64,000 nt of DNA from Fidelibacterota bacterium (GCA_046861385.1 JBHHTW010000007.1:1-64000), one strand, 5' to 3'; shown: positions 1 to 64,000, numbered from the stretch's first letter. Notes: generated from the sequence alone by a model not told the origin. Translations and numbers: made by a program.

Positions 1-42
1 GCTGGGTAACCAGCTTCGCAGTATAGTAATTGAAAATGTTTC

Positions 43-116
43 GGGCGATTAGCTCAGCTGGTTAGAGCGCTATCTTCACATGGTAGAAGTCGGGGGTTCA
101 AATCCCTCATCGCCCA
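43..116 (+). tRNA. tRNA-Val (anticodon CAC)
   Basis: Cloverleaf: acceptor GGGCGAT/ATCGCCC, D-arm GCTC..GAGC, anticodon arm CTATC-TTCACAT-GGTAG, T-loop GGTTCAAATCC; CCA not encoded. Confidence 0.96.
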
Positions 117-132
117 CGAATGAAGAGCCCCT

Positions 133-182
133 GGTTCCCTGCCCGCCGTAATGAAATGTAGGCGGGAAATCCCTCATCGCCC
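133..182 (+). repeat. Duplicated 3' end of tRNA-Val (att-like), interrupted by a 29-bp hairpin element
   Basis: GGTTC (133-137) and AAATCCCTCATCGCCC (167-182) match tRNA 95-99 and 100-115; the insert at 138-166 contains CCCGCC...GGCGGG. Confidence 0.75.
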
Positions 183-381
183 GCAATATTTGTATATATG
201 ATCTAAATAATTTATAAATCACGAGAGATATTGTATATTAGTTCCAATTTCAAACTCAATAAACTCTTTTCTTTATGTACTTTTTTCTAAGAATACTATT
301 TAATTAATTCTACTTTCTCGTGTCTAATTACTGTTTCAGATGACATTTATGAAAATAATAAATTTACTCAAGGAAGATTCA

Positions 382-642
382 ATGAGCGTTCAGCGACTAA
401 TGTATTGCTATTTAATATTGATAATATTTACGACAATACTTTTTCCACAACGTCCGTACGGAAAGCAGCAAATGGCAAATATTGGTATTTTACAGGGTAC
501 GGTTTTGGACTCCTCCAATAATCAATCAATCGAATTTGCATCTGTATCTTTGATTAGTCTTCGGACTAAAGAAATCACAACTGGTGGGTTTACAGATAAA
601 AATGGTGATAATAATGGTGGAGATGATTACGAAATTGAATAA
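382..642 (+). pseudogene. Truncated TonB-dependent receptor / outer-membrane protein (signal peptide plus partial carboxypeptidase-like regulatory domain)
   Basis: GILQGTVLDSSNNQSIEFASVSL...GGFTDKNG is the first half of the CarboxypepD_reg-like N-domain, followed at once by an acidic tail and stop; RBS AAGGA before ATG 382. Confidence 0.65.
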
Positions 643-868
643 GAATAATTCGAATAAATATGTGTCAGGTATTGTTAACAATTATCCATTTTCCAAATAA
701 TTCCAGATAATTTCCCTTGCTTGGAGGTTGAATTTTCTCGGAAATTCACGAGTTTTATTAGTGGACAATAATCGGCACTCGGTAGTAGATTAGTTTACCT
801 TATACCAAGTGCCAAACCATGAAAAATAAACTCATTGAATAACTACACAAATAACCAAGGAGAACAAC

Positions 869-3679
869 ATGAATCGTAATAAACGATTATTCATGTTCCT
901 TGCGTCTTTTCTTCTTCCTCTAAGCATATTTGCACAGATGACTGTATCCGGTACAGTATCAGATGCGGGTACCGGCAATGCGTTGCCAGGTGCAAATGTG
1001 GTTGTTGAAGGAACTGACCTTGGAGCTGCCGCAGATGCCAGTGGAAATTACTCCATTGCTAACGTACCTGCCGGCGCAACCATTACCGCCTCTATGATTG
1101 GGTATACCAGCATGAGTGCGACAGCAGCAGCAACCGTTAATTTCGCACTGGAATCTTCAGCCATCCAGTTATCCGCATTGGAAGTATTGGCTTCACGTGC
1201 AGATGAAAAAACGCCTGTTGCCTATACAACCGTAACAAAAGCAGATATGGAATTCCGGTTGGGTTCACAGGATATTCCCATGAGCTTGAATACGACTCCT
1301 AGCGTATATGCTACCCAACAGGGTGGCGGCGCAGGAGATGCCCGTATCAATGTTCGCGGTTTTAACCAGCGTAATGTAGCCGTTATGATCAACGGTGTAC
1401 CACAAAATGATATGGAGAATGGCTGGGTCTATTGGTCAAATTGGGACGGTGTTGGCGATGCCACATCTTCTATCCAGATGCAGCGCGGTTTGAGCGCCGT
1501 AAACTTGGCGACCCCTTCCATTGGCGGTACTATGAATATTATTACTGATCCAACTGCCCTTTCCCGAGGTGGAAAATTCAAGGGTGAAGTTGGCGACGGC
1601 GGGTTTATGAAAACAACCTTAAGCTACAACACTGGTCTTATTGGCGATAAAATGGCTTTCAGCACGACCATCGTACGCAAAGTCGGTGATGGTGTTATTG
1701 ACAAAACATGGACAGATGCCTGGGCATATTATTTTGGCGCAAGCTATCAAATGGATGATAAAAACCGTTTTGAAATTTACGCCATTGGTGCCCCTCAGCG
1801 TCATGGCCAGAACCTCTATAAACAGAACCTGGGCGCGTATGATTCAGAATTCGCAAAGTCAATTGAAGGTTACGATGCAACTGCTGTGGGGACAGATGGT
1901 CAATTTCGGGATAGCGGTTCGGCAAATGGTGTCAAATTCGGTCGCTTGTTTAACCAAAACTGGGCACCGATCAACTCATCCTATAAAGGTAAACAATACT
2001 GGTATATGTATGGAGATCGTACAGTTGAACGTCATGATCCAAATTTTCTGAATGAAAGAGAAAATTACTTCCATAAACCACTCGTTAACCTAAACCACTA
2101 CTTAACGCTCAGTGAAGACATGAGACTCTCTACTGTTCTATATTGGTCTGGTGGATCAGGTGGTGGAACCGGTACTTATGGCCGAATTCCAACGATGGAT
2201 GCAGACGGAAATCTGGGCGACGATGATTACAAATTCTATTACGGTCGTGGTCCGTGGGTTCGGGATTGGAATACACTCGTAGATTACAACTCCGGTGATG
2301 AAGATACCGTATATGTAGATAAAAGAACACTTGTTCGTACCCATGGTGCTGGCAATAACCAATCAGTCGGTATCCTGAGAAATAGTATTAATCGTCAAAA
2401 CACAATCGGACTTATTTCCAAGCTTAATTTTGATATGAGCGACGCATTGAAATTACAGGCTGGTGTGGATTGGCGTACTGCCGGTATTGAACATGCCCGC
2501 GAGGTCCGTGACCTAATGGGCGGTGATTATTATGTGGATTATGCAGATGATAATTTTGCAGATGGAAAAAAAGTAAAACTCGGCGATATTATTGCATATC
2601 ATAATGAAACTACCGTTGATTGGATAGGCTTCTTTGGCCAGGGTAATTATACCGCTGGTCCATTGTCAGCCTATGGTATGGTAGGATGGTCTTCTATTGC
2701 TTATACCTATCAGGATCATTTCACGGTTGCAGATGAATTAATCGAAGCTGACGCTATTTCAGCTACGCAATTCAAAGGCGGCGCTATGTTTGACGTTAGT
2801 GATGGCTTGAGTTTATTTGCAAACTATGGCAGAGTTGAAAAACCACCCATTATGGATAATGTGATTTATTTTGATGGAACCGTGGCCTCGGATCCTGCAA
2901 ATGAAGTGTTCAAAAGCTATGAAGCTGGTGTGAATTACAGAGGTGGAATGTTTGCAGTAAAAGCAAATTATTACAACACTGATTGGATTGATCGTAACCT
3001 CACAAAAGCAGTTACCTCAGGTCAAGGCTCCAGTGGTGACACCGATGTTATCTTCCTCTCTGGTGTGAACCAAAATCACAATGGCATTGAAGTGGAAGCC
3101 TCGGCGCAATTAATGGATATGCTTCGACTTGATCTCGCTTTAAGCTTAGGCGATTGGGCATTTGTGGATGATGCTTCCGGCGATTATCAAGAAGACGAGT
3201 TTGATAGCCTTGGAAATGTTACAGGACAAACTACCACGCCTTACGATTACGCTCTCAAAGATCTAAAAGTAGGTGATATGCCGCAAACATCCTACGTATT
3301 AGGAGTAACGCTTACTCCAATACCCGGCTTGAAAGCCCAAATCCTCTACAATATCTATGATGACAACTACTCTGATTGGAGTCCTTCTGCTCGCTCATAC
3401 AGCGGGGACGATGCTGACGCTGATAGAGAACAGGTTTGGAAAGCTCCCGGATATTCAAAGATGGATGTCCATCTTACCTATGACCTGCCTACAATGGGCG
3501 GTTTAAACCTCCAGGCTTTTGCCCATGTGTTTAATGCTCTAGATGAAACTTATGTACAGGATGCGACTGACCATAGCCGATACAATAGCTATGGCGATAA
3601 AGAACATGCTGCGCATAATGCAGAAGTATTTCTTGGGACACCCAGATACATGAACGCAGGAATATCAGTTAATTTCTAA
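869..3679 (+). CDS. TonB-dependent receptor
   Basis: Signal peptide, CarboxypepD_reg-like domain, plug motif (INVRGF..NVAVMINGVP), C-terminal Phe; RBS AAGGAG. Confidence 0.93.
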   Translation: MNRNKRLFMFLASFLLPLSIFAQMTVSGTVSDAGTGNALPGANVVVEGTDLGAAADASGNYSIANVPAGATITASMIGYTSMSATAAATVNFALESSAIQLSALEVLASRADEKTPVAYTTVTKADMEFRLGSQDIPMSLNTTPSVYATQQGGGAGDARINVRGFNQRNVAVMINGVPQNDMENGWVYWSNWDGVGDATSSIQMQRGLSAVNLATPSIGGTMNIITDPTALSRGGKFKGEVGDGGFMKTTLSYNTGLIGDKMAFSTTIVRKVGDGVIDKTWTDAWAYYFGASYQMDDKNRFEIYAIGAPQRHGQNLYKQNLGAYDSEFAKSIEGYDATAVGTDGQFRDSGSANGVKFGRLFNQNWAPINSSYKGKQYWYMYGDRTVERHDPNFLNERENYFHKPLVNLNHYLTLSEDMRLSTVLYWSGGSGGGTGTYGRIPTMDADGNLGDDDYKFYYGRGPWVRDWNTLVDYNSGDEDTVYVDKRTLVRTHGAGNNQSVGILRNSINRQNTIGLISKLNFDMSDALKLQAGVDWRTAGIEHAREVRDLMGGDYYVDYADDNFADGKKVKLGDIIAYHNETTVDWIGFFGQGNYTAGPLSAYGMVGWSSIAYTYQDHFTVADELIEADAISATQFKGGAMFDVSDGLSLFANYGRVEKPPIMDNVIYFDGTVASDPANEVFKSYEAGVNYRGGMFAVKANYYNTDWIDRNLTKAVTSGQGSSGDTDVIFLSGVNQNHNGIEVEASAQLMDMLRLDLALSLGDWAFVDDASGDYQEDEFDSLGNVTGQTTTPYDYALKDLKVGDMPQTSYVLGVTLTPIPGLKAQILYNIYDDNYSDWSPSARSYSGDDADADREQVWKAPGYSKMDVHLTYDLPTMGGLNLQAFAHVFNALDETYVQDATDHSRYNSYGDKEHAAHNAEVFLGTPRYMNAGISVNF

Positions 3680-3698
3680 ACAACCTGTTTAGTAAAAA

Positions 3699-3734
3699 TA
3701 AAACCCCCGGCGGTTTTCTGTCGGGGGTTTTTTT
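3699..3734 (+). terminator. Rho-independent terminator
   Basis: AAACCCCCGGCGG-loop-CTGTCGGGGGTTT followed by a T-run, 20 nt after the TBDR stop. Confidence 0.85.
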
Positions 3735-3833
3735 GTGTGTTAATAATTAAACCTATCCAAGCGTCTTATTAAATCCAGATCATTACCTTGCCATTTATAG
3801 CGTATTTGGTATTTATAAATAAAATAAAGATGG

Positions 3834-3924
3834 TGTCTTTGCGAGCCCGAAAGGCGAAGCAATCCCCTTCAATCAGCATAACCAAGGAGGTTGCTTTTCC
3901 CGATAAATCGAGATCGCGATGACA
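3834..3924. repeat. Palindromic REP/RPE-like dispersed element, copy 1
   Basis: TGTCTTTGCGAG..GAAGCAATC...GGTTGCTT..TCGCGATGACA with nested inverted repeats; a related copy lies at ~36370-36433. Confidence 0.7.
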
Positions 3925-3982
3925 AGTGTTGATTTTCGTTAATGAATGATGAAGAGGATAATGATTCACTTTATCCTAACCA

Positions 3983-4285
3983 TCAATGTAAAATATTTTG
4001 ATTTTCGTATAAAATATCCTCCGAAATAATATCTAAATCATTTGAAAATCTAGACCTGTCGGGTGTTTCAATCTATTTGATTGTATCTAAACTTGAGACC
4101 GGAAAGGATTAAAAGATTCCATACAATATTTCAGGTTCCATACCGGCTTCTTTTGATTTAGCCGCTAAAACAATTTTTCCAGTTAAATGATTGATTTTTT
4201 GCGATCATCCAAATATCAGCTACGTCCTTCGGCTCAGACCTGAAAAGAGCGGTCAGTTTATTGTTTAATATATTTTCCCAGCCAC
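3983..4285 (-). pseudogene. Remnant of an AbiEii-like nucleotidyltransferase (C-terminal part), with a frameshift and internal stops
   Basis: ENILNNKLTALFRSEPKDVADIWMIAKNQSFNW, then after a frameshift IVLAAKSKEAGMEPEILYGIF*SFPVSSLDTIK*IETPD...DILYENQNILH*; the NKL.AL.R..PKD..D motif recalls AbiEii NTases. Confidence 0.55.
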
Positions 4286-4651
4286 ATTCAGAACATTGAA
4301 TATTTAATATTAACTCGTCAAGAATTTCCTCACCTTCCCAATCACCGTCGTATAAATAAGTTCCTTCACTATCTTTTCTATCACTCAATTTTCTATTTTG
4401 TGCTATTCTGACCACTCTACTAATATACAAAAAACCATCATGTTTACATTTTGGAATACTTATTTATTGATCCATTTGTTTAATTATTCCAATTTACATT
4501 AACATTAGAATTGTGTATCGAGTCCGTCTACTTTTTAAATATTGCTGCCATATATAAACGGATATTATTTGTTCTTCATAAACAAAGTTTTTGATCGTTC
4601 ACGTCTTTCTATAGTCGCTGTGTGATAATATTTATAGTTCTCTTTTGTTTG

Positions 4652-4723
4652 AGCCACCGAGAGGACTTGAACCTCCGACCTGAGCTTTACGAAAGCCCTG
4701 CTCTACCACTGAGCTACGGTGGC
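4652..4723 (-). tRNA. tRNA-Thr (anticodon CGT)
   Basis: Reverse complement GCCACCG...GGGCT-TTCGTAA-AGCTC...GGTTCAAGTCC...CGGTGGC-T folds as a canonical cloverleaf. Confidence 0.95.
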
Positions 4724-5148
4724 GATTGTTATGTGTAAATTTATGAATTTCTTAACTTATTCATGTATAGACTTACCAAATTTGTTTCTTCATTTTCGTT
4801 TGGAATATGTAATTCAACGATTATTTTGATTGTCCTATTATCTTCTCTCCTTTTAGGTGTCTTTTCAACCTTGCTATCATTTTTATTCTTCCCGAGAGGC
4901 GGACCCCATAGTCTGAGGAGTTTTATTACTTTTTAAGGTTCGGGTTTGGTAGCCGAATTTACCTATAACATAGACAAGTCAGAATCACGGAAAATTCCAA
5001 ATCCAAATTAAAAGATTCATAAGGTGATTTATAAAAAATCCTCTGATACTTTAATAGTTTTGCAGAAGCTGTACTCGTCCATCAATGCCTTGGTGTAGAA
5101 GGAAACATCTGCAAGGTTTGCATTTTGGTAAAAGCATTGACTAAAATA

Positions 5149-5180
5149 AAAAGCCCTCTTGATTTTTCAAGAGGGCTTTT
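5149..5180. terminator. Bidirectional terminator-like hairpin
   Basis: Perfect 14-bp inverted repeat AAAAGCCCTCTTGA-TTTT-TCAAGAGGGCTTTT. Confidence 0.65.
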
Positions 5181-5349
5181 CAGGTGCTGGTTTGAAATTT
5201 TTTCGTTATAAATTGGTTTAGAACATATACACACATAGCCATCGATTACAATAAGAATTACAAGGTCTCTTTGCTTTTCCATTGACCTTCCGTAATTTTT
5301 TAGTCTATGAATCCAGCAGAAACCGACCCTTTATCGAGGGAATTAAGAT

Positions 5350-6153
5350 ATGAACAGCACTTTAACCATAAAGAATGTATTCGGAATTGTCATTCTTTCA
5401 GTTTTATCCGCACTAGCAGTGGGGACCATTATTGTTTCCGTTGGAAATACATTTCTTCCTGAAAAAAATTCTCCAATTGTAAATTTTCTTTCATTATTTA
5501 TCGGGCAGGGTTTTATGGTTGTTCCCCTGATTCTTTTTTTGGTTGCCAGAAAGGAGTCCTTATTATCTCGGTTGCGTATCCGCAAAATTTCATTGCCCGT
5601 CATCATATCAACGGCCATTCTATCTGTGGGCTTAATAATCATGGTGGATGAATTTGACCGATTGTCCGGTCTTCTGTTTACACCTCCGGAATTTTTGGAC
5701 CAAATGGGTGTTATGCTGAAGTTTGATTCATTAAGCGTGGCTCTTTTTCTTATGTTTGGACTGGTCTTATTGGCTCCACTGGGTGAAGAATTGATATTCC
5801 GTGGGTTCCTACAGCAATTTTTGGAAGAATATTGGCAGGATATTACTCGTGCCGTATTGGTCACCAGTCTCTTTTTTGCAATCATTCATTTAAATCCCTT
5901 TTGGCTGATTCAAATCTATATACTTGGCGTTATGCTTGGGTACCTAGCTTGGAAAACCGGCTCTATCTGGGCTGGCTTTATACTTCATGCCTCCAATAAT
6001 TTTATTGCATTAATGTTTACGAATTATGACGAATCACTTTCCGGTTTTTATACTTGGAATGGACACGTTGCTCCGTGGATTTTATTGCTGAGTATTATAT
6101 GTATTTATTACGGGTTCACCTCGTTAAATAAAACAACAAGGGTGCAGGTATGA
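5350..6153 (+). CDS. CPBP family intramembrane glutamic endopeptidase (CAAX protease-like)
   Basis: Multi-TM protein with EExxFRG, FAIIH and HxxNN motifs. Confidence 0.92.
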   Translation: MNSTLTIKNVFGIVILSVLSALAVGTIIVSVGNTFLPEKNSPIVNFLSLFIGQGFMVVPLILFLVARKESLLSRLRIRKISLPVIISTAILSVGLIIMVDEFDRLSGLLFTPPEFLDQMGVMLKFDSLSVALFLMFGLVLLAPLGEELIFRGFLQQFLEEYWQDITRAVLVTSLFFAIIHLNPFWLIQIYILGVMLGYLAWKTGSIWAGFILHASNNFIALMFTNYDESLSGFYTWNGHVAPWILLLSIICIYYGFTSLNKTTRVQV

Positions 6154-7523
6154 AACAGCAAATGTTTGAACGGGAAATTCATGTTCTAAGAGATACGTTT
6201 CGCCGATTAATGCGCAGACATGCTCATACAAATCTTATCAAATTAATTGGGAAGACTCACCCTGCGGACTTGGCTGCTTTGTTTCGCTATTTTGACGGAG
6301 TTGAACAAGCGGAATTATTCAGTCTTATGGGCCCAAATGAAAAAACGGGAGATTTCCTTACTGAGCTGGATGAATCGACAATTAGAAGACTCATGAGTGG
6401 TGTTTCACCTGAACAAATAGTTGAATTTATTGAACCAATTAGTTCCAGTGATCAAGCGGAAATTCTAAATGCTCTTTCTGATGAACAAGCACATGATGTT
6501 TTTGAGCTTTTAAAAAAAGAGGAAGTCGAAGAACTGGAAGAAATCATGGCATACCCGGACGACAGTGCGGGTTCGCTCATGTACACGGATGTGTTCACTC
6601 TCCATGAAGATACCACAGCAAAAAATGCCATTGCTGCCCTACAGCACCAGGAAGAAGCAGAAATGGTCTTTTACCTGTACGTCACAAATGATGATGATCA
6701 ATTGACTGGAATTATTTCATTGCGAGACCTGGTGACGACAAATCCGAATACATTACTGAAAAATATTATGACTCGAAACATCCATTCGGTATTTCCTGAA
6801 ATGGATCAGGAAGATGTGGCTCAAATTGTCAGTCAATACAATTATCTCGCTGTCCCAGTGATTGAACAAGATTCTCATCTACTGGGGATCGTAACGGTTG
6901 ATGATGTGGTCGATGTCATTCGTGAAGAAGCCACTGAGGATTTTTTACAAATGGCCGGTGTAGGAAAAGATCGGGAAATTTTACTAAAATCCACGTGGAA
7001 GAATGCCAAAAGCAGATTGCCGTGGTTGTTTGCCAGCTGGGTTGGCGGTATTGCCGCCGCTACAATTATTGGACTGTATGAAAATCTACTTCAAAGCACA
7101 TTGGCGCTGGCGGCATTCATCCCTGTGGTGATTGGTATGGGAGGAAATATTGGAACTCAAACATCTACCATCATCGTGCGGGGACTGGCAACCGGTCGGG
7201 TCAACCTTGGAAATAATTTCAAAGTGCTATTTAAAGAAATTCGTGTTGGAATGATTCTTGGTGTTTTATATGGTATTTTATTAGGATTATTTGCTCTAAC
7301 ACAGTTTGTGGACATTGAGCCAAGTTTAGGAATTATTGTAGGGTTAAGCATATCTACATCCATGATGATCGCTACAACAATCGGCGCCTTTGTCCCTCTG
7401 TTTTTGAATAAACTCGATATTGATCCTGCGATTGCCACCGGTCCGTTTGTGACCACCAGTATAGATATTATTGGCGTCACGCTCTATTTTCTTATTGCGT
7501 CACTATTTTTGCCCTTGGTATGA
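6150..7523 (+). CDS. mgtE: Magnesium transporter MgtE
   Basis: N-domain (HPADLA), CBS pair, GMGGNIGTQ and DPAIATGPFVTT..D motifs. Confidence 0.96.
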   Translation: MKQQMFEREIHVLRDTFRRLMRRHAHTNLIKLIGKTHPADLAALFRYFDGVEQAELFSLMGPNEKTGDFLTELDESTIRRLMSGVSPEQIVEFIEPISSSDQAEILNALSDEQAHDVFELLKKEEVEELEEIMAYPDDSAGSLMYTDVFTLHEDTTAKNAIAALQHQEEAEMVFYLYVTNDDDQLTGIISLRDLVTTNPNTLLKNIMTRNIHSVFPEMDQEDVAQIVSQYNYLAVPVIEQDSHLLGIVTVDDVVDVIREEATEDFLQMAGVGKDREILLKSTWKNAKSRLPWLFASWVGGIAAATIIGLYENLLQSTLALAAFIPVVIGMGGNIGTQTSTIIVRGLATGRVNLGNNFKVLFKEIRVGMILGVLYGILLGLFALTQFVDIEPSLGIIVGLSISTSMMIATTIGAFVPLFLNKLDIDPAIATGPFVTTSIDIIGVTLYFLIASLFLPLV

Positions 7524-7632
7524 TACTTAATTATGTAAAACGTATATATTTAATTCCTTATTATTTGTTTTACGTTTTAAATAATATCTCTTTCCCTTAA
7601 TTCATTAGCCCATGAACGCCTGAGGAAAAACC

Positions 7633-8739
7633 ATGAGTTACTTATTGCTTGCCCTTTTGGGTAGTCTGGGTATTTATATTTTATTTGTCATCGTATTCCT
7701 TACCGGTTTAAAGAGACAAAAGCCTTTATCAGCGGAACTACAGGTTTATCCCCGTGTGACTATCGTTGTAGCCGCACGCAATGAAGAGCATAATATAACC
7801 CATTTACTAAATGATTTTTCTCAACTGGATTATCCGTCAGATCAGTTGGACATTGTCATAGCAGATGACCGTTCAACCGATAATACCTGGTCCATTATTG
7901 AAGATTATTCCAAACAATACAGCCACATTAGAGGCATTCAAATACAAAAATTATCCACGGATATGATGCCAAAAAAATATGCTTTAACCCAAGCAATAGA
8001 ACAGTCCTCCGGTGAATACATTTTATCCACAGACGCTGATTGCCGAATTCCCCGGGGATGGGTTAAAAGCATGGTTGGTTATTTAGAATCTGGTCACGGA
8101 GTTGTTATCGGCGCTTCTTCAATCGACTCTTCCAATTCGTCTTCTTTTGCCCGATATCAGATGATCGATTTCCTCGCATTGGTTACGGCAAATGCCGGAG
8201 CATCCGGTTGGGGATTAAGTTGGACGGGTACAGGCCAAAACCTGGCATATAAACGATCTGCTTTTGAAAAAATCAATGGTTTTCAACCTGTGAAAAACCG
8301 GGCGTCAGGAGATGATATGTATCTGGTACAAGCTATTTCAAAAATCCATAAATGTATATTTAATTCTGATGCCGGAAGTTTTGTTAAAACCAAAGCTGTA
8401 TCTTCTATATTGACTTTCTTAAACCAGCGCATACGCTGGTCTTCCAACTCCAGAATGGCGGCAAAAAAAGACCGTCTTTTTTTACTGTTTTTATTCAATG
8501 CGTTTTTTCTGAATACTGTCATTTTATCCGGCTCATTTATACCGGTCATTCAAGGTTACATCCCAATGGTGTTCGGAGTAAAGTTTGTTTGTGATGCTAT
8601 GGTTATTTTCTCAGGCGCTAACTTATTACAACGGTCTGTACCGGCAATTATATTTATTGTGTGGAATTTTTTACAACCAATTTATATTCCCATAATCGGC
8701 TTGATGGGTCTTGCGGGAAAATTTTCCTGGAAAAAGTGA
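7633..8739 (+). CDS. Family 2 glycosyltransferase
   Basis: VAARNEE, DDRSTD, TDADC (DxD), QRIRW (QxxRW) motifs; TM helices. Confidence 0.92.
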   Translation: MSYLLLALLGSLGIYILFVIVFLTGLKRQKPLSAELQVYPRVTIVVAARNEEHNITHLLNDFSQLDYPSDQLDIVIADDRSTDNTWSIIEDYSKQYSHIRGIQIQKLSTDMMPKKYALTQAIEQSSGEYILSTDADCRIPRGWVKSMVGYLESGHGVVIGASSIDSSNSSSFARYQMIDFLALVTANAGASGWGLSWTGTGQNLAYKRSAFEKINGFQPVKNRASGDDMYLVQAISKIHKCIFNSDAGSFVKTKAVSSILTFLNQRIRWSSNSRMAAKKDRLFLLFLFNAFFLNTVILSGSFIPVIQGYIPMVFGVKFVCDAMVIFSGANLLQRSVPAIIFIVWNFLQPIYIPIIGLMGLAGKFSWKK

Positions 8740-9428
8740 TGAAATATTTCCTGATTTGTTTAATTGTGTTTTCTTTTCTTTTCGGACAGAACTATACAAT
8801 ATCCGTGTTTGGCGCTCCTTTAGTTTCGGTCACACTTGAAAGGGGGGTCGAGGAATTGACCTTTCAAACGGAAACAACCGGAATATTAAATTATATTTGG
8901 CCGGTGGATAATACATATTTCATTACCTATGATTCTTCAAATTATGGATTTAGGCAATACGAAAAAACAATTCATCAAGGTTCTGAATCATATTCTTTAA
9001 AGGCTTATTATGATCATGAGAAGAAACAAGTGCTCTATGATAACATTTCCTTGGACCGTCCTCCGGATGTGCAGACAATATTTTCAATGCTAATTCGGGT
9101 ACAGGAAGAAAATATTGAGGAGATCGATACAAAATGGTTTTTAATGGAACATGATAGTCGGCTATTTGAATCCAGATATCTTTGGGCTGAAACAGATACT
9201 ATTTTAATAAATAATAATGAAATGGTTTGCGATCTTTACCGGCTGGACATCAAAGAAGTGGAAGGTGTAACGTCCCTGCCGGAACAATCAGACTATTTTA
9301 TGAATAACATAACAGAGAGAGAAGCCGTCCGGCAGATTTGGGTGGAAAAAACAATTCCCGGACGGATAATAAAGGCTTCTGTTAAATTGTATGGTTTAAA
9401 TTTTATTGCGAAATTAACCTATGACTGA
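8739..9428 (+). CDS. Exported hypothetical protein (possibly DUF3108-like)
   Basis: ATG overlaps the upstream stop; signal peptide MKYFLICLIVFSFLFG; beta-rich. Confidence 0.7.
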   Translation: MKYFLICLIVFSFLFGQNYTISVFGAPLVSVTLERGVEELTFQTETTGILNYIWPVDNTYFITYDSSNYGFRQYEKTIHQGSESYSLKAYYDHEKKQVLYDNISLDRPPDVQTIFSMLIRVQEENIEEIDTKWFLMEHDSRLFESRYLWAETDTILINNNEMVCDLYRLDIKEVEGVTSLPEQSDYFMNNITEREAVRQIWVEKTIPGRIIKASVKLYGLNFIAKLTYD

Positions 9429-9804
9429 GCCCTCCTTTTATCAAGTATATAAGAAACATATCATTATTTGGTTAATGATTGTTATTTTTATTATCATTGC
9501 TCTAAAACTGGGGATTGATCAGAAGGTGGTTGTTTTTATTACTTTGGTCCTTGGACTTTTTACACAACTGTTTGCCGGATTAGGCGCCTTGCTTTCAATG
9601 GTTCCATTTATCGGCCCCCTGATTGTAAAGGTGTTTGCAATCCCATTTTTCTGGATATTAAATGCTTTGGGTTATTTTGTAGGCGTTATAGCTATAAAAA
9701 GAGGCTATTCAGGCGAATTTATTAAATCCAGAGTTTTAACACTGTCCCTTTTGGTAGGAATTGTTGTCGGTTATATTCTTGGACATCTTTTTCCATTAAG
9801 ATAA
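9421..9804 (+). CDS. Hypothetical membrane protein
   Basis: 127-aa hydrophobic ORF overlapping the upstream stop. Confidence 0.75.
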   Translation: MTEPSFYQVYKKHIIIWLMIVIFIIIALKLGIDQKVVVFITLVLGLFTQLFAGLGALLSMVPFIGPLIVKVFAIPFFWILNALGYFVGVIAIKRGYSGEFIKSRVLTLSLLVGIVVGYILGHLFPLR

Positions 9805-9807
9805 ACG

Positions 9808-10242
9808 ATGGATATCCTCATTTTACAAGGGCCAAATCTTAATTTAATTGGTGTTCAATCAGCTAAAACGGGCGAGAGGGTGACTCTGGATAAAATAAAT
9901 AAAGTTCTCCACCAACATGCCCACAAAACCAGTCTGGATATTCAATTGCGATTTTTACAAACACATAAGACAGAAAAAGCTATTTCGTTTATTCATAGGA
10001 ATCGCAATAAAGCGGCGGGTTTATTGATTGCGCCGGCGTCCTGGGGGCGATATGAATATTCACTTTTGGATGCGTTAAATTTATCCGGGCTGCCCAGTGT
10101 GCAGGTTCTATTGGATGATCCATATTCATCGTTGAAAAAAGTGAATTCCATTTTTACACCCGTCTGTATCGATACAGTGATTGGACATCCATTATCTGCA
10201 TTTAATACTGCTTTGAATGTGCTCCTAAAACATATTTCCTGA
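9808..10242 (+). CDS. Type II 3-dehydroquinate dehydratase-like protein with a degenerate active site
   Basis: ILILQGPNLNLIG signature and AroQ-like length; catalytic motifs altered (see findings). Confidence 0.75.
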   Translation: MDILILQGPNLNLIGVQSAKTGERVTLDKINKVLHQHAHKTSLDIQLRFLQTHKTEKAISFIHRNRNKAAGLLIAPASWGRYEYSLLDALNLSGLPSVQVLLDDPYSSLKKVNSIFTPVCIDTVIGHPLSAFNTALNVLLKHIS

Positions 10243-10325
10243 TTCTTCCTTTGGTTTAAATAGAGAATTCTTTGCAAAACATTCTGCACATACTCCCCTT
10301 GGACTCTACAACGGACAAAATAAAA

Positions 10326-11390
10326 ATGGTGAAATTCGTCTGTTTTTTATATCTGGTCACTTGTATCCTCATTCAAAGCTGTGCCCCGCCTGTGCCAACG
10401 CCAGTAGAAGCAACCATAAAACCGCTTCATATTTCCATCGAAGAGGACGAATCTTCTATTTCAGTATCGTTCACAAAAAATCTGAGCCTGGATCAAATAC
10501 TCACTGTTAATGAAACGCTAAAAACGATACCTTTTAAAACTTTGGAAAAAATGATAAACAACCGTTTCAGCGATGATTCTCTGGCTGCCGTTATGTATAA
10601 CCGCGTCACAAAAAATATTCCTTCCGGCGTATCGTTTTATACAATTGACTCAACGGTCTATGACCATAATACTATTTCCATGGTGTATACATTGAACGCT
10701 GACTTTGTCGATTATATTATTTCTTCTATCAGGGATAAAGAGACCAAGAGTGAGAATAAAATCATTTACCCACTGTTTACCAAAAAACATTCACCTCCGG
10801 AGATTGATGCTGTCTCGGGGTTGAATCTTCTATTACCCTGTAAAAATATACCAGTACCCAAAAGAGCCTTGCTGCTCCCGAATGCACCCCGATCTTATCG
10901 AAATGGTATTCACAGGGGAATTGATTTCTATGCTAGCTGGGGTACGCCGGTTCAAGCTGTTTCCCATGGCGTTGTGATACGGGCAGATCATCAATTTGAA
11001 GAAGTTCCTCCCGAATTCAGAAAACAGATGTTGGCTGAAGCGAAACAGTTGGGTCATACTCCTTCTGATGTTTTCGAACATGTGTTGGTGGGGCGGTCGA
11101 TATATATTGATCATGGGTTTGACTTGGTTCCCGGTTTTCGAGCGATATCTATATACGCCCATTTGTCCCATATTAATAAGGATATAAAACCGGGTGTTTC
11201 TGTTTCTCCCGGTCAATTAATTGGACTCTCCGGAAACAGCGGAACGGAACCCAGTACGCAAGGATTGCGAAAGGGCGCTCATCTCCATTGGGAATTGATT
11301 TTGCAAAATGCCGGTGGAGAATATTATTTGGGACAGGGACTGAACGACGATGATCTCTATACTGAATTAACAAGAATCTTCAATAACTAA
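10326..11390 (+). CDS. M23 family metallopeptidase, probable lipoprotein
   Basis: HRGIDF, YAHL and HLHWE motifs; lipobox-like IQSC; start reassigned to ATG 10326. Confidence 0.88.
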   Translation: MVKFVCFLYLVTCILIQSCAPPVPTPVEATIKPLHISIEEDESSISVSFTKNLSLDQILTVNETLKTIPFKTLEKMINNRFSDDSLAAVMYNRVTKNIPSGVSFYTIDSTVYDHNTISMVYTLNADFVDYIISSIRDKETKSENKIIYPLFTKKHSPPEIDAVSGLNLLLPCKNIPVPKRALLLPNAPRSYRNGIHRGIDFYASWGTPVQAVSHGVVIRADHQFEEVPPEFRKQMLAEAKQLGHTPSDVFEHVLVGRSIYIDHGFDLVPGFRAISIYAHLSHINKDIKPGVSVSPGQLIGLSGNSGTEPSTQGLRKGAHLHWELILQNAGGEYYLGQGLNDDDLYTELTRIFNN

Positions 11391-11657
11391 TTGGTTATTG
11401 GTTCCGTTCTCTTCTTCAAGGATAAGAAGATATAAACTGTGATTTAGACATTTCAACTAAATAATATTCAACCCCGATGGAGTTGTGCCAATATTTTCCA
11501 TCTAAGAGTTATGGATATGTGGCGCCTAAAGAAGACCCGCTGGGATTATATATTTTGTTAACCATGCACAAATAACTGCTGTCAAACCAGCTAATCAATA
11601 AAACAAAGATTTAATTTTTTATCTTTCGCAGTTACTAATCATTTGAGGAAAAACTAA

Positions 11658-12953
11658 TTACTCGGAACGAAGCTCAGGGGTAAAGAGTTCATTATTAATA
11701 ACAACTCCTTCATTGAGCATAAATTGATTCAGAATAATATCTTTATTTAATTCCGGATTATGCTCCAGTGTTTTAGTTAGGAATAATGAATAAATTTTAT
11801 TGATCGATTTTTGCTTTAGCGTTAATTCAAATCCCGGGAATAGATTTTTATTGTCGTCAAACCATTGCAATATCAGATACCTGGCAAATACATCCGTAAT
11901 AAATTTATTGAATAAGAAACCGCTATTAATTGCCACTGATGAGTAAAATGAAAAATTATTTGATGTTCTTAAAAGCCAATCCAGTGTAATCTCTTCATTC
12001 CCAATTTTCCCTAAAATACGATTCGTATTTAATTTCAGTAAATCTGTAATTGAAATGCCTGACATTGATTTAACGCCTTCAATGCTTTGGACAGAATCCC
12101 ATAGATTATACAATTCATCATCATCTATGGAAACATCATATTTTTGATTAAGGCTCTCAATAAATTTTGAGAAACTTTCTTCTTTATAACCATATTTTCC
12201 TTTTACCAGATCTTTTTCTAATTTAGCCCGATCAATCTTTATTATATTTTTACCCTTTTTTGGAATAATTAAATCAACGATAATTACATGATATCCCATG
12301 GGTGTTTCCAATGGTCCATACAGTTTTCCCTCGGGAGAAGACCACACAACATCGTTGAAATTTTTGGGCATTAGGCCAAAATTTATCTGACCCATTTCAT
12401 TCCCTTTTATTTTTGAGGGCGGGGACTCGCTATAAATAGATAATGCTTCTCTATACGATACATCACCCTTAGAGAGTCTGTTATAAATCGTTTTGGCCCT
12501 TTCAAATGCTTCAGCTTTAGAACGATTACTGGCTTTACCAAAAGAAAATCTGTGGGGAACAGTAATGGCTTTTACGAGAATATCTATATTGAGCGCTTTT
12601 TCTACAAAATCCAAGATACTGTCTGTAACAGTAAATTGATTTGAAATATATTTTTCTACTTCTTGAACAATGAGATCGTTTTTTAATCTGTTTTCTTCAT
12701 ATTCAATATTTAAATCAATTTCATTTAATACATTTTTTGGTTTCTCTGACAAAATTTTATGGACTGCATATTTTCTGATAAAGGTTCTTTTTTTTGTTGT
12801 ATTTAGCTTATTAAAGTCTGTTTTATCTATACTTTTATATATTTCTGACAGATAAATATTTTTCCCTTGGATCGTTGCTGCTACATCCTTGAATCCGGAA
12901 CAGGAAAAAAACAGGTAGAAAATGCTGATAAATATGGTCTTTAAGTATTTCAT
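11658..12953 (-). CDS. PpiC/parvulin-type peptidylprolyl isomerase-like lipoprotein
   Basis: Lipobox FFSC; GNEMG and GPLETPMGYHVI rotamase motif; start reassigned to ATG 12953. Confidence 0.75.
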   Translation of the reverse strand: MKYLKTIFISIFYLFFSCSGFKDVAATIQGKNIYLSEIYKSIDKTDFNKLNTTKKRTFIRKYAVHKILSEKPKNVLNEIDLNIEYEENRLKNDLIVQEVEKYISNQFTVTDSILDFVEKALNIDILVKAITVPHRFSFGKASNRSKAEAFERAKTIYNRLSKGDVSYREALSIYSESPPSKIKGNEMGQINFGLMPKNFNDVVWSSPEGKLYGPLETPMGYHVIIVDLIIPKKGKNIIKIDRAKLEKDLVKGKYGYKEESFSKFIESLNQKYDVSIDDDELYNLWDSVQSIEGVKSMSGISITDLLKLNTNRILGKIGNEEITLDWLLRTSNNFSFYSSVAINSGFLFNKFITDVFARYLILQWFDDNKNLFPGFELTLKQKSINKIYSLFLTKTLEHNPELNKDIILNQFMLNEGVVINNELFTPELRSE

Positions 12954-12968
12954 TAGGGCGGTGAATTT

Positions 12969-13003
12969 AAAAAAAAAGGGCGGCAATTAAGCCGCCCTTT
13001 TTT
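12969..13003 (-). terminator. Rho-independent (bidirectional) terminator ending the TBDR-PorV operon
   Basis: A9-GGGCGGC-AATTAA-GCCGCCC-T6. Confidence 0.88.
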
Positions 13004-13022
13004 ACATCATATTCTGATTTGT

Positions 13023-15398
13023 TTATTTCAGGAACATCATTTTACCGGTTAAAGCACGGTTTTGTGCTTCTACGCGATAAATGTAAACACCTGATGCAAC
13101 TTGAATACCTTGACTATCGGTACCATTCCATTTCACGGACTGCAAGCCAGCTTGCATTGCACCGTTATGGATGGTTGCTACTTCTTCGCCCAGGAGTGAA
13201 TAAACGGTAACCGTTACATCACTGCGAACATCAAGATTAAACGAAATGTTCGTTGTGGGGTTGAAGGGGTTCGGATAGTTGCCTTTTAATGAGAAGGCGT
13301 CCGGTCTAACATCATTTTCAACACTTACAATAGCATTTAGATCTTCGTAAGCTTGAATCAATGGACTGGCATTTTCAGGCATATTGGCATCTGGAGAGCC
13401 GGAAATATGAACCTTAAAGTAAGATGCTCCTATCCAGTGATAACTGGGTATAGTATTCAACGCCATGGCATCAAAAGCCAAAAAGGCACTTTTACCGCCG
13501 TTACCAGCTTGACCATGGATCATAACATTATATACTTCGGAACCGGTCGGCGGATCTACTTGATCTGCGCTATCCAGTACCAGCGAATAACCGGTCATAT
13601 CTACCGTGTATCCTGTGGCAGGGTCTACACCGTCCAACCAGTTGCTTCCGCCTGTTTCATAGTCGGGATCATAGTTAAGGTATAGTGAGTCTGCTAAAAA
13701 TCCGGCACCTGCACTAGCAAATCCGTCTGACTCCATCATCAAGCGGGAAATACCCGACTGATCGCCTGAAGCCGCATAATTGATGTCATTATAATCAGCG
13801 GCAATCCCAAGAATGTCATATGGGAAATCCCCAGGACCATAGGTTGTATTTACCCAACCGGTGCGGGCACCAAGCCATTCATCACTGGAAACGATGTACG
13901 TTTTATCGCCGTCCCACCAAGCTGCAATCTCATCATCATTATTAAAATACGGACCTGTACCAGCCAACTCAACAATGGTTGAATAGTTTACGGTTAATTC
14001 ATCAACAATACCGCCATAGCTGGCATCCCAGATATCAAACGGTTCGCCGCCCCAATAAAAATAGAGGTAGGACGAATATAGAATCGATCCGTAAAGGGCA
14101 TCCTGGTTATTGAAAATCAAGTCGTTTCCTGCTGTCGCTTCAAATATGAAGTATGAGAAGGGACTTGACGTCGTAGACAAATCACTCCCGTCTGTCGCCG
14201 TTATGGACCAGTATACAAATGTACCTGGAGATTGTCCGGGAATTTCAGCTTCCCATGTTCCATCTTCGGCTGTTCCATCTGTCATCGTCATTGTAACCGT
14301 ATTGACTGGTGCAGTCAGTGAATCCAATTGATAATCCAAAGTAACAGATGCTACGCCTGCTGTTCCGCCACTTGGGTTATCATCTGTGATGGTACAACTA
14401 ACTGAACGAGCAGCTGTTGATAATGTCGTCGGTAATGCATCTACACTTGTAAACACAGGACCGCGATCACCCGTTAGATCTACAGCAAGTTCGAAGTCAA
14501 ACATCCAGTGGCGAATATGCCATCCACCATTACCTGAAGTTCCACCGCATTCATTGTAGAATTTGATCGATACCCACGGGTCAACCACACCATCGCCAGA
14601 AGCATAAAAGAACCCTGTTGGTTCATCTGCGCTGCCGTCACCTGTTCCGGTAAAAGCAACCATTATGCCAACCCAGTCTCCTTGCAGCAAGTCAACTTCA
14701 CTGCCGAAGTCTGCAAGATTTATCCAGTTAGATGTACTTCCGCCCACGGCGAAATCCGGGTTATTTGTTGGGTCAAGTGTCGCTGCACTAAAACCATCCG
14801 GCCACAACAAACCCATTAAGGGTGTTCCTGGAGGTCCGGCAGCCGCAGCTGTAAGTCCAAGAGGATCATGTGCTCCAGCAACAACTTCGTCACCAGTATC
14901 ACAAACACCCGCAGTTCCGCCAGGAGTATAGGTTGTACCTTCAATGGACATGTAACCGGTAGATGCATCCATATCATAACCACCAATCCATCCGTCGCCA
15001 TCTACAGCGTCAGATGAATATAAGTTACCGTCTGCATCATACGGATACGAGAGTTTATGCAGAGAGACCGTTAGCTGCTGGTCTCCGGTTCCCCATTCAT
15101 ATACAGGAATGTTCACTGCCTTTATTGTAGCATCAGCCGTCATTTGAAATGCGGTAATCATCGCATCTCCTGGGGACTGTATAAATTGTCCTCCCCAGCC
15201 GCCTGGTGGCTGATAAGCCATTGTATCGGCCGTACCTCGGCTCATGGATTGAGCGCCGGACGGCATGAGTCTAAACATATTGTTTACTTTTCTTATATCA
15301 TGGTTTCTGTTCACGCCTTGACCCTTGACAATTTCTTTTGCCGGAAGGATGGCTACAGAAACCAATGCAATAAGAAATATTAACATGTTTCTTTTCAT
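13023..15398 (-). CDS. Secreted acidic protein with C-terminal T9SS type A-like / FlgD-Ig sorting domain
   Basis: Signal peptide; C-terminus NYPNPFNPTT..F..YSLLGEEV..W.G....VASGVYIYR...KMMFLK; start reassigned to ATG 15398 (RBS AGGAG). Confidence 0.85.
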   Translation of the reverse strand: MKRNMLIFLIALVSVAILPAKEIVKGQGVNRNHDIRKVNNMFRLMPSGAQSMSRGTADTMAYQPPGGWGGQFIQSPGDAMITAFQMTADATIKAVNIPVYEWGTGDQQLTVSLHKLSYPYDADGNLYSSDAVDGDGWIGGYDMDASTGYMSIEGTTYTPGGTAGVCDTGDEVVAGAHDPLGLTAAAAGPPGTPLMGLLWPDGFSAATLDPTNNPDFAVGGSTSNWINLADFGSEVDLLQGDWVGIMVAFTGTGDGSADEPTGFFYASGDGVVDPWVSIKFYNECGGTSGNGGWHIRHWMFDFELAVDLTGDRGPVFTSVDALPTTLSTAARSVSCTITDDNPSGGTAGVASVTLDYQLDSLTAPVNTVTMTMTDGTAEDGTWEAEIPGQSPGTFVYWSITATDGSDLSTTSSPFSYFIFEATAGNDLIFNNQDALYGSILYSSYLYFYWGGEPFDIWDASYGGIVDELTVNYSTIVELAGTGPYFNNDDEIAAWWDGDKTYIVSSDEWLGARTGWVNTTYGPGDFPYDILGIAADYNDINYAASGDQSGISRLMMESDGFASAGAGFLADSLYLNYDPDYETGGSNWLDGVDPATGYTVDMTGYSLVLDSADQVDPPTGSEVYNVMIHGQAGNGGKSAFLAFDAMALNTIPSYHWIGASYFKVHISGSPDANMPENASPLIQAYEDLNAIVSVENDVRPDAFSLKGNYPNPFNPTTNISFNLDVRSDVTVTVYSLLGEEVATIHNGAMQAGLQSVKWNGTDSQGIQVASGVYIYRVEAQNRALTGKMMFLK

Positions 15399-15488
15399 TA
15401 GTTTCTCCTTTTTTCTTTCTTGCAAGAAAGACGACAACAGTCAAAAAATGTATGACTGTCGTTTTTCGTCTTCATTTTTTTCGATCAG

Positions 15489-16595
15489 TTAAAAAGTGGC
15501 TTTTATCGTTAACCAGCTAACACCGTCGAAATATTCTGCTGTCCTATGGGCATAATCAACGGACAGCCCTAAACCTGTTAATTTTGACAAATCCAATCCA
15601 AAACCAAACGACGGTCCCCACATAAATTCCTCAGTACCATATTCAAATTGATCATCGGCATTGTCGTCTTGAGTGTCCTGCACTCCGTCCGCACCATAGG
15701 GTTCCGGATCAAATCCAATAGCAAGACCGCTGCGCAAATATAATATATCCATCATATTAACTTGCACACCAAATCGATATTCATCAAAATAAAAATTATT
15801 GTTTAAAAATGACCCCGAGAAAAGAACGTGGGCAGGCCCAAGAGCAATGGGACCGTAAGACACTCCCAATTCTAATGTCGTTGGCATTTCAAATTCCTGT
15901 AAAGTAATACGCCGCGGTTCGGTGGGTGTCCCGGGGTCGGTTCCAAAGGGATCCACAAATTCTTCCAAGTCTGATCCTGTAAAAATCATATTTAATCCCA
16001 GATTTTTTAAAGATGCCCCTAATCGGATACCATTACTACTGGACGCATATTGAACACCGGCATCAAGGACTGCCCCCGATGCACTTTCTTTCATAATGGT
16101 TTCTGATACAATTTTAAAATCAAAACCAAACGATATACGGTCTGTCATTTTACGAGCGAACAGAAAACCAATATTCACAAAGCTGGGAGAAAACATTTCT
16201 CCTGTTCCGGCAGTTGCTTCCATGGTCGTAACGGGGATATCACCAAAATCCAAAGATTTAAATGTGATCCCAAATACATTTTTTCCACCAAGTCCAGACG
16301 CAACCCCAAAGTATGAAACTCCGATGTCATTTAGCCAAGTAGCGCGAGAAAACATTGCTTCACCCGTGCCGCTGATTCTTGCAAGGCCTGCGATATTCCA
16401 TTCTACTGCCTCAATCCCTGAAATGCCGGCAACATTTGCCCCGGCCATTGCTGTGCCGCTTGAGCCAACAGGAATCAGAAGTTCTTGAGCCCCAGCCGTA
16501 CCGCTTCGGTTTTTACTCCCTGCGTTCATTTGAACACAAAAAAGTAAAAAGACGGTTAATAGTAATCCAAATCGAGCTTGATATTTATTCATCAT
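15489..16595 (-). CDS. PorV/PorQ-family outer-membrane beta-barrel protein
   Basis: GTAGAQELLIPVG...AMAGA...WNIAGLA N-terminal motif, GLSVDYA, terminal Phe. Confidence 0.8.
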   Translation of the reverse strand: MMNKYQARFGLLLTVFLLFCVQMNAGSKNRSGTAGAQELLIPVGSSGTAMAGANVAGISGIEAVEWNIAGLARISGTGEAMFSRATWLNDIGVSYFGVASGLGGKNVFGITFKSLDFGDIPVTTMEATAGTGEMFSPSFVNIGFLFARKMTDRISFGFDFKIVSETIMKESASGAVLDAGVQYASSSNGIRLGASLKNLGLNMIFTGSDLEEFVDPFGTDPGTPTEPRRITLQEFEMPTTLELGVSYGPIALGPAHVLFSGSFLNNNFYFDEYRFGVQVNMMDILYLRSGLAIGFDPEPYGADGVQDTQDDNADDQFEYGTEEFMWGPSFGFGLDLSKLTGLGLSVDYAHRTAEYFDGVSWLTIKATF

Positions 16596-16614
16596 CAATT
16601 CTCCCACAATCTTA

Positions 16615-19600
16615 TTAATAAATGTCCAGGCGCTCTTCAGGTTGGAAGATTGCCAATTTTAATACTTTTGATCCATTACCAATTGATTTACCATTAGAAT
16701 CTTTCAAATCCAAATGAACCAGGTATATACCGCTTGCAACAGGGACTCCGGCTCTATTCCGCAAATCCCAAACGGCTCGTCTGTCGCTATCATTTTCTGA
16801 GTCAATCGTATGCTCGAATTTTGCTACGAGCGCCCCGGCCAATGTGAATATCCGTATGGTGGTGGTTCCAACCCCAAGTTGAGTAAAATATACCTTACGG
16901 TCTAATGGATTGTTTTCTTCCCAGTTTGTTCCAAAATATGGATTTGGATAAACAGAAATCTCATCCATTTGTGTTTTTTGAAGAGCCTTATCCGAACTTG
17001 TCAAGCCGGACCCTTCAAAACTATACACATCTGTCCCGGGAATAGTTGGGTTATTAAATTTCACCTGGAATACATTTCCACTTTCAAACGCGGTTGAGCC
17101 CTTATTGAATTTCAGCATCCAGCCAATTACGTCTGCATCGGCATCAAAGGCATAGGCGTCGGATGCAGTCGAGGGGTTACTGTATGCCTGATAAACGGGC
17201 ATAATGAAAATGTTCTTAGTAAACTCATAACTTCCGGGATAATCTTCGCTTTCTGCATAGAAAGGCGTTGATCCGGCAACTTGATATATGGCCACGTCAA
17301 TCTGAGTTGAGTCTTCCAGTGTCCACAATTCAAAGGGAATATCAACCACATCTGTTACCGTAAGAATTGAGTTATAGTAAGTCGCCTTGGATCCGCTGTC
17401 AGTAAAACGAAATTCAACATCCAACTGCAATTTTGTTTTGTCCGGTCTTCCGGATGGCGGCGATACAGGAAGATTTTCTATATAACCCGCCCATGTACCG
17501 TCAGATGATCCGGGATTGATGCCGCCAAATACGATTTCAGTAGAATCAAAATCATCTGTAACCGTTACCGCGTCCGAATAAGTTGCCGGCGCATCAAAAG
17601 TGGCATTTTCTGATGTCAATATAAAACCATCAATGATTTCTAAATTTACTTCTTGTCCCGCAGTGTCCAATCCGAGTTCCTCATAATAATCTACAGAAAC
17701 AGGGAAGTTTCTCCCAGATGACAATGTATCGGATTCATCTGTATCAATCAGATACCACATACTTGTTGAATCCGTCACTTCAGCAAAATTGATTTCATAC
17801 TCATGGCCTGTTAAAAGATACGGGTCAATTACAGTTGGAATAAATGAAGCATCAGAAATACCTGTTGCATTTGTTGTCGTCAATATATCAGAATGTTCTG
17901 ATTGTAAATCGGCCCCTAAACCGGAGACTCCAGGAACTGCGGTTAATGGTTTAAATGCACTTTCGATTGTCACCGGAGCCGTTTCTTTATCATACGCATA
18001 TGATGTGACAGAAAAATAATATTGACGATTATTAATTAATTGTGAGTTCCGTACAGCATCGTTGGTAATTTCGATAAAATGCTTCACGCCGGAATCTTCA
18101 CCGAATTGAACCGGTTTTGATAGCAATAACCCTGTTTCCAAATCCAAGGTTTCGTCAGTGATCACTTTAATGTCATCCACAAGATCGTATGTTTTTATCA
18201 ATTGCCACGGGCCAACGGCCGATTCGCCCTGATACACATTGTATCCCTGGAATTCATATCCTAAGCAGGTATATCCAATCACTTCTTCCGCATTCGCTTC
18301 CCAGGATAAAATTATTTTCTCATCTAATTGAGAAACAGCTACTTTTGGAGCCGGTGGGCCGCATAGGTCAAAATTACTGTCAAAAGCATTTTGGGCAAAT
18401 TTATCAAAGTATTTGAAGACCCGAATTGATGTTAACGCATCCGGTCCTCCCGCTTCTAATAAGCAGCCAACCACTTCTTGTTTATCCCCGGGAGCCATGG
18501 TAAAAGGACCCGAGGTCATTAAAAACCTGCGGTCACCGGAAGGATGTTCGTCACTGTCAAGCCAGCCGGTGCCTGTAACAGGGTCACCACTTGCAACAAA
18601 TACACCCGGGAGACCCGTCGAAGGATCTATATAATCGGAACCATCAATCCCAACCAATCCATTCATATAATTATAAGTTTCCTCGGCAGTTTCTGGATCT
18701 CCAAAACGATCATCTCCACGTATATATTTTACAAAACTGGTGAGGGGGAGCATTTTTTTATCGTACACTTTCTTTTGGTAATATCCCGTAACCGGGTTGC
18801 CTTCATTATCCACTCCCGTTGAATCTAAGTCCCATGTTAACAATTCAGCGGAATCACCGGGGGAATCTACCAACGGACCTTGAAAAAAATCTGATCCGGA
18901 TACAGGAGCAGCCACACCGTAAGTGGCATCCCGTCCGTCATTAAATGTATATCCAACACTCAAAATTGTATCGCAAGCAACAAAATCATCATTTGCATCA
19001 CCCACATCATCATCGTGCCAAATGGAAACAAACATGGAATCAATGGTGTCTGTTCCTTTATTTTCTATCACCCATCTTACAAACATGGTGTTGCCCAAAG
19101 CGTCGTTAGGCGCCCGATCAAAACCAAACAAGGTTGTCTGTACGTCAATATTGAGTGGAAGGGTTGCCCACAAACCCGCATGTTCAGTTGAACCGCCGTC
19201 ATTCATAATATACCAGTGAAATTGGTCTCCTAAAATATCTGGGAAATCGACCGTATAATCATATAAACCATCGCCATCAACATCAATATAGGGGGCGCCA
19301 TCATCTACCGGCCATTCTCTGTAATCTTTTGTTGGGATAGTAATGGTTTCAGCTGACCCATCATTATTCAGATCGAATTCCGCCGTACTGTTTCCAGCTT
19401 TCATCCCATCAATTTCAGCTTTAAAGATTCTATAAATACGATACTTTGAATCGTTAGGATCTCCATCTAGTGTCCCGGGTCTGAATTCCCGGGTATATTC
19501 CGCGGCTGCTGTACGAATACTGCCATCAACCATTCCCGCCATCCAAATACCCGATGCAAAAACCGCTGTTTTTCCACTGCCTTTTGGCCATTCCAACCCG

Positions 19601-19824
19601 GAATCTCCAGTTGCATTATGATCCACCACCGCGCCGTTATTTCGATGATAGGTAGAAATTTGATTTCCATCCCAGAGTTCAAATTCCAACACCGCTGATT
19701 TTGCCATTCTTTCCCGCCAGCTTGCTTCACTTTCTGTTCGTTTTTCACCTCGAACCGGTAGAACCGCGAAAGCAAGAAATGTAACCAGAAGCGTTAAATT
19801 TAGTTTTTTGTTTCCAAAATCCAT
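16615..19824 (-). CDS. Large secreted protein with C-terminal YPNPY (T9SS-CTD-like) domain
   Basis: Signal peptide, GLEWPKGSGKTAVF motif, FN3-like segment, C-terminal ISVYPNPY...IRIFTLAG...WDLRN...VASGIY; start reassigned to ATG 19824 (RBS AAGGAG). Confidence 0.85.
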   Translation of the reverse strand: MDFGNKKLNLTLLVTFLAFAVLPVRGEKRTESEASWRERMAKSAVLEFELWDGNQISTYHRNNGAVVDHNATGDSGLEWPKGSGKTAVFASGIWMAGMVDGSIRTAAAEYTREFRPGTLDGDPNDSKYRIYRIFKAEIDGMKAGNSTAEFDLNNDGSAETITIPTKDYREWPVDDGAPYIDVDGDGLYDYTVDFPDILGDQFHWYIMNDGGSTEHAGLWATLPLNIDVQTTLFGFDRAPNDALGNTMFVRWVIENKGTDTIDSMFVSIWHDDDVGDANDDFVACDTILSVGYTFNDGRDATYGVAAPVSGSDFFQGPLVDSPGDSAELLTWDLDSTGVDNEGNPVTGYYQKKVYDKKMLPLTSFVKYIRGDDRFGDPETAEETYNYMNGLVGIDGSDYIDPSTGLPGVFVASGDPVTGTGWLDSDEHPSGDRRFLMTSGPFTMAPGDKQEVVGCLLEAGGPDALTSIRVFKYFDKFAQNAFDSNFDLCGPPAPKVAVSQLDEKIILSWEANAEEVIGYTCLGYEFQGYNVYQGESAVGPWQLIKTYDLVDDIKVITDETLDLETGLLLSKPVQFGEDSGVKHFIEITNDAVRNSQLINNRQYYFSVTSYAYDKETAPVTIESAFKPLTAVPGVSGLGADLQSEHSDILTTTNATGISDASFIPTVIDPYLLTGHEYEINFAEVTDSTSMWYLIDTDESDTLSSGRNFPVSVDYYEELGLDTAGQEVNLEIIDGFILTSENATFDAPATYSDAVTVTDDFDSTEIVFGGINPGSSDGTWAGYIENLPVSPPSGRPDKTKLQLDVEFRFTDSGSKATYYNSILTVTDVVDIPFELWTLEDSTQIDVAIYQVAGSTPFYAESEDYPGSYEFTKNIFIMPVYQAYSNPSTASDAYAFDADADVIGWMLKFNKGSTAFESGNVFQVKFNNPTIPGTDVYSFEGSGLTSSDKALQKTQMDEISVYPNPYFGTNWEENNPLDRKVYFTQLGVGTTTIRIFTLAGALVAKFEHTIDSENDSDRRAVWDLRNRAGVPVASGIYLVHLDLKDSNGKSIGNGSKVLKLAIFQPEERLDIY

Positions 19825-19875
19825 GAAGTATTCTCCTTCAACCAATCGTTGTTTTAATTATTTATTCCCTTTTTT

Positions 19876-22800
19876 CTACAGATTTATTCTTAAACCAAAC
19901 CGAATCTGCCTTGGGGCTCCCCAATTATATGGATGGGAAATTTTCGCATTATATAAATCAGCCCCAATCGATTCTCCATATTTATCCAGCCACACAGCTT
20001 TTCCCTCTGCCGTGGATAACCAATTATCGTTCCCCGGCTCACCAGTTGCCGCATAAACATCTTTAACAATCTCACTGTTAAAGACATTTTCAACTTGCAG
20101 ATACACATTTAACCTTGTCCCCATCAAATTAAATCCTTTATCAATCTGAAGGCCAACATTAAAGTTTGCCGGCATTACACCGGTATTCAGACCGGCAATA
20201 GGCCTGGACGGATCGCTTGTTTGGAATACCTCTGATCGGATGTGCGATGGGGTGAAACGTGTGCCTGATCCAAATTCCGCAAGAATATTCACTCCGAAAT
20301 TTGAGAGTAATCCGCTGTGATCGCCCGTGCGATAATCAATGGTGATATTTCCAGTGTGTCGCTGATCAAACTCCAGGGGTGATACAAACGTCGGGGAGTT
20401 TCCACTTTGCCATGCAATGGTATACTGCCTGGTGGAGTTTGAACCTGTCCCTCCGGCGTAGGATAATGTATAATTTGCATTGACCTGTACGTTATTGATT
20501 CGCCGCATACCAAAAGCGAACGACAAACCTTTGACGGTGCCATAATCACCATTCACGTATACTGCATAATTTAGCGGATAAGCCGCCCCAGTTACGTCGG
20601 TTACATTACGAATGGTTACATAGCCGGACATTTGCTTATAAAAAACGGTCGCGTCAACGCTGATATCATTGGTAATCAGCTGTTTAAAACCAAGTTCATA
20701 TTGGGTGGTGATAACCGGCTGTAGGTCCGGATTTCCGCTGGTGGTATAGTTTCCTTGCTGCATGTTTGCCAAGAATCTTGTATAGCTAATGAACATGCGG
20801 TTTAATTCGGGTTGCTGAATGAATTTTCCATACTGAGCATGAAAAACTGTTTTATCCGTTACCGGAAAAGCCATGCCGACTCTCGGGCTTAATAGCGTTC
20901 TTACCTCTGATTTGATTTGGAGAGGCTTACCGGTGGCATCGTAGGCTGTGGGAGTCAGGCTTCGATATTTATCATCGCTGTCTGCTTCGCCATTTTCATT
21001 GGTGTCATCTAAATAAACTGTTTCTGCCAATTGACCGGTTTTGCTGTCAATAATTATATTCAGTGCGCCGCCGGTTTCCGGATTGAACCGCTTATTATCC
21101 GGATCAATTCGATCATATCTTAGCCCAAGATTCAATATTAAATCTTTTAGTTCCAGTTTATCTTGTATGTACACGGCGGAAATCAAAGGGTTTCTTGCTC
21201 CGTCTAATCCGCTATCTAATTTTTTTTGCCCCGTTAAATCATACCCAATATTATCTGCATAAGCATTCATATATGCATCAAAAATAGATTTATCGTAATA
21301 CGTATCATATTCTTCACTGCTGATTGCGTCATTTTCATCTGTATCCCAAGAAGTACCAATTAGGGAATCTTTTTGAGCAGCTGAATACGGCGCAGTCTGC
21401 TGCAGCGTTGAAGCCAGCCTCATGGGGGCAAGAATTCGATAATAACGAATTGTATATTTTCGATGGTCAATACCGGCTTTTATTTCATGACGTCCCATCT
21501 GTTTTGTAATAGATCCTGTAATTCCTAAATGACTCATATCCTGTTTTGTATAGTCATCCCATACGCGACCGGCAAAAGCAAACTGAGCGACTGAATCAGC
21601 CAATCCCGGTCTTGTCCCGGCGGTTGGAAGTAAAGGCGTTACCCAAGATTCCGCCGCATAATCATATCGCTTTCCGTATTGCAGAAATGGATATATGTCA
21701 CTTTCTGAACCATCATCAAAAAGAAATTTTCCATTTCCTTCGCCAAATAAGGGGTCGTATTCTTCATACTGATCACTAAACTTGCTAACCTGAAAAGAAA
21801 GATATGTATTCTTTGCCAAAGCTCCTGTCAATCGGGCATATAAGGTTGATGTGGACGATTCGTTCTTTGGAAAACGGAGTTTTAACGACCCGTTATCATT
21901 GTAATAATTAAACAAACTGAAGCTATGAATATATGAACTGCGTTCTTCACTGAAAAAAGAGCCGCCTGTTTTCAATTTGAGCGGCAGGCCAATTAAGTCC
22001 TTAAAATTCACAACAACATTCCCATTCAACATAGAGCGGGTAGATCCGTTGTTAGGCAAGGGTCCGTTCTGATATTCAATATCATCGCCTGAAACATGAA
22101 ATGCATCATACTTCCCATTTCCATTTGCATCAACATACTCTTCTGCCTCTTCCTGTAATGGTCCGATTTTTGGATTTGAGTAAACGGTGCCATCATCCAC
22201 CCAGTAATTTTTGTCATCCCAAACACCATTTCCATTGGCATCCGTAAACTCTTCGCCGTTGGCAGGCAACCCTGTTGTTTGATCCAGATCACCGGTATAA
22301 ACGGGATGGGTCCCCCAAGAGCTATTTGCATCATCCAAATTTTTGAATTCTCCTGCAAATGAATAACGTATAGCATTTATACCCGGGACAGGCCCGGATA
22401 CGGAACCGGAAAGTAAATTATACCCATAGGAAAAGGCTGATGGATCTCCTGATGTCGGAAGACCTGCATCTGTTAAACTTTCAAAGGAAGCCTGGAGTTT
22501 TTCACGCCCCTCCTTTGTTGTGGCGCTAATAATACCGGAATTTGCAGATCCGTATTCGGCATTAAACCCGCCTGCCTGAAAGGATATTTCTTCTAATGCT
22601 GTATTAGGGACTTCCATTGTGCCCCTGGCAGGAGTTGCGGCTATCCCTCCGCTTGAAGTACCGGAGGCGCCTATACTTGAATATGGATTATTTACATAAA
22701 CGCCATCAATATAATATCCAACTTCATCGGTTCGTCCACCGCGGACATGGAGATCGCCACCTGTGCTGACGACGCCCGTTTGCAAAGAGGCAATTGAGTT

Positions 22801-23247
22801 ATATCCTCGCAAAGGCATATTTTGAATATCTTCGGACCGAATAACGCGTACTTCGTTTGTCGCATTGATTTCTATCAGAGGTTTTTCGGCAATAACAATA
22901 ACTTCTTGGCCCTCAATCGCCTCGGGCTCTAATTCAATGTTGTATAAATTTGTTGTCAAGTCCTTTGTTACTCGGACATCCTTCATGGTTATTTCAGCAT
23001 ATCCAATGTATGAAAATTTAACATTATACAAACCGGGCTGAACAAACAAAATGAAAAATTCACCGTTCGGGCTTGTTGCCGCTCCCATCGATGTGCCTTC
23101 CAAAAGTACGTTTACTCCCGGGAGTACATTGCCGTTTTCCTTATCGATTACAGTACCTGTTATTTTCCCTGTATCACCAGCAGAAATAACCAATGGCAAC
23201 GCAATGAAAAGAGCTGTTGTTAAAAATTTGATAGAACGTTTTAACAT
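19876..23247 (-). CDS. TonB-dependent receptor with CarboxypepD_reg N-domain and DxNxNG-containing insertions
   Basis: TGKITGTV.D, plug (HVRGGR..EV.YYIDG; GGFNAEYG), SPRVG.AFP, GNPDL.P, C-terminal PRQIRFGLRINL. Confidence 0.92.
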   Translation of the reverse strand: MLKRSIKFLTTALFIALPLVISAGDTGKITGTVIDKENGNVLPGVNVLLEGTSMGAATSPNGEFFILFVQPGLYNVKFSYIGYAEITMKDVRVTKDLTTNLYNIELEPEAIEGQEVIVIAEKPLIEINATNEVRVIRSEDIQNMPLRGYNSIASLQTGVVSTGGDLHVRGGRTDEVGYYIDGVYVNNPYSSIGASGTSSGGIAATPARGTMEVPNTALEEISFQAGGFNAEYGSANSGIISATTKEGREKLQASFESLTDAGLPTSGDPSAFSYGYNLLSGSVSGPVPGINAIRYSFAGEFKNLDDANSSWGTHPVYTGDLDQTTGLPANGEEFTDANGNGVWDDKNYWVDDGTVYSNPKIGPLQEEAEEYVDANGNGKYDAFHVSGDDIEYQNGPLPNNGSTRSMLNGNVVVNFKDLIGLPLKLKTGGSFFSEERSSYIHSFSLFNYYNDNGSLKLRFPKNESSTSTLYARLTGALAKNTYLSFQVSKFSDQYEEYDPLFGEGNGKFLFDDGSESDIYPFLQYGKRYDYAAESWVTPLLPTAGTRPGLADSVAQFAFAGRVWDDYTKQDMSHLGITGSITKQMGRHEIKAGIDHRKYTIRYYRILAPMRLASTLQQTAPYSAAQKDSLIGTSWDTDENDAISSEEYDTYYDKSIFDAYMNAYADNIGYDLTGQKKLDSGLDGARNPLISAVYIQDKLELKDLILNLGLRYDRIDPDNKRFNPETGGALNIIIDSKTGQLAETVYLDDTNENGEADSDDKYRSLTPTAYDATGKPLQIKSEVRTLLSPRVGMAFPVTDKTVFHAQYGKFIQQPELNRMFISYTRFLANMQQGNYTTSGNPDLQPVITTQYELGFKQLITNDISVDATVFYKQMSGYVTIRNVTDVTGAAYPLNYAVYVNGDYGTVKGLSFAFGMRRINNVQVNANYTLSYAGGTGSNSTRQYTIAWQSGNSPTFVSPLEFDQRHTGNITIDYRTGDHSGLLSNFGVNILAEFGSGTRFTPSHIRSEVFQTSDPSRPIAGLNTGVMPANFNVGLQIDKGFNLMGTRLNVYLQVENVFNSEIVKDVYAATGEPGNDNWLSTAEGKAVWLDKYGESIGADLYNAKISHPYNWGAPRQIRFGLRINL

Positions 23248-23553
23248 AACAATTCTCCGTTTTTTAATTTTATTGTTGTGTTCATTGACAAAAAAGAACT
23301 CCGCACATGTTCAAGGTGAGGGTGATATTAAGTGATTGCAACTATACTATCAATAAATAATTAATATTAAGAACAATTGACAATAATAATAGGAAGGTGA
23401 TATTTGAGCAATTATATCTACTTATTTTGTCACGTGGATAGTCGAAGCTTTTAATAAAAGACTGGTCGTCAAAAATTTTATTATTTCCTGCCTTTTGTCT
23501 CTCCTCGGTTTATTGTAAATCTTAAACAGTAATGTAAATCAATTATATACTGT

Positions 23554-25002
23554 TTACCAATCGTCTCCGTATGGGCCGCCGTAGATACCCATATCATTTC
23601 TTGTCCCATTAACGTCTTTGAATATATCTCCAGGATGGCCTGCGTTCAAAGCTGGAGAATCAGTAAATAAATGATAGTCTCCTCTATCTGCATTCATAAA
23701 AAGTGGATTTAAATTAATATTACCATTTCCTGAAACAACCCTGAATTCGTCCGAGAGCGTATAAATCGCGGAGGTTGGGTATAATTTATAATCATCTTCA
23801 CCGCCATTTTTCCATACAATTGAATTTAAGATTGTAATATTTCCATTATTAACAATAGCGCCGCTATTACTTCTACTGGATGTTATGTTCCTGTAAAAAA
23901 CACAATTCACTATATTGGCATTGCCGGTTTCTCCAATAATTAATGCACCTCCAAGTCCGCTTCTGTTTTTCTCAAATAAACAATTATTTATTTCTGTATC
24001 AGAATTGATGATTATAGCTCCACCTTCCCTATTTGTACTATTCCGGTTAAATTTTGTATTACGAATGAATAATTGGCCATCATGTTGATAAAGGCCCGCG
24101 CCGGATCCTGGTATTTGCGTATAGTTATTTCTAATGTTGCAATTAATAATTGAATTTTGCCCATCAGATAAGATGCCTCCTCCTCGTACTTGAGAAATAT
24201 TATTCACGAGAGAGCATTTCTCTAACAAAGCATTGTTTTGTAAATACACCCCACCGCCCATACCGTACGGATAAATCTGTGTTTTAGTATCATTAGAAAC
24301 CGCCCGGTTACTTCGGATAATACAATTTCTGATGATTGCAGTACCGCTGGCATGAACGCCGCCTCCAGCCAACGCGCGGCCTCCAGTGACTGTGAATCCA
24401 ACGAGCTGACCTTTATTGATCGTCACCACAGATCCCGTGTCTGGAGCTGCCCCCAACACTGTAATTTCCGGTATTAAAACACCTCGAATAACTACTTTTT
24501 TATCTAGAAATTTAAAATGATCCCGATAAAGACCGGGGAAAACATTTATAGTATCTCCATCATCAATAAAGTGAGAATCAAAAGCCAGCTGCAAAGAATC
24601 ATATTGTTCCGGAACTTTTATAGAAGACACGTTTGGAACCTCCAGCGGCGCTGACAGGGCATGGATAAATTGATCATCTTGATCGACCATACGAACCCGA
24701 TATTGAAAGGTGACGTCATCATCAATTATATCCGTATAGGTCACTTGTAAGGAGTCTGGAATATGAACCCTTTCTTCCCAAACCATACTATCGCCATAGG
24801 CGGCGGAACGTTCAACTAAAAATTCCTTAAACTTCGTTATCGTTATTTTAGACCATTCTATGGTTACAGCGGTCGGAATATATATTTTTTCTCCATTATA
24901 GTTATGGGTAACCCTAAATATGTCGTCTTCCGTCGGCTGGGTGGAAAAGGGCGATTCACATGCAAGAAAAATTATTACGAATATCAGGGCTAATCGCTTC
25001 AT
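23554..25002 (-). CDS. Lipoprotein with FN3-like domain and right-handed parallel beta-helix repeats
   Basis: Lipobox FLAC; repeated GGG/GGA.. and N-rich beta-helix turns; DYHL..DSPALNAG.P...DMG.YGGP tail. Confidence 0.82.
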   Translation of the reverse strand: MKRLALIFVIIFLACESPFSTQPTEDDIFRVTHNYNGEKIYIPTAVTIEWSKITITKFKEFLVERSAAYGDSMVWEERVHIPDSLQVTYTDIIDDDVTFQYRVRMVDQDDQFIHALSAPLEVPNVSSIKVPEQYDSLQLAFDSHFIDDGDTINVFPGLYRDHFKFLDKKVVIRGVLIPEITVLGAAPDTGSVVTINKGQLVGFTVTGGRALAGGGVHASGTAIIRNCIIRSNRAVSNDTKTQIYPYGMGGGVYLQNNALLEKCSLVNNISQVRGGGILSDGQNSIINCNIRNNYTQIPGSGAGLYQHDGQLFIRNTKFNRNSTNREGGAIIINSDTEINNCLFEKNRSGLGGALIIGETGNANIVNCVFYRNITSSRSNSGAIVNNGNITILNSIVWKNGGEDDYKLYPTSAIYTLSDEFRVVSGNGNINLNPLFMNADRGDYHLFTDSPALNAGHPGDIFKDVNGTRNDMGIYGGPYGDDW

Positions 25003-25005
25003 GGA

Positions 25006-27204
25006 TTATATACTAATTTTCAGTGTAATTATTTCCCGGTAGCGCTCAAAATAATTGAATCCTTGTCGGATGCTTTCTTCCAAGGTTAAATCCAACTCGT
25101 CTTTAGACATCATATTTCTTACGGTGTATGATAAACTGCAATTAATCTTCCAGATTTTCTTTTTCAATGAAACATTTAAATTTGAATTTTCCTGTGGTTT
25201 GCGAATTCCTTCACCAAAACCATTAATATAATAAAATTGCTGACCTTCGATCAAATAATCATAACTAAAGGTTAACCATCCAAGATTTAACTCTGCGGTA
25301 GACACAAAACGATATTCTGGTTTATTTGGAAATACTCGAATATTACTGATTCCCAACCATGTGCCGCTGCTGCTAACTGAGAATTTATCATTAAACATTT
25401 TCATCTTTAATGCCGCTTCAAATCCACGAATATCGGCAGTGAGATCATTAAAGGGAACAGCGGGCCCAACTTCAACGGGACGATAGGCAATTTTGTTAGT
25501 GTAATCATGAATGAACACGCCTAAAATGATGTTTATTTCTGAAATAGGAAAATCGGTCTGAATATCCATAAATGTCATATCCATATTTATTTCGGTGGCC
25601 GATAAATTTTCCCGGGTTAACACAGTATCCATTGAACTGTCAAACTCGGCATGCACAAACCGGAATTGGTCGCTCAAGGTCGGTAACCGAGAATTGCTGC
25701 CTGAGTTAACAAATAGTGAATAGCGCAATTGATTTGTTTGCCCGTCTATATGCACGCCCAAGCGCTTACTGGACACTAATAATGAAGACGAATTGTAATC
25801 TAAAAGGTTGTTTTCGTTTGGTATCCCATTTGTATAATATCTAGTTAACTCATTCCGAATTGTTTTTATATTGTTTCGTCGATAACTAAATTCCCAGTTT
25901 ATGTGATCAATGACAGGGCTGTCGCTTATAATCGCCCAGCGCGAAACCCATGCAAGCGCATTTGTTTTTCTTGACATTTCAGCAATTTTATCTACTGTTG
26001 AAAATCCATCAACGTCATAATATGATCGGTCTCCGTTAAAATATTGTTCTTCAGACTCCAGCTGAATAGTGTTTTTTATATCTTGAATTGAAAATCCTTT
26101 TGATGCTTGCAAGGTAAGTGATCCATCTTCAAGGAGTTCATTAATACTCGTAAAATAATCTTGATTTAATTCCCAGTTTCTTTGTCCTGCCATAAATGTC
26201 CAATTCTTCGAATTCATTATTGAACCTTCATATTTACCGCTTATGACTTTCAGTCCATCATCCGAAGTCACACTCCCGGATTCAAATTCTAGAGTTTTAT
26301 CCAGCTTATACCAGCTAATATCGAATCTGCCTAAATAGAGGTTTAAGCCTCCAAATGCATTATTAAAAATGGACGTTGTAATGGTCCGTCCGCCATAGGC
26401 TCTCTTTTTCCCGGTAAATCGACCGCCAACACCTACCGGACCGTAAACACCGGTTGCGCCGAATGACTGGTCAAGATCATCGCTATATGTTTGACCAAAT
26501 CCTTCTGTAACATATCCGGAATTATTTTTTGCCTTTTTGCTTTCGACGTTCACCACCCCGCCGATAGCATCACTTCCAAACAAGGCAGAGCCTCCTCCTT
26601 TAACGACTTGAATTTGATCAATAGAATTCAAATCAAGAAAAGACAAATCCGCTACCCCGGTATTGGAGTCATTAATTCGTACACCGTCAAGAAAAACAGC
26701 AACATCTGTCGCATTGCTGCCTCGAATGCTTACAGTTTGTTTCCCGCTGTTAGCATAATTTAATTGCAGACTGGACACCCGTCTCAAGGCGCTGCCGATA
26801 TCCCTGGCTCCCTGCAATTCAATCACTTCAATATCAATACGGTCTACAGCAGATGCTACATCAATTTCTACTTTTCTTCGCGCACCAACCACATCAATTT
26901 CCTGGCCGGAGATGATAGCAGCTTTTAATTCAACCAGTAAAAAACTATCGTTTTTTACCGTGATTGTCATCGGATCATAACCAATATGTGAAATTTTAAT
27001 TGAAAATGGGAAATTTTGCTTGGTTGAAAGTGTGAAAAGACCTTCCACATCGGAAGCCGTGCCCTCATCACTGTTGGCAATTGATATATTAACACCGGCT
27101 ACAGGTGCGCCATTTTTTGCGTTTACAGTTTGTCCGGGAATTTCATGCACCTGTGCCAATATGCAGGATAATGAAAAAAGGGAAAAAGATATGGATCGGA
27201 TCAT
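25006..27204 (-). CDS. TonB-dependent receptor
   Basis: Plug motifs VSIRGS..V.VFLDG and QVVKGGGSALFGSDAIGGVVN. Confidence 0.88.
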   Translation of the reverse strand: MIRSISFSLFSLSCILAQVHEIPGQTVNAKNGAPVAGVNISIANSDEGTASDVEGLFTLSTKQNFPFSIKISHIGYDPMTITVKNDSFLLVELKAAIISGQEIDVVGARRKVEIDVASAVDRIDIEVIELQGARDIGSALRRVSSLQLNYANSGKQTVSIRGSNATDVAVFLDGVRINDSNTGVADLSFLDLNSIDQIQVVKGGGSALFGSDAIGGVVNVESKKAKNNSGYVTEGFGQTYSDDLDQSFGATGVYGPVGVGGRFTGKKRAYGGRTITTSIFNNAFGGLNLYLGRFDISWYKLDKTLEFESGSVTSDDGLKVISGKYEGSIMNSKNWTFMAGQRNWELNQDYFTSINELLEDGSLTLQASKGFSIQDIKNTIQLESEEQYFNGDRSYYDVDGFSTVDKIAEMSRKTNALAWVSRWAIISDSPVIDHINWEFSYRRNNIKTIRNELTRYYTNGIPNENNLLDYNSSSLLVSSKRLGVHIDGQTNQLRYSLFVNSGSNSRLPTLSDQFRFVHAEFDSSMDTVLTRENLSATEINMDMTFMDIQTDFPISEINIILGVFIHDYTNKIAYRPVEVGPAVPFNDLTADIRGFEAALKMKMFNDKFSVSSSGTWLGISNIRVFPNKPEYRFVSTAELNLGWLTFSYDYLIEGQQFYYINGFGEGIRKPQENSNLNVSLKKKIWKINCSLSYTVRNMMSKDELDLTLEESIRQGFNYFERYREIITLKISI

Positions 27205-27355
27205 TATAATATCATCAAACTAATGGAGTGGAAATTAATGTATTTTGAAAGAGAATCTATCTATTTTACTGTTTCTGATTTTCGACCCAACCTATTATAT
27301 ATAAAGTGGGAACAACTTTTGAATTGCCCCCACCACAATAAATTTGCCTACTTTA

Positions 27356-30127
27356 CTATTTACGCTTATCCACTATCGCCAAAAGTGCCGGTAAAACAAA
27401 TATGGATGCTAATAAGCAGGTACCAACACCTATAAAAAGCGCTATTCCAAGACTGCCGAAACCACGGTAAACAGCAAATACCAACGAACCAAATGCCAGC
27501 ATTGTTGTCAGCGAGGTTATGATGATCGCCTTGCCTGTGGAACTGAAAACAGTAAATATTGCGCCCTTACCTTCATGGTGGTAACGATGAATTAAATGGA
27601 CGCCGTCATCAATACCAATACCAATGATCAGTGGAATCGCCATGATATTCAGCAGCGTTAGCTGGATGCCGGTCAGGCCCATAATTCCCACCATCCATAT
27701 GACTCCGAAAAAGAGCGGGATCATAGCCAGCAGGGCTTTTTTCAGCGACCTGAAATCAAACCACAGGAATAGTACCACCACTACAATCGTCAGTACTGCG
27801 GCCCGGCGGCCATCGGCGCCGATGATCTTCATCAGATAATAAAACATGGGCGGTGTTCCAGAAATGCTGGGAGAAATAGCTAAAATATCATTAGTGAATA
27901 CTTCCAGATAATCAATACTCCAGATATTACCTTTGGGGTAGAGTGTCAGCAGAAACCGCTCACCCTTCTCGCTCATATGAGTACTTTTTACGGAAGCCGG
28001 TAACATATCCAGCGTGATTGTAGTCGTATCAGCCATGTTTAGGACCAGGCTGCGATAAGCGTCTCCGAATTCCTGATTGAATTCGCCCAGCCGTTCCAAC
28101 CGTACAGGTTTTTTCTCCATGCGGGCAATGAAACGACTCAGATTGCCAACCAATTGCGGTTGATCAGGATTGCCCACAATTCGAGTTGCTTTCTGATCTA
28201 TCATATCCTGGCCACCTGTGAACGCCATATCCTGCATTTCAATGACGTTGGCCTCCAAACGGTATAACTCATCGATTATCCCGGCTCGTTGAACAGCGGT
28301 AATACTTGAAGTCACGGTAGCCCGTTCCATTTTTTCACCGATTCGCATAATACCTGGCTTTCGTTTGTTCTGTTCTACCGCATAAGGCAAGTAATCAGAT
28401 ATGGATTCTACATAACTTATCGATGATTTTTTCTTTGCTGCTTCGGTGTATTCATGGTTCTGCTCTAGTGATGTAGCAGTCATCAGAGCCGCATCGGCAG
28501 AGAAATTGAACTTTTCAATGATCAAATCATTCAGGGCGATGGATTCAAGACCTTCCGGTTCCATGTTCAGGTAATTGTAATCAAAGGTGACTCGCATCAT
28601 CATGAAACCAAAAAACAGGGAGACAATTAGCCCAGCCACAAGAGAGAATCGCCACTTGCGGTGAATTCCTTCACCAATTTTTCCGATCCGGGCATAGGCC
28701 ACATCGCGGGTTTTTTTCAATTCCTTGCCGCGCCAAACCCGGTAACGCTCTCGCAGCATCAACATTGTTGGCATGGCAATCAGGGTGGCAATCATGATAA
28801 CAATTAACCCCATGCCGCATACCAAACCAAATTCCGATATCCCGGCGCTACGCCCGACCAACAAGGTGAGAAAGGCGGCCGCAGTTGTCAAGCCACCGGT
28901 AATGATTCCGCCACCGACCTTCTGCAGGGTTTCGATGATTGCCTGCTTCGGCTCAGTGCCTTTATTTACCAATTCTGAAAAAACTGAAATAATATGGATC
29001 GAGAAATCAATTCCAAGCCCCACCAATACCACCGCCATCATGGCGGTGAACATATTCAGGGTCTGTACCAACAACCAGGCCATACCCATGGCCCAAGTAA
29101 TGCCAATGATAAGATTTAGCACCGCCATGACCGGAGAACTGACCATCCTGAAAGTAAAGATAAACAGGATCAGGATCAGAATTAATGCCAACATTGTCAA
29201 CCACATGGAATCTTCCACGGCGGCCACCATCTCATCGCGTCCCAACACCAGTGCGCCGGTCAGTCCGGTCTTGATATTGTAGTTGACGGCTTCCTTTTTA
29301 ACCATTTCTTCCAAGCCGTTCACCATTGGCATTAGATGATCCATCTCCATAATGCTGAAACTTGCCTCAACCGTGATCAACAACAAAGAGCGATCAGGTG
29401 ATACCAGATAGGGGTTTCCGATGGCGGCCGCTTCCGCCGCCAGCGGCCCTCTGGTTGGATCGAATTCATCACCATATAGGGCCAACTCAGTGTGGTCAAC
29501 CCAGCTTTCAATTCCATCCAAAAACATCGTTGCTGCCTGCTCACGCTGGGTGGTGGATATTTTTTCTTCGGACTGGATATATTCTTTTTCCAGACTATTA
29601 TTAAGATTTGTCAAATACGGTAGCAGATTCGGATTCTCAAAAATTTCCTGCGTATTTTTCAAATCTTTGGGTTTGATCAACATCAACCCATGGTTACGGA
29701 TGAATTCGGTTGGCTGCATATATTCTACGCGTTTTATGTATTGATCATTTCCTTCGATTTTACCCGCAGCTACTTTGTCTCGAGCCTTTTGCAATTGTTT
29801 TTTTACATTGTCTGAGCCATTGGTTTCGATCCAGGATTCAAGTTTCTTAACCCGAGGGGTTATTTCCTCGGCAAACCGGATCATGTCCTTCATTTCTCCT
29901 TGGGCTACAATGAAAATGGTGGAAGCTCCATTGAATTCTTCAAAAATATAGTTGAACTCATCAACCATTGGATCATCCTTAGGCAGAAGTCCGGTCATGT
30001 CCATTGTCATTTCCAGTTGTTCGGATAATCCGCCAAAAAAGATGGTCAGAGCGATAATAACCAATAGCATCCACCAAGTTTTTTCGCCGGCCCAGCGGCC
30101 TAAAGTTGTTAAAAATCTCTGTTGCAT
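27356..30127 (-). CDS. MMPL/RND family transporter
   Basis: Two TM halves with GLGIDFSIH and GIGIDDGVH motifs. Confidence 0.92.
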   Translation of the reverse strand: MQQRFLTTLGRWAGEKTWWMLLVIIALTIFFGGLSEQLEMTMDMTGLLPKDDPMVDEFNYIFEEFNGASTIFIVAQGEMKDMIRFAEEITPRVKKLESWIETNGSDNVKKQLQKARDKVAAGKIEGNDQYIKRVEYMQPTEFIRNHGLMLIKPKDLKNTQEIFENPNLLPYLTNLNNSLEKEYIQSEEKISTTQREQAATMFLDGIESWVDHTELALYGDEFDPTRGPLAAEAAAIGNPYLVSPDRSLLLITVEASFSIMEMDHLMPMVNGLEEMVKKEAVNYNIKTGLTGALVLGRDEMVAAVEDSMWLTMLALILILILFIFTFRMVSSPVMAVLNLIIGITWAMGMAWLLVQTLNMFTAMMAVVLVGLGIDFSIHIISVFSELVNKGTEPKQAIIETLQKVGGGIITGGLTTAAAFLTLLVGRSAGISEFGLVCGMGLIVIMIATLIAMPTMLMLRERYRVWRGKELKKTRDVAYARIGKIGEGIHRKWRFSLVAGLIVSLFFGFMMMRVTFDYNYLNMEPEGLESIALNDLIIEKFNFSADAALMTATSLEQNHEYTEAAKKKSSISYVESISDYLPYAVEQNKRKPGIMRIGEKMERATVTSSITAVQRAGIIDELYRLEANVIEMQDMAFTGGQDMIDQKATRIVGNPDQPQLVGNLSRFIARMEKKPVRLERLGEFNQEFGDAYRSLVLNMADTTTITLDMLPASVKSTHMSEKGERFLLTLYPKGNIWSIDYLEVFTNDILAISPSISGTPPMFYYLMKIIGADGRRAAVLTIVVVVLFLWFDFRSLKKALLAMIPLFFGVIWMVGIMGLTGIQLTLLNIMAIPLIIGIGIDDGVHLIHRYHHEGKGAIFTVFSSTGKAIIITSLTTMLAFGSLVFAVYRGFGSLGIALFIGVGTCLLASIFVLPALLAIVDKRK

Positions 30128-30165
30128 TTTATTCCCTTTCCAAAATTCGATTCATTATTCTCAAA

Positions 30166-31362
30166 TTAAAAATAGGCTCTAAGTCGCAAGCGCAGACCGG
30201 CGCTTTGATAGCCGAATTCGTCACGATTTTCACCGATAAAAATTGATCCCACAAAACTTAATTCCACATCTTCAAAAATATTGTAATCCAATTGGGGATT
30301 GATAGCCAAGCTGCCATCATCAAGGTTTCCAATTCCGAACAGGGAGCCTGACAACAAGTCGCCCAATGGATACATTGCCATCAGGAAAAAATAATTTTGA
30401 TTTAAGCTTTTTCGCTGCCCCGCCAAATAGATAAAATAATCGTCGAATTTGGTTTCGTTAACCTTTACACCAAAATCATTATGGTAAAATTCCCCCAGCA
30501 GGTAGAGCGAATTCTCAAAAGTATAGTCTCCACCGATAATGAATTCATATTTCAGGCTGTCGCTGTTATCATCCATTCGGTTAACGCCTAATTCAGCCCT
30601 GGCGCCTAACCCAAATAATTCGCCTTCCAGGTTAATCCCGCCCAGCTCCCGGCTCCAGTTTCTGACGAATAATAAACCCGTTTCAGAATAATCGGATTTT
30701 CCATACAGCAGAGATAAATCAAACTGCCCCAGGCCGGTTTTAATCTGATAGTACTGTGTAGAATTGTTCCAGGAATCGATTGGTTGAATTATTCCCGTGA
30801 AGGTTATCAACCCGAACGGCACATCGATCCGAGTGGCTGGAACCCCCACTTGTTCATAGGTTGGATCCATGACATCCTTGGTATTGAACAGGTCGGTTGG
30901 GTTCCAGGCATAGCCCACGCCCGATGGAATTTGCTGGCGTCCAAGGGTCAGGTCGAAGCGGTCGTGATGAAACTCTAGAAAAGCATTATCCAGAAACAGA
31001 GTGTCTGGCAATGAATAGGAAAGATCATCCACAATAAATGTCAATGGTTGACCCGATATAGTATCCTTGACCACTTCTCCGTATTCGTTGATAACAGGCA
31101 AAATAGGCCAGTAGGATTGATCGATAAATTCCATGAAATTAAAAGTTGAATTGCCATCATAGTATTTTGACACCAGGTTGGCGCTGATGCGAATCCGATC
31201 GGTAGGGGCACTGTCCAAATCCAAGCGGAATTTGTGGTAGCCGAAATAAAATTGGTTGTCCGGCAGACTAAAATAGTCTGCTTCTGCTTCGTAGTAGCCG
31301 TACCAGTCCGCCTGAGCAAACAATATTTTAATAAGTATGGTTGTTGTAATTAATATTCGCAT
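30166..31362 (-). CDS. Outer-membrane beta-barrel protein (hypothetical)
   Basis: Signal peptide, GRQQI..G.G..WNPTD motif, alternating beta pattern, terminal YF. Confidence 0.75.
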   Translation of the reverse strand: MRILITTTILIKILFAQADWYGYYEAEADYFSLPDNQFYFGYHKFRLDLDSAPTDRIRISANLVSKYYDGNSTFNFMEFIDQSYWPILPVINEYGEVVKDTISGQPLTFIVDDLSYSLPDTLFLDNAFLEFHHDRFDLTLGRQQIPSGVGYAWNPTDLFNTKDVMDPTYEQVGVPATRIDVPFGLITFTGIIQPIDSWNNSTQYYQIKTGLGQFDLSLLYGKSDYSETGLLFVRNWSRELGGINLEGELFGLGARAELGVNRMDDNSDSLKYEFIIGGDYTFENSLYLLGEFYHNDFGVKVNETKFDDYFIYLAGQRKSLNQNYFFLMAMYPLGDLLSGSLFGIGNLDDGSLAINPQLDYNIFEDVELSFVGSIFIGENRDEFGYQSAGLRLRLRAYF

Positions 31363-31409
31363 TTTTTCTGCATTCTTGTTTTATCAAATATGGTTAAATA
31401 TCCCTGGTA

Positions 31410-32153
31410 TCATTTCTTCAAATTCCGTTCGCTGAAAAAATTCTTCTCAAAGGTGATGTCGTAGGTCACTTCCACATACTCCATCAATGTCTGGGTTTTT
31501 TCCAGATGGTTTTTCATAATCATTTTAAATGGTGTCAAGATGCCTTCGATATTACGGATATCCTCCATCAGCAACGATTTGGCAAAAATTCCGTTTTTAT
31601 CATAATAATCGATGCGCACCGGAAATAAATCACCCGTACGGGACCAGATGACCATTTTCGAATAGGACAAGTCCTCGGTTTTAGGTGTCATCTCCAGCAG
31701 CCAACACTTTTCACCTTCTATCTTTTCAGAACCTGTTATTTTTGGAATGTAGTCAGCGCTCCAACTATCTCCAGAACCCATATCTTCATAAGTAAAATCA
31801 GAACCTTCGAATTTCTGTTTTTTGGCGTGGGAGGCCAGTTTCCGTACGCGGTTAGTTCGTTTATTGTACATCCAGATGTTATCAGAAAAATCTGTCATCA
31901 GCATGGCATTACCCTTCACCCTGCCTGGAGCCCGGTAGCGAATCAACTGGTTTTCGCCTTTATTGCCAGCGAAGGTTTCGTACTCAAAAGTGCGCAGTTG
32001 ACCCGAGGTAGTCTCAATTGTCTGTTTCATAATTCCCCGGGCATTAACTGGATTCATCAGATCAATAATCTTGTCCAGCACGGAATTACCACTGGGCGGT
32101 TGGGCCGCAAGGCCCGCGATTAGACTAAGAAGAATAAGTACAACCTTTTTCAT
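31410..32153 (-). CDS. Outer membrane lipoprotein-sorting (LolA-like) protein
   Basis: IWMY....RVRKL.....QKFEGSDFTYEDM motif; FSERNLK C-terminus. Confidence 0.85.
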   Translation of the reverse strand: MKKVVLILLSLIAGLAAQPPSGNSVLDKIIDLMNPVNARGIMKQTIETTSGQLRTFEYETFAGNKGENQLIRYRAPGRVKGNAMLMTDFSDNIWMYNKRTNRVRKLASHAKKQKFEGSDFTYEDMGSGDSWSADYIPKITGSEKIEGEKCWLLEMTPKTEDLSYSKMVIWSRTGDLFPVRIDYYDKNGIFAKSLLMEDIRNIEGILTPFKMIMKNHLEKTQTLMEYVEVTYDITFEKNFFSERNLKK

Positions 32154-32731
32154 TTTTCAATTCCTTTCATAAATGAGCGAATTGCTTCATCTTTAATTTT
32201 TTTAAAATCCATGCGATCTCTAATCATCAGGTATTGCCAGACCAATCCATCGATAAAACCCATCAGCAGGGTGGCTACGCCAACATAATTCATAGTGCGG
32301 AATTCATCTTTGGCAACACCGTCCTGTAAAATGGCAATAATTATCGCACGATATTCGTCGTACATATCCGCTAGGGCGGAAGTACCCGTTTTATGCCAGA
32401 GTCCCCGGGCTGCTTGAGCCATTATTTCCGAGACGATTAACAGGGTGTCTCCCATGTGGACGATCATTTCAATGCTTTCATCCATTAAGTTTAATATTTT
32501 TTCTGACGGACTGTTGGTCGCTGATGTTAACTCCCGCAAGGGTTCGATCATTCCCGATATAAAGAATTCTTCAATAGCTTCAAACAGTTCATCTTTACTG
32601 CGGAAATATTCATAAATAGTGCCTTTACCGATTCCGGCTTCTTCTGCAATATCTGCAATTTTACCCCGCTCCAGGCCTGTACGAGCAAAAACAGTAATTG
32701 CAGCATGGATGATTAATTCTTTTTTTGTCAT
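32150..32731 (-). CDS. TetR/AcrR family regulator
   Basis: HTH IADIAEEAGIGKGTIYEYFRSKDELF. Confidence 0.93.
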   Translation of the reverse strand: MTKKELIIHAAITVFARTGLERGKIADIAEEAGIGKGTIYEYFRSKDELFEAIEEFFISGMIEPLRELTSATNSPSEKILNLMDESIEMIVHMGDTLLIVSEIMAQAARGLWHKTGTSALADMYDEYRAIIIAILQDGVAKDEFRTMNYVGVATLLMGFIDGLVWQYLMIRDRMDFKKIKDEAIRSFMKGIEK

Positions 32732-32750
32732 ATTAAAATTTCTTTGTATT

Positions 32751-32766
32751 GACTGACTGGTCGGTC
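32751..32766. promoter_or_regulatory. Putative TetR operator
   Basis: Imperfect palindrome GACTGAC-TG-GTCGGTC, 20 bp upstream of the tetR start. Confidence 0.6.
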
Positions 32767-32799
32767 GGAGTTTAAGAAAAAATATTATTTTTTAATATA

Positions 32800-33570
32800 T
32801 TAATTCTTACTCCATATAAAATCGATCAGGGGCAATATGTGTATTCGAGTCGTTTTATCTTTCGGATAGCCGTCCGGGTACTCGCCAAAGATAAATTTAT
32901 ATCCCAACGATAAATGAAACCTGGCGCTTTTCTCCCAGGTAATCATGCTTTTATGTTCCAACGCCAGTGAGCCCTTCATGCCCGGGATTAAAAACAAGTC
33001 GCCATCAACCAAATAAGTCCATTTTCTACTCATGCGTCCATTTATATCAACCCCAAACCGCATGAGCCAGCCGTTGTAATAAACAGCGAGACGATGATAA
33101 ATCAATGGTAAATCAATTGTAGAGCCCTCTGTCAAATCCTCTCCGCCAAATGCAACAGCGCCGCCTGCTTTGAATGTTAAAATCCGGTTTTTATCCAACT
33201 GTTTGCTCGCCAATGCCATGTTCCAGAAAGAGACCATCTTTGGAATATCAAATTCCGGCGAAATCATACCGCCGATGCCTTCCTTCGCCAACATTGTTAA
33301 TAATGGTGTCGGGTAATACAATGAATGGGTCGTTGAAAGCGTCCATTGATACCTCTGGCGCCATTGTTGTTTAATCGTTGCTCCGGGCATCAAAATAGCG
33401 GTCAGCTTGTAAAAAGAGATTTCCCGGTCTCCGGACAGTCCGCGGCGAATCGGTTGAAACAACCCATATTCCCATCGCCCCTGCGGGAGCGTATTGGCCG
33501 TTCCCGGCAGCCAGTCCGCCTGAGAGAATATCTGGGTTACCAGAACAATAATGAGAAATAATTTTTTCAT
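32800..33570 (-). CDS. Exported/outer-membrane hypothetical protein
   Basis: Signal peptide, GTANTL motif; start overlaps the EEP gene stop. Confidence 0.75.
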   Translation of the reverse strand: MKKLFLIIVLVTQIFSQADWLPGTANTLPQGRWEYGLFQPIRRGLSGDREISFYKLTAILMPGATIKQQWRQRYQWTLSTTHSLYYPTPLLTMLAKEGIGGMISPEFDIPKMVSFWNMALASKQLDKNRILTFKAGGAVAFGGEDLTEGSTIDLPLIYHRLAVYYNGWLMRFGVDINGRMSRKWTYLVDGDLFLIPGMKGSLALEHKSMITWEKSARFHLSLGYKFIFGEYPDGYPKDKTTRIHILPLIDFIWSKN

Positions 33571-34661
33571 TATTCCAGAACAATCGATACGGTTACAGGA
33601 GCATGATCTGATATTTGCATTACATCTTGATGGGTTATTCCAGAGCCGGGTACAATATTCTGGTTGGAAAAAATATAATCTAATTTACGATTCCATAATC
33701 TGTCCCCGGATGTACTGTGGGTGCTGTGTTCGTCGGTTATAGCGTCTGCAAGTAAAATAGCTGTATTGTACTTATTGTACAATGGTTGGAGAATAACCGG
33801 TTCATTTTCAAAAAAATTAAAATAACTCCCTTCTCTGTGTGGACCTCCGTCAGAATCTGTGTGAAACGATTCGTCTTCACAAGCATCCACCAGGCAGAAA
33901 TCATATTCTGATCCCGGAGGAATTGAATTCAAATCACCGCCGCCTATAAAATGATAACCATCGGAATTAATTTTATCCAGTATTTCTTTAAATTTATCAA
34001 TATGCTTTTGTTTTGTATCATCAGTGGCAAAGGCAGTGGCATGAACATTGACAGCATAAAAATTATTTTGACCGGGAACTTCGACGATTGTTTTCAGTGC
34101 ATTTCTCCGAAGGTAAAACATTTTTGTAAGGGCATCTTGATCTGTCCGCAAAGGCAGTTTAATGCGTTCTGATGAATTGAATGGCCATTTGCTCATGACC
34201 ACATTCCCAACATCCATACGGCCAATGCCATCACTGGGGATGGTTTGGGCTTTCCACATAGAAGCATAGGTGGCATAATTCATATCTGTATGATCCAATA
34301 TCCATTGCACCTGATCAATATAGGCTGTTCGTTTGGACTCCCGGTCTACTTCCTGCATTAAAATAATATCCGGATTGACATCCTCGATTTTGGCTGCGAT
34401 ACGCTCAAGGGCATCCAAGACTTCTTTTTCGGTCATAACGGTTCTATCTCCGCAGGTATCGCCAAAAAAAGGCAGCCGCCCAATACCAAAACGAATATTC
34501 CAAGTCATCACTTTTATTGAACCTCCGGGGTCAGGTGCGGATTCAATCTTCTTGGCTTCATACTGGACGGCGTCTTCAATATCATTAAAGGTCGTGACCA
34601 GGGGTTCACAACTAACCAGAAAGAAAATCAATATTATAATAGTGTATTTTACTGACGACAT
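33570..34661 (-). CDS. Endonuclease/exonuclease/phosphatase family lipoprotein
   Basis: MTWNI, DIILMQEVD, GGDLN, LDYIF, SDHAPV; lipobox LVSC. Confidence 0.9.
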   Translation of the reverse strand: MSSVKYTIIILIFFLVSCEPLVTTFNDIEDAVQYEAKKIESAPDPGGSIKVMTWNIRFGIGRLPFFGDTCGDRTVMTEKEVLDALERIAAKIEDVNPDIILMQEVDRESKRTAYIDQVQWILDHTDMNYATYASMWKAQTIPSDGIGRMDVGNVVMSKWPFNSSERIKLPLRTDQDALTKMFYLRRNALKTIVEVPGQNNFYAVNVHATAFATDDTKQKHIDKFKEILDKINSDGYHFIGGGDLNSIPPGSEYDFCLVDACEDESFHTDSDGGPHREGSYFNFFENEPVILQPLYNKYNTAILLADAITDEHSTHSTSGDRLWNRKLDYIFSNQNIVPGSGITHQDVMQISDHAPVTVSIVLE

Positions 34662-34674
34662 CTCAGGAAATATA

Positions 34675-35646
34675 TCACTGTTCCATTACACGAATCAGTA
34701 TTTCATTGTCCCCAGGAAACAACCCGGATTTAACCAGTCTTGGAACCAATTTTTTCAACCGGGGTTCGATTAAAAATACACTTTTAAATATGGTCATAGC
34801 CTCGTCTTCCCGCCCGGCGCCTACAAGAGTTACTGCTGTCCAGAATGGCAATTCCGGATTTTCAGGATAAAATTCAGCCGCCCGATTATATTCAATTAAT
34901 GCCAATTCTAACTTTTCATTCTCCATATAAAGATCGCCTGCATTGGCGTGCTCATAAGCCCTGTGGATACGAATCAATCTGCGCAATTCTTTGATCGGTT
35001 CGGAATGGTCCTCAATTCGCAAATCTAACACTGTATCTTTCCAGGGGATCCCGGTCGGTTTGCCGCTAACTATTAAAATGGCTGCAGATTGTTTTCCCCT
35101 AATGTCTCCTCCTTCTTTTTGAGCTGCTTCTAAGGCGGCTAGCATTCGATCGGCCAAATCACCACCGGTGTTTTCAAATGCCCTTGCCATAGCAGCCGGC
35201 ACAGTATTATTTTCCATTAAGTTTGCCTGGACTGTATAATTTTTCCCCGCGATATGACCGGCATAGTCAATGCAACTACTTCCCGTATGGGCGGCAGAGT
35301 TCCCGCGAATATCAACCATTCCCACTTGTCGGACAGATTTTCCTTCATCTTTAGCCAATAATTCCGCCAAGGCTTCTTCCGCTGTTTTTCCTTCTCTCAT
35401 AAGTTTGAGCCCTTCGGGACCATATTCTATTTTCACAAATGATTGGGTCGCCACAGCGCCGACACCCGCTTCTGCCCATGGAACCAAGGAGCCTACAGAA
35501 AACCAATGGCTTTGAACAGCAACGCCCAGTTCCCCGGTTTCTTCATCAAAGGCGACAATAGAATAGGTGTTTACCGGACGGATTCCATGTCCAAATATGA
35601 TATTCGCTAATATTAACCATGTAAAAAATATTTTTTGTTTAATCAT
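34675..35646 (-). CDS. DUF1028 (Ntn-hydrolase-like) protein with C-terminal TPR
   Basis: TYSIVAFD..TGELGVAVQS, GGDIRGKQSAA, DLRIEDH..PI.EL.RL. Confidence 0.88.
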   Translation of the reverse strand: MIKQKIFFTWLILANIIFGHGIRPVNTYSIVAFDEETGELGVAVQSHWFSVGSLVPWAEAGVGAVATQSFVKIEYGPEGLKLMREGKTAEEALAELLAKDEGKSVRQVGMVDIRGNSAAHTGSSCIDYAGHIAGKNYTVQANLMENNTVPAAMARAFENTGGDLADRMLAALEAAQKEGGDIRGKQSAAILIVSGKPTGIPWKDTVLDLRIEDHSEPIKELRRLIRIHRAYEHANAGDLYMENEKLELALIEYNRAAEFYPENPELPFWTAVTLVGAGREDEAMTIFKSVFLIEPRLKKLVPRLVKSGLFPGDNEILIRVMEQ

Positions 35647-35831
35647 GTTGTTTCCTCTACAAATATTTGGGAAATGTACTCCGGCAATTATATTTTATCA
35701 ACCTCAAGTTCTGTCGGCATTATTTTACGTTTACAACAAATAACTTATTAATTCCATAGAATCCATTCCTCGGCGAACAATGGTCGTGGATGCTTAAAAA
35801 GGAGCTCTATGTAGTGGAGAATCGTATTTAT

Positions 35832-36317
35832 TTAAATTTCTTCAAACACGCCTGTCTTTTTATTCTTTTGGACTTTATCATAATTAAAACATTTTCCATT
35901 CATGGCAATATATACACCGCGGGGTAGGCTTTGGACAAAAGCAATGGCTGCTCCCAAGTTAAACAGACCGTCCGAGCTACCAAATTTAAAGGGAATCATT
36001 GCCCCTGTGAGAACAATGGTTTTTCCCAGATGCCTATCTGCCAGTAATTTTGCCGTTGTGGTCATGGTGTCGGTTCCGTGGGTAATAATAATTTGATCTT
36101 CTTCAACGCTTTTGCAATTGTCTACAATCAGTTTTCGATCTGAATCGGTCATATCAAGACTGTCTATCATCATTAGTTTGTGGATGTTCACATCTATTTG
36201 CGCTCTCCCAAGTTTGAGGATTTCTCGCATATGTGTGTCTTGGAAATAAAGCTTTCCATTTATTTCATCGTACTCTTTATCAAAAGTACCTCCCGTAATA
36301 AAGATTTGTATTGCCAT
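35832..36317 (-). CDS. Asparaginase N-terminal domain protein (short asparaginase)
   Basis: TGGTFDK and THGTDTM catalytic motifs; LTGAM.P. Confidence 0.88.
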   Translation of the reverse strand: MAIQIFITGGTFDKEYDEINGKLYFQDTHMREILKLGRAQIDVNIHKLMMIDSLDMTDSDRKLIVDNCKSVEEDQIIITHGTDTMTTTAKLLADRHLGKTIVLTGAMIPFKFGSSDGLFNLGAAIAFVQSLPRGVYIAMNGKCFNYDKVQKNKKTGVFEEI

Positions 36318-36369
36318 AATTTTCCCAATATATGCTTGTTAGACTCACGCGACGGTTATATCAGAATTA

Positions 36370-36433
36370 AAGTAATCCCCTTCAATAAGAATAATCAAAG
36401 AGATCCATTCCCTTGTTTAACCAAGATCGCGAT
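36370..36433. repeat. Degenerate copy 2 of the dispersed palindromic element
   Basis: 29/35 identity to 3857-3891, plus AGATCGCGAT at the same +54 offset. Confidence 0.7.
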
Positions 36434-36437
36434 AATA

Positions 36438-36788
36438 TTATAATAGTGTTAATACATTTTCAGGTGGTCGACCCAATATTGCTTTATCCTCTTTGACGAC
36501 AATCGGTCTTTCAATAATTTTCGGAAATTTTGACATCGCTAATAGCAGAGCATCATCGTCGACCAGCAGTGTCTTTAGGCCGTTTTCCTTAAAGTCCGCC
36601 TCTTTTTTTCGCACAAAATCAGTGGGGCCGATTCCCATTTTTTCCGATAGAGTTTTTAAATCTGCCACAGATGGAACATCTTTTAAATATTCAATTATGG
36701 TTGGTTCGATACCGTTGTCACGCAACAGTTGCAGTGTTTTCCTGCTTTTACCTCATCTGGGGTTATGATAAATCGTAAAACCGCTCAT
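36438..36788 (-). CDS. arsC: Arsenate reductase (glutaredoxin-type ArsC family), probable selenoprotein (UGA at codon 12)
   Basis: ATG 36788 with upstream AAAGGA; MSGFTIYHNPR-UGA-GKSRKTLQLL is in frame with the 36438-36725 ORF (IERPIVV, GRPPE). Confidence 0.85.
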
Positions 36789-36885
36789 TTTTCATCAATC
36801 CTTTCTCATTGTTGGTTCAGCGCAATGCCTAATTTACAAATTCCATACAGGTATCATTAATCTACCTGAAAAATGATAATTCAGA

Positions 36886-37539
36886 TTAAATTGTTTCACA
36901 AATATCACTGAACGGCTTTTTACTGATCACGGGAACTTCTGCGTCTTTTGCCGGGTAGCCAACGGGGATTAATAAATAGGCCCGTTCGTTTTCCGGGCGT
37001 TTTAATATTTTCTGCAGAAATTTCATCGGGCTTGGCGTATGGGTTAAGGAAACCAATCCTGCGTTGTGAATCGCCGCTAATAAAACCCCAACTGCGATAC
37101 CAACGGATTCATTCACATAATAATTTTTCCGGGGTTCCTCGCGGTGCGTATCTACTACTTCTTTAAAGACAACTATTAAACATGGTGCATTTTCCAGGAA
37201 TGGTTTCTGCCAGTCCGTGCCGAATTGGTTTAAGTCTTCCAGCCATTCTTTTGTTGCTCGATGGCCATAGAATTCTTTTTCTTCCTTTTCAGCCGCAATA
37301 CGAATTTGTTTTTTAATCTTCGGGCTTTTCACAACAACAAATTTCCAAGGCTGCTTATTCGCGCCAGAGGGCGCTGTTGCGGCTGTTTCAATAATCTTTT
37401 TTATGATGTCTTTTGGGACCGGTCTCTTGGAAAAATCTCGTACCGTCCTCCGAGATTTCATCATCTCCAAAAAATAATTGGACCGGCTTATCATTTCACT
37501 TTCAGATAATTCATTAAAATCTAATTTCGTGAATGTCAT
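36886..37539 (-). CDS. Nitroreductase superfamily protein, iodotyrosine deiodinase-like
   Basis: RRTVRDFS, APSGANKQPW, EEKEFY, KPFLE, ESVGIA, LTHTPSPM; start at ATG 37539 (or TTG 37566). Confidence 0.85.
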   Translation of the reverse strand: MTFTKLDFNELSESEMISRSNYFLEMMKSRRTVRDFSKRPVPKDIIKKIIETAATAPSGANKQPWKFVVVKSPKIKKQIRIAAEKEEKEFYGHRATKEWLEDLNQFGTDWQKPFLENAPCLIVVFKEVVDTHREEPRKNYYVNESVGIAVGVLLAAIHNAGLVSLTHTPSPMKFLQKILKRPENERAYLLIPVGYPAKDAEVPVISKKPFSDICETI

Positions 37540-37799
37540 AGCTTTACTTTCATGGTTAGTTTTCAAGAAGGAAATTACTATTACTTAATGACCTTTATCT
37601 ATTTGCATAAGAATAACTATGATTGAATTTATAGCAATAATACATCCTCGTAAATGTATAAAACACCCGTCACACCAGTCCTGTTATTTGTAACCAGGAT
37701 AAACATCAACGGGTTGTTCCAGATCTTCAAAAAATTTGCCGTACCTGTTTTTCCAGGCTAATTCTCTTTTTGGAGTTCATTTAAAGGCCTTAGGATATT

Positions 37800-39389
37800 T
37801 CATTCCTTATATCCGTCTAATTCCCTAGCAGAAGGATCAATGACATCTGTCCACTTTGGCATCCAGAAATGGGGGATAAGGTTATCATGCTTTCCGAAGA
37901 ATTGTTGATATACTTTTCGATAATAATAACTCTCTTTCAATAGTGGTTGGCAGTGATTGATTTTTACTGATTCGCGCTCAAATTCTTCTTCAGTTATTAT
38001 TTTGTCCACATGGTTTTGGATAATAGTATGCCAGGATTTATTGGCATTACTGACGCCATCAGAGAAAGCGCATTTTCTTCTCCAAAGAATATCCTTCGGA
38101 AGCAAATCCATTCCATCAAAAGCCTTTCGTAATAAATGTTTCTCCAGCCGTTTTTTACCATCAAACGTTTTTAGGTCTGGCGGGATGGATAAATAGTATT
38201 TCACGAACGCTTTATCTAAAAATGGTGTCCGTGCTTCCAACCCGTTTGAACTGATGCTGCGGTCGGAACGAAGCACATCAAACAAATACAATTCTTTCAC
38301 CAACCGTTCGCTCTCTGTTTGCAGCTCGGCTGGTGAAGGAGCGTTTTTGAGATACACATAACCACCGCATACTTCATCCGCGCCGTCGCCATTGAACACA
38401 ACTTTGCAATCAGAATTTTCACGGATAAACTTTGATACGAGATAATTACCCACGCTGGCCCGAACGGTGGTAGTGTCAAAAGATTCAATATTATAGATCA
38501 CTGTTTCAATGGCATCCAAAAAATCCTTTTCAGACACCTCAATTTGATGATGGATTGTACCAATATGATCTGCGGTTCTTTGGGCATATTTCAAATCAAT
38601 GCTGCCTGTAATTCCAATGGAAAATGTTTTTAATGTATTGCCGTTACTGTGTTGAGCTACCAATGCCGTGATCAGACTTGAATCCAACCCTCCGGACAAA
38701 AGACAGCCAATTTCCCGTTCTGCCATCATGCGTTTTTCCACAGCTTTTGACAAATATTTCCGAATACCATCACAAATTTCATTTTCACGGCCGGTTGCAA
38801 TTCCATCACCATTGTAATGAAAATAACGATGGAAAGAATCCGGGGTTTTTGAACTCCACCAGGTTCCCGGCGGAAAAGGTTCAATGGTGTCGCATAGGTT
38901 AATCATTGGTTTTGCTTCGGAAGCAATATAATGATCTTCGTCTTTTCTGCCAATGAATCCCGGGCGAACTCCAACGGGGTCACGACCCGCGTAAAAAGAG
39001 TCCGATGTACTATCATGCAAAACAAACATAAAAACGCCATCCAGTTCTTTTACTGTTTTCTCCATGCCAAATTCCTTAAACAAAAACAGGATGATTTCAC
39101 AGTCCGATCCGGTAGTTAGCTGAAACCCGTATTTTTCAGCTAATTGTTTATAATTATAAATCTCTCCGTTGCAGACCAAGGTTAACGAGGGGTCCTGGGG
39201 GTGTTGCATGGGTTGGTCTCCCGTTTCAGAAACACCCATAATCGCCAGGCGGTGAAAGATAAAAATTCCCCTTCCTTCCAATATTTTTACATGGGTGTTT
39301 TCCGGGCCCCGGTATTTGATTTTGCCAGCGTGTTCCGCCAGGCTGTCTGGCGTTTGATTTGATCCCAAGTAACTAAAAATTCCACACAT
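37800..39389 (-). CDS. asnB: Asparagine synthetase (glutamine-hydrolysing)
   Basis: N-terminal MCGI, HRLAI, NGEIYN, LSGGLDSS, PFLD motifs. Confidence 0.95.
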   Translation of the reverse strand: MCGIFSYLGSNQTPDSLAEHAGKIKYRGPENTHVKILEGRGIFIFHRLAIMGVSETGDQPMQHPQDPSLTLVCNGEIYNYKQLAEKYGFQLTTGSDCEIILFLFKEFGMEKTVKELDGVFMFVLHDSTSDSFYAGRDPVGVRPGFIGRKDEDHYIASEAKPMINLCDTIEPFPPGTWWSSKTPDSFHRYFHYNGDGIATGRENEICDGIRKYLSKAVEKRMMAEREIGCLLSGGLDSSLITALVAQHSNGNTLKTFSIGITGSIDLKYAQRTADHIGTIHHQIEVSEKDFLDAIETVIYNIESFDTTTVRASVGNYLVSKFIRENSDCKVVFNGDGADEVCGGYVYLKNAPSPAELQTESERLVKELYLFDVLRSDRSISSNGLEARTPFLDKAFVKYYLSIPPDLKTFDGKKRLEKHLLRKAFDGMDLLPKDILWRRKCAFSDGVSNANKSWHTIIQNHVDKIITEEEFERESVKINHCQPLLKESYYYRKVYQQFFGKHDNLIPHFWMPKWTDVIDPSARELDGYKE

Positions 39390-39417
39390 ATTTTTTATTT
39401 CCTTTAATTTTCTGTAT

Positions 39418-39453
39418 AAAAAAACCCTCGCTACTTTCGTTTGCGAGGGTTTT
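39418..39453 (-). terminator. Attenuator terminator upstream of asnB
   Basis: Minus strand AAAACCCUCGC-11 nt-GCGAGGG-U7, ending 28 nt before the asnB ATG. Confidence 0.85.
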
Positions 39454-39475
39454 GTTTAAAACCAGTGTTTAGTGC

Positions 39476-39550
39476 CTACACAGATTCCCCCGCGCCAATA
39501 TTATTGGCGTTAATATTATTGCGATTGGAGTTATCTGTGAAAAGTATCAT
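39476..39550 (-). CDS. Asn-rich leader peptide MILFTDNSNRNNINANNIGAGESV (putative asnB attenuator peptide)
   Basis: ATG 39550 to TAG 39476; 7 Asn codons within codons 7-17; followed by a terminator and asnB. Confidence 0.8.
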   Translation of the reverse strand: MILFTDNSNRNNINANNIGAGESV

Positions 39551-39597
39551 ACGTTTCTCATGGTCAATTTAGGAATAATTACTCCTAACAAACATTT

Positions 39598-40572
39598 CTA
39601 ATTTTCTGACACCATAAATTTGGCTACGCGATTCTTTACTGGTTTCACTGTCATTAAATAATCATAAATCGCCCCCAGGTCTTCTTCTGTCATTCCCGCG
39701 TAAAACGTCCAAGGCATAACCGTGTTGCCTTCTCCGTCCGGAACTATCATGTTTTTTGCTTCTTTATCTGCATAAGCTTTAAACATTCCAATGAAGTTTT
39801 CCTTGGTTTTGTTGCCCATGCCCGTTTCAAGGTCTGGGGTAATATTTGCAGAAGTGGCAACTGTTCCATTTGGAAATGGAAATTTAAATCCACCGGCATA
39901 ATCCATGCCGGCTATTTTTTGTCCCCGTTTGTCCTGAGGTGTGTGGCAACCAGCGCACCCTGAGATGGTGGTCATATATTTCCCATAGGCGAGATGATCC
40001 GTTTTAACAGGCTCCGGATTGGCTTTAGACGGTTTTGGAATGGTTCGTACAATATATTGCATAGGAAAATTTAATTTCCTTTTTGGAGGTGTATATTCAG
40101 CGGCTTTTAAAGTCCGGATATAAGCCACTATCGAAAATAAATCTTCCTGGCTCAAGCTTGAATAATATTCGTACGGCATGATAGGAAACAGCGCTTCTTC
40201 TGCCTTGTTGACTCCGGAAGTTATTGCTCTTGCCAACTCGCCGTCAGACCAGTCGCCAATAGCATATGGAGTGATGTTTTTAGAATATACTTTCCCAGGA
40301 AGCCCCTTGGACTCGTCAAAGAGTTCTCCTCCTTTTCCTTCTGTACCTGGCTCAATCGGGCCAGAATATTTATTCCAGTTTCTTGTGGCATGACAATCAA
40401 TACATACGGTAACGTGATTTGCCAAGTACTTCCCTCGTTCAATTCTGCTGGGGGTTTGTTCAACCGTGATTTCTTCTGGGGGTCCAACTTTTATTGGGAC
40501 CAGACTGGTACACGCTGATACAATTAATAGAAAAAAGAGGATAGACATTATCCTCTGATTATTTTGGCTCAT
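39598..40572 (-). CDS. Dihaem c-type cytochrome, probable lipoprotein
   Basis: CIDCH and CAGCH motifs, two NITP motifs; lipobox VSAC. Confidence 0.88.
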   Translation of the reverse strand: MSQNNQRIMSILFFLLIVSACTSLVPIKVGPPEEITVEQTPSRIERGKYLANHVTVCIDCHATRNWNKYSGPIEPGTEGKGGELFDESKGLPGKVYSKNITPYAIGDWSDGELARAITSGVNKAEEALFPIMPYEYYSSLSQEDLFSIVAYIRTLKAAEYTPPKRKLNFPMQYIVRTIPKPSKANPEPVKTDHLAYGKYMTTISGCAGCHTPQDKRGQKIAGMDYAGGFKFPFPNGTVATSANITPDLETGMGNKTKENFIGMFKAYADKEAKNMIVPDGEGNTVMPWTFYAGMTEEDLGAIYDYLMTVKPVKNRVAKFMVSEN

Positions 40573-40942
40573 TTAATTATCTCCCTTTTGGTTTTCCCTG
40601 GCTCATGTCTTATGATTCATAACATGAGCATTAAGTAATAATTTATAAAAGGTATATATTTTTTAAAATGTGGAAATTTTTAACCACTATAGAGAATATT
40701 TGACGGTGAGAGGCTTGTTTTCTTATCAACGCCCATTATTTACAACTTAACATTATTAATCCATTGAATTTTTGAGTCGGATGTCCTGATTAATTTTTCG
40801 GTTAAAGAGGCCGCCTCATTTTATCAAGTTTCTTTTCTGCCTATTAAATGCTGTGTTGCAATGAGCAGATGAAATAATTTTTTGAAAACCACAAACCATT
40901 CACTAAAAAACAAAAATCGAATAAAGCTTTACTGTATAACTA

Positions 40943-40954
40943 TTTAATATTAAA
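40943..40954. promoter_or_regulatory. Putative MarR operator
   Basis: Perfect palindrome TTTAATATTAAA 8 bp upstream of the marR start; the sequence is AT-rich, so chance is possible. Confidence 0.45.
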
Positions 40955-40962
40955 CTATAATT

Positions 40963-41415
40963 ATGCATAGTAAGATAAAATCGTATTCTGAGGGCCAGCG
41001 TCGTGTGTTGAGCGCGTGGGTAAAGCTCAATCGATCTGCTGAATCGATCGCTCAAACGGATTGGAAAATTATTAACGAACACGGATTAACTGCCTCTCAA
41101 TTCGGAGCAATGGAAACCCTTTACCACAAAGGACCCATGTGTCAAAAGGCTTTGGGCGAAAAATTGCTACGTAGTGGTGGAAATATGACCAAGGTAGTAG
41201 ATAATCTTGAGCGGGATGGATATGTCGTCCGCGTACGAGATGAGAACGACCGCAGATACTTTAGAATTCAACTTACGCAAAATGGGACCGATAAAATCGA
41301 AGTCGTATTTCCAAAAATATTAGCAAATCTTATGAATCGATTTTCGGTCCTTACTAAACAAGAACAACAAGCCTTATCCGGATTGTGCAAACGATTAGGA
41401 TTAGGAATAAAATAG
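40963..41415 (+). CDS. MarR family regulator
   Basis: GLTASQF, T.VVDNLE..GYV.R......DRR...I.LT..G winged helix. Confidence 0.93.
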   Translation: MHSKIKSYSEGQRRVLSAWVKLNRSAESIAQTDWKIINEHGLTASQFGAMETLYHKGPMCQKALGEKLLRSGGNMTKVVDNLERDGYVVRVRDENDRRYFRIQLTQNGTDKIEVVFPKILANLMNRFSVLTKQEQQALSGLCKRLGLGIK

Positions 41416-41424
41416 GAGTAAAAG

Positions 41425-41802
41425 ATGAAAAAACTAATCTGGATTCCCCAAGGATTATTGATCGTTATGTTTGCTATGGTTGGTTTTATGAAACTAACCC
41501 AACCCATTGAAGCCTTAAGTGCACAAATGTCGTGGGTAACCCATTTTCAACCTTGGATTGTGAGAACGATCGCTTTTTTAGAAATTCTTGGTGCCGTAGG
41601 ATTATTATTGCCTGCTTTCATAAAATCATTACCATCAAAATTAATGTTTTTTGCTGCAGCGGGATTAGCATTAACTATGGTTGGTGCTGTAATTACACAT
41701 GTGGCGATCGGCGAAACCAGCCAATCAATTATTCCATTCGTTTTGTTCGCAATGTCTGCCTATGTGACTTTTTATAGAAATAGAGAATTAGGTGAGGCTT
41801 AA
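41425..41802 (+). CDS. DoxX family membrane protein
   Basis: G.MKL, LEILGAVGLLLP, MVGAVITH. Confidence 0.88.
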   Translation: MKKLIWIPQGLLIVMFAMVGFMKLTQPIEALSAQMSWVTHFQPWIVRTIAFLEILGAVGLLLPAFIKSLPSKLMFFAAAGLALTMVGAVITHVAIGETSQSIIPFVLFAMSAYVTFYRNRELGEA

Positions 41803-41845
41803 TTACGCTGTCCATGAAAAGTCCTATTAAAAGAATGATAAAATT

Positions 41846-42451
41846 ATGAATAAAAAAATACTGCTCTTCGCAGTGTTCGGCTTGCTTACAATAAGCTCCG
41901 CCAAGCAAAATACTGAACAATCGATTACCATTAATACACAGAACAGCACACTGGAATGGGTTGGGACTAAAGTAACCGGGACGCATAACGGTACAATCTT
42001 AATGGAATCGGGAACTGTCCGACTAAAAGAAGACCGCTTGGTTGGGGGTACTTTTATCATCGATATGACCAGCCTTGTTAATTTGGATATTGAAACAGAA
42101 GAATGGAATCAGAAATTGGTGGGTCATTTAAAATCGGAAGATTTTTTCTCAGTAGTGTCCCACCCCACTGCCACGTTTGAAATCACCAAAGCCCAATTTC
42201 GCCATTCCGTAAAAGCAAATGAAGCCAATTATGATATATCAGGAATTCTGACCATTAAACGTATTGCAAAAGAGGTTGGCTTTTCAGCTCTAATTGTTCA
42301 AAACAAACAGGGATATATAGCCACTGGAAAAATCGAATTAGACCGTACCCGTTGGGACATTCGCTATCGTTCCAGTAAATTTTTCGAAAATCTGGGGGAT
42401 AAAATGATTCACGATATTTTCACCATAAAGTTTTCATTAAAGACTGATTAG
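41846..42451 (+). CDS. YceI family protein
   Basis: S.LEWVG.KVTG.H.G, HLKSEDFF...HP.A.F, DRT.WDI.Y. Confidence 0.9.
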   Translation: MNKKILLFAVFGLLTISSAKQNTEQSITINTQNSTLEWVGTKVTGTHNGTILMESGTVRLKEDRLVGGTFIIDMTSLVNLDIETEEWNQKLVGHLKSEDFFSVVSHPTATFEITKAQFRHSVKANEANYDISGILTIKRIAKEVGFSALIVQNKQGYIATGKIELDRTRWDIRYRSSKFFENLGDKMIHDIFTIKFSLKTD

Positions 42452-42514
42452 TCTGTGGAAGGGGCGGTAAAGTATATCCAATGGAAATTAATCGATGTCT
42501 TTGAATAAACTGAA

Positions 42515-43345
42515 ATGATGAATCAACGAAGTATCCAGCGCATTATTAACGGGGTTCAAACGTCCGATGGCGCCGGTGTAAATCTCACCCGTATTATCGG
42601 AGGACATGAATTAGATATGCTGGATCCGTTTCTTCTGTTAGATGAATTTGGCAGTAGCAATCCCGATGACTACATCGCCGGATTTCCTCCTCATCCCCAC
42701 CGTGGATTTGAAACCATTACTTATATGGTGAAAGGCAAATGGCAGCACAAAGATTCAGCCGGAAACGAAGGCCTGTTGGGAGACGGTTCTGTTCAATGGA
42801 TGACCGCCGGGCGTGGAATCGTTCACAGTGAAATGCCCGTTCAAACCAATGGGCAAGTCAGGGGATTTCAGCTTTGGCTAAATCTTCCAAAAGAAAAGAA
42901 AATGGTCGAACCGGCTTATGTAGATATTCCTGCAGCCGCCATTCCCAGCGTTTCCTTCAATGGGGGATATCTCAAAGTCATTTCAGGCAGATTCAACGGG
43001 GCTATTGGTCCCGGCGCGCCACATACGGGTATGTTGTACTATGATGTTCATTTAACCAGTAATGCGGAGATTGAAATGTATATAGACGATGGCTGGAATA
43101 CATTTATTTACATCTATGGGGGCAGTGTATTAGATGATCAAACAATATCTACCGGGCAACTGGCTGTATTTAATCAACGCGGAAAATTAAAATTGAACGC
43201 AGGCGATGAAGGCGTACAATGCATTGTCGCTGCGGGGAAGCCCTTAAAGGAACCTGTGGTCAGGGGTGGCCCATTTGTCATGAATACCCGGGGAGAGGTT
43301 CTCCAGGCTTTTTCAGACTATCAAGAAGGGATGTTTGGAATATGA
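42515..43345 (+). CDS. Pirin family protein
   Basis: DPFLLLD, HPHRGFETITY, QWMTAGRGIVHSE, GPFVMNT. Confidence 0.95.
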   Translation: MMNQRSIQRIINGVQTSDGAGVNLTRIIGGHELDMLDPFLLLDEFGSSNPDDYIAGFPPHPHRGFETITYMVKGKWQHKDSAGNEGLLGDGSVQWMTAGRGIVHSEMPVQTNGQVRGFQLWLNLPKEKKMVEPAYVDIPAAAIPSVSFNGGYLKVISGRFNGAIGPGAPHTGMLYYDVHLTSNAEIEMYIDDGWNTFIYIYGGSVLDDQTISTGQLAVFNQRGKLKLNAGDEGVQCIVAAGKPLKEPVVRGGPFVMNTRGEVLQAFSDYQEGMFGI

Positions 43346-43905
43346 ATCGATGTTCTTGGGCTGATCACAGTCCTCTATATCAAAAATACCATGATGAGGA
43401 GTGGGGCGTTCCTGCTCATGATGATAATACTTTGTTTGAATTTCTCATATTAGAAGGGGCCCAGGCAGGGTTAAGCTGGGAAACCATTTTGAAAAAACGA
43501 GACGGATACAGAGAAGCTTTCGACTATTTTGATGCAAAAAAGATATCTGTTTATTCTGAATCAAAAATTAGGAAATTGCTTCAAAATCCGAACATTGTAC
43601 GCAATAAACTCAAAGTGAATTCAGCCGTATTGAATGCCAACTTATTTCTAGATGTTCAAAAGGATTTCGGGAGTTTCGACAACTATATTTGGCAATTCAC
43701 AAATGGAAAGACTATCCAAAATTCCTACCGTGATATGTCCGAAATTCCTGCAAGCACACCGGGGTCCGATGCCATGAGTAAAGATTTAAAAAAACGCGGT
43801 TTCAAATTTATAGGAACCACCATCTGCTATGCGTTTATGCAGGCAGTGGGAATGGTTAACGATCATGTGGTCAATTGTTTCAGGTATAAAGAGCTATCAT
43901 CATGA
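43342..43905 (+). CDS. tag: DNA-3-methyladenine glycosylase I
   Basis: RCSW, YHDEEWG, LEGAQAGLSW, NDH...C; start reassigned to ATG 43342. Confidence 0.94.
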   Translation: MNRCSWADHSPLYQKYHDEEWGVPAHDDNTLFEFLILEGAQAGLSWETILKKRDGYREAFDYFDAKKISVYSESKIRKLLQNPNIVRNKLKVNSAVLNANLFLDVQKDFGSFDNYIWQFTNGKTIQNSYRDMSEIPASTPGSDAMSKDLKKRGFKFIGTTICYAFMQAVGMVNDHVVNCFRYKELSS

Positions 43906-44354
43906 AAGCCCATTATATCGGACACATTGTTTTTTATGTAAAGGAACTGGAGAGTTCACTTGCATTTTATAGAGACCTTTTAGGGTTTAATCATATCGGA
44001 ACGCTTTCCCGTCCGTTTAAAGCGGCTGCCTTAACGTCCGGAAGAACCCATCATGAGATTTTACTCATTGAAGTGGGTGAAGCTCCTCGACCTCCTAAAG
44101 GACATCGAATCGGTTTATATCATGTTGGAATCAAAATAGGTGACTCCTTAGAGGAATTAAAAGCTGCCCGGGATGAATTAATCGAAGTGGGCGCTCCGAT
44201 TACTGGTATGAGTGACCATACCGTTACTCAAAGTATTTATCTAAAAGACCCTGATGGCAACGAAGTGGAGCTTTATGTAGATAATCCAGATATTGACTGG
44301 AAAACAGATCCTTCTGCAATTATGAAGGGTGGAATTAAACCCCTCATTCTCTAA
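43902..44354 (+). CDS. VOC (glyoxalase/extradiol dioxygenase) family protein
   Basis: IGHIV, FYRDLLG, GLYHVG, SIYLKDPDGNEVELY. Confidence 0.9.
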   Translation: MKAHYIGHIVFYVKELESSLAFYRDLLGFNHIGTLSRPFKAAALTSGRTHHEILLIEVGEAPRPPKGHRIGLYHVGIKIGDSLEELKAARDELIEVGAPITGMSDHTVTQSIYLKDPDGNEVELYVDNPDIDWKTDPSAIMKGGIKPLIL

Positions 44355-47047
44355 TCTAAACTTGCCTGCGCTGCCGCTAGCCTGGCAACCGGAACGCGGA
44401 AAGGAGAGCAACTCACATAATCCAGTTTATTTTCTTTACAAAAATGAATCGAGGCAGGATCTCCTCCATGCTCACCACAAATACCTATTTTCAATTTTGG
44501 ATTCACTCCTCGGCCCAGTTTAACTGCCATGGTAACCAGCTTACCAACGCCTTTGATATCCAGGCTTTGGAATGGGTCGTGTGTTAATATTTTATTTTCC
44601 AGATAATGGGGCAGGAAGGAACCGATGTCGTCACGACTGAACCCGTAAGTGGTTTGTGTTAAATCGTTTGTACCAAAGCTAAAAAATTCAGCATGTTCTG
44701 CAATTTCATCTGCCGTCAGACATGCCCTGGGTAATTCAATCATTGTGCCCACTGTATAATCGACTTTTATATCAAACTCCTCCACTACTGATTCAGCGAC
44801 AGAACGAATAATTTTTTCCTGGTTTTGGAATTCGGTTACCGTTCCCACAAGCGGTATCATAATTTCCGGATAGACCTTTTTTCCTTCTAATGTTAGTTCT
44901 GCGGCAGCTTCCATGATAGCTCGCCCTTGCATTTCTGTTATTTCCGGATAGGCAATGCCCAAACGACAGCCTCTATGACCAAGCATTGGGTTTAATTCGT
45001 GGAGTCCCGCGATTCGTTTTTCCACAAGACTCTTTTCAACGCCAACACGTGCAGCAAGATCTGCCGTTTGTTTATCCGTCAGGGTTATAAATTCATGGAG
45101 AGGAGGATCCAACAAGCGGATGGTTACCGGTAGTGTTTCCATCGCAGACAAAATGCCTTTAAAATCTTTTTTCTGGTAAGGTAAAAGCTCCATCACTGCA
45201 GAACGTTTATCCTCCGGATTATTTGCCAATATCATTTTCCTCACCGCCAAAATACGTTCTTCGTCGAAAAACATATGCTCCGTCCGGCATAGGCCAATAC
45301 CTTCTGCTCCAAACCCTCGAGCCTGGGCAACGTCCTCCGGAGTGTCTGCGTTGGTGCGAATTTTTAATGACCTAACATCATCGGCCCAGTTCATCAATAT
45401 TTTATATTCATCATGAGTTTCAGGGTCCGCGGGTATTAATTCCAATTGCCCGGAATAGACTTTACCGACTGTTCCGTTCATGGTAATCCAGTCACCTTCT
45501 TTCAGTACAATATTTTGAATATGAACCTCACGTTTTTTCAAATCTATATGCAGTGCTCCGCAACCGACGATGCAGCATTTTCCCCAGCCCCGGGCAACCA
45601 GCGCCGCGTGGGAAGTCATTCCGCCCTTGGCCGTCAGAATGGCTTCTGCTGCGTGCATACCATGAACATCTTCCGGTGATGTTTCTTCTCTGATTAAAAT
45701 TACTTTTTCACCCCGATCACGCCACCGTTCCGCATCATCAGCTGTAAATACAATTCTACCTGACGCTGCCCCTGGTCCCGCCGGAAGCCCTTTTGCCAAT
45801 GTGGTCGCTTTCTTCTCGCTGTCAGGATCAAGATTTGGGTGGAGAAGCTCATCCAACTGTTCGGGTTTAATTCGCATTAATGCAGTGTTTCTATTAATCA
45901 GTTTTTCGTTTGCCATATCTACTGCCATTTTAATGGCTGCGGCTCCATTCCTTTTTCCTGATCTTGTTTGCAGCATCCACAAACGTCCATCTTGAATGGT
46001 AAATTCAATATCCTGCATATCAGTGTAATGATTTTCCAGCGTGTTCCGTATAGTCACTAACTGCTGATATGATTCTGGCATGGAAGTTTCTAGAGATGGT
46101 AAGTTTTTTGTGTCTGGTGTTTTTATTTCCTCGTTTAATGGGTTTGGAGTGCGGGTACCAGCGACCACATCTTCTCCTTGTGCGTTGGTCAGCCATTCGC
46201 CATAAAATTTATTTTCGCCCGTTGCAGGATTTCTCGTAAAAGCAACCCCGGTAGCGCTTTCGTCGCCGGTATTACCAAAAACCATTGCCTGTACATTAAC
46301 AGCTGTTCCCCACTCATCGGGTAATTTTTCAATTCGTCTATAGTTGATTGCCCTTGTTCCATTCCAGCTTTGAAAGACGGCTTTTATACCTCCCCAAAGT
46401 TGTTCCATGGGATCGTCCGGGAATTCTGTTCCTAGAGTATTTTTTATTTCTTCTTTGAAAGACTCAGACAATTGTTTCCAGTCATCTCCGGTCAAATCAG
46501 TGTCTGATGTATATTGCTTTGCGTCTTTGTGTTTATCTAACAATATTTCCAGTTTTCTGCGAATGCCTTCTCCTTCTTCCGGCTCCTCCCCGGCTGCTTT
46601 TTCCATGACCACATCTGCATACATCATAATTAACCGGCGGTAGGCGTCATAAACAAATCTGGGATTGTTTGTTTGTTTTATCAGTCCCGGGATGGTTTTA
46701 GAAGACAGTCCTACATTTAACACTGTTTCCATCATCCCCGGCATGGAAATCCTGGCTCCGGAACGGACAGAAACAAGCAGTGGGTCGTTTTCAGAACCAA
46801 ACATTTTGTCCATTTCATTTTCGATCACTTTAAGACCTGATAAAACTTGTTCTTCCAAAACATCCGGCAGCTTCTGGTCGTTGTCATAATAATGTGTACA
46901 CACTTCTGTGCTGATTGTAAATCCCGGCGGCACGGGAAGTTTTAGATTGGCCATTTCGGCCAGATTCGCACCTTTGCCACCAAGAGCCTCTTTCATTTTT
47001 GCAGATCCATCTGCTTTTCCGGATAAGAACGAGTAGACGTATTTCAT
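44351..47047 (-). CDS. ppdK: Pyruvate, phosphate dikinase
   Basis: GGKGANLAEM, SVRSGA..SMPGMM, GGMTSHAA phospho-His loop, FSFGTNDLTQ. Confidence 0.97.
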   Translation of the reverse strand: MKYVYSFLSGKADGSAKMKEALGGKGANLAEMANLKLPVPPGFTISTEVCTHYYDNDQKLPDVLEEQVLSGLKVIENEMDKMFGSENDPLLVSVRSGARISMPGMMETVLNVGLSSKTIPGLIKQTNNPRFVYDAYRRLIMMYADVVMEKAAGEEPEEGEGIRRKLEILLDKHKDAKQYTSDTDLTGDDWKQLSESFKEEIKNTLGTEFPDDPMEQLWGGIKAVFQSWNGTRAINYRRIEKLPDEWGTAVNVQAMVFGNTGDESATGVAFTRNPATGENKFYGEWLTNAQGEDVVAGTRTPNPLNEEIKTPDTKNLPSLETSMPESYQQLVTIRNTLENHYTDMQDIEFTIQDGRLWMLQTRSGKRNGAAAIKMAVDMANEKLINRNTALMRIKPEQLDELLHPNLDPDSEKKATTLAKGLPAGPGAASGRIVFTADDAERWRDRGEKVILIREETSPEDVHGMHAAEAILTAKGGMTSHAALVARGWGKCCIVGCGALHIDLKKREVHIQNIVLKEGDWITMNGTVGKVYSGQLELIPADPETHDEYKILMNWADDVRSLKIRTNADTPEDVAQARGFGAEGIGLCRTEHMFFDEERILAVRKMILANNPEDKRSAVMELLPYQKKDFKGILSAMETLPVTIRLLDPPLHEFITLTDKQTADLAARVGVEKSLVEKRIAGLHELNPMLGHRGCRLGIAYPEITEMQGRAIMEAAAELTLEGKKVYPEIMIPLVGTVTEFQNQEKIIRSVAESVVEEFDIKVDYTVGTMIELPRACLTADEIAEHAEFFSFGTNDLTQTTYGFSRDDIGSFLPHYLENKILTHDPFQSLDIKGVGKLVTMAVKLGRGVNPKLKIGICGEHGGDPASIHFCKENKLDYVSCSPFRVPVARLAAAQASLD

Positions 47048-47048
47048 A

Positions 47049-48455
47049 TTATACCTTTTGAATGGATAAATAGTTTGTTGTTCCCGGGACGCCGACGGGA
47101 ACGCCGCCTGTTATGATATATCTGCTGTCCGGTTTGATTAGTTTTTTCTTTTTTAGAATTTTTTCCGCTATATTTGGAACATCGTCAACGCTTTGATATT
47201 CGTTAATTTTAAAAGGTGAAATTCCCCAAACGATTGACAATTTTCTGCACGTTTCAACAATGGGCGTTAGAGCCACTACGGGGACATTGGGACGATAGCG
47301 TGAAATCATTAACGCAGTGCTCCCTGAGTAAGTCATCGTTATTATACAGGCTACAGATAGGTCGTGAGCGGCTTGTTGTGTAGCATGACTAATCGCGTTT
47401 GCGGTGTTTATTCCTCCTATGGGTCTTGGGATGGTTTCAAAGTCAATTGTTTTCTCTGTTTCAATAACCACTGTGCTCAATACATCGATTACTTCAATGG
47501 GATAATTGCCGCTTGCCGTTTCTCCCGTGACCATCAAGGCGTCTGCTCCGTCAAAAATGGCGTTTGCAATATCGCTCACTTCCGCCCGGGTTGGCACAGG
47601 TTCTTTTATCATAGACTCCAGCATTTGAGTGGCAATAATGACAGGTTTACCAAATAGATTCGCTTGTTTAATAATTTTCTTTTGAGCAAGGGGAACCTGT
47701 TCGGGCGGCGTTTCAACGCCAAGATCTCCCCGGGCAACCATTACAGCATCAAATTTTTTTATAATTGCATCTAAATTTTGGAGCGCTTCCCATTTTTCAA
47801 TTTTTGCAATGATGGGAATTTTCGCTTTTGCTTTTTGTAATTGAGCGTCTATTTCTGCTTTATCATCAGCAGTACGAACAAATGATAGGGCTATCCAGTC
47901 TGCCTCTTCACGGATTGCCATTTGCAAGTCTTTTTTATCCTGATCGGTTAACGCCGGAAGATTGAGCATAACGCCTGGGAAGTTTACCCCTTTACTTTTT
48001 TCAATTCTTCCTCCAAGCACAGTTGTGCATTGAAGCTTGGTTGAAGATAATTTTTTTTCAACTTTAACATGAATACGACCATCGTTGATTTTTATTCCGG
48101 CACCGTTCTCTATTTTGGTAAATTGTATTCCCTGGGAAATCACTACTGTATCTGATTTGGGCTTTCCTCTGCTACTTATAAAAATTTTTTGTCCTTTTTT
48201 AATTTTAAAATCTGGTTCAACATCCTTCACGCGTATTTTGGGTCCGGATAAATCAACAATAATACAAGGCCTTTCTCCTTCCTTTAGTTTGACTTGTTTT
48301 ATCAAACGGAGAAGGCGCTCTTTATCTTCCTGCTTTCCGTGAGACATGTTCACACGAAAGGCGTTGACGCCTGCTTTAACCATTTTGTTTAATTTTGGAA
48401 GGGTTGCACATGCCGGGCCAATGGTGGCAATTATTTTAGTTTTATTTGATGTCAT
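47049..48455 (-). CDS. pyk: Pyruvate kinase
   Basis: TKIIATIGP, IIAKIE, MVARGDLGVE, ATQMLESM..PTRAEVSD. Confidence 0.96.
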   Translation of the reverse strand: MTSNKTKIIATIGPACATLPKLNKMVKAGVNAFRVNMSHGKQEDKERLLRLIKQVKLKEGERPCIIVDLSGPKIRVKDVEPDFKIKKGQKIFISSRGKPKSDTVVISQGIQFTKIENGAGIKINDGRIHVKVEKKLSSTKLQCTTVLGGRIEKSKGVNFPGVMLNLPALTDQDKKDLQMAIREEADWIALSFVRTADDKAEIDAQLQKAKAKIPIIAKIEKWEALQNLDAIIKKFDAVMVARGDLGVETPPEQVPLAQKKIIKQANLFGKPVIIATQMLESMIKEPVPTRAEVSDIANAIFDGADALMVTGETASGNYPIEVIDVLSTVVIETEKTIDFETIPRPIGGINTANAISHATQQAAHDLSVACIITMTYSGSTALMISRYRPNVPVVALTPIVETCRKLSIVWGISPFKINEYQSVDDVPNIAEKILKKKKLIKPDSRYIITGGVPVGVPGTTNYLSIQKV

Positions 48456-48495
48456 TATCTTGAAGAAATAATGTTAAAATATTCCCGTTTGACCA

Positions 48496-48879
48496 TTAGT
48501 TAATTGAAAAGGGGATTGCCAGTTTAAATGGATTAATATTGGCATCGAAATATTCTCCATTATCGCGTATCATTTGAAATGATCCCCGCATAACCCCAAA
48601 CTCTGTAGATAGGGGACAATAGCTGGTGTATTCAAACGATTCTCCGGACATTAGCAGTGGTTTTTTACCAATAACCCCCGGCCCGCGTATTTCTTCTATG
48701 TTGCCTTTGGCGTCTGTAATGTGCCAATAACGACTCATTAATTGAATATTCTCTTTTGATTCATTTGTGATTCTTATGTGATAGGCAAAAAAATAAATAG
48801 GCTTTGTCGGGTTTGATCTTCTAGGGATATATTCCGGAGAGACAGTTATCCGTATCCCGTTAGTAATAGCGTTTGACAT
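48496..48879 (-). CDS. apaG: ApaG protein
   Basis: FAY.IRI.N, SR.W.ITD..G..EE..GPGV.G..P, FEYTS. Confidence 0.93.
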   Translation of the reverse strand: MSNAITNGIRITVSPEYIPRRSNPTKPIYFFAYHIRITNESKENIQLMSRYWHITDAKGNIEEIRGPGVIGKKPLLMSGESFEYTSYCPLSTEFGVMRGSFQMIRDNGEYFDANINPFKLAIPFSIN

Positions 48880-48945
48880 TAAAATCCTAAAGCAAATATT
48901 GTTTTCAATTTATAACTTCCCTAATTGAAAATTTAAGGAAAAAGC

Positions 48946-50718
48946 ATGAATAAACTTTTGTTTCAACTGGCCACACTTTCTTTTCTTTTAGGTCAGAGTA
49001 CAGCTACAATTGACAATAGTGAAATTACAGCAGAAGAGATAAGCGATCATATACGCTTTTTATCATCCGATCGATTAAAAGGGCGTTATCCCGGTACGCC
49101 TGGTTCTAATACCGCTCTTCGGTATATTGAAAAAAATTGGAGAAAATTAGGCCTATTACCGAAGGGGGAGCGGGGGTTTAAACAAATTTTTCAGTTTTCA
49201 GATGATATTTCCTTGTTCGGATCCAATCGTTTGAGGATAAATGAAACAAAAGAAACTTTTCGAGTGGAAGTAGATTTTATTCCTCTTGGGTTTTCTGGAA
49301 CAGGAAAATATAACGCTCCGGTTGTTTTTGTTGGTTATGGATTTAGCGTGAAGGACAGTGTCTCCTGGAACGATTATGATTTAATTGATGTTTCCGGTAA
49401 GTGGGTAATGATGTTTAGAGGTGGTCCCGATGGAAGCGGAAGACATTCCAAATATTCTGAATACATACCCTTACGGAAAAAATATATGTCCGCCAGGGAT
49501 AATGGCGCCATTGGTATTTTGTTTGTAAACCGATTTGACGATGAGAACCAAGATGGATTGCTTCCTCTTTCTTTTACACAATCTTCCGGCGGTAAAAAAA
49601 TTGCTGCTTTGCATATTTCTCAATCGCTGGCAGAATTATTGTTACCAGAGGGTGTTTCCCTGATCGATTTACAAGCAAAACTTGATGAGGATAAGGCATC
49701 TGCATCCATATCAACCCCTTATTCTTTATCAGCAAAAATTGGATTAAAAGAAAAAAAAGTTAATGGGGTTAATTTGGTTGGCTATATCCCCGGTGACGGT
49801 TCAACCGACGAAGTAATTATCATTGGCGGCCATAGAGACCATCTTGGTTTTGGCGGTAAAAACAGCGGTTCATTAAGTCCTTATGAGCACGCTGTTCACA
49901 ATGGCGCAGATGACAACGCCTCGGGAATTGCAGGGCTGATAGAGCTTGCCGAAAAATTTTCTGTCCATTCAGACCCTCTTAAGCGGGGTCTTTTGTTCAT
50001 TGCTTTTGATGGAGAAGAGAAAGGGCTTCTTGGATCTAAATACTTTGTAGAAAACCCAACCGTAGATATCACAAACATCGCCGTTATGATTAATATGGAT
50101 ATGATCGGTCGATTGAAAGATTCTTCATTGTCCGTTGGGGGAACCGGAACATCTCCTGCTTTTGAACCAATGCTGGATTCACTACAAAATAAACACCATT
50201 TAAAACTTTCCTACAATCAGGGAGGCTATGGCCCTAGCGATCATAGTAGTTTTTACACAAAAGAGTCTCCTGTCTTGTTTTTCTTCACTGGAGCCCATGA
50301 GGATTATCACAAACCTTCGGACGACTGGGAAAAAATCAATTTTCAAGGCGAAAAACAAATCCTCGATCTTGTGTACGATATGATGGTTGCTCTTTCCAAT
50401 AGAGAGGCTCGACCTCTTTTTACAGAGGCGGGTTCAAAGAACCCCTCTTCCTCTCGACGAAGTTTTAAGGTAACATTTGGTATAATCCCATCTTATACGG
50501 GTACGGGGCCCGGATTTACCATAGACGGGGTTCGTCCCGACGGCCCGGCAGCTAAAGCGGGGATGGTTGGCGGTGATGCTATTATTGAAATCGGGGGCAA
50601 ACCAGTAGAGGATATTTACGATTATATGTATCGTCTTGGAGAGCTCAAACTTGGGCAAACCGTTGAAGTAAAAGTCCGGCGGGGAAGCGAAGCGTTAGTT
50701 TTCTCAGTGACCCTTTGA
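48946..50718 (+). CDS. M28 family peptidase with PA and PDZ domains
   Basis: GGHRDHLG, NGADDNASG, GEEKGLLGS, NMDMIGR, DYHKPSD, C-terminal PDZ. Confidence 0.92.
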   Translation: MNKLLFQLATLSFLLGQSTATIDNSEITAEEISDHIRFLSSDRLKGRYPGTPGSNTALRYIEKNWRKLGLLPKGERGFKQIFQFSDDISLFGSNRLRINETKETFRVEVDFIPLGFSGTGKYNAPVVFVGYGFSVKDSVSWNDYDLIDVSGKWVMMFRGGPDGSGRHSKYSEYIPLRKKYMSARDNGAIGILFVNRFDDENQDGLLPLSFTQSSGGKKIAALHISQSLAELLLPEGVSLIDLQAKLDEDKASASISTPYSLSAKIGLKEKKVNGVNLVGYIPGDGSTDEVIIIGGHRDHLGFGGKNSGSLSPYEHAVHNGADDNASGIAGLIELAEKFSVHSDPLKRGLLFIAFDGEEKGLLGSKYFVENPTVDITNIAVMINMDMIGRLKDSSLSVGGTGTSPAFEPMLDSLQNKHHLKLSYNQGGYGPSDHSSFYTKESPVLFFFTGAHEDYHKPSDDWEKINFQGEKQILDLVYDMMVALSNREARPLFTEAGSKNPSSSRRSFKVTFGIIPSYTGTGPGFTIDGVRPDGPAAKAGMVGGDAIIEIGGKPVEDIYDYMYRLGELKLGQTVEVKVRRGSEALVFSVTL

Positions 50719-51504
50719 TTTAATCGAATCCCGGAGTTCATTGCGGAGCGCTAATACTGCTTTCACGTAATTATCAGAATGGTTATATGAGTAGACAGCT
50801 TTATACACCTTCTCTTGGTTTTCATAATCGTTTGAAGGATAGCCGTTTTTAACTAAATAATTGGCGATACTGGCCATCACGTCGGGCCATTCATAGGCCT
50901 GGCGTACGCCGTCTCCGTCAAAATCAACCGCAAATCGATTAAAACTAGATGGAATAAATTGTCCATAACCAAATGCGCCTGCATAAGAGCCGTAAATACT
51001 GTGAGGAGGAATTGAGTCTTGATAACAATAGTACAAAAATTCTATTAATTCCGTTGTTGCCCAGTTTGCTCTCTTGGGCATTTCTGAAATTTGTGTATAT
51101 AATGAGTTGAAAACTGTAAACTGTTTGTGGTGACTGCCGTAATTACTTTCTATCCCCACAATGCTTAATATTAAAAAGAGGTCAACGCCGTAGCTTTTAG
51201 ATACTTTTACAAGTGTATTCTGTTGTTCTTTATAAAATTCACTGCCTTTGTTTATTCGTGAAGGTTTTACGAATAATTTTTTGTATTCTTCCCATGATTT
51301 GCTTTCGTAGGGTTTTGCAAAGCGCTCGAGGATTTCTTTATGTATCTGGATATTTTCATTGTCTAACGCCCGTTGAAGATATTCCTCCGAAACGCCTTTT
51401 TTCATCGCCCTCTCTTTTATAACATGGTAAACGGAATCTTTAGTTAGTGCATAAGAATTATTGATTAACAATACTGTTAATAATATGAATATGGTTGGGT
51501 GCAT
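50704..51504 (-). CDS. Lytic murein transglycosylase (MltB-like)
   Basis: IVGIESNYG, GSYAGAFGYGQFIPSS, AVDFDGDG, YNHS..YV; start reassigned to ATG 51504. Confidence 0.9.
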   Translation of the reverse strand: MHPTIFILLTVLLINNSYALTKDSVYHVIKERAMKKGVSEEYLQRALDNENIQIHKEILERFAKPYESKSWEEYKKLFVKPSRINKGSEFYKEQQNTLVKVSKSYGVDLFLILSIVGIESNYGSHHKQFTVFNSLYTQISEMPKRANWATTELIEFLYYCYQDSIPPHSIYGSYAGAFGYGQFIPSSFNRFAVDFDGDGVRQAYEWPDVMASIANYLVKNGYPSNDYENQEKVYKAVYSYNHSDNYVKAVLALRNELRDSIKSKGH

Positions 51505-51508
51505 TTTA

Positions 51509-52216
51509 TTAATTTTCCTTTTTAAACTGTAATATCCGATCATCGTTTTTAAAAACGCCGTGCGTATTTTCCGGAAGCAAGGCCGCAATGCGGCACATAA
51601 TTTTTTCTCCAATTTTATCCATGTACTCGTTTTTTGAAATATCGTTTTTTGTGCTTTCTAACGGATAAAAAGGTCTGCCAATTTCAATTCTTACTTTTGG
51701 CCTTACTCCTCTTAACCAGTTATTCCATTCATATTCTAATCCAGAAATTCCAACAGGAAGAATCCGTGTGTTGTTAAGTGTTGATAAATAAATAACCCCT
51801 CGTTTAGCGGGTCTCAATATTTTATCGGTTGTTGTACCTTCCGGGAAAATACCTAATATCTCTTTTTCCTGTAATACTTTTTTAGCCTTCTTGATTGTAG
51901 AGGGGGCAAGTTTTACTCTGTTGGTTGGAATGAAACCATAACACCAAGTTGCCCATTGATAATACCAGGGAATTGGTTGGTCGCTGGCAGCTAAAAATGA
52001 GATTGGCCGTTGTAAAGCATAAACAACAAAAGCCGGATCTACCATACTAAAATGATTAATCGCAACAATGTACGGTCCTTTGTCAGGAATGTGATGGCGT
52101 CCCTTTAGATTAATTTTTGTTAGAATTGACCCTAAAAACAGAGATAAATAGCTCAACACATAACGAAGCCATTTCGGGCCTGGCGAATAACGATCTAGTA
52201 TTGTACGTGCGCTCAT
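51509..52216 (-). CDS. Lysophospholipid acyltransferase (PlsC family)
   Basis: NHFSMVD (HX4D) and IFPEGT motifs. Confidence 0.9.
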   Translation of the reverse strand: MSARTILDRYSPGPKWLRYVLSYLSLFLGSILTKINLKGRHHIPDKGPYIVAINHFSMVDPAFVVYALQRPISFLAASDQPIPWYYQWATWCYGFIPTNRVKLAPSTIKKAKKVLQEKEILGIFPEGTTTDKILRPAKRGVIYLSTLNNTRILPVGISGLEYEWNNWLRGVRPKVRIEIGRPFYPLESTKNDISKNEYMDKIGEKIMCRIAALLPENTHGVFKNDDRILQFKKEN

Positions 52217-52250
52217 TGTGTATTTTCCCTAAAGATACGGGCTTAAAAAT

Positions 52251-52287
52251 AAAATAAAAGGGGATCATAATAATCCCCTTTTATTTT
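52251..52287 (-). terminator. Terminator downstream of ssb
   Basis: AAAATAAAAGGGGAT-loop-ATCCCCTTTTATTTT. Confidence 0.8.
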
Positions 52288-52314
52288 TATCATTATTCGT
52301 ATTCAGATTGTCCG

Positions 52315-52710
52315 TTAAAACGGTAAGTCGTCATCGTCTCCGTTGTTTGCAGGTGGTGTTCCACTACTGTCGCTTTTGCGTCCCAGCATTGTGAACCTAT
52401 CCGCTAATACTTCAGTTGTATAGCGTGTCACGCCATCTTTATCTTCCCAAGATCGTGTACGAATGCGGCCTTCAATATATGCCATCTGGCCTTTTTTCAT
52501 ATACTCATTTGCTGTTTCTGCGGCTTTACCATACAGAACAACTCGGTGCCATTCAGTACGATCTTCATAGTTACCCTCACTGTTTTTCCAGGATTCATTT
52601 GTCGCCATGTTAAAGGTGGACACCGCAACTCCTGACGGAGTAAAACGGCTCTCCGGATCCGCTCCGAGATGTCCAACCAATATTGCTTTATTTACGCTTC
52701 CTTTTTGCAT
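52315..52710 (-). CDS. ssb: Single-stranded DNA-binding protein
   Basis: SVNKAILVGHLG.DPE, TEWHRVV, C-terminal DDDLPF. Confidence 0.96.
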   Translation of the reverse strand: MQKGSVNKAILVGHLGADPESRFTPSGVAVSTFNMATNESWKNSEGNYEDRTEWHRVVLYGKAAETANEYMKKGQMAYIEGRIRTRSWEDKDGVTRYTTEVLADRFTMLGRKSDSSGTPPANNGDDDDLPF

Positions 52711-52811
52711 AATCACTCTCCTTTCGTTTTGTATTATACTTCAAAGCGATACTCTTAACTTCGCGATTTTTACTTCGCGCATTAAATTGTACAGCCAGAA
52801 TTAAATACATG

Positions 52812-53366
52812 TCAAGGTTTTTTTTGCCACGTTCTAAAAACACCAGTAATTTGACCAATGCATTCTTCTTTTTTGGACGTATTAATTTTTGTGATCAGCC
52901 TTGATTTCTTGTTTTTATTCTGTATTATTATTTTTCCTGTAGAACTTTTTGTTGTGTTTGGATTCACAATCAAAATATCTTTTTTAATAATATGATCTTT
53001 CTTCAATTCGTCTGTTTCCATTTTTATTACATAGGAGTGATTATTATGAACGACGTCCGGAGGAACGTCAATATAATTATATGGTTGTAGAAACCAATTA
53101 ATTTTATCCTTTATCCATTCTCCTTTTACGGGTAACCGCTCTGTTGTTGTTTTTAGTTTTTTTGATATTTTTATTGACCTTGCTCTGTTCCAGTCCTGCT
53201 GTATTAATCCTTTTTGCTTTAAAGCTTTTACGTGTTTATAAACTGTCCCTTTCGATTTATACTTTAAGTGCTGCGCAATTTCGTCGAACGTTGGAGACAG
53301 TCCGTTTTTGCTTAAATAAGTTTTAATATACTGAAAAACGGCTTTTTGTTTTAGTGTAATTGCCAT
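52812..53366 (-). CDS. LexA-like repressor lacking autocleavage motifs
   Basis: LexA wHTH (T.KQ..VF.YI......G.SPT..EIA..L...S..TV..H...L..KG.I......ARSI); degenerate S24 domain. Confidence 0.8.
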   Translation of the reverse strand: MAITLKQKAVFQYIKTYLSKNGLSPTFDEIAQHLKYKSKGTVYKHVKALKQKGLIQQDWNRARSIKISKKLKTTTERLPVKGEWIKDKINWFLQPYNYIDVPPDVVHNNHSYVIKMETDELKKDHIIKKDILIVNPNTTKSSTGKIIIQNKNKKSRLITKINTSKKEECIGQITGVFRTWQKKP

Positions 53367-53399
53367 GCAGTACAATTAGCGTAATTGTCTTTAGCCTTA

Positions 53400-54740
53400 T
53401 TAAGCCAAGGAAAAAGTGATGTCTTTTTGAAGCGCCCTAACCAAATGACTTATACGTTTATCTGTTTTGATCTTTTTTTCTATGTTCCGACAGGCGTGAA
53501 GCACCGTTGTATGGTCTCTGCCTCCAAATTGCATTCCTGTATTCATCAGAGACGACCCCATAATTTCCCTGCATAAATAAATCGCTATCTGCCTTGCTTC
53601 TGCAATTTGCATTCTCCTGCTACTTCCAACGATATCTCTTTCTGATATTTTTGTTGCCTCTGATACGCTTCGAATTATATCACCGGCAGTAATATCTGTA
53701 AAAAGACCCCCTCCAATTCTTTCACGAACGACCTTTTTTACTAAATCGAAATCTATTTCACAATTGGTCAAAGATGAATAAGCAAGTAGTCTTATTATGG
53801 TTCCCTCCAACTCTCTTATATTATTTTTTATATGTGTGGCCATAAACTCCACAATATCATAAGGTAGATCCAAACCGCTTTGTTCCGCTTTTTCCATTAA
53901 AATCGCCACTCTTGTTTCATAATCAGGAGGTTGAATATCTACAACAAGCCCGGATTCAAAACGTGACACAAGTCTATCTGTTAACCCTTTCATTTCTTTA
54001 GGTAGTCTGTCCGCTGTCATAACAATTTGCTTTCCCTGTTGATACAAATCATTAAAGGTATGAAAAAACTGCTCTTGGGTTTGTTCTTTATTTTGAAAGA
54101 ACTGAATGTCGTCGATTAACAGCGCTTCTGCGTTTCTATATGATTTTGAAAAAACCTCTGTTTTATTTTTTTGTATCGATGAAATAAAATCAAGTGTAAA
54201 TCTTTCACTTGAAGCAACAACAATGTCTGCATATTCTCTTTCACTTATTATAAAATTTCCTATTGCGTGTAATAGATGCGTTTTTCCCAGACCAACGCCT
54301 CCATATATTAATAGAGGATTGTATGAATGATTTCCTGGCGATCCTGCGACTGAAGTCGCTGCTGCTCTAGCGAATTGATTATTTGTTCCTTCTATGAAAC
54401 TCGCAAAAGTGTATTTACTGTTTAGGTTGTGCTTTTTTACTTTACTCTTACTTTCGGCCGTTCCTGTAATCGGATCAAAATTCTCTAATTTTATATTTTT
54501 ATCGGGTGCTATCGTATATTTTATTGTTATATTATTTTTTGTGAAAGCATTGGCCGCGTGTGAAATTTGATTTTTGTAATGGCTTTCAATCCATTCATAA
54601 AAAAATTGATTTGGTACTTCCAGAACGATTTCGTCTTCTGTAAACCCTATTAGCCCAATTGGCTCTAACCACGTATTAAATGCATGGCTGGGCAGATTTT
54701 CTTTTAAATGGTTTTTTATACTCTTCCAGGTGTTTTCCAC
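53400..54740 (-). CDS. dnaA: Chromosomal replication initiator DnaA
   Basis: YNPLLIYGGVGLGKTHL, LLIDDIQF, QEQFFHTFN, FGGRDHTTV; GTG start. Confidence 0.98.
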   Translation of the reverse strand: MENTWKSIKNHLKENLPSHAFNTWLEPIGLIGFTEDEIVLEVPNQFFYEWIESHYKNQISHAANAFTKNNITIKYTIAPDKNIKLENFDPITGTAESKSKVKKHNLNSKYTFASFIEGTNNQFARAAATSVAGSPGNHSYNPLLIYGGVGLGKTHLLHAIGNFIISEREYADIVVASSERFTLDFISSIQKNKTEVFSKSYRNAEALLIDDIQFFQNKEQTQEQFFHTFNDLYQQGKQIVMTADRLPKEMKGLTDRLVSRFESGLVVDIQPPDYETRVAILMEKAEQSGLDLPYDIVEFMATHIKNNIRELEGTIIRLLAYSSLTNCEIDFDLVKKVVRERIGGGLFTDITAGDIIRSVSEATKISERDIVGSSRRMQIAEARQIAIYLCREIMGSSLMNTGMQFGGRDHTTVLHACRNIEKKIKTDKRISHLVRALQKDITFSLA

Positions 54741-54811
54741 AAGTTTTCCACATTAAGATTAAAGTAAAATTTATGGATTAATATTTTCCCATTTCAAATG
54801 ATATTTCCACA
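54733..54811. promoter_or_regulatory. DnaA box cluster (dnaA autoregulation / candidate oriC)
   Basis: TTTTCCACA at 54733-54741 and 54744-54752 (matches TTWTNCACA); ATTTCCACA at 54803-54811; AT-rich spacer. Confidence 0.7.
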
Positions 54812-54913
54812 ATATAGTAAATAAATATTATAAATGTATTTAAGGATGTATTTCTTTTGCAATTTCTTGTGCTGTTTTTGTACTTTCCCCGGCTAATTTT
54901 GAGGATATAATTA

Positions 54914-55048
54914 ATGAAACGAACTTATCAACCAAGCCGAAGAAAAAGAAAAAATAAACATGGCTTTAGGGCGAGAATGAAAAGCCCCGGCGGTAAACGT
55001 GTTTTAAAAAATCGCAGGAAAAAGGGCAGAAGCGTTCTTTCTGCATAG
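54914..55048 (+). CDS. rpmH: 50S ribosomal protein L34 (absent from ORF track)
   Basis: [52 protein letters not shown]. Confidence 0.97.
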
Positions 55049-55302
55049 TGGCGGAAATTTTGAAAAAGGTTATACATTACATTGATCTGGCTTTTTCCTG
55101 GGTTTTAGTGCTTATTATCACTATGTATAGAGCAATATTATCTCCGCTCTTTGGTAACAGATGCCGGTTTCATCCAACCTGCTCAGCATACGCAATAGAA
55201 GCGCTTAAAACAAAAAATCTTTTTAACGCGCTCTTTCTTATAACAAAACGTTTAACAAAATGCCATCCTTTTCATCGTGGTGGTTTTGACCCTGTTAAAT
55301 AA
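55048..55302 (+). CDS. yidD: Membrane protein insertion efficiency factor YidD
   Basis: Y..ILSP....CRFHPTCS.Y..EA...CHPF..GGFDPV. Confidence 0.93.
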   Translation: MAEILKKVIHYIDLAFSWVLVLIITMYRAILSPLFGNRCRFHPTCSAYAIEALKTKNLFNALFLITKRLTKCHPFHRGGFDPVK

Positions 55303-55314
55303 CTGTAGGTCATC

Positions 55315-56982
55315 GTGAACCAAAAAACTCTTTTTGCCTTTTTAATAATCGCTGTCATCATTTTACTGACACCGGCTTATTATAACATAATATACCCTCC
55401 AGCAGAAAACAACCCCGCCGATAGTCTTAATACTGTTTTCAAGCCCGCGGTTTCACCTGATGTCGGGTCCCAGATTCTGCCTGCTTTAGTAAATACAAAA
55501 ACAGTACAAAAAGACAGCATCAAGTACAACGAGGAAAAATACAACATTGAAACAGATTTGTATATCGCTGAGATTAGTTCGAAAAATGGCGGTTCAATCA
55601 CTTCTTTTCTACTAAAAAATTATCCTGGTAACCAGAAAGAATTTGTTCAACTTATTAATAATCACAACAAAGACAATCTCTTGTTGTCATATAAAAGCGT
55701 TGATGGTGAAACCGTTATTTTGTCCGGGGCGTGGGAGCCTGTAAATAATTTTTCACCAAGACAAATTAACTCAGAACATGTGCTCTCGTTTCAAAAAGCT
55801 ACACCGCATGGCTATGTTTATAAAACTTTGACGTTCTATCCGGATAGATATATTATTAATGTTAATACAAATTTAATAAACCATCTTCCATATATTTCTC
55901 AAGGCATATTTGAAATTTCATGGGATGGAGGATTGCCTTTAACTGAAAAAAACAAGAAGGATGATTTAAATTATTTCGACGCTTACTTATATACGGGCGA
56001 AGAATTGATTAGTCCAGATATATCGGATAAAGAAAACAAAAAAAATGATCATATTAAAGGAGAAACTCTTTGGGCTGCTCTCCGGACAAAATACTTTTTA
56101 AGCGCTCTAATTCCAGACATCGCTGGTTTGGGAGGAATAACGTCTGGTTATTTGGTCAATGAAAATGAGAAAGTTTTCAACATCTCTCTTTCTTTATCTG
56201 CTGCCCAAAATAAAAACACCTCTCTTTATCTTGGGCCTCTTGAATATCGGCGAATTAAAGCAATCGGTTTCAATCTTGAGTCTATCATGAATTTCGGCTG
56301 GTCCTTTATTCGGCCGATTGCAAAAGGCGTTCATTACCTGTTAACAAAAATGAACACTGTGATTCCGAACTATGGCGTTATTCTGATCATCTTCTCTGTT
56401 CTCATAAAAATAATAGTATATCCTTTAACTAAAAAGAGCTTTGAATCCACCCAAAAAATGCAGGCGATTCAACCTCAATTAAATATATTAAAAGAAAAAT
56501 ACAAAAACGATCAGCAAAAAATGAGCCAGGCTCAAATGGCTTTATTCAAAGAACATGGTGTAAATCCCCTTGGTGGCTGTTTACCCATTCTTTTACAAAT
56601 GCCCCTATTGCTTTCTCTCTTTCAAGTTTTTAGGTCAACAATTGAACTTAGAGGCGCGCCTTTTGTTTTATGGATATCAGACCTATCGGCTCCAGATACA
56701 ATCATCAATTTGCCTTTTTCAATTCCCGTTTACGGAGACCATATTGCTGTGCTTCCAATCCTAATGGGCGTCACAATGTTTATACAACAAAAAATGATGC
56801 CAACCCAAGCCGGGGGTCAACAAAAAATTATGTCTTATTTCATGACAGGCTTTTTTACTCTATTATTTAATAATTTTCCTTCAGGTTTAAATCTCTATTA
56901 TACGCTTTTTAACGTATTAACAATTTTACAACAAAAATTTCTTACACCACACCCGCACACCGATACAATTAAAAAACAATGA
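55315..56982 (+). CDS. yidC: Membrane protein insertase YidC
   Basis: NYGV.LI, NPLGGCLPILLQMP, LWISDLSAPD, FPSGLNLYY. Confidence 0.95.
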   Translation: MNQKTLFAFLIIAVIILLTPAYYNIIYPPAENNPADSLNTVFKPAVSPDVGSQILPALVNTKTVQKDSIKYNEEKYNIETDLYIAEISSKNGGSITSFLLKNYPGNQKEFVQLINNHNKDNLLLSYKSVDGETVILSGAWEPVNNFSPRQINSEHVLSFQKATPHGYVYKTLTFYPDRYIINVNTNLINHLPYISQGIFEISWDGGLPLTEKNKKDDLNYFDAYLYTGEELISPDISDKENKKNDHIKGETLWAALRTKYFLSALIPDIAGLGGITSGYLVNENEKVFNISLSLSAAQNKNTSLYLGPLEYRRIKAIGFNLESIMNFGWSFIRPIAKGVHYLLTKMNTVIPNYGVILIIFSVLIKIIVYPLTKKSFESTQKMQAIQPQLNILKEKYKNDQQKMSQAQMALFKEHGVNPLGGCLPILLQMPLLLSLFQVFRSTIELRGAPFVLWISDLSAPDTIINLPFSIPVYGDHIAVLPILMGVTMFIQQKMMPTQAGGQQKIMSYFMTGFFTLLFNNFPSGLNLYYTLFNVLTILQQKFLTPHPHTDTIKKQ

Positions 56983-58325
56983 TTTCTTCTGATACGATCG
57001 TTGCATGTGCAACGCCGTATGGTTTTGGGGGAATAGCGGTTGTTCGCATCAGCGGCGAAAATGCTGTCTGCCTCGCTGAAAAAGTCTGTAATAATAATTC
57101 TCCCTTAAAAAACCGAAAAGCGGCTTTATGCTCACTTTATACTAAAGATGGCGATGTTTTCGATGATGCCATCATAACCGCTTTTCTATCGCCGAATTCC
57201 TACACTGGAGAAAATGTTGCGGAAATTTCTTGCCACGGAAACCCGGCAATCGTTTACAAATTAATAAATATATTAATTGAATACGGAGCCCGAATGGCGG
57301 AGCCCGGAGAATTTACCCGCAGGGCGTTTATTAATGGAAAACTTGATCTTGTCCAAGTAGAAGCTGTCTCTGCGTTAATACATTCAAATAGTGAAAAAAG
57401 CGTTTTTTTAAATCGGCGTATTTTATCTGGATCCCTCTCAAAGAGACTAAATGAAATTAAAACGGACATAATGGAGGCCTTGTCTTTTGTTGAATTTGAA
57501 CTCGACATTTCCGAAGAAGAACTGGTTAACGAACCGATAAAAAAAACCATAAATATTGCCCGGGTTGCTCTAAAAAGATTAAATAAACTTTCCGACTCTT
57601 TCAATGAAGGGCGTTTAATAAACCGTGGAGCCAATATTGTTATAATCGGCAACCCAAACGTCGGGAAATCAACGTTACTTAACGCTTTGCTTGAAGAAAA
57701 CAGAGCGATCGTTAGTGAAGAACCGGGCACGACCCGCGATGTGTTGGACGCTCATCTCATTTATGATGGTATCGGCGTAACGATCACAGATACAGCCGGT
57801 ATTAGAGAGACAGACAACCATATTGAAAAGGAGGGCGTCTCCAGGGCAATAAATAAGGCGAGAGAGGCCGATCTGGTTATTCATGTAATAGATGCGGCGG
57901 ATCGCAAATATTTTGATTTTCCCGTTGACAATACAAAAATTATTAAAGTTTTTAACAAGGCTGATTTATTGACAGTCGCTGATAAAAAAAGACTCTTTGA
58001 ACACAACAATACTTCTATAATCCTTTCCGCTTTTACGGGAGAGGGTATTGTATCTTTAAAAAAAGCAATAAAAGATGCGCTCCACACGTCTAGCCTTTTT
58101 TCTGAAGAAACTTATTTGATAACCCATAGACAACACAATATAACCCAAACCTCCATAAAATCAATAGACCGTGCAATTGATAATCTTAATAAGCCCTTTC
58201 CGCCCCTAGAGCTTGTATCTATTGATTTGCGGGAGGCTTTAACCGCCATCGATCAAATGCTTGGAAAAACAACAAGCGCTGACATTTTAAATAACATCTT
58301 CGGCCAATTCTGTGTAGGGAAATAA
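56979..58325 (+). CDS. mnmE: tRNA modification GTPase MnmE
   Basis: DTIVA.ATP.G.GGIAVVRISG, PNVGKSTL, GTTRD, DTAG, terminal FCVGK. Confidence 0.97.
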   Translation: MISSDTIVACATPYGFGGIAVVRISGENAVCLAEKVCNNNSPLKNRKAALCSLYTKDGDVFDDAIITAFLSPNSYTGENVAEISCHGNPAIVYKLINILIEYGARMAEPGEFTRRAFINGKLDLVQVEAVSALIHSNSEKSVFLNRRILSGSLSKRLNEIKTDIMEALSFVEFELDISEEELVNEPIKKTINIARVALKRLNKLSDSFNEGRLINRGANIVIIGNPNVGKSTLLNALLEENRAIVSEEPGTTRDVLDAHLIYDGIGVTITDTAGIRETDNHIEKEGVSRAINKAREADLVIHVIDAADRKYFDFPVDNTKIIKVFNKADLLTVADKKRLFEHNNTSIILSAFTGEGIVSLKKAIKDALHTSSLFSEETYLITHRQHNITQTSIKSIDRAIDNLNKPFPPLELVSIDLREALTAIDQMLGKTTSADILNNIFGQFCVGK

Positions 58326-58340
58326 GTTTCACGTGAAACA
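58325..58340. promoter_or_regulatory. parS site
   Basis: AGTTTCACGTGAAACA, 15/16 match to TGTTTCACGTGAAACA. Confidence 0.85.
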
Positions 58341-60210
58341 TAGTGCGAATAATTTTGATGTTGTTGTTGTGGGGGCGGGCCACGCCGGAATCGAAGCAGC
58401 GCTTGCCGCCTCCCGGCTTGGTGTTACTGTTGGGCTTATCACAATCGATCCCTTGGTTCTCGGCAGAATGTCTTGTAATCCTGCCATCGGTGGCTTGGCA
58501 AAGGGCCAAATGGTTCGGGAGGTTGATGTCCTTGGGGGCGTTATGGGTATCGCGGCTGATAACACAGGCCTTCAGTTCAAAATGCTCAACAAATCAAAAG
58601 GAATGGCTGTCTGGTCTCCCCGGGCCCAAGTAGACAAAAGAGCTTATGAAAAATTTGTCAATAATATAATTAATCGCAATTCAAACATTTCTCTTATTAA
58701 GGGCGATGTTACAAAATTAATTATTAACCATTATTCTGTCTCCAAAGTTGTTTTAAGAAATGGTGTTGAACTTTCAGCAAAGTCGATTGTTTTAACCTGC
58801 GGTACCTTTTTAAATGGTTTAATTCATGTGGGCGAACGAAAAATTCATGCTGGACGAATGGGCGAATCTGGATCGGTTGGAATATCGGAGTTCCTTGTTT
58901 CACATGGATTTATAAAAGGCCGTCTTAAAACAGGAACCCCGCCCAGGATAATTGCAAATAGCGTTAACTGGAAAAAATTATCCCTTTCAATTGGAGACGA
59001 CAACCCAACCCCTTTTTCATACAGAACGTCTGCATTCAACCCTCCAAACGTTCCATGTCATATTGCTCAAACCAACGAGGTTTGTCATGAAATAGTCCGT
59101 AGGGACATATTGTCGTCTCCCATGTTTTCTGGAGATGTCTCTGGTGTGGGCCCGCGCTATTGTCCGTCTATCGAAGATAAAATTCACCGTTTTTCATCTC
59201 GCAATTCTCACTCTCTATTTTTGGAGCCGGAGTGGATGAATTCAAATCAGATCTATGTTAACGGATTTTCCACCAGCCTGCCTGAAAAAACCCAATTAAA
59301 TGCACTTAAAAAAATTCATGGATTGGAAAAAGTAAAATTGTTTCGCCCCGGTTATGCAATTGAATATGATTTTTTTCCTTCTTCACAACTAAAAAAATCT
59401 TTAGAAACAAAAAACGTTTCCGGATTGTTTTTTGCTGGCCAAATTAACGGCACCTCTGGATACGAAGAGGCCGCCGCACAAGGTCTTGTAGCAGGCGCCA
59501 ATGCCGCAAGGAGCGTATTAAACAAAGAACCATTATTGCTTTCAAGGTCGGATGCATATATTGGTGTGCTTATTGATGATCTTATTACAAAAGAAACCGA
59601 CGAGCCCTATCGCATGTTTACATCAAGAGCAGAGTACCGAATATTAATTCGTTATTCTAGTGCGGCGAAGCGGCTGGCAAAAAAATCTTTTGAATTTGGA
59701 TTAATAACCCATAAAACATTTGAAACAATTTCCTCTTTATTAGAAATAACTAAACAAGCCTTGACTGCCCTCGAGACTTCTATAACGCCGTCTGAAATTA
59801 ACCACCTCCTTTCAACGTTGGGAGAAAGCGTGTTAAAACAAAAATCGTCTGCCTATGATATCTTGAAAAGACCCTCTGTGAACATCAACCATCTTCCTAA
59901 TCGTTTATTTAAGAAAATAAAAATAAAAAACGCTCCTGTTTATTTTGTTAATGAAATGATGAGGGAGGCAGAGATTTCAATTAAATATAAGGGTTATATT
60001 GATCGGCAGCTTCGGGAAATTCTTACGCTAAAGTCTCAAGAGGCAAAGATAATACCGCCAGGGTTTAATTATTCAACCTTAAAAAACATGTCAAATGAGG
60101 CGCGAGAAAAACTTTCATTTGTTCGCCCGGAAACCCTTGGGCAGGCGATCCGGGTCTCTGGCGTATCTCCAGCAGACGCAGCTGTTTTAGCTGTCCATCT
60201 TCACAGATAG
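58333..60210 (+). CDS. mnmG: tRNA uridine 5-carboxymethylaminomethyl modification enzyme MnmG (GidA)
   Basis: GAGHAGIEAA, MSCNPAIGG, GPRYCPSIEDK, AGQINGTSGYEEAAAQG. Confidence 0.97.
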   Translation: MKHSANNFDVVVVGAGHAGIEAALAASRLGVTVGLITIDPLVLGRMSCNPAIGGLAKGQMVREVDVLGGVMGIAADNTGLQFKMLNKSKGMAVWSPRAQVDKRAYEKFVNNIINRNSNISLIKGDVTKLIINHYSVSKVVLRNGVELSAKSIVLTCGTFLNGLIHVGERKIHAGRMGESGSVGISEFLVSHGFIKGRLKTGTPPRIIANSVNWKKLSLSIGDDNPTPFSYRTSAFNPPNVPCHIAQTNEVCHEIVRRDILSSPMFSGDVSGVGPRYCPSIEDKIHRFSSRNSHSLFLEPEWMNSNQIYVNGFSTSLPEKTQLNALKKIHGLEKVKLFRPGYAIEYDFFPSSQLKKSLETKNVSGLFFAGQINGTSGYEEAAAQGLVAGANAARSVLNKEPLLLSRSDAYIGVLIDDLITKETDEPYRMFTSRAEYRILIRYSSAAKRLAKKSFEFGLITHKTFETISSLLEITKQALTALETSITPSEINHLLSTLGESVLKQKSSAYDILKRPSVNINHLPNRLFKKIKIKNAPVYFVNEMMREAEISIKYKGYIDRQLREILTLKSQEAKIIPPGFNYSTLKNMSNEAREKLSFVRPETLGQAIRVSGVSPADAAVLAVHLHR

Positions 60211-60214
60211 TATT

Positions 60215-63200
60215 ATGACCGTTTCACGTGAAAACAATTCAGCCTGGGACGTGCTTATTGAAACCGTTTCTTCTTCTGAATATTTTCGTTATCTTTTCTC
60301 TAAGAAGCCTGTTGCTTTAAAATCTCTTCCTGATGGTTTTTTATCATTACTCCTCTCTGCGTATGTAACGAAGAAGAAGGGCGCTGTTATTGTTATCGCT
60401 GATGATCTTGATTCTGAAAATTTTTATTTAACACTGTCTGACTTATTGCCCGATTTAATTCATTATGCCCCGAAGAAACAAGCTGTGACAGATGCGTCCT
60501 CCGTCTTTATTACTGAGGATGAAAAGCAATTTGCAGATGCATATAATTTTCTTGAAACAGGGGGTCGCGGTCTGCTTGTTGTTGCAAAATCTGCCTTGGG
60601 GCGCCAGGTTCGGTCTCCCTTTGAAAAAAACAATATGGAATATCTCCTCGAAACAAACAGCAAATCCAACATCGCCGCTTTATTGCGATCGTTGTCTGTG
60701 TGGGGGTATGAAAAAAAGACGGAAACCGTTACGCCAAAAACATTTTGCGTTCGGGGAGGAATTCTTGATATATACCCTTTGTACTCCAAATACCCTGTAA
60801 GAATTGAAACGTTCGGAGACCTTGTAGAGTCTGTGCGGTTGTTTAACCCGGTGTCTCAGCTTTCGATAAAAACTATTAATGATTTTAAAATTGTTGCTCC
60901 ATCAGGCTTCTTTTCGAATAATATGGTTTCATTACAGGTTCTTTTTAAGGGCATTGAAGACGTCTTTTATTTAAAGCGCAGTGAAAAGGTTTTTCGTATA
61001 TCCAACTCAACTAACGCTGTTGTTAAAGAAATCAAATTCAACGGTTCCTGTGTTGATAAAAACGCTCCGGCTAGAAAAAGCAAAAAAACATATGTGTTTA
61101 CATCAAAAAAATCTATTGGAAAAAAATTAAAAATGTCTCTTGGTGGTTTTTTAATTATTGAAAAACCTCTGCCCTCAGGCTTCTTTTCCAATGATTTAAA
61201 TCTCGTTGTATATGGATATACCGATCTGAATATTCAGAGGCCTTCGTCAGGGGGCGATTTGTCATTAACGCCAGAAACAAATGAAAGATTTACTTTGTCT
61301 AATATTGAATGGGGAGATCTTGTTGTACATGAAAACTATGGGATCGGGCTATACCGTGGACTGGCGAAAAAAACAGACGTCGACAATCAACAGGATTTTA
61401 TTGCAATCGAATATGCAGATGGGGGAATTGTTAATGTTCCAGTAGATAGATTTGATATTGTACATAAATATATTTCTGCTCATAAGGATTCTATAAAACT
61501 ATCGCGCCTTGGCTCAAAACTCTGGTCAAAGCAAAAATCTATCATTCACAAATCGGCAGAATTAATTGTTGACGATCTTGTAGCAATATACTCGTCGAAA
61601 CAAGCTAAAAGATCCTTTTCCTATTCTTCTGATAATGAACTTGTAGAGTTGTTAGCCGGGAGCTTTCCGTTTGAAGAAACGCCCGATCAACAAAAAGCGA
61701 TTCATGACGTTCTTGAAGACCTGGACAAAGCTTCTCCAATGGATAGGGTTATTTTTGGTGATGTCGGTTTTGGAAAAACAGAAGTGGCTCTTCGGGGCGC
61801 CATAAAAGCAATTGCCGGCGGTAGACAGGTTTTTTTTCTGGCGCCTACAACCCTTCTTGCAGATCAACATTATATAACGTGTGAAAATCGCTTGAGCGAA
61901 TTGGGCGTAAACGTTGCCTTACTTTCCAGATTTCAAACCAAAAAAGAACAATTAGAAATCATTAATCAGATTGAAACAAAGAAAGTTGATATTATCGTGG
62001 GAACACATCGGTTATTATCGGATGATATTGTAGTTAATAATCTCGGGTTATTAATCATTGACGAAGAACACCGGTTTGGAGTTAAACATAAAGAACGAAT
62101 CAGAATCTTAAAACAAGACGTTGATGTTCTTACATTAACGGCAACACCTATCCCTCGTACGCTACAGCAGTCTCTTTTTGGTGTGCGAAACGTAAGCCGC
62201 ATAAACACCCCTCCCATGGAACGTTTACCCATAAAAACAATAATAGGGTATTTTAATTGGAAAAAAATAAAAGAACAGGTTGGGCGAGAATTGCGTCGCG
62301 GCGGCCAAATATATTTTTTACATAATGATATTAATTCTATTCCATTTGTCGTTGATAAATTACGCGATCTTTTTCCAAACCATTCCTCTGTGGGAGCGCA
62401 TGGTTCTATACCAAGTAAAAACCTTGAAAAAATCATCCTATCCTTTTTCTATGGTGAAATTGATATTCTTGTGTGCACGACAATTATAGAATCTGGATTA
62501 GACGTTACAAGAGCAAACACAATTATTATTAATAATGCACACCGATTTGGCATTGCTCAGCTTTATCAAATTAGAGGTCGCGTTGGACGTGGAAACGTTC
62601 AGGCTTACTGCTGGCTGCTAATTCCACACAAAACGCTTAAGAAAGAGGCATATGAGCGATTGCGGGCAATCGAACATTTTTCTGCACTTGGATCAGGATA
62701 TCAAATCGCCTTAAAAGATTTAGAGATCCGAGGAGCGGGGAACCTTTTTGGCTATGAACAAAGTGGAAATATAGGAAAAGTAGGTTTTCACCTATACTGT
62801 AAAATATTGAATAAAGCTCTTGATGAAAAATTGAAAGGTTCGGGCTTTAAAAAAGTCACGCGCCCAACGGTCTCAATTAAAAGAGGCGCTTTTTTTTCGG
62901 AGGAATATATCCCTATAGTTCAAGATAGGATTTACTATTACCAGAGGTTGGCGTCTGCAGTAAATACTGATGAGGTTTTTGCGGTAAAATATGAAGTTTT
63001 AGATCGTTATGGTAAAATGAGTGAAGAGGCCGATAATGTGATAAATGCAGCTTATCTTCGGGAACTATTTTTGAATTTAGGTGTGGAAAAAATATTATTA
63101 GATACTCGCCTGGTGAGATTCGACTTTTCAAATCAACCCGCCGGCGGTGGAATCAATTTTTCAGAACTATATAATGACCTTTTATCACGAAAATGGAATT

Positions 63201-63319
63201 GCTCGTTTAAGGAACACAATAAAGGCTTCTCGTTGGTCGTCAACACAGATTCTTTGATAAAATCCATATCATTTGCTAAAGAAATTAACAAGCTGTTGAA
63301 AGCTAATTTTTCAGGGTAA
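60215..63319 (+). CDS. mfd: Transcription-repair coupling factor Mfd
   Basis: RGGILDIYP, GD.VVH..YGIG.Y, GDVGFGKTEVA, IIDEEHRFG, QIRGRVGR, DLEIRGAGN. Confidence 0.94.
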   Translation: MTVSRENNSAWDVLIETVSSSEYFRYLFSKKPVALKSLPDGFLSLLLSAYVTKKKGAVIVIADDLDSENFYLTLSDLLPDLIHYAPKKQAVTDASSVFITEDEKQFADAYNFLETGGRGLLVVAKSALGRQVRSPFEKNNMEYLLETNSKSNIAALLRSLSVWGYEKKTETVTPKTFCVRGGILDIYPLYSKYPVRIETFGDLVESVRLFNPVSQLSIKTINDFKIVAPSGFFSNNMVSLQVLFKGIEDVFYLKRSEKVFRISNSTNAVVKEIKFNGSCVDKNAPARKSKKTYVFTSKKSIGKKLKMSLGGFLIIEKPLPSGFFSNDLNLVVYGYTDLNIQRPSSGGDLSLTPETNERFTLSNIEWGDLVVHENYGIGLYRGLAKKTDVDNQQDFIAIEYADGGIVNVPVDRFDIVHKYISAHKDSIKLSRLGSKLWSKQKSIIHKSAELIVDDLVAIYSSKQAKRSFSYSSDNELVELLAGSFPFEETPDQQKAIHDVLEDLDKASPMDRVIFGDVGFGKTEVALRGAIKAIAGGRQVFFLAPTTLLADQHYITCENRLSELGVNVALLSRFQTKKEQLEIINQIETKKVDIIVGTHRLLSDDIVVNNLGLLIIDEEHRFGVKHKERIRILKQDVDVLTLTATPIPRTLQQSLFGVRNVSRINTPPMERLPIKTIIGYFNWKKIKEQVGRELRRGGQIYFLHNDINSIPFVVDKLRDLFPNHSSVGAHGSIPSKNLEKIILSFFYGEIDILVCTTIIESGLDVTRANTIIINNAHRFGIAQLYQIRGRVGRGNVQAYCWLLIPHKTLKKEAYERLRAIEHFSALGSGYQIALKDLEIRGAGNLFGYEQSGNIGKVGFHLYCKILNKALDEKLKGSGFKKVTRPTVSIKRGAFFSEEYIPIVQDRIYYYQRLASAVNTDEVFAVKYEVLDRYGKMSEEADNVINAAYLRELFLNLGVEKILLDTRLVRFDFSNQPAGGGINFSELYNDLLSRKWNCSFKEHNKGFSLVVNTDSLIKSISFAKEINKLLKANFSG
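60220..60235. promoter_or_regulatory. Second, degenerate parS site
   Basis: CGTTTCACGTGAAAAC with the 12-bp core palindrome TTTCACGTGAAA, inside the first codons of mfd. Confidence 0.65.
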
Positions 63320-63329
63320 CTTTTTTATT

Positions 63330-64000
63330 ATGAAAAGGTATATTTTTCTTTTGATGGTGCTTTTTTTTGCTTCTTGTGATAAAAAAGATTCGGGCAATTC
63401 ATTGGCTTCTGTTGGAAACGCGCAGCTTGCAGAAGATTTTGTTTTACGCGCTGTTGAGTCTGGCGAAGGTTCTGTCTCTGATATTGTAAACCAATGGATA
63501 GAAGAAGAGATATTATTTCAAAACGCTCTCTCTTCAGGGTTTCTGGTAGATACTCCATTTCTTTCTAATCTTGAAAAGAAATTGGCGGGTCAGATGTTTT
63601 TACAGCGCCTCGCAGGAGAGAAAATTGTTGTTTCTAATGCAGATATCAACGAGTATTATGAAAAAAATAAGTTTGGCTTCATTCGAAAAAATAAAAGCGC
63701 TCGTGTATATCATTTATTATTCCCATCAAAAGAAGAAAGCAAAAAAGCTGTTAATGTCTTGAAATCAAATAAAAAAGACGAAGAAAAAAATCAACTTATA
63801 AATAGACACAAGGCTCAACCCGTCGTTGTAATTGATGGCGGTTTGATCAAGGAATTAAATAATCCTCTTTTTTCCTCTCGTTATAAAAAAAGAGTAATTG
63901 GACCGATAAAAAGTGCCCACGGTTACCACGTCTTATTTGTTTTGGAACGGTTTAAAGAAAATTCTTTTATACCGTTGGAAGAACTTTACGATGAAATATA
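63330..64000 (+). CDS. PpiC-type peptidylprolyl isomerase-like lipoprotein (partial, runs off the window; absent from ORF track)
   Basis: Open frame MKRYIFLLMVLFFASCDKK...QWIEEEILFQ.A...GPIKSAHGYHV. Confidence 0.75.
   Translation, partial: MKRYIFLLMVLFFASCDKKDSGNSLASVGNAQLAEDFVLRAVESGEGSVSDIVNQWIEEEILFQNALSSGFLVDTPFLSNLEKKLAGQMFLQRLAGEKIVVSNADINEYYEKNKFGFIRKNKSARVYHLLFPSKEESKKAVNVLKSNKKDEEKNQLINRHKAQPVVVIDGGLIKELNNPLFSSRYKKRVIGPIKSAHGYHVLFVLERFKENSFIPLEELYDEI

Follow-up and report, generated by a model that had tools for sequence, protein, structure and literature searches.

The amino acids of textbook attenuation are Trp, His, Phe, Leu, Thr and Ile/Val; asparagine is not among them. In Escherichia coli, AsnC activates asnA, and in Firmicutes Asn T-boxes exist. 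The enterobacterial attenuators trpL, hisL, pheL, leuL, thrL and ilvL have an open reading frame (ORF) enriched in codons for the end-product amino acid, four RNA regions that pair as 1:2, 2:3 and 3:4, an intrinsic terminator just ahead of the biosynthetic gene, and a stop codon placed so that the terminating ribosome masks region 2. The same arrangement is found ahead of asnB in the DNA analyzed here, a 64,000-nucleotide stretch (the window) from a Fidelibacterota bacterium. An Asn-rich ORF has been remarked upon in Staphylococcus aureus, where one report (PMC13009471) calls sORF7 an 'intriguing leader peptide candidate' for its Asn richness and places it ahead of a gene of unknown function.

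An architecture of the trpL/hisL/thrL type had been proposed for the asnB upstream region in the original prediction, and the present analysis supports it. The features of the trpL/hisL class that can be computed, a short leader ORF, enrichment of the cognate codon, an intrinsic terminator, the 2:3 and 1:2 pairings and the geometry of stall and stop sites, are all present (Table 1) and are conserved with asnB across relatives. As judged from the sequence, it is very probable that a ribosome-mediated leader-peptide attenuator couples asnB transcription to the charging of tRNA-Asn.

Table 1. Elements of the asnB leader and its proposed target gene, in window coordinates.
Feature	Positions	Strand	Basis
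Candidate promoter: TTTG (39592-39589), 17 nt, TAAATT (39571-39566)	39566..39592	-	inference
Leader peptide ORF MILFTDNSNRNNINANNIGAGESV, 24 codons + stop	39476..39550	-	ATG..TAG, sequence read
Asn codon cluster, 7/11 codons, proposed stall sites	39500..39532	-	sequence read
Region 1: CACAGAU..CUCC, 5' strand of the anti-antiterminator (1:2) helix	39527..39539	-	folds
Leader hairpin GCCAAU-AAU-AUUGGC in the last Asn codons, abutting region 2	39494..39508	-	fold
Region 2: GCGGGGG (39493-39487, antiterminator strand) + AAUCUGUG (partner of region 1)	39479..39493	-	fold
Region 3: AAAACCCUCGC, terminator 5' arm and antiterminator partner of region 2	39443..39453	-	fold
Region 4: GCGAGGG (39431-39425) + U7 (39424-39418), terminator 3' arm and tail	39418..39431	-	fold
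asnB, glutamine-hydrolysing asparagine synthase, 529 aa, proposed regulated gene	37800..39389	-	profile matches

The predicted 24-aa ORF at 39550-39476, with 7 Asn in 11 codons, was borne out to the base, and all of the coordinates given for the locus were right when read on the minus strand. The Asn codons are numbers 7, 9, 11, 12, 14, 16 and 17 of the leader (5 AAT and 2 AAC), and 86 nt separate the leader stop from the asnB ATG. Because such codons could accumulate by chance, the rarity of the ORF was evaluated within its own genome (2.43 Mb, 39% G+C), where Asn accounts for 5.5% of the residues in open frames of at least 250 aa. When ATG-initiated ORFs of 12-60 codons were counted in all six frames, the leader was the only one among 26,898 to contain at least 7 Asn per 12 codons. 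This uniqueness shows that the Asn-rich leader ORF is not a chance product. Six further short ORFs reached 6 Asn in a 12-codon window; the two that are only 14 aa long (C103:5856 and C28:1588) were inspected and rejected, both lying within long open frames of the opposite strand. Within its clade the window leader is the one least like a continuous Asn run: Ser, Arg, Ile and Ala intervene between its Asn residues, whereas the leaders of close relatives have Asn runs of 6 or 7. Just upstream lies a mini-ORF of four codons, ATG AGA AAC GTA TGA (39548-39562, minus strand), whose stop overlaps the leader ATG (ATGA); it is either a chance occurrence or may matter for leader initiation.

Folding of the leader RNA confirmed the terminator claimed in the original prediction. 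CCCUCGC (39449-39443) pairs with GCGAGGG (39431-39425), and the helix is extended by AAAA/UUUU and followed by U7, the complete strands being AAAACCCUCGC (39453-39443) and GCGAGGGUUUU. The structure has a folding energy of -17.8 kcal/mol (z = -6.3) that none of 200 shuffled sequences equalled, and its last U is 28 nt from the asnB ATG (39389). A simple terminator scan of the window did not list it, because its 11-nt loop exceeds the scanner limit of 8. The competing pairing of GCGGGGG (39493-39487) with CCCUCGC (39449-39443), said to be complete at 7/7 with one G-U and mutually exclusive with the terminator, was also recovered. The 52-nt antiterminator stretch, which encloses a small stem-loop, folds with -15.3 kcal/mol (z = -2.1), an energy matched in 6 of 200 shuffles, so that this fold is only moderately better than shuffled sequence.

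While the 2:3 and 3:4 pairings had thus been seen before, the 1:2 helix had been missed and was found here by folding. It joins CACAGAU..CUCC (39539-39527) to GGGG..AUCUGUG (39490-39479) with an energy of -21.6 kcal/mol (z = -4.8; 0/200 shuffles as good). The fold of the full 211-nt leader consists of the 1:2 helix and the terminator; in an 81-nt stretch that begins past the first Asn codons and ends before region 4, the 2:3 helix is formed instead. A hairpin within the Asn codons is also present, but in the version first described, CGCCAAUA/UAUUGGCG, it would have a 1-nt loop and cannot form. Its foldable form, GCCAAU-AAU-AUUGGC, has 6 bp and a 3-nt loop. Region 2 ends 4 nt ahead of the leader stop codon, which itself starts 8 nt past the last base of GCGGGGG.

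These elements suggest how the leader would operate. Transcription would start a few bases before the leader ORF, and a ribosome would translate the 24 codons while RNA polymerase moves on. When Asn-tRNA(Asn) is scarce, the ribosome would stall at 39532-39500, where it covers region 1 together with the 5' half of the leader hairpin. This would leave region 2 free to pair with region 3 once the latter is made, the terminator would not form, and the polymerase would read through into asnB. When Asn-tRNA(Asn) is plentiful, a ribosome at the stop codon would hide GCGGGGG, regions 3 and 4 would pair, and transcription would end at U7. If the leader were not translated at all, 1:2 pairing would let the terminator form again. 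What is inferred from sequence is the promoter, the translation of the upstream ORF (uORF), the response to asparagine and, for this phylum, the coupling of transcription and translation.

The effect of the ribosome was simulated by hiding all RNA up to 12 nt 3' of the A-site codon, omitting region 4 and folding the rest, for 34 leaders and, in each, for 30 positions of the ribosome along the codons. Whichever Asn codon occupied the A site, the antiterminator formed in 34/34 leaders, with 4-9 bases of the terminator 5' arm paired (7-9 in the window leader). Masked folding thus agrees with the earlier proposal that a stall on the Asn codons permits the antiterminator. With the ribosome on roughly the last 7-9 codons the antiterminator was essentially blocked, again in 34/34, and in every leader the switch fell within about three codons past the last Asn codon. 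In many relatives the minimum-energy fold without a ribosome, region 4 omitted, already favors the antiterminator; by this crude measure, therefore, the rule that no translation means termination is not general.

The distribution of the leader was determined in two collections. The first comprised 61 related genomes, 21 of which had an AsnB orthologue, giving 22 loci; the 20 that included both the N-terminus and upstream DNA were used. In all 20, asnB is preceded by an Asn-rich uORF and then by a G/C hairpin with a T-run. One of the two loci set aside, L021, covers residues 254-529 only. The other, L019 (G051:C1:33542-34999), matches AsnB from residue 40-41 and has 8 in-frame stops (2 TGA, 1 TAG, 5 TAA); it is probably a decaying asnB. 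The named collection contributed 48 loci, of which 40 with a match from residue 1 were used and 8 partial matches were dropped. Pooling gave 60 upstream regions, 46 of them distinct, and 35 of the 46 have an Asn-run uORF and a terminator ahead of asnB, in keeping with the conservation anticipated for orthologous loci. One region (L057) is cut by a contig end that leaves the terminator tail alone visible. The unit is absent from the remaining 10 of 46 (L039, L041, L044, L045, L047, L055, L059, L060, L062 and L064), the last of these being a Bacteroidaceae MAG and the other nine belonging to this phylum or to unnamed MAGs. Between the leader terminator and asnB of locus L003 (~1312-1477) there is an insertion of ~166 bp that the near-identical L002 lacks. 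Its ends are perfect inverted repeats of 19 bp (GAACTCTTTGATAAACCTA...), TATAC is duplicated on its flanks, and it resembles a miniature inverted-repeat transposable element inserted 3' of the attenuator.

A covariance model, R1, was built from 32 Asn leaders. It matched the same 35 of the 46 loci and 0 of the other 11, and five extra matches were reverse complements of terminators. Applied to the window's own genome (G000), R1 found the asnB leader alone (E = 2e-12); the next matches had E >= 0.06, and the four of these weak matches that were inspected were rejected as plain gene 3'-end terminators. A strict regular expression (Asn run plus G-run, C-run, G-run, T6) was dropped; it gave 0 matches in this genome and missed even the window leader, because the Asn codons there are interspersed and region 3 is CCCUCGC. 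When 151 genomes sampled evenly from the phylum were searched, R1 matched 11, and 9 of the 11 matches lie directly ahead of asnB, occurring beyond G000 in four families of the window's order.

The other two of the 11 R1 matches, at E about 4e-4, are different leaders that come from distant families. One (L087, G170:C108:11751-11848, minus strand) has a Leu/Ile-rich uORF and a terminator ahead of ilvD. The other (L086, G073:C1:58595-58698, minus strand) has a Met/Cys-rich uORF (..MGIMMCLMCMY..) and a terminator, and the gene that follows encodes a putative threonine synthase-like protein. Both are like the Asn leader in their design of G-run, C-run, G-run and U-tract but differ in the enriched residues and in the genes downstream; as regulators they are predictions. 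Separately, contig C92 of G000 carries (~24281-24367, plus strand) a 28-codon, Ile/Leu/Val-rich uORF, MKHISLTISDSLINLLILIIIGLVVLTA, ~135 nt ahead of an ilvD orthologue; no U-tract terminator was seen there by eye.

The leader peptides themselves are diverse. Their N-termini are unrelated between clades, the maximum number of Asn per 11-codon window varies from 4 to 10, and the endings are of the forms ..NN.G(V/A)G..V, ..NN..FGMG..(I/F) and ..NNNN(L/M/I)SGG.AL, with two leaders ending in ..NNNN..G.KAL. What the three leader types have in common is an in-frame Asn run, a G-run, a C-run and a second G-run with a U-tract. In 34/34 leaders, a run of G able to pair with the 5' arm of the terminator is located 8-14 nt upstream of where the stop codon ends. 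Such a pattern would be expected if selection acted on the codons and the RNA pairing rather than on a peptide product. The leader hairpin occurs in groups A and B only, and the SGGEAL-type leaders are without it.

Conservation of the pairings was evaluated in A2, a 15-sequence sub-alignment of group-A leaders, and by counts anchored on the C-run in all 34 leaders. The all-clade MAFFT alignment (A1) is out of register for the three leader types and was therefore replaced by these two measures; RNAalifold on A1, which recovered only 4 terminator pairs, was set aside. For the terminated state, made up of the 1:2 helices, the leader hairpin and the terminator, 90.3% of the cells in A2 were paired and 11 of the 32 pairs had changed on both sides. 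None of 500 shuffles reached these values, and controls slid out of register gave 41-53% paired. Relatedness inflates shuffle tests, so that the slid controls are the fairer comparison. Among the individual elements, pairing was 95% in the terminator helix, where both sides had changed in 4 pairs, and 89% in the leader hairpin, where they had changed in 2. The 1:2 helices, whose conservation covers the 15 group-A leaders only, reached 85% and 91%, and 5 of their pairs had changed on both sides. Anchored on the C-run, the terminator had 230 of 238 cells canonical in register, compared with 82-156 when slid. The stop-codon hairpin, taken as one column set, was 61% paired, and no covariation is claimed for it because the subclades use different registers.

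The antiterminator behaves differently from the terminator. It is 93.3% paired in A2 and near-invariant, with 1 pair changed on both sides; across the 34 leaders its four core pairs are canonical in 34/34, and the count of canonical cells is 199 of 238 in register vs. 96-158 when slid. In 34/34 leaders the 3' end of the uORF can form a duplex with the terminator 5' arm, at energies from -7.1 to -17.3 kcal/mol; pairing this good was reached by only 204 of 26,374 30-nt windows taken from the same loci. Because the G-run/C-run helix is mostly invariant and its covariation thin, the support for the antiterminator is conserved complementarity and position. Thus, of the covarying terminator and antiterminator stems looked for in relatives, the terminator does covary, but the antiterminator, although kept in 34/34, covaries little. 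The one clean compensating event among the leaders is a three-way change in the window, where region 3 has G (A in relatives) and regions 2 and 4 both have C (U in relatives). This change turns GVG of the leader peptide into GAG, a replacement of Val by Ala alongside both RNA partners, which shows RNA pairing overruling the peptide sequence.

It was asked whether the terminator might be controlled by something other than a translating ribosome, namely a protein, a tRNA acting on a T-box or a small-molecule aptamer, the Asn codons being incidental. Alternative terminator and antiterminator structures are common to all such classes, and the T-boxes for Asn mentioned above would offer a precedent. 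However, a scan of the asnB leader against Rfam 15 gave no family at its gathering threshold, and the best matches were driven by the terminator. The scores, with gathering thresholds in brackets, were 25.7 for NsiR1 (39), 25.1 for the trpB motif (59), 23.8 for His_leader, RF00514 (49), 22.3 for Leu_leader, RF00512 (50), and 21 for Thr_leader, RF00506 (55), and the T-box model did not match the leader up to E = 10. The ~130 nt from start codon to U-tract seem too few for a T-box with its specifier and T-box domains. Moreover, what three otherwise dissimilar leader types have kept is an in-frame run of Asn codons and the spacing of the stop codon relative to region 2, and control of this kind would leave the run unexplained. 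Control without a ribosome is therefore considered very unlikely.

The position of the locus behind another gene allows a second reading, in which the hairpin and U-tract are the terminator of that gene, the asnB promoter lies downstream and the Asn ORF is a by-product of an AT-rich spacer. A cytochrome c-like gene (40572-39598), on the minus strand like the leader ORF, does stop at 39598, 48 nt ahead of the uORF, and strings rich in AAT and AAC arise easily at 39% G+C. There are also weak promoter-like matches within the uORF, 5 compared with 2.6 +/- 1.8 in shuffled sequence, which is not significant. Against this, the U-tract ends just 28 nt before the asnB ATG, an interval in which no promoter-like site was found. 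In 16 of 33 asnB loci, the closest upstream open frame of 70 aa or more runs on the opposite strand, and it varies among the rest; since the neighbor changes strand and identity between loci while the uORF and terminator stay with asnB, the leader unit travels with asnB. Furthermore, in 34/34 leaders the Asn run shares its frame with a start codon and the stop codon is 8-14 nt past region 2, and the Asn density is unique among the 26,898 short ORFs. A gene-end terminator is thus scarcely credible.

For the leader-peptide attenuator, a candidate promoter is available between the cytochrome c-like gene and the leader ORF, the TAAATT box being ~16 nt before the leader ATG. The TAAATT block and a T-rich block upstream of it are common to the closest relatives (alignment A5), with L005 and L017 deviating at TAAATT. 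The assignment of 39566..39592 as the promoter is a guess. A hairpin, UUAGGA-GUAAUUAU-UCCUAA, which has no U-tract, lies at 39569-39588 (minus strand) right past the cytochrome c stop and overlaps the candidate promoter.

The downstream gene is well suited to such control. AsnB scores 501.4 bits against NCBIfam NF006949 (cut-off 499) and 371.6 bits against TIGR01536 (cut-off 267.1), has the Pfam domains GATase_7 and Asn_synthase, and is the sole match in its genome at E <= 1e-100. Neither asnA nor gatB was found in this genome, which is rated 97.85% complete. AsnRS is present (502.5 bits; cut-off 342.6), as is one tRNA-Asn (GUU). With AsnRS present and gatB and asnA not found, the charging of tRNA-Asn should report free Asn. 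The source of free Asn would be AsnB or uptake only, and sensing of tRNA-Asn charge at the asnB leader would make a sensible feedback loop. About 1.5 kb downstream of asnB on the same strand, after genes of the nitroreductase and ArsC families, a 161-aa protein with an N-terminal asparaginase domain only (Pfam PF00710, 92.9 bits) is encoded at 35832-36317 (minus strand), so that a gene for Asn synthesis and one possibly for Asn degradation are close together. Short-chain L-asparaginases, a family of proteins of ~172 aa, have been described (PMC10949315).

The identity of the enzyme also bears on the idea that the small ORF is not a sensor and that its product is itself functional, for instance as a precursor that an AsnB-like enzyme would modify. 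Lasso cyclases and other RiPP enzymes are members of the asparagine synthase superfamily. Although AsnB homologues are reported to act on peptides in RiPP pathways, the NCBIfam lasso cyclase model gives 113 bits (cut-off 525) and the short ORF is directly ahead of the enzyme gene, this reading is extremely improbable, since AsnB passes the equivalog cut-offs for asparagine synthase B and fails the RiPP enzyme models widely, AsnB is the only Asn route found (with AsnRS present and gatB not found), the peptide N-termini are unrelated between clades and the Asn run varies in length (4-10 maximum per 11 codons), the conserved C-terminal residues are RNA pairing strands that change with their RNA partners (GVG to GAG), and a strong terminator separates the supposed precursor and enzyme genes.

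An Asn leader-peptide attenuator was not found in a full-text literature search, and the suggestion that the Asn version is undescribed therefore held up against the literature and Rfam 15, save for older comparative attenuator surveys, which might hold one. The tables of Vitreschak et al. 2004 (FEMS Microbiol Lett), Lopatovskaya et al. 2010 (Mol Biol) and Merino and Yanofsky 2005 (Trends Genet) could include an earlier prediction. In the accessible portions of three other sources, a survey of premature terminators (PMC2965389) has 0 occurrences of 'asparagine', a reconstruction of amino-acid pathways (PMC9026213) has no attenuator text and a paper on leader genes (PMC4833913) has no Asn case. 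On balance, we lean toward the view that the Asn-codon asnB leaders are an undescribed class of attenuators whose coding part evolves quickly. Within the window's order, the three leader types share only the Asn run, the G-run, the C-run and the terminator.

At the level of annotation, the uORF and the terminator, neither of which had been annotated, explain the asnB upstream region. The uncultured, abundant marine phylum Marinimicrobia (Neomarinimicrobiota) would gain a concrete regulatory element and an indirect sign of transcription-translation coupling. If the attenuator is real, such coupling operates in uncultured Marinimicrobia, and if the class also recurs in several phyla, asparagine would be a regular member of the attenuation repertoire.

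With respect to the systems that tie genes for Asn synthesis or charging to the Asn supply, the asnB leader would serve the same purpose as AsnC/asnA and the Asn T-boxes. However, AsnC is a protein regulator and the Asn T-box is an RNA that binds tRNA directly; neither uses a translated run of Asn codons. With respect to the enterobacterial attenuators, the leader has the same design but would sense Asn, and its host belongs to an uncultured phylum of the FCB group. The Rfam models of the enterobacterial leaders give 21-24 bits on the asnB leader compared with gathering thresholds of 49-55, indicating no sequence relationship. The proposed regulated unit, unlike those of enterobacterial attenuators, begins with one gene, asnB, directly 3' of which no terminator-like site was detected. 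Taken together, the mechanism is a known one, while the Asn specificity and the host lineage are new within the literature searched.
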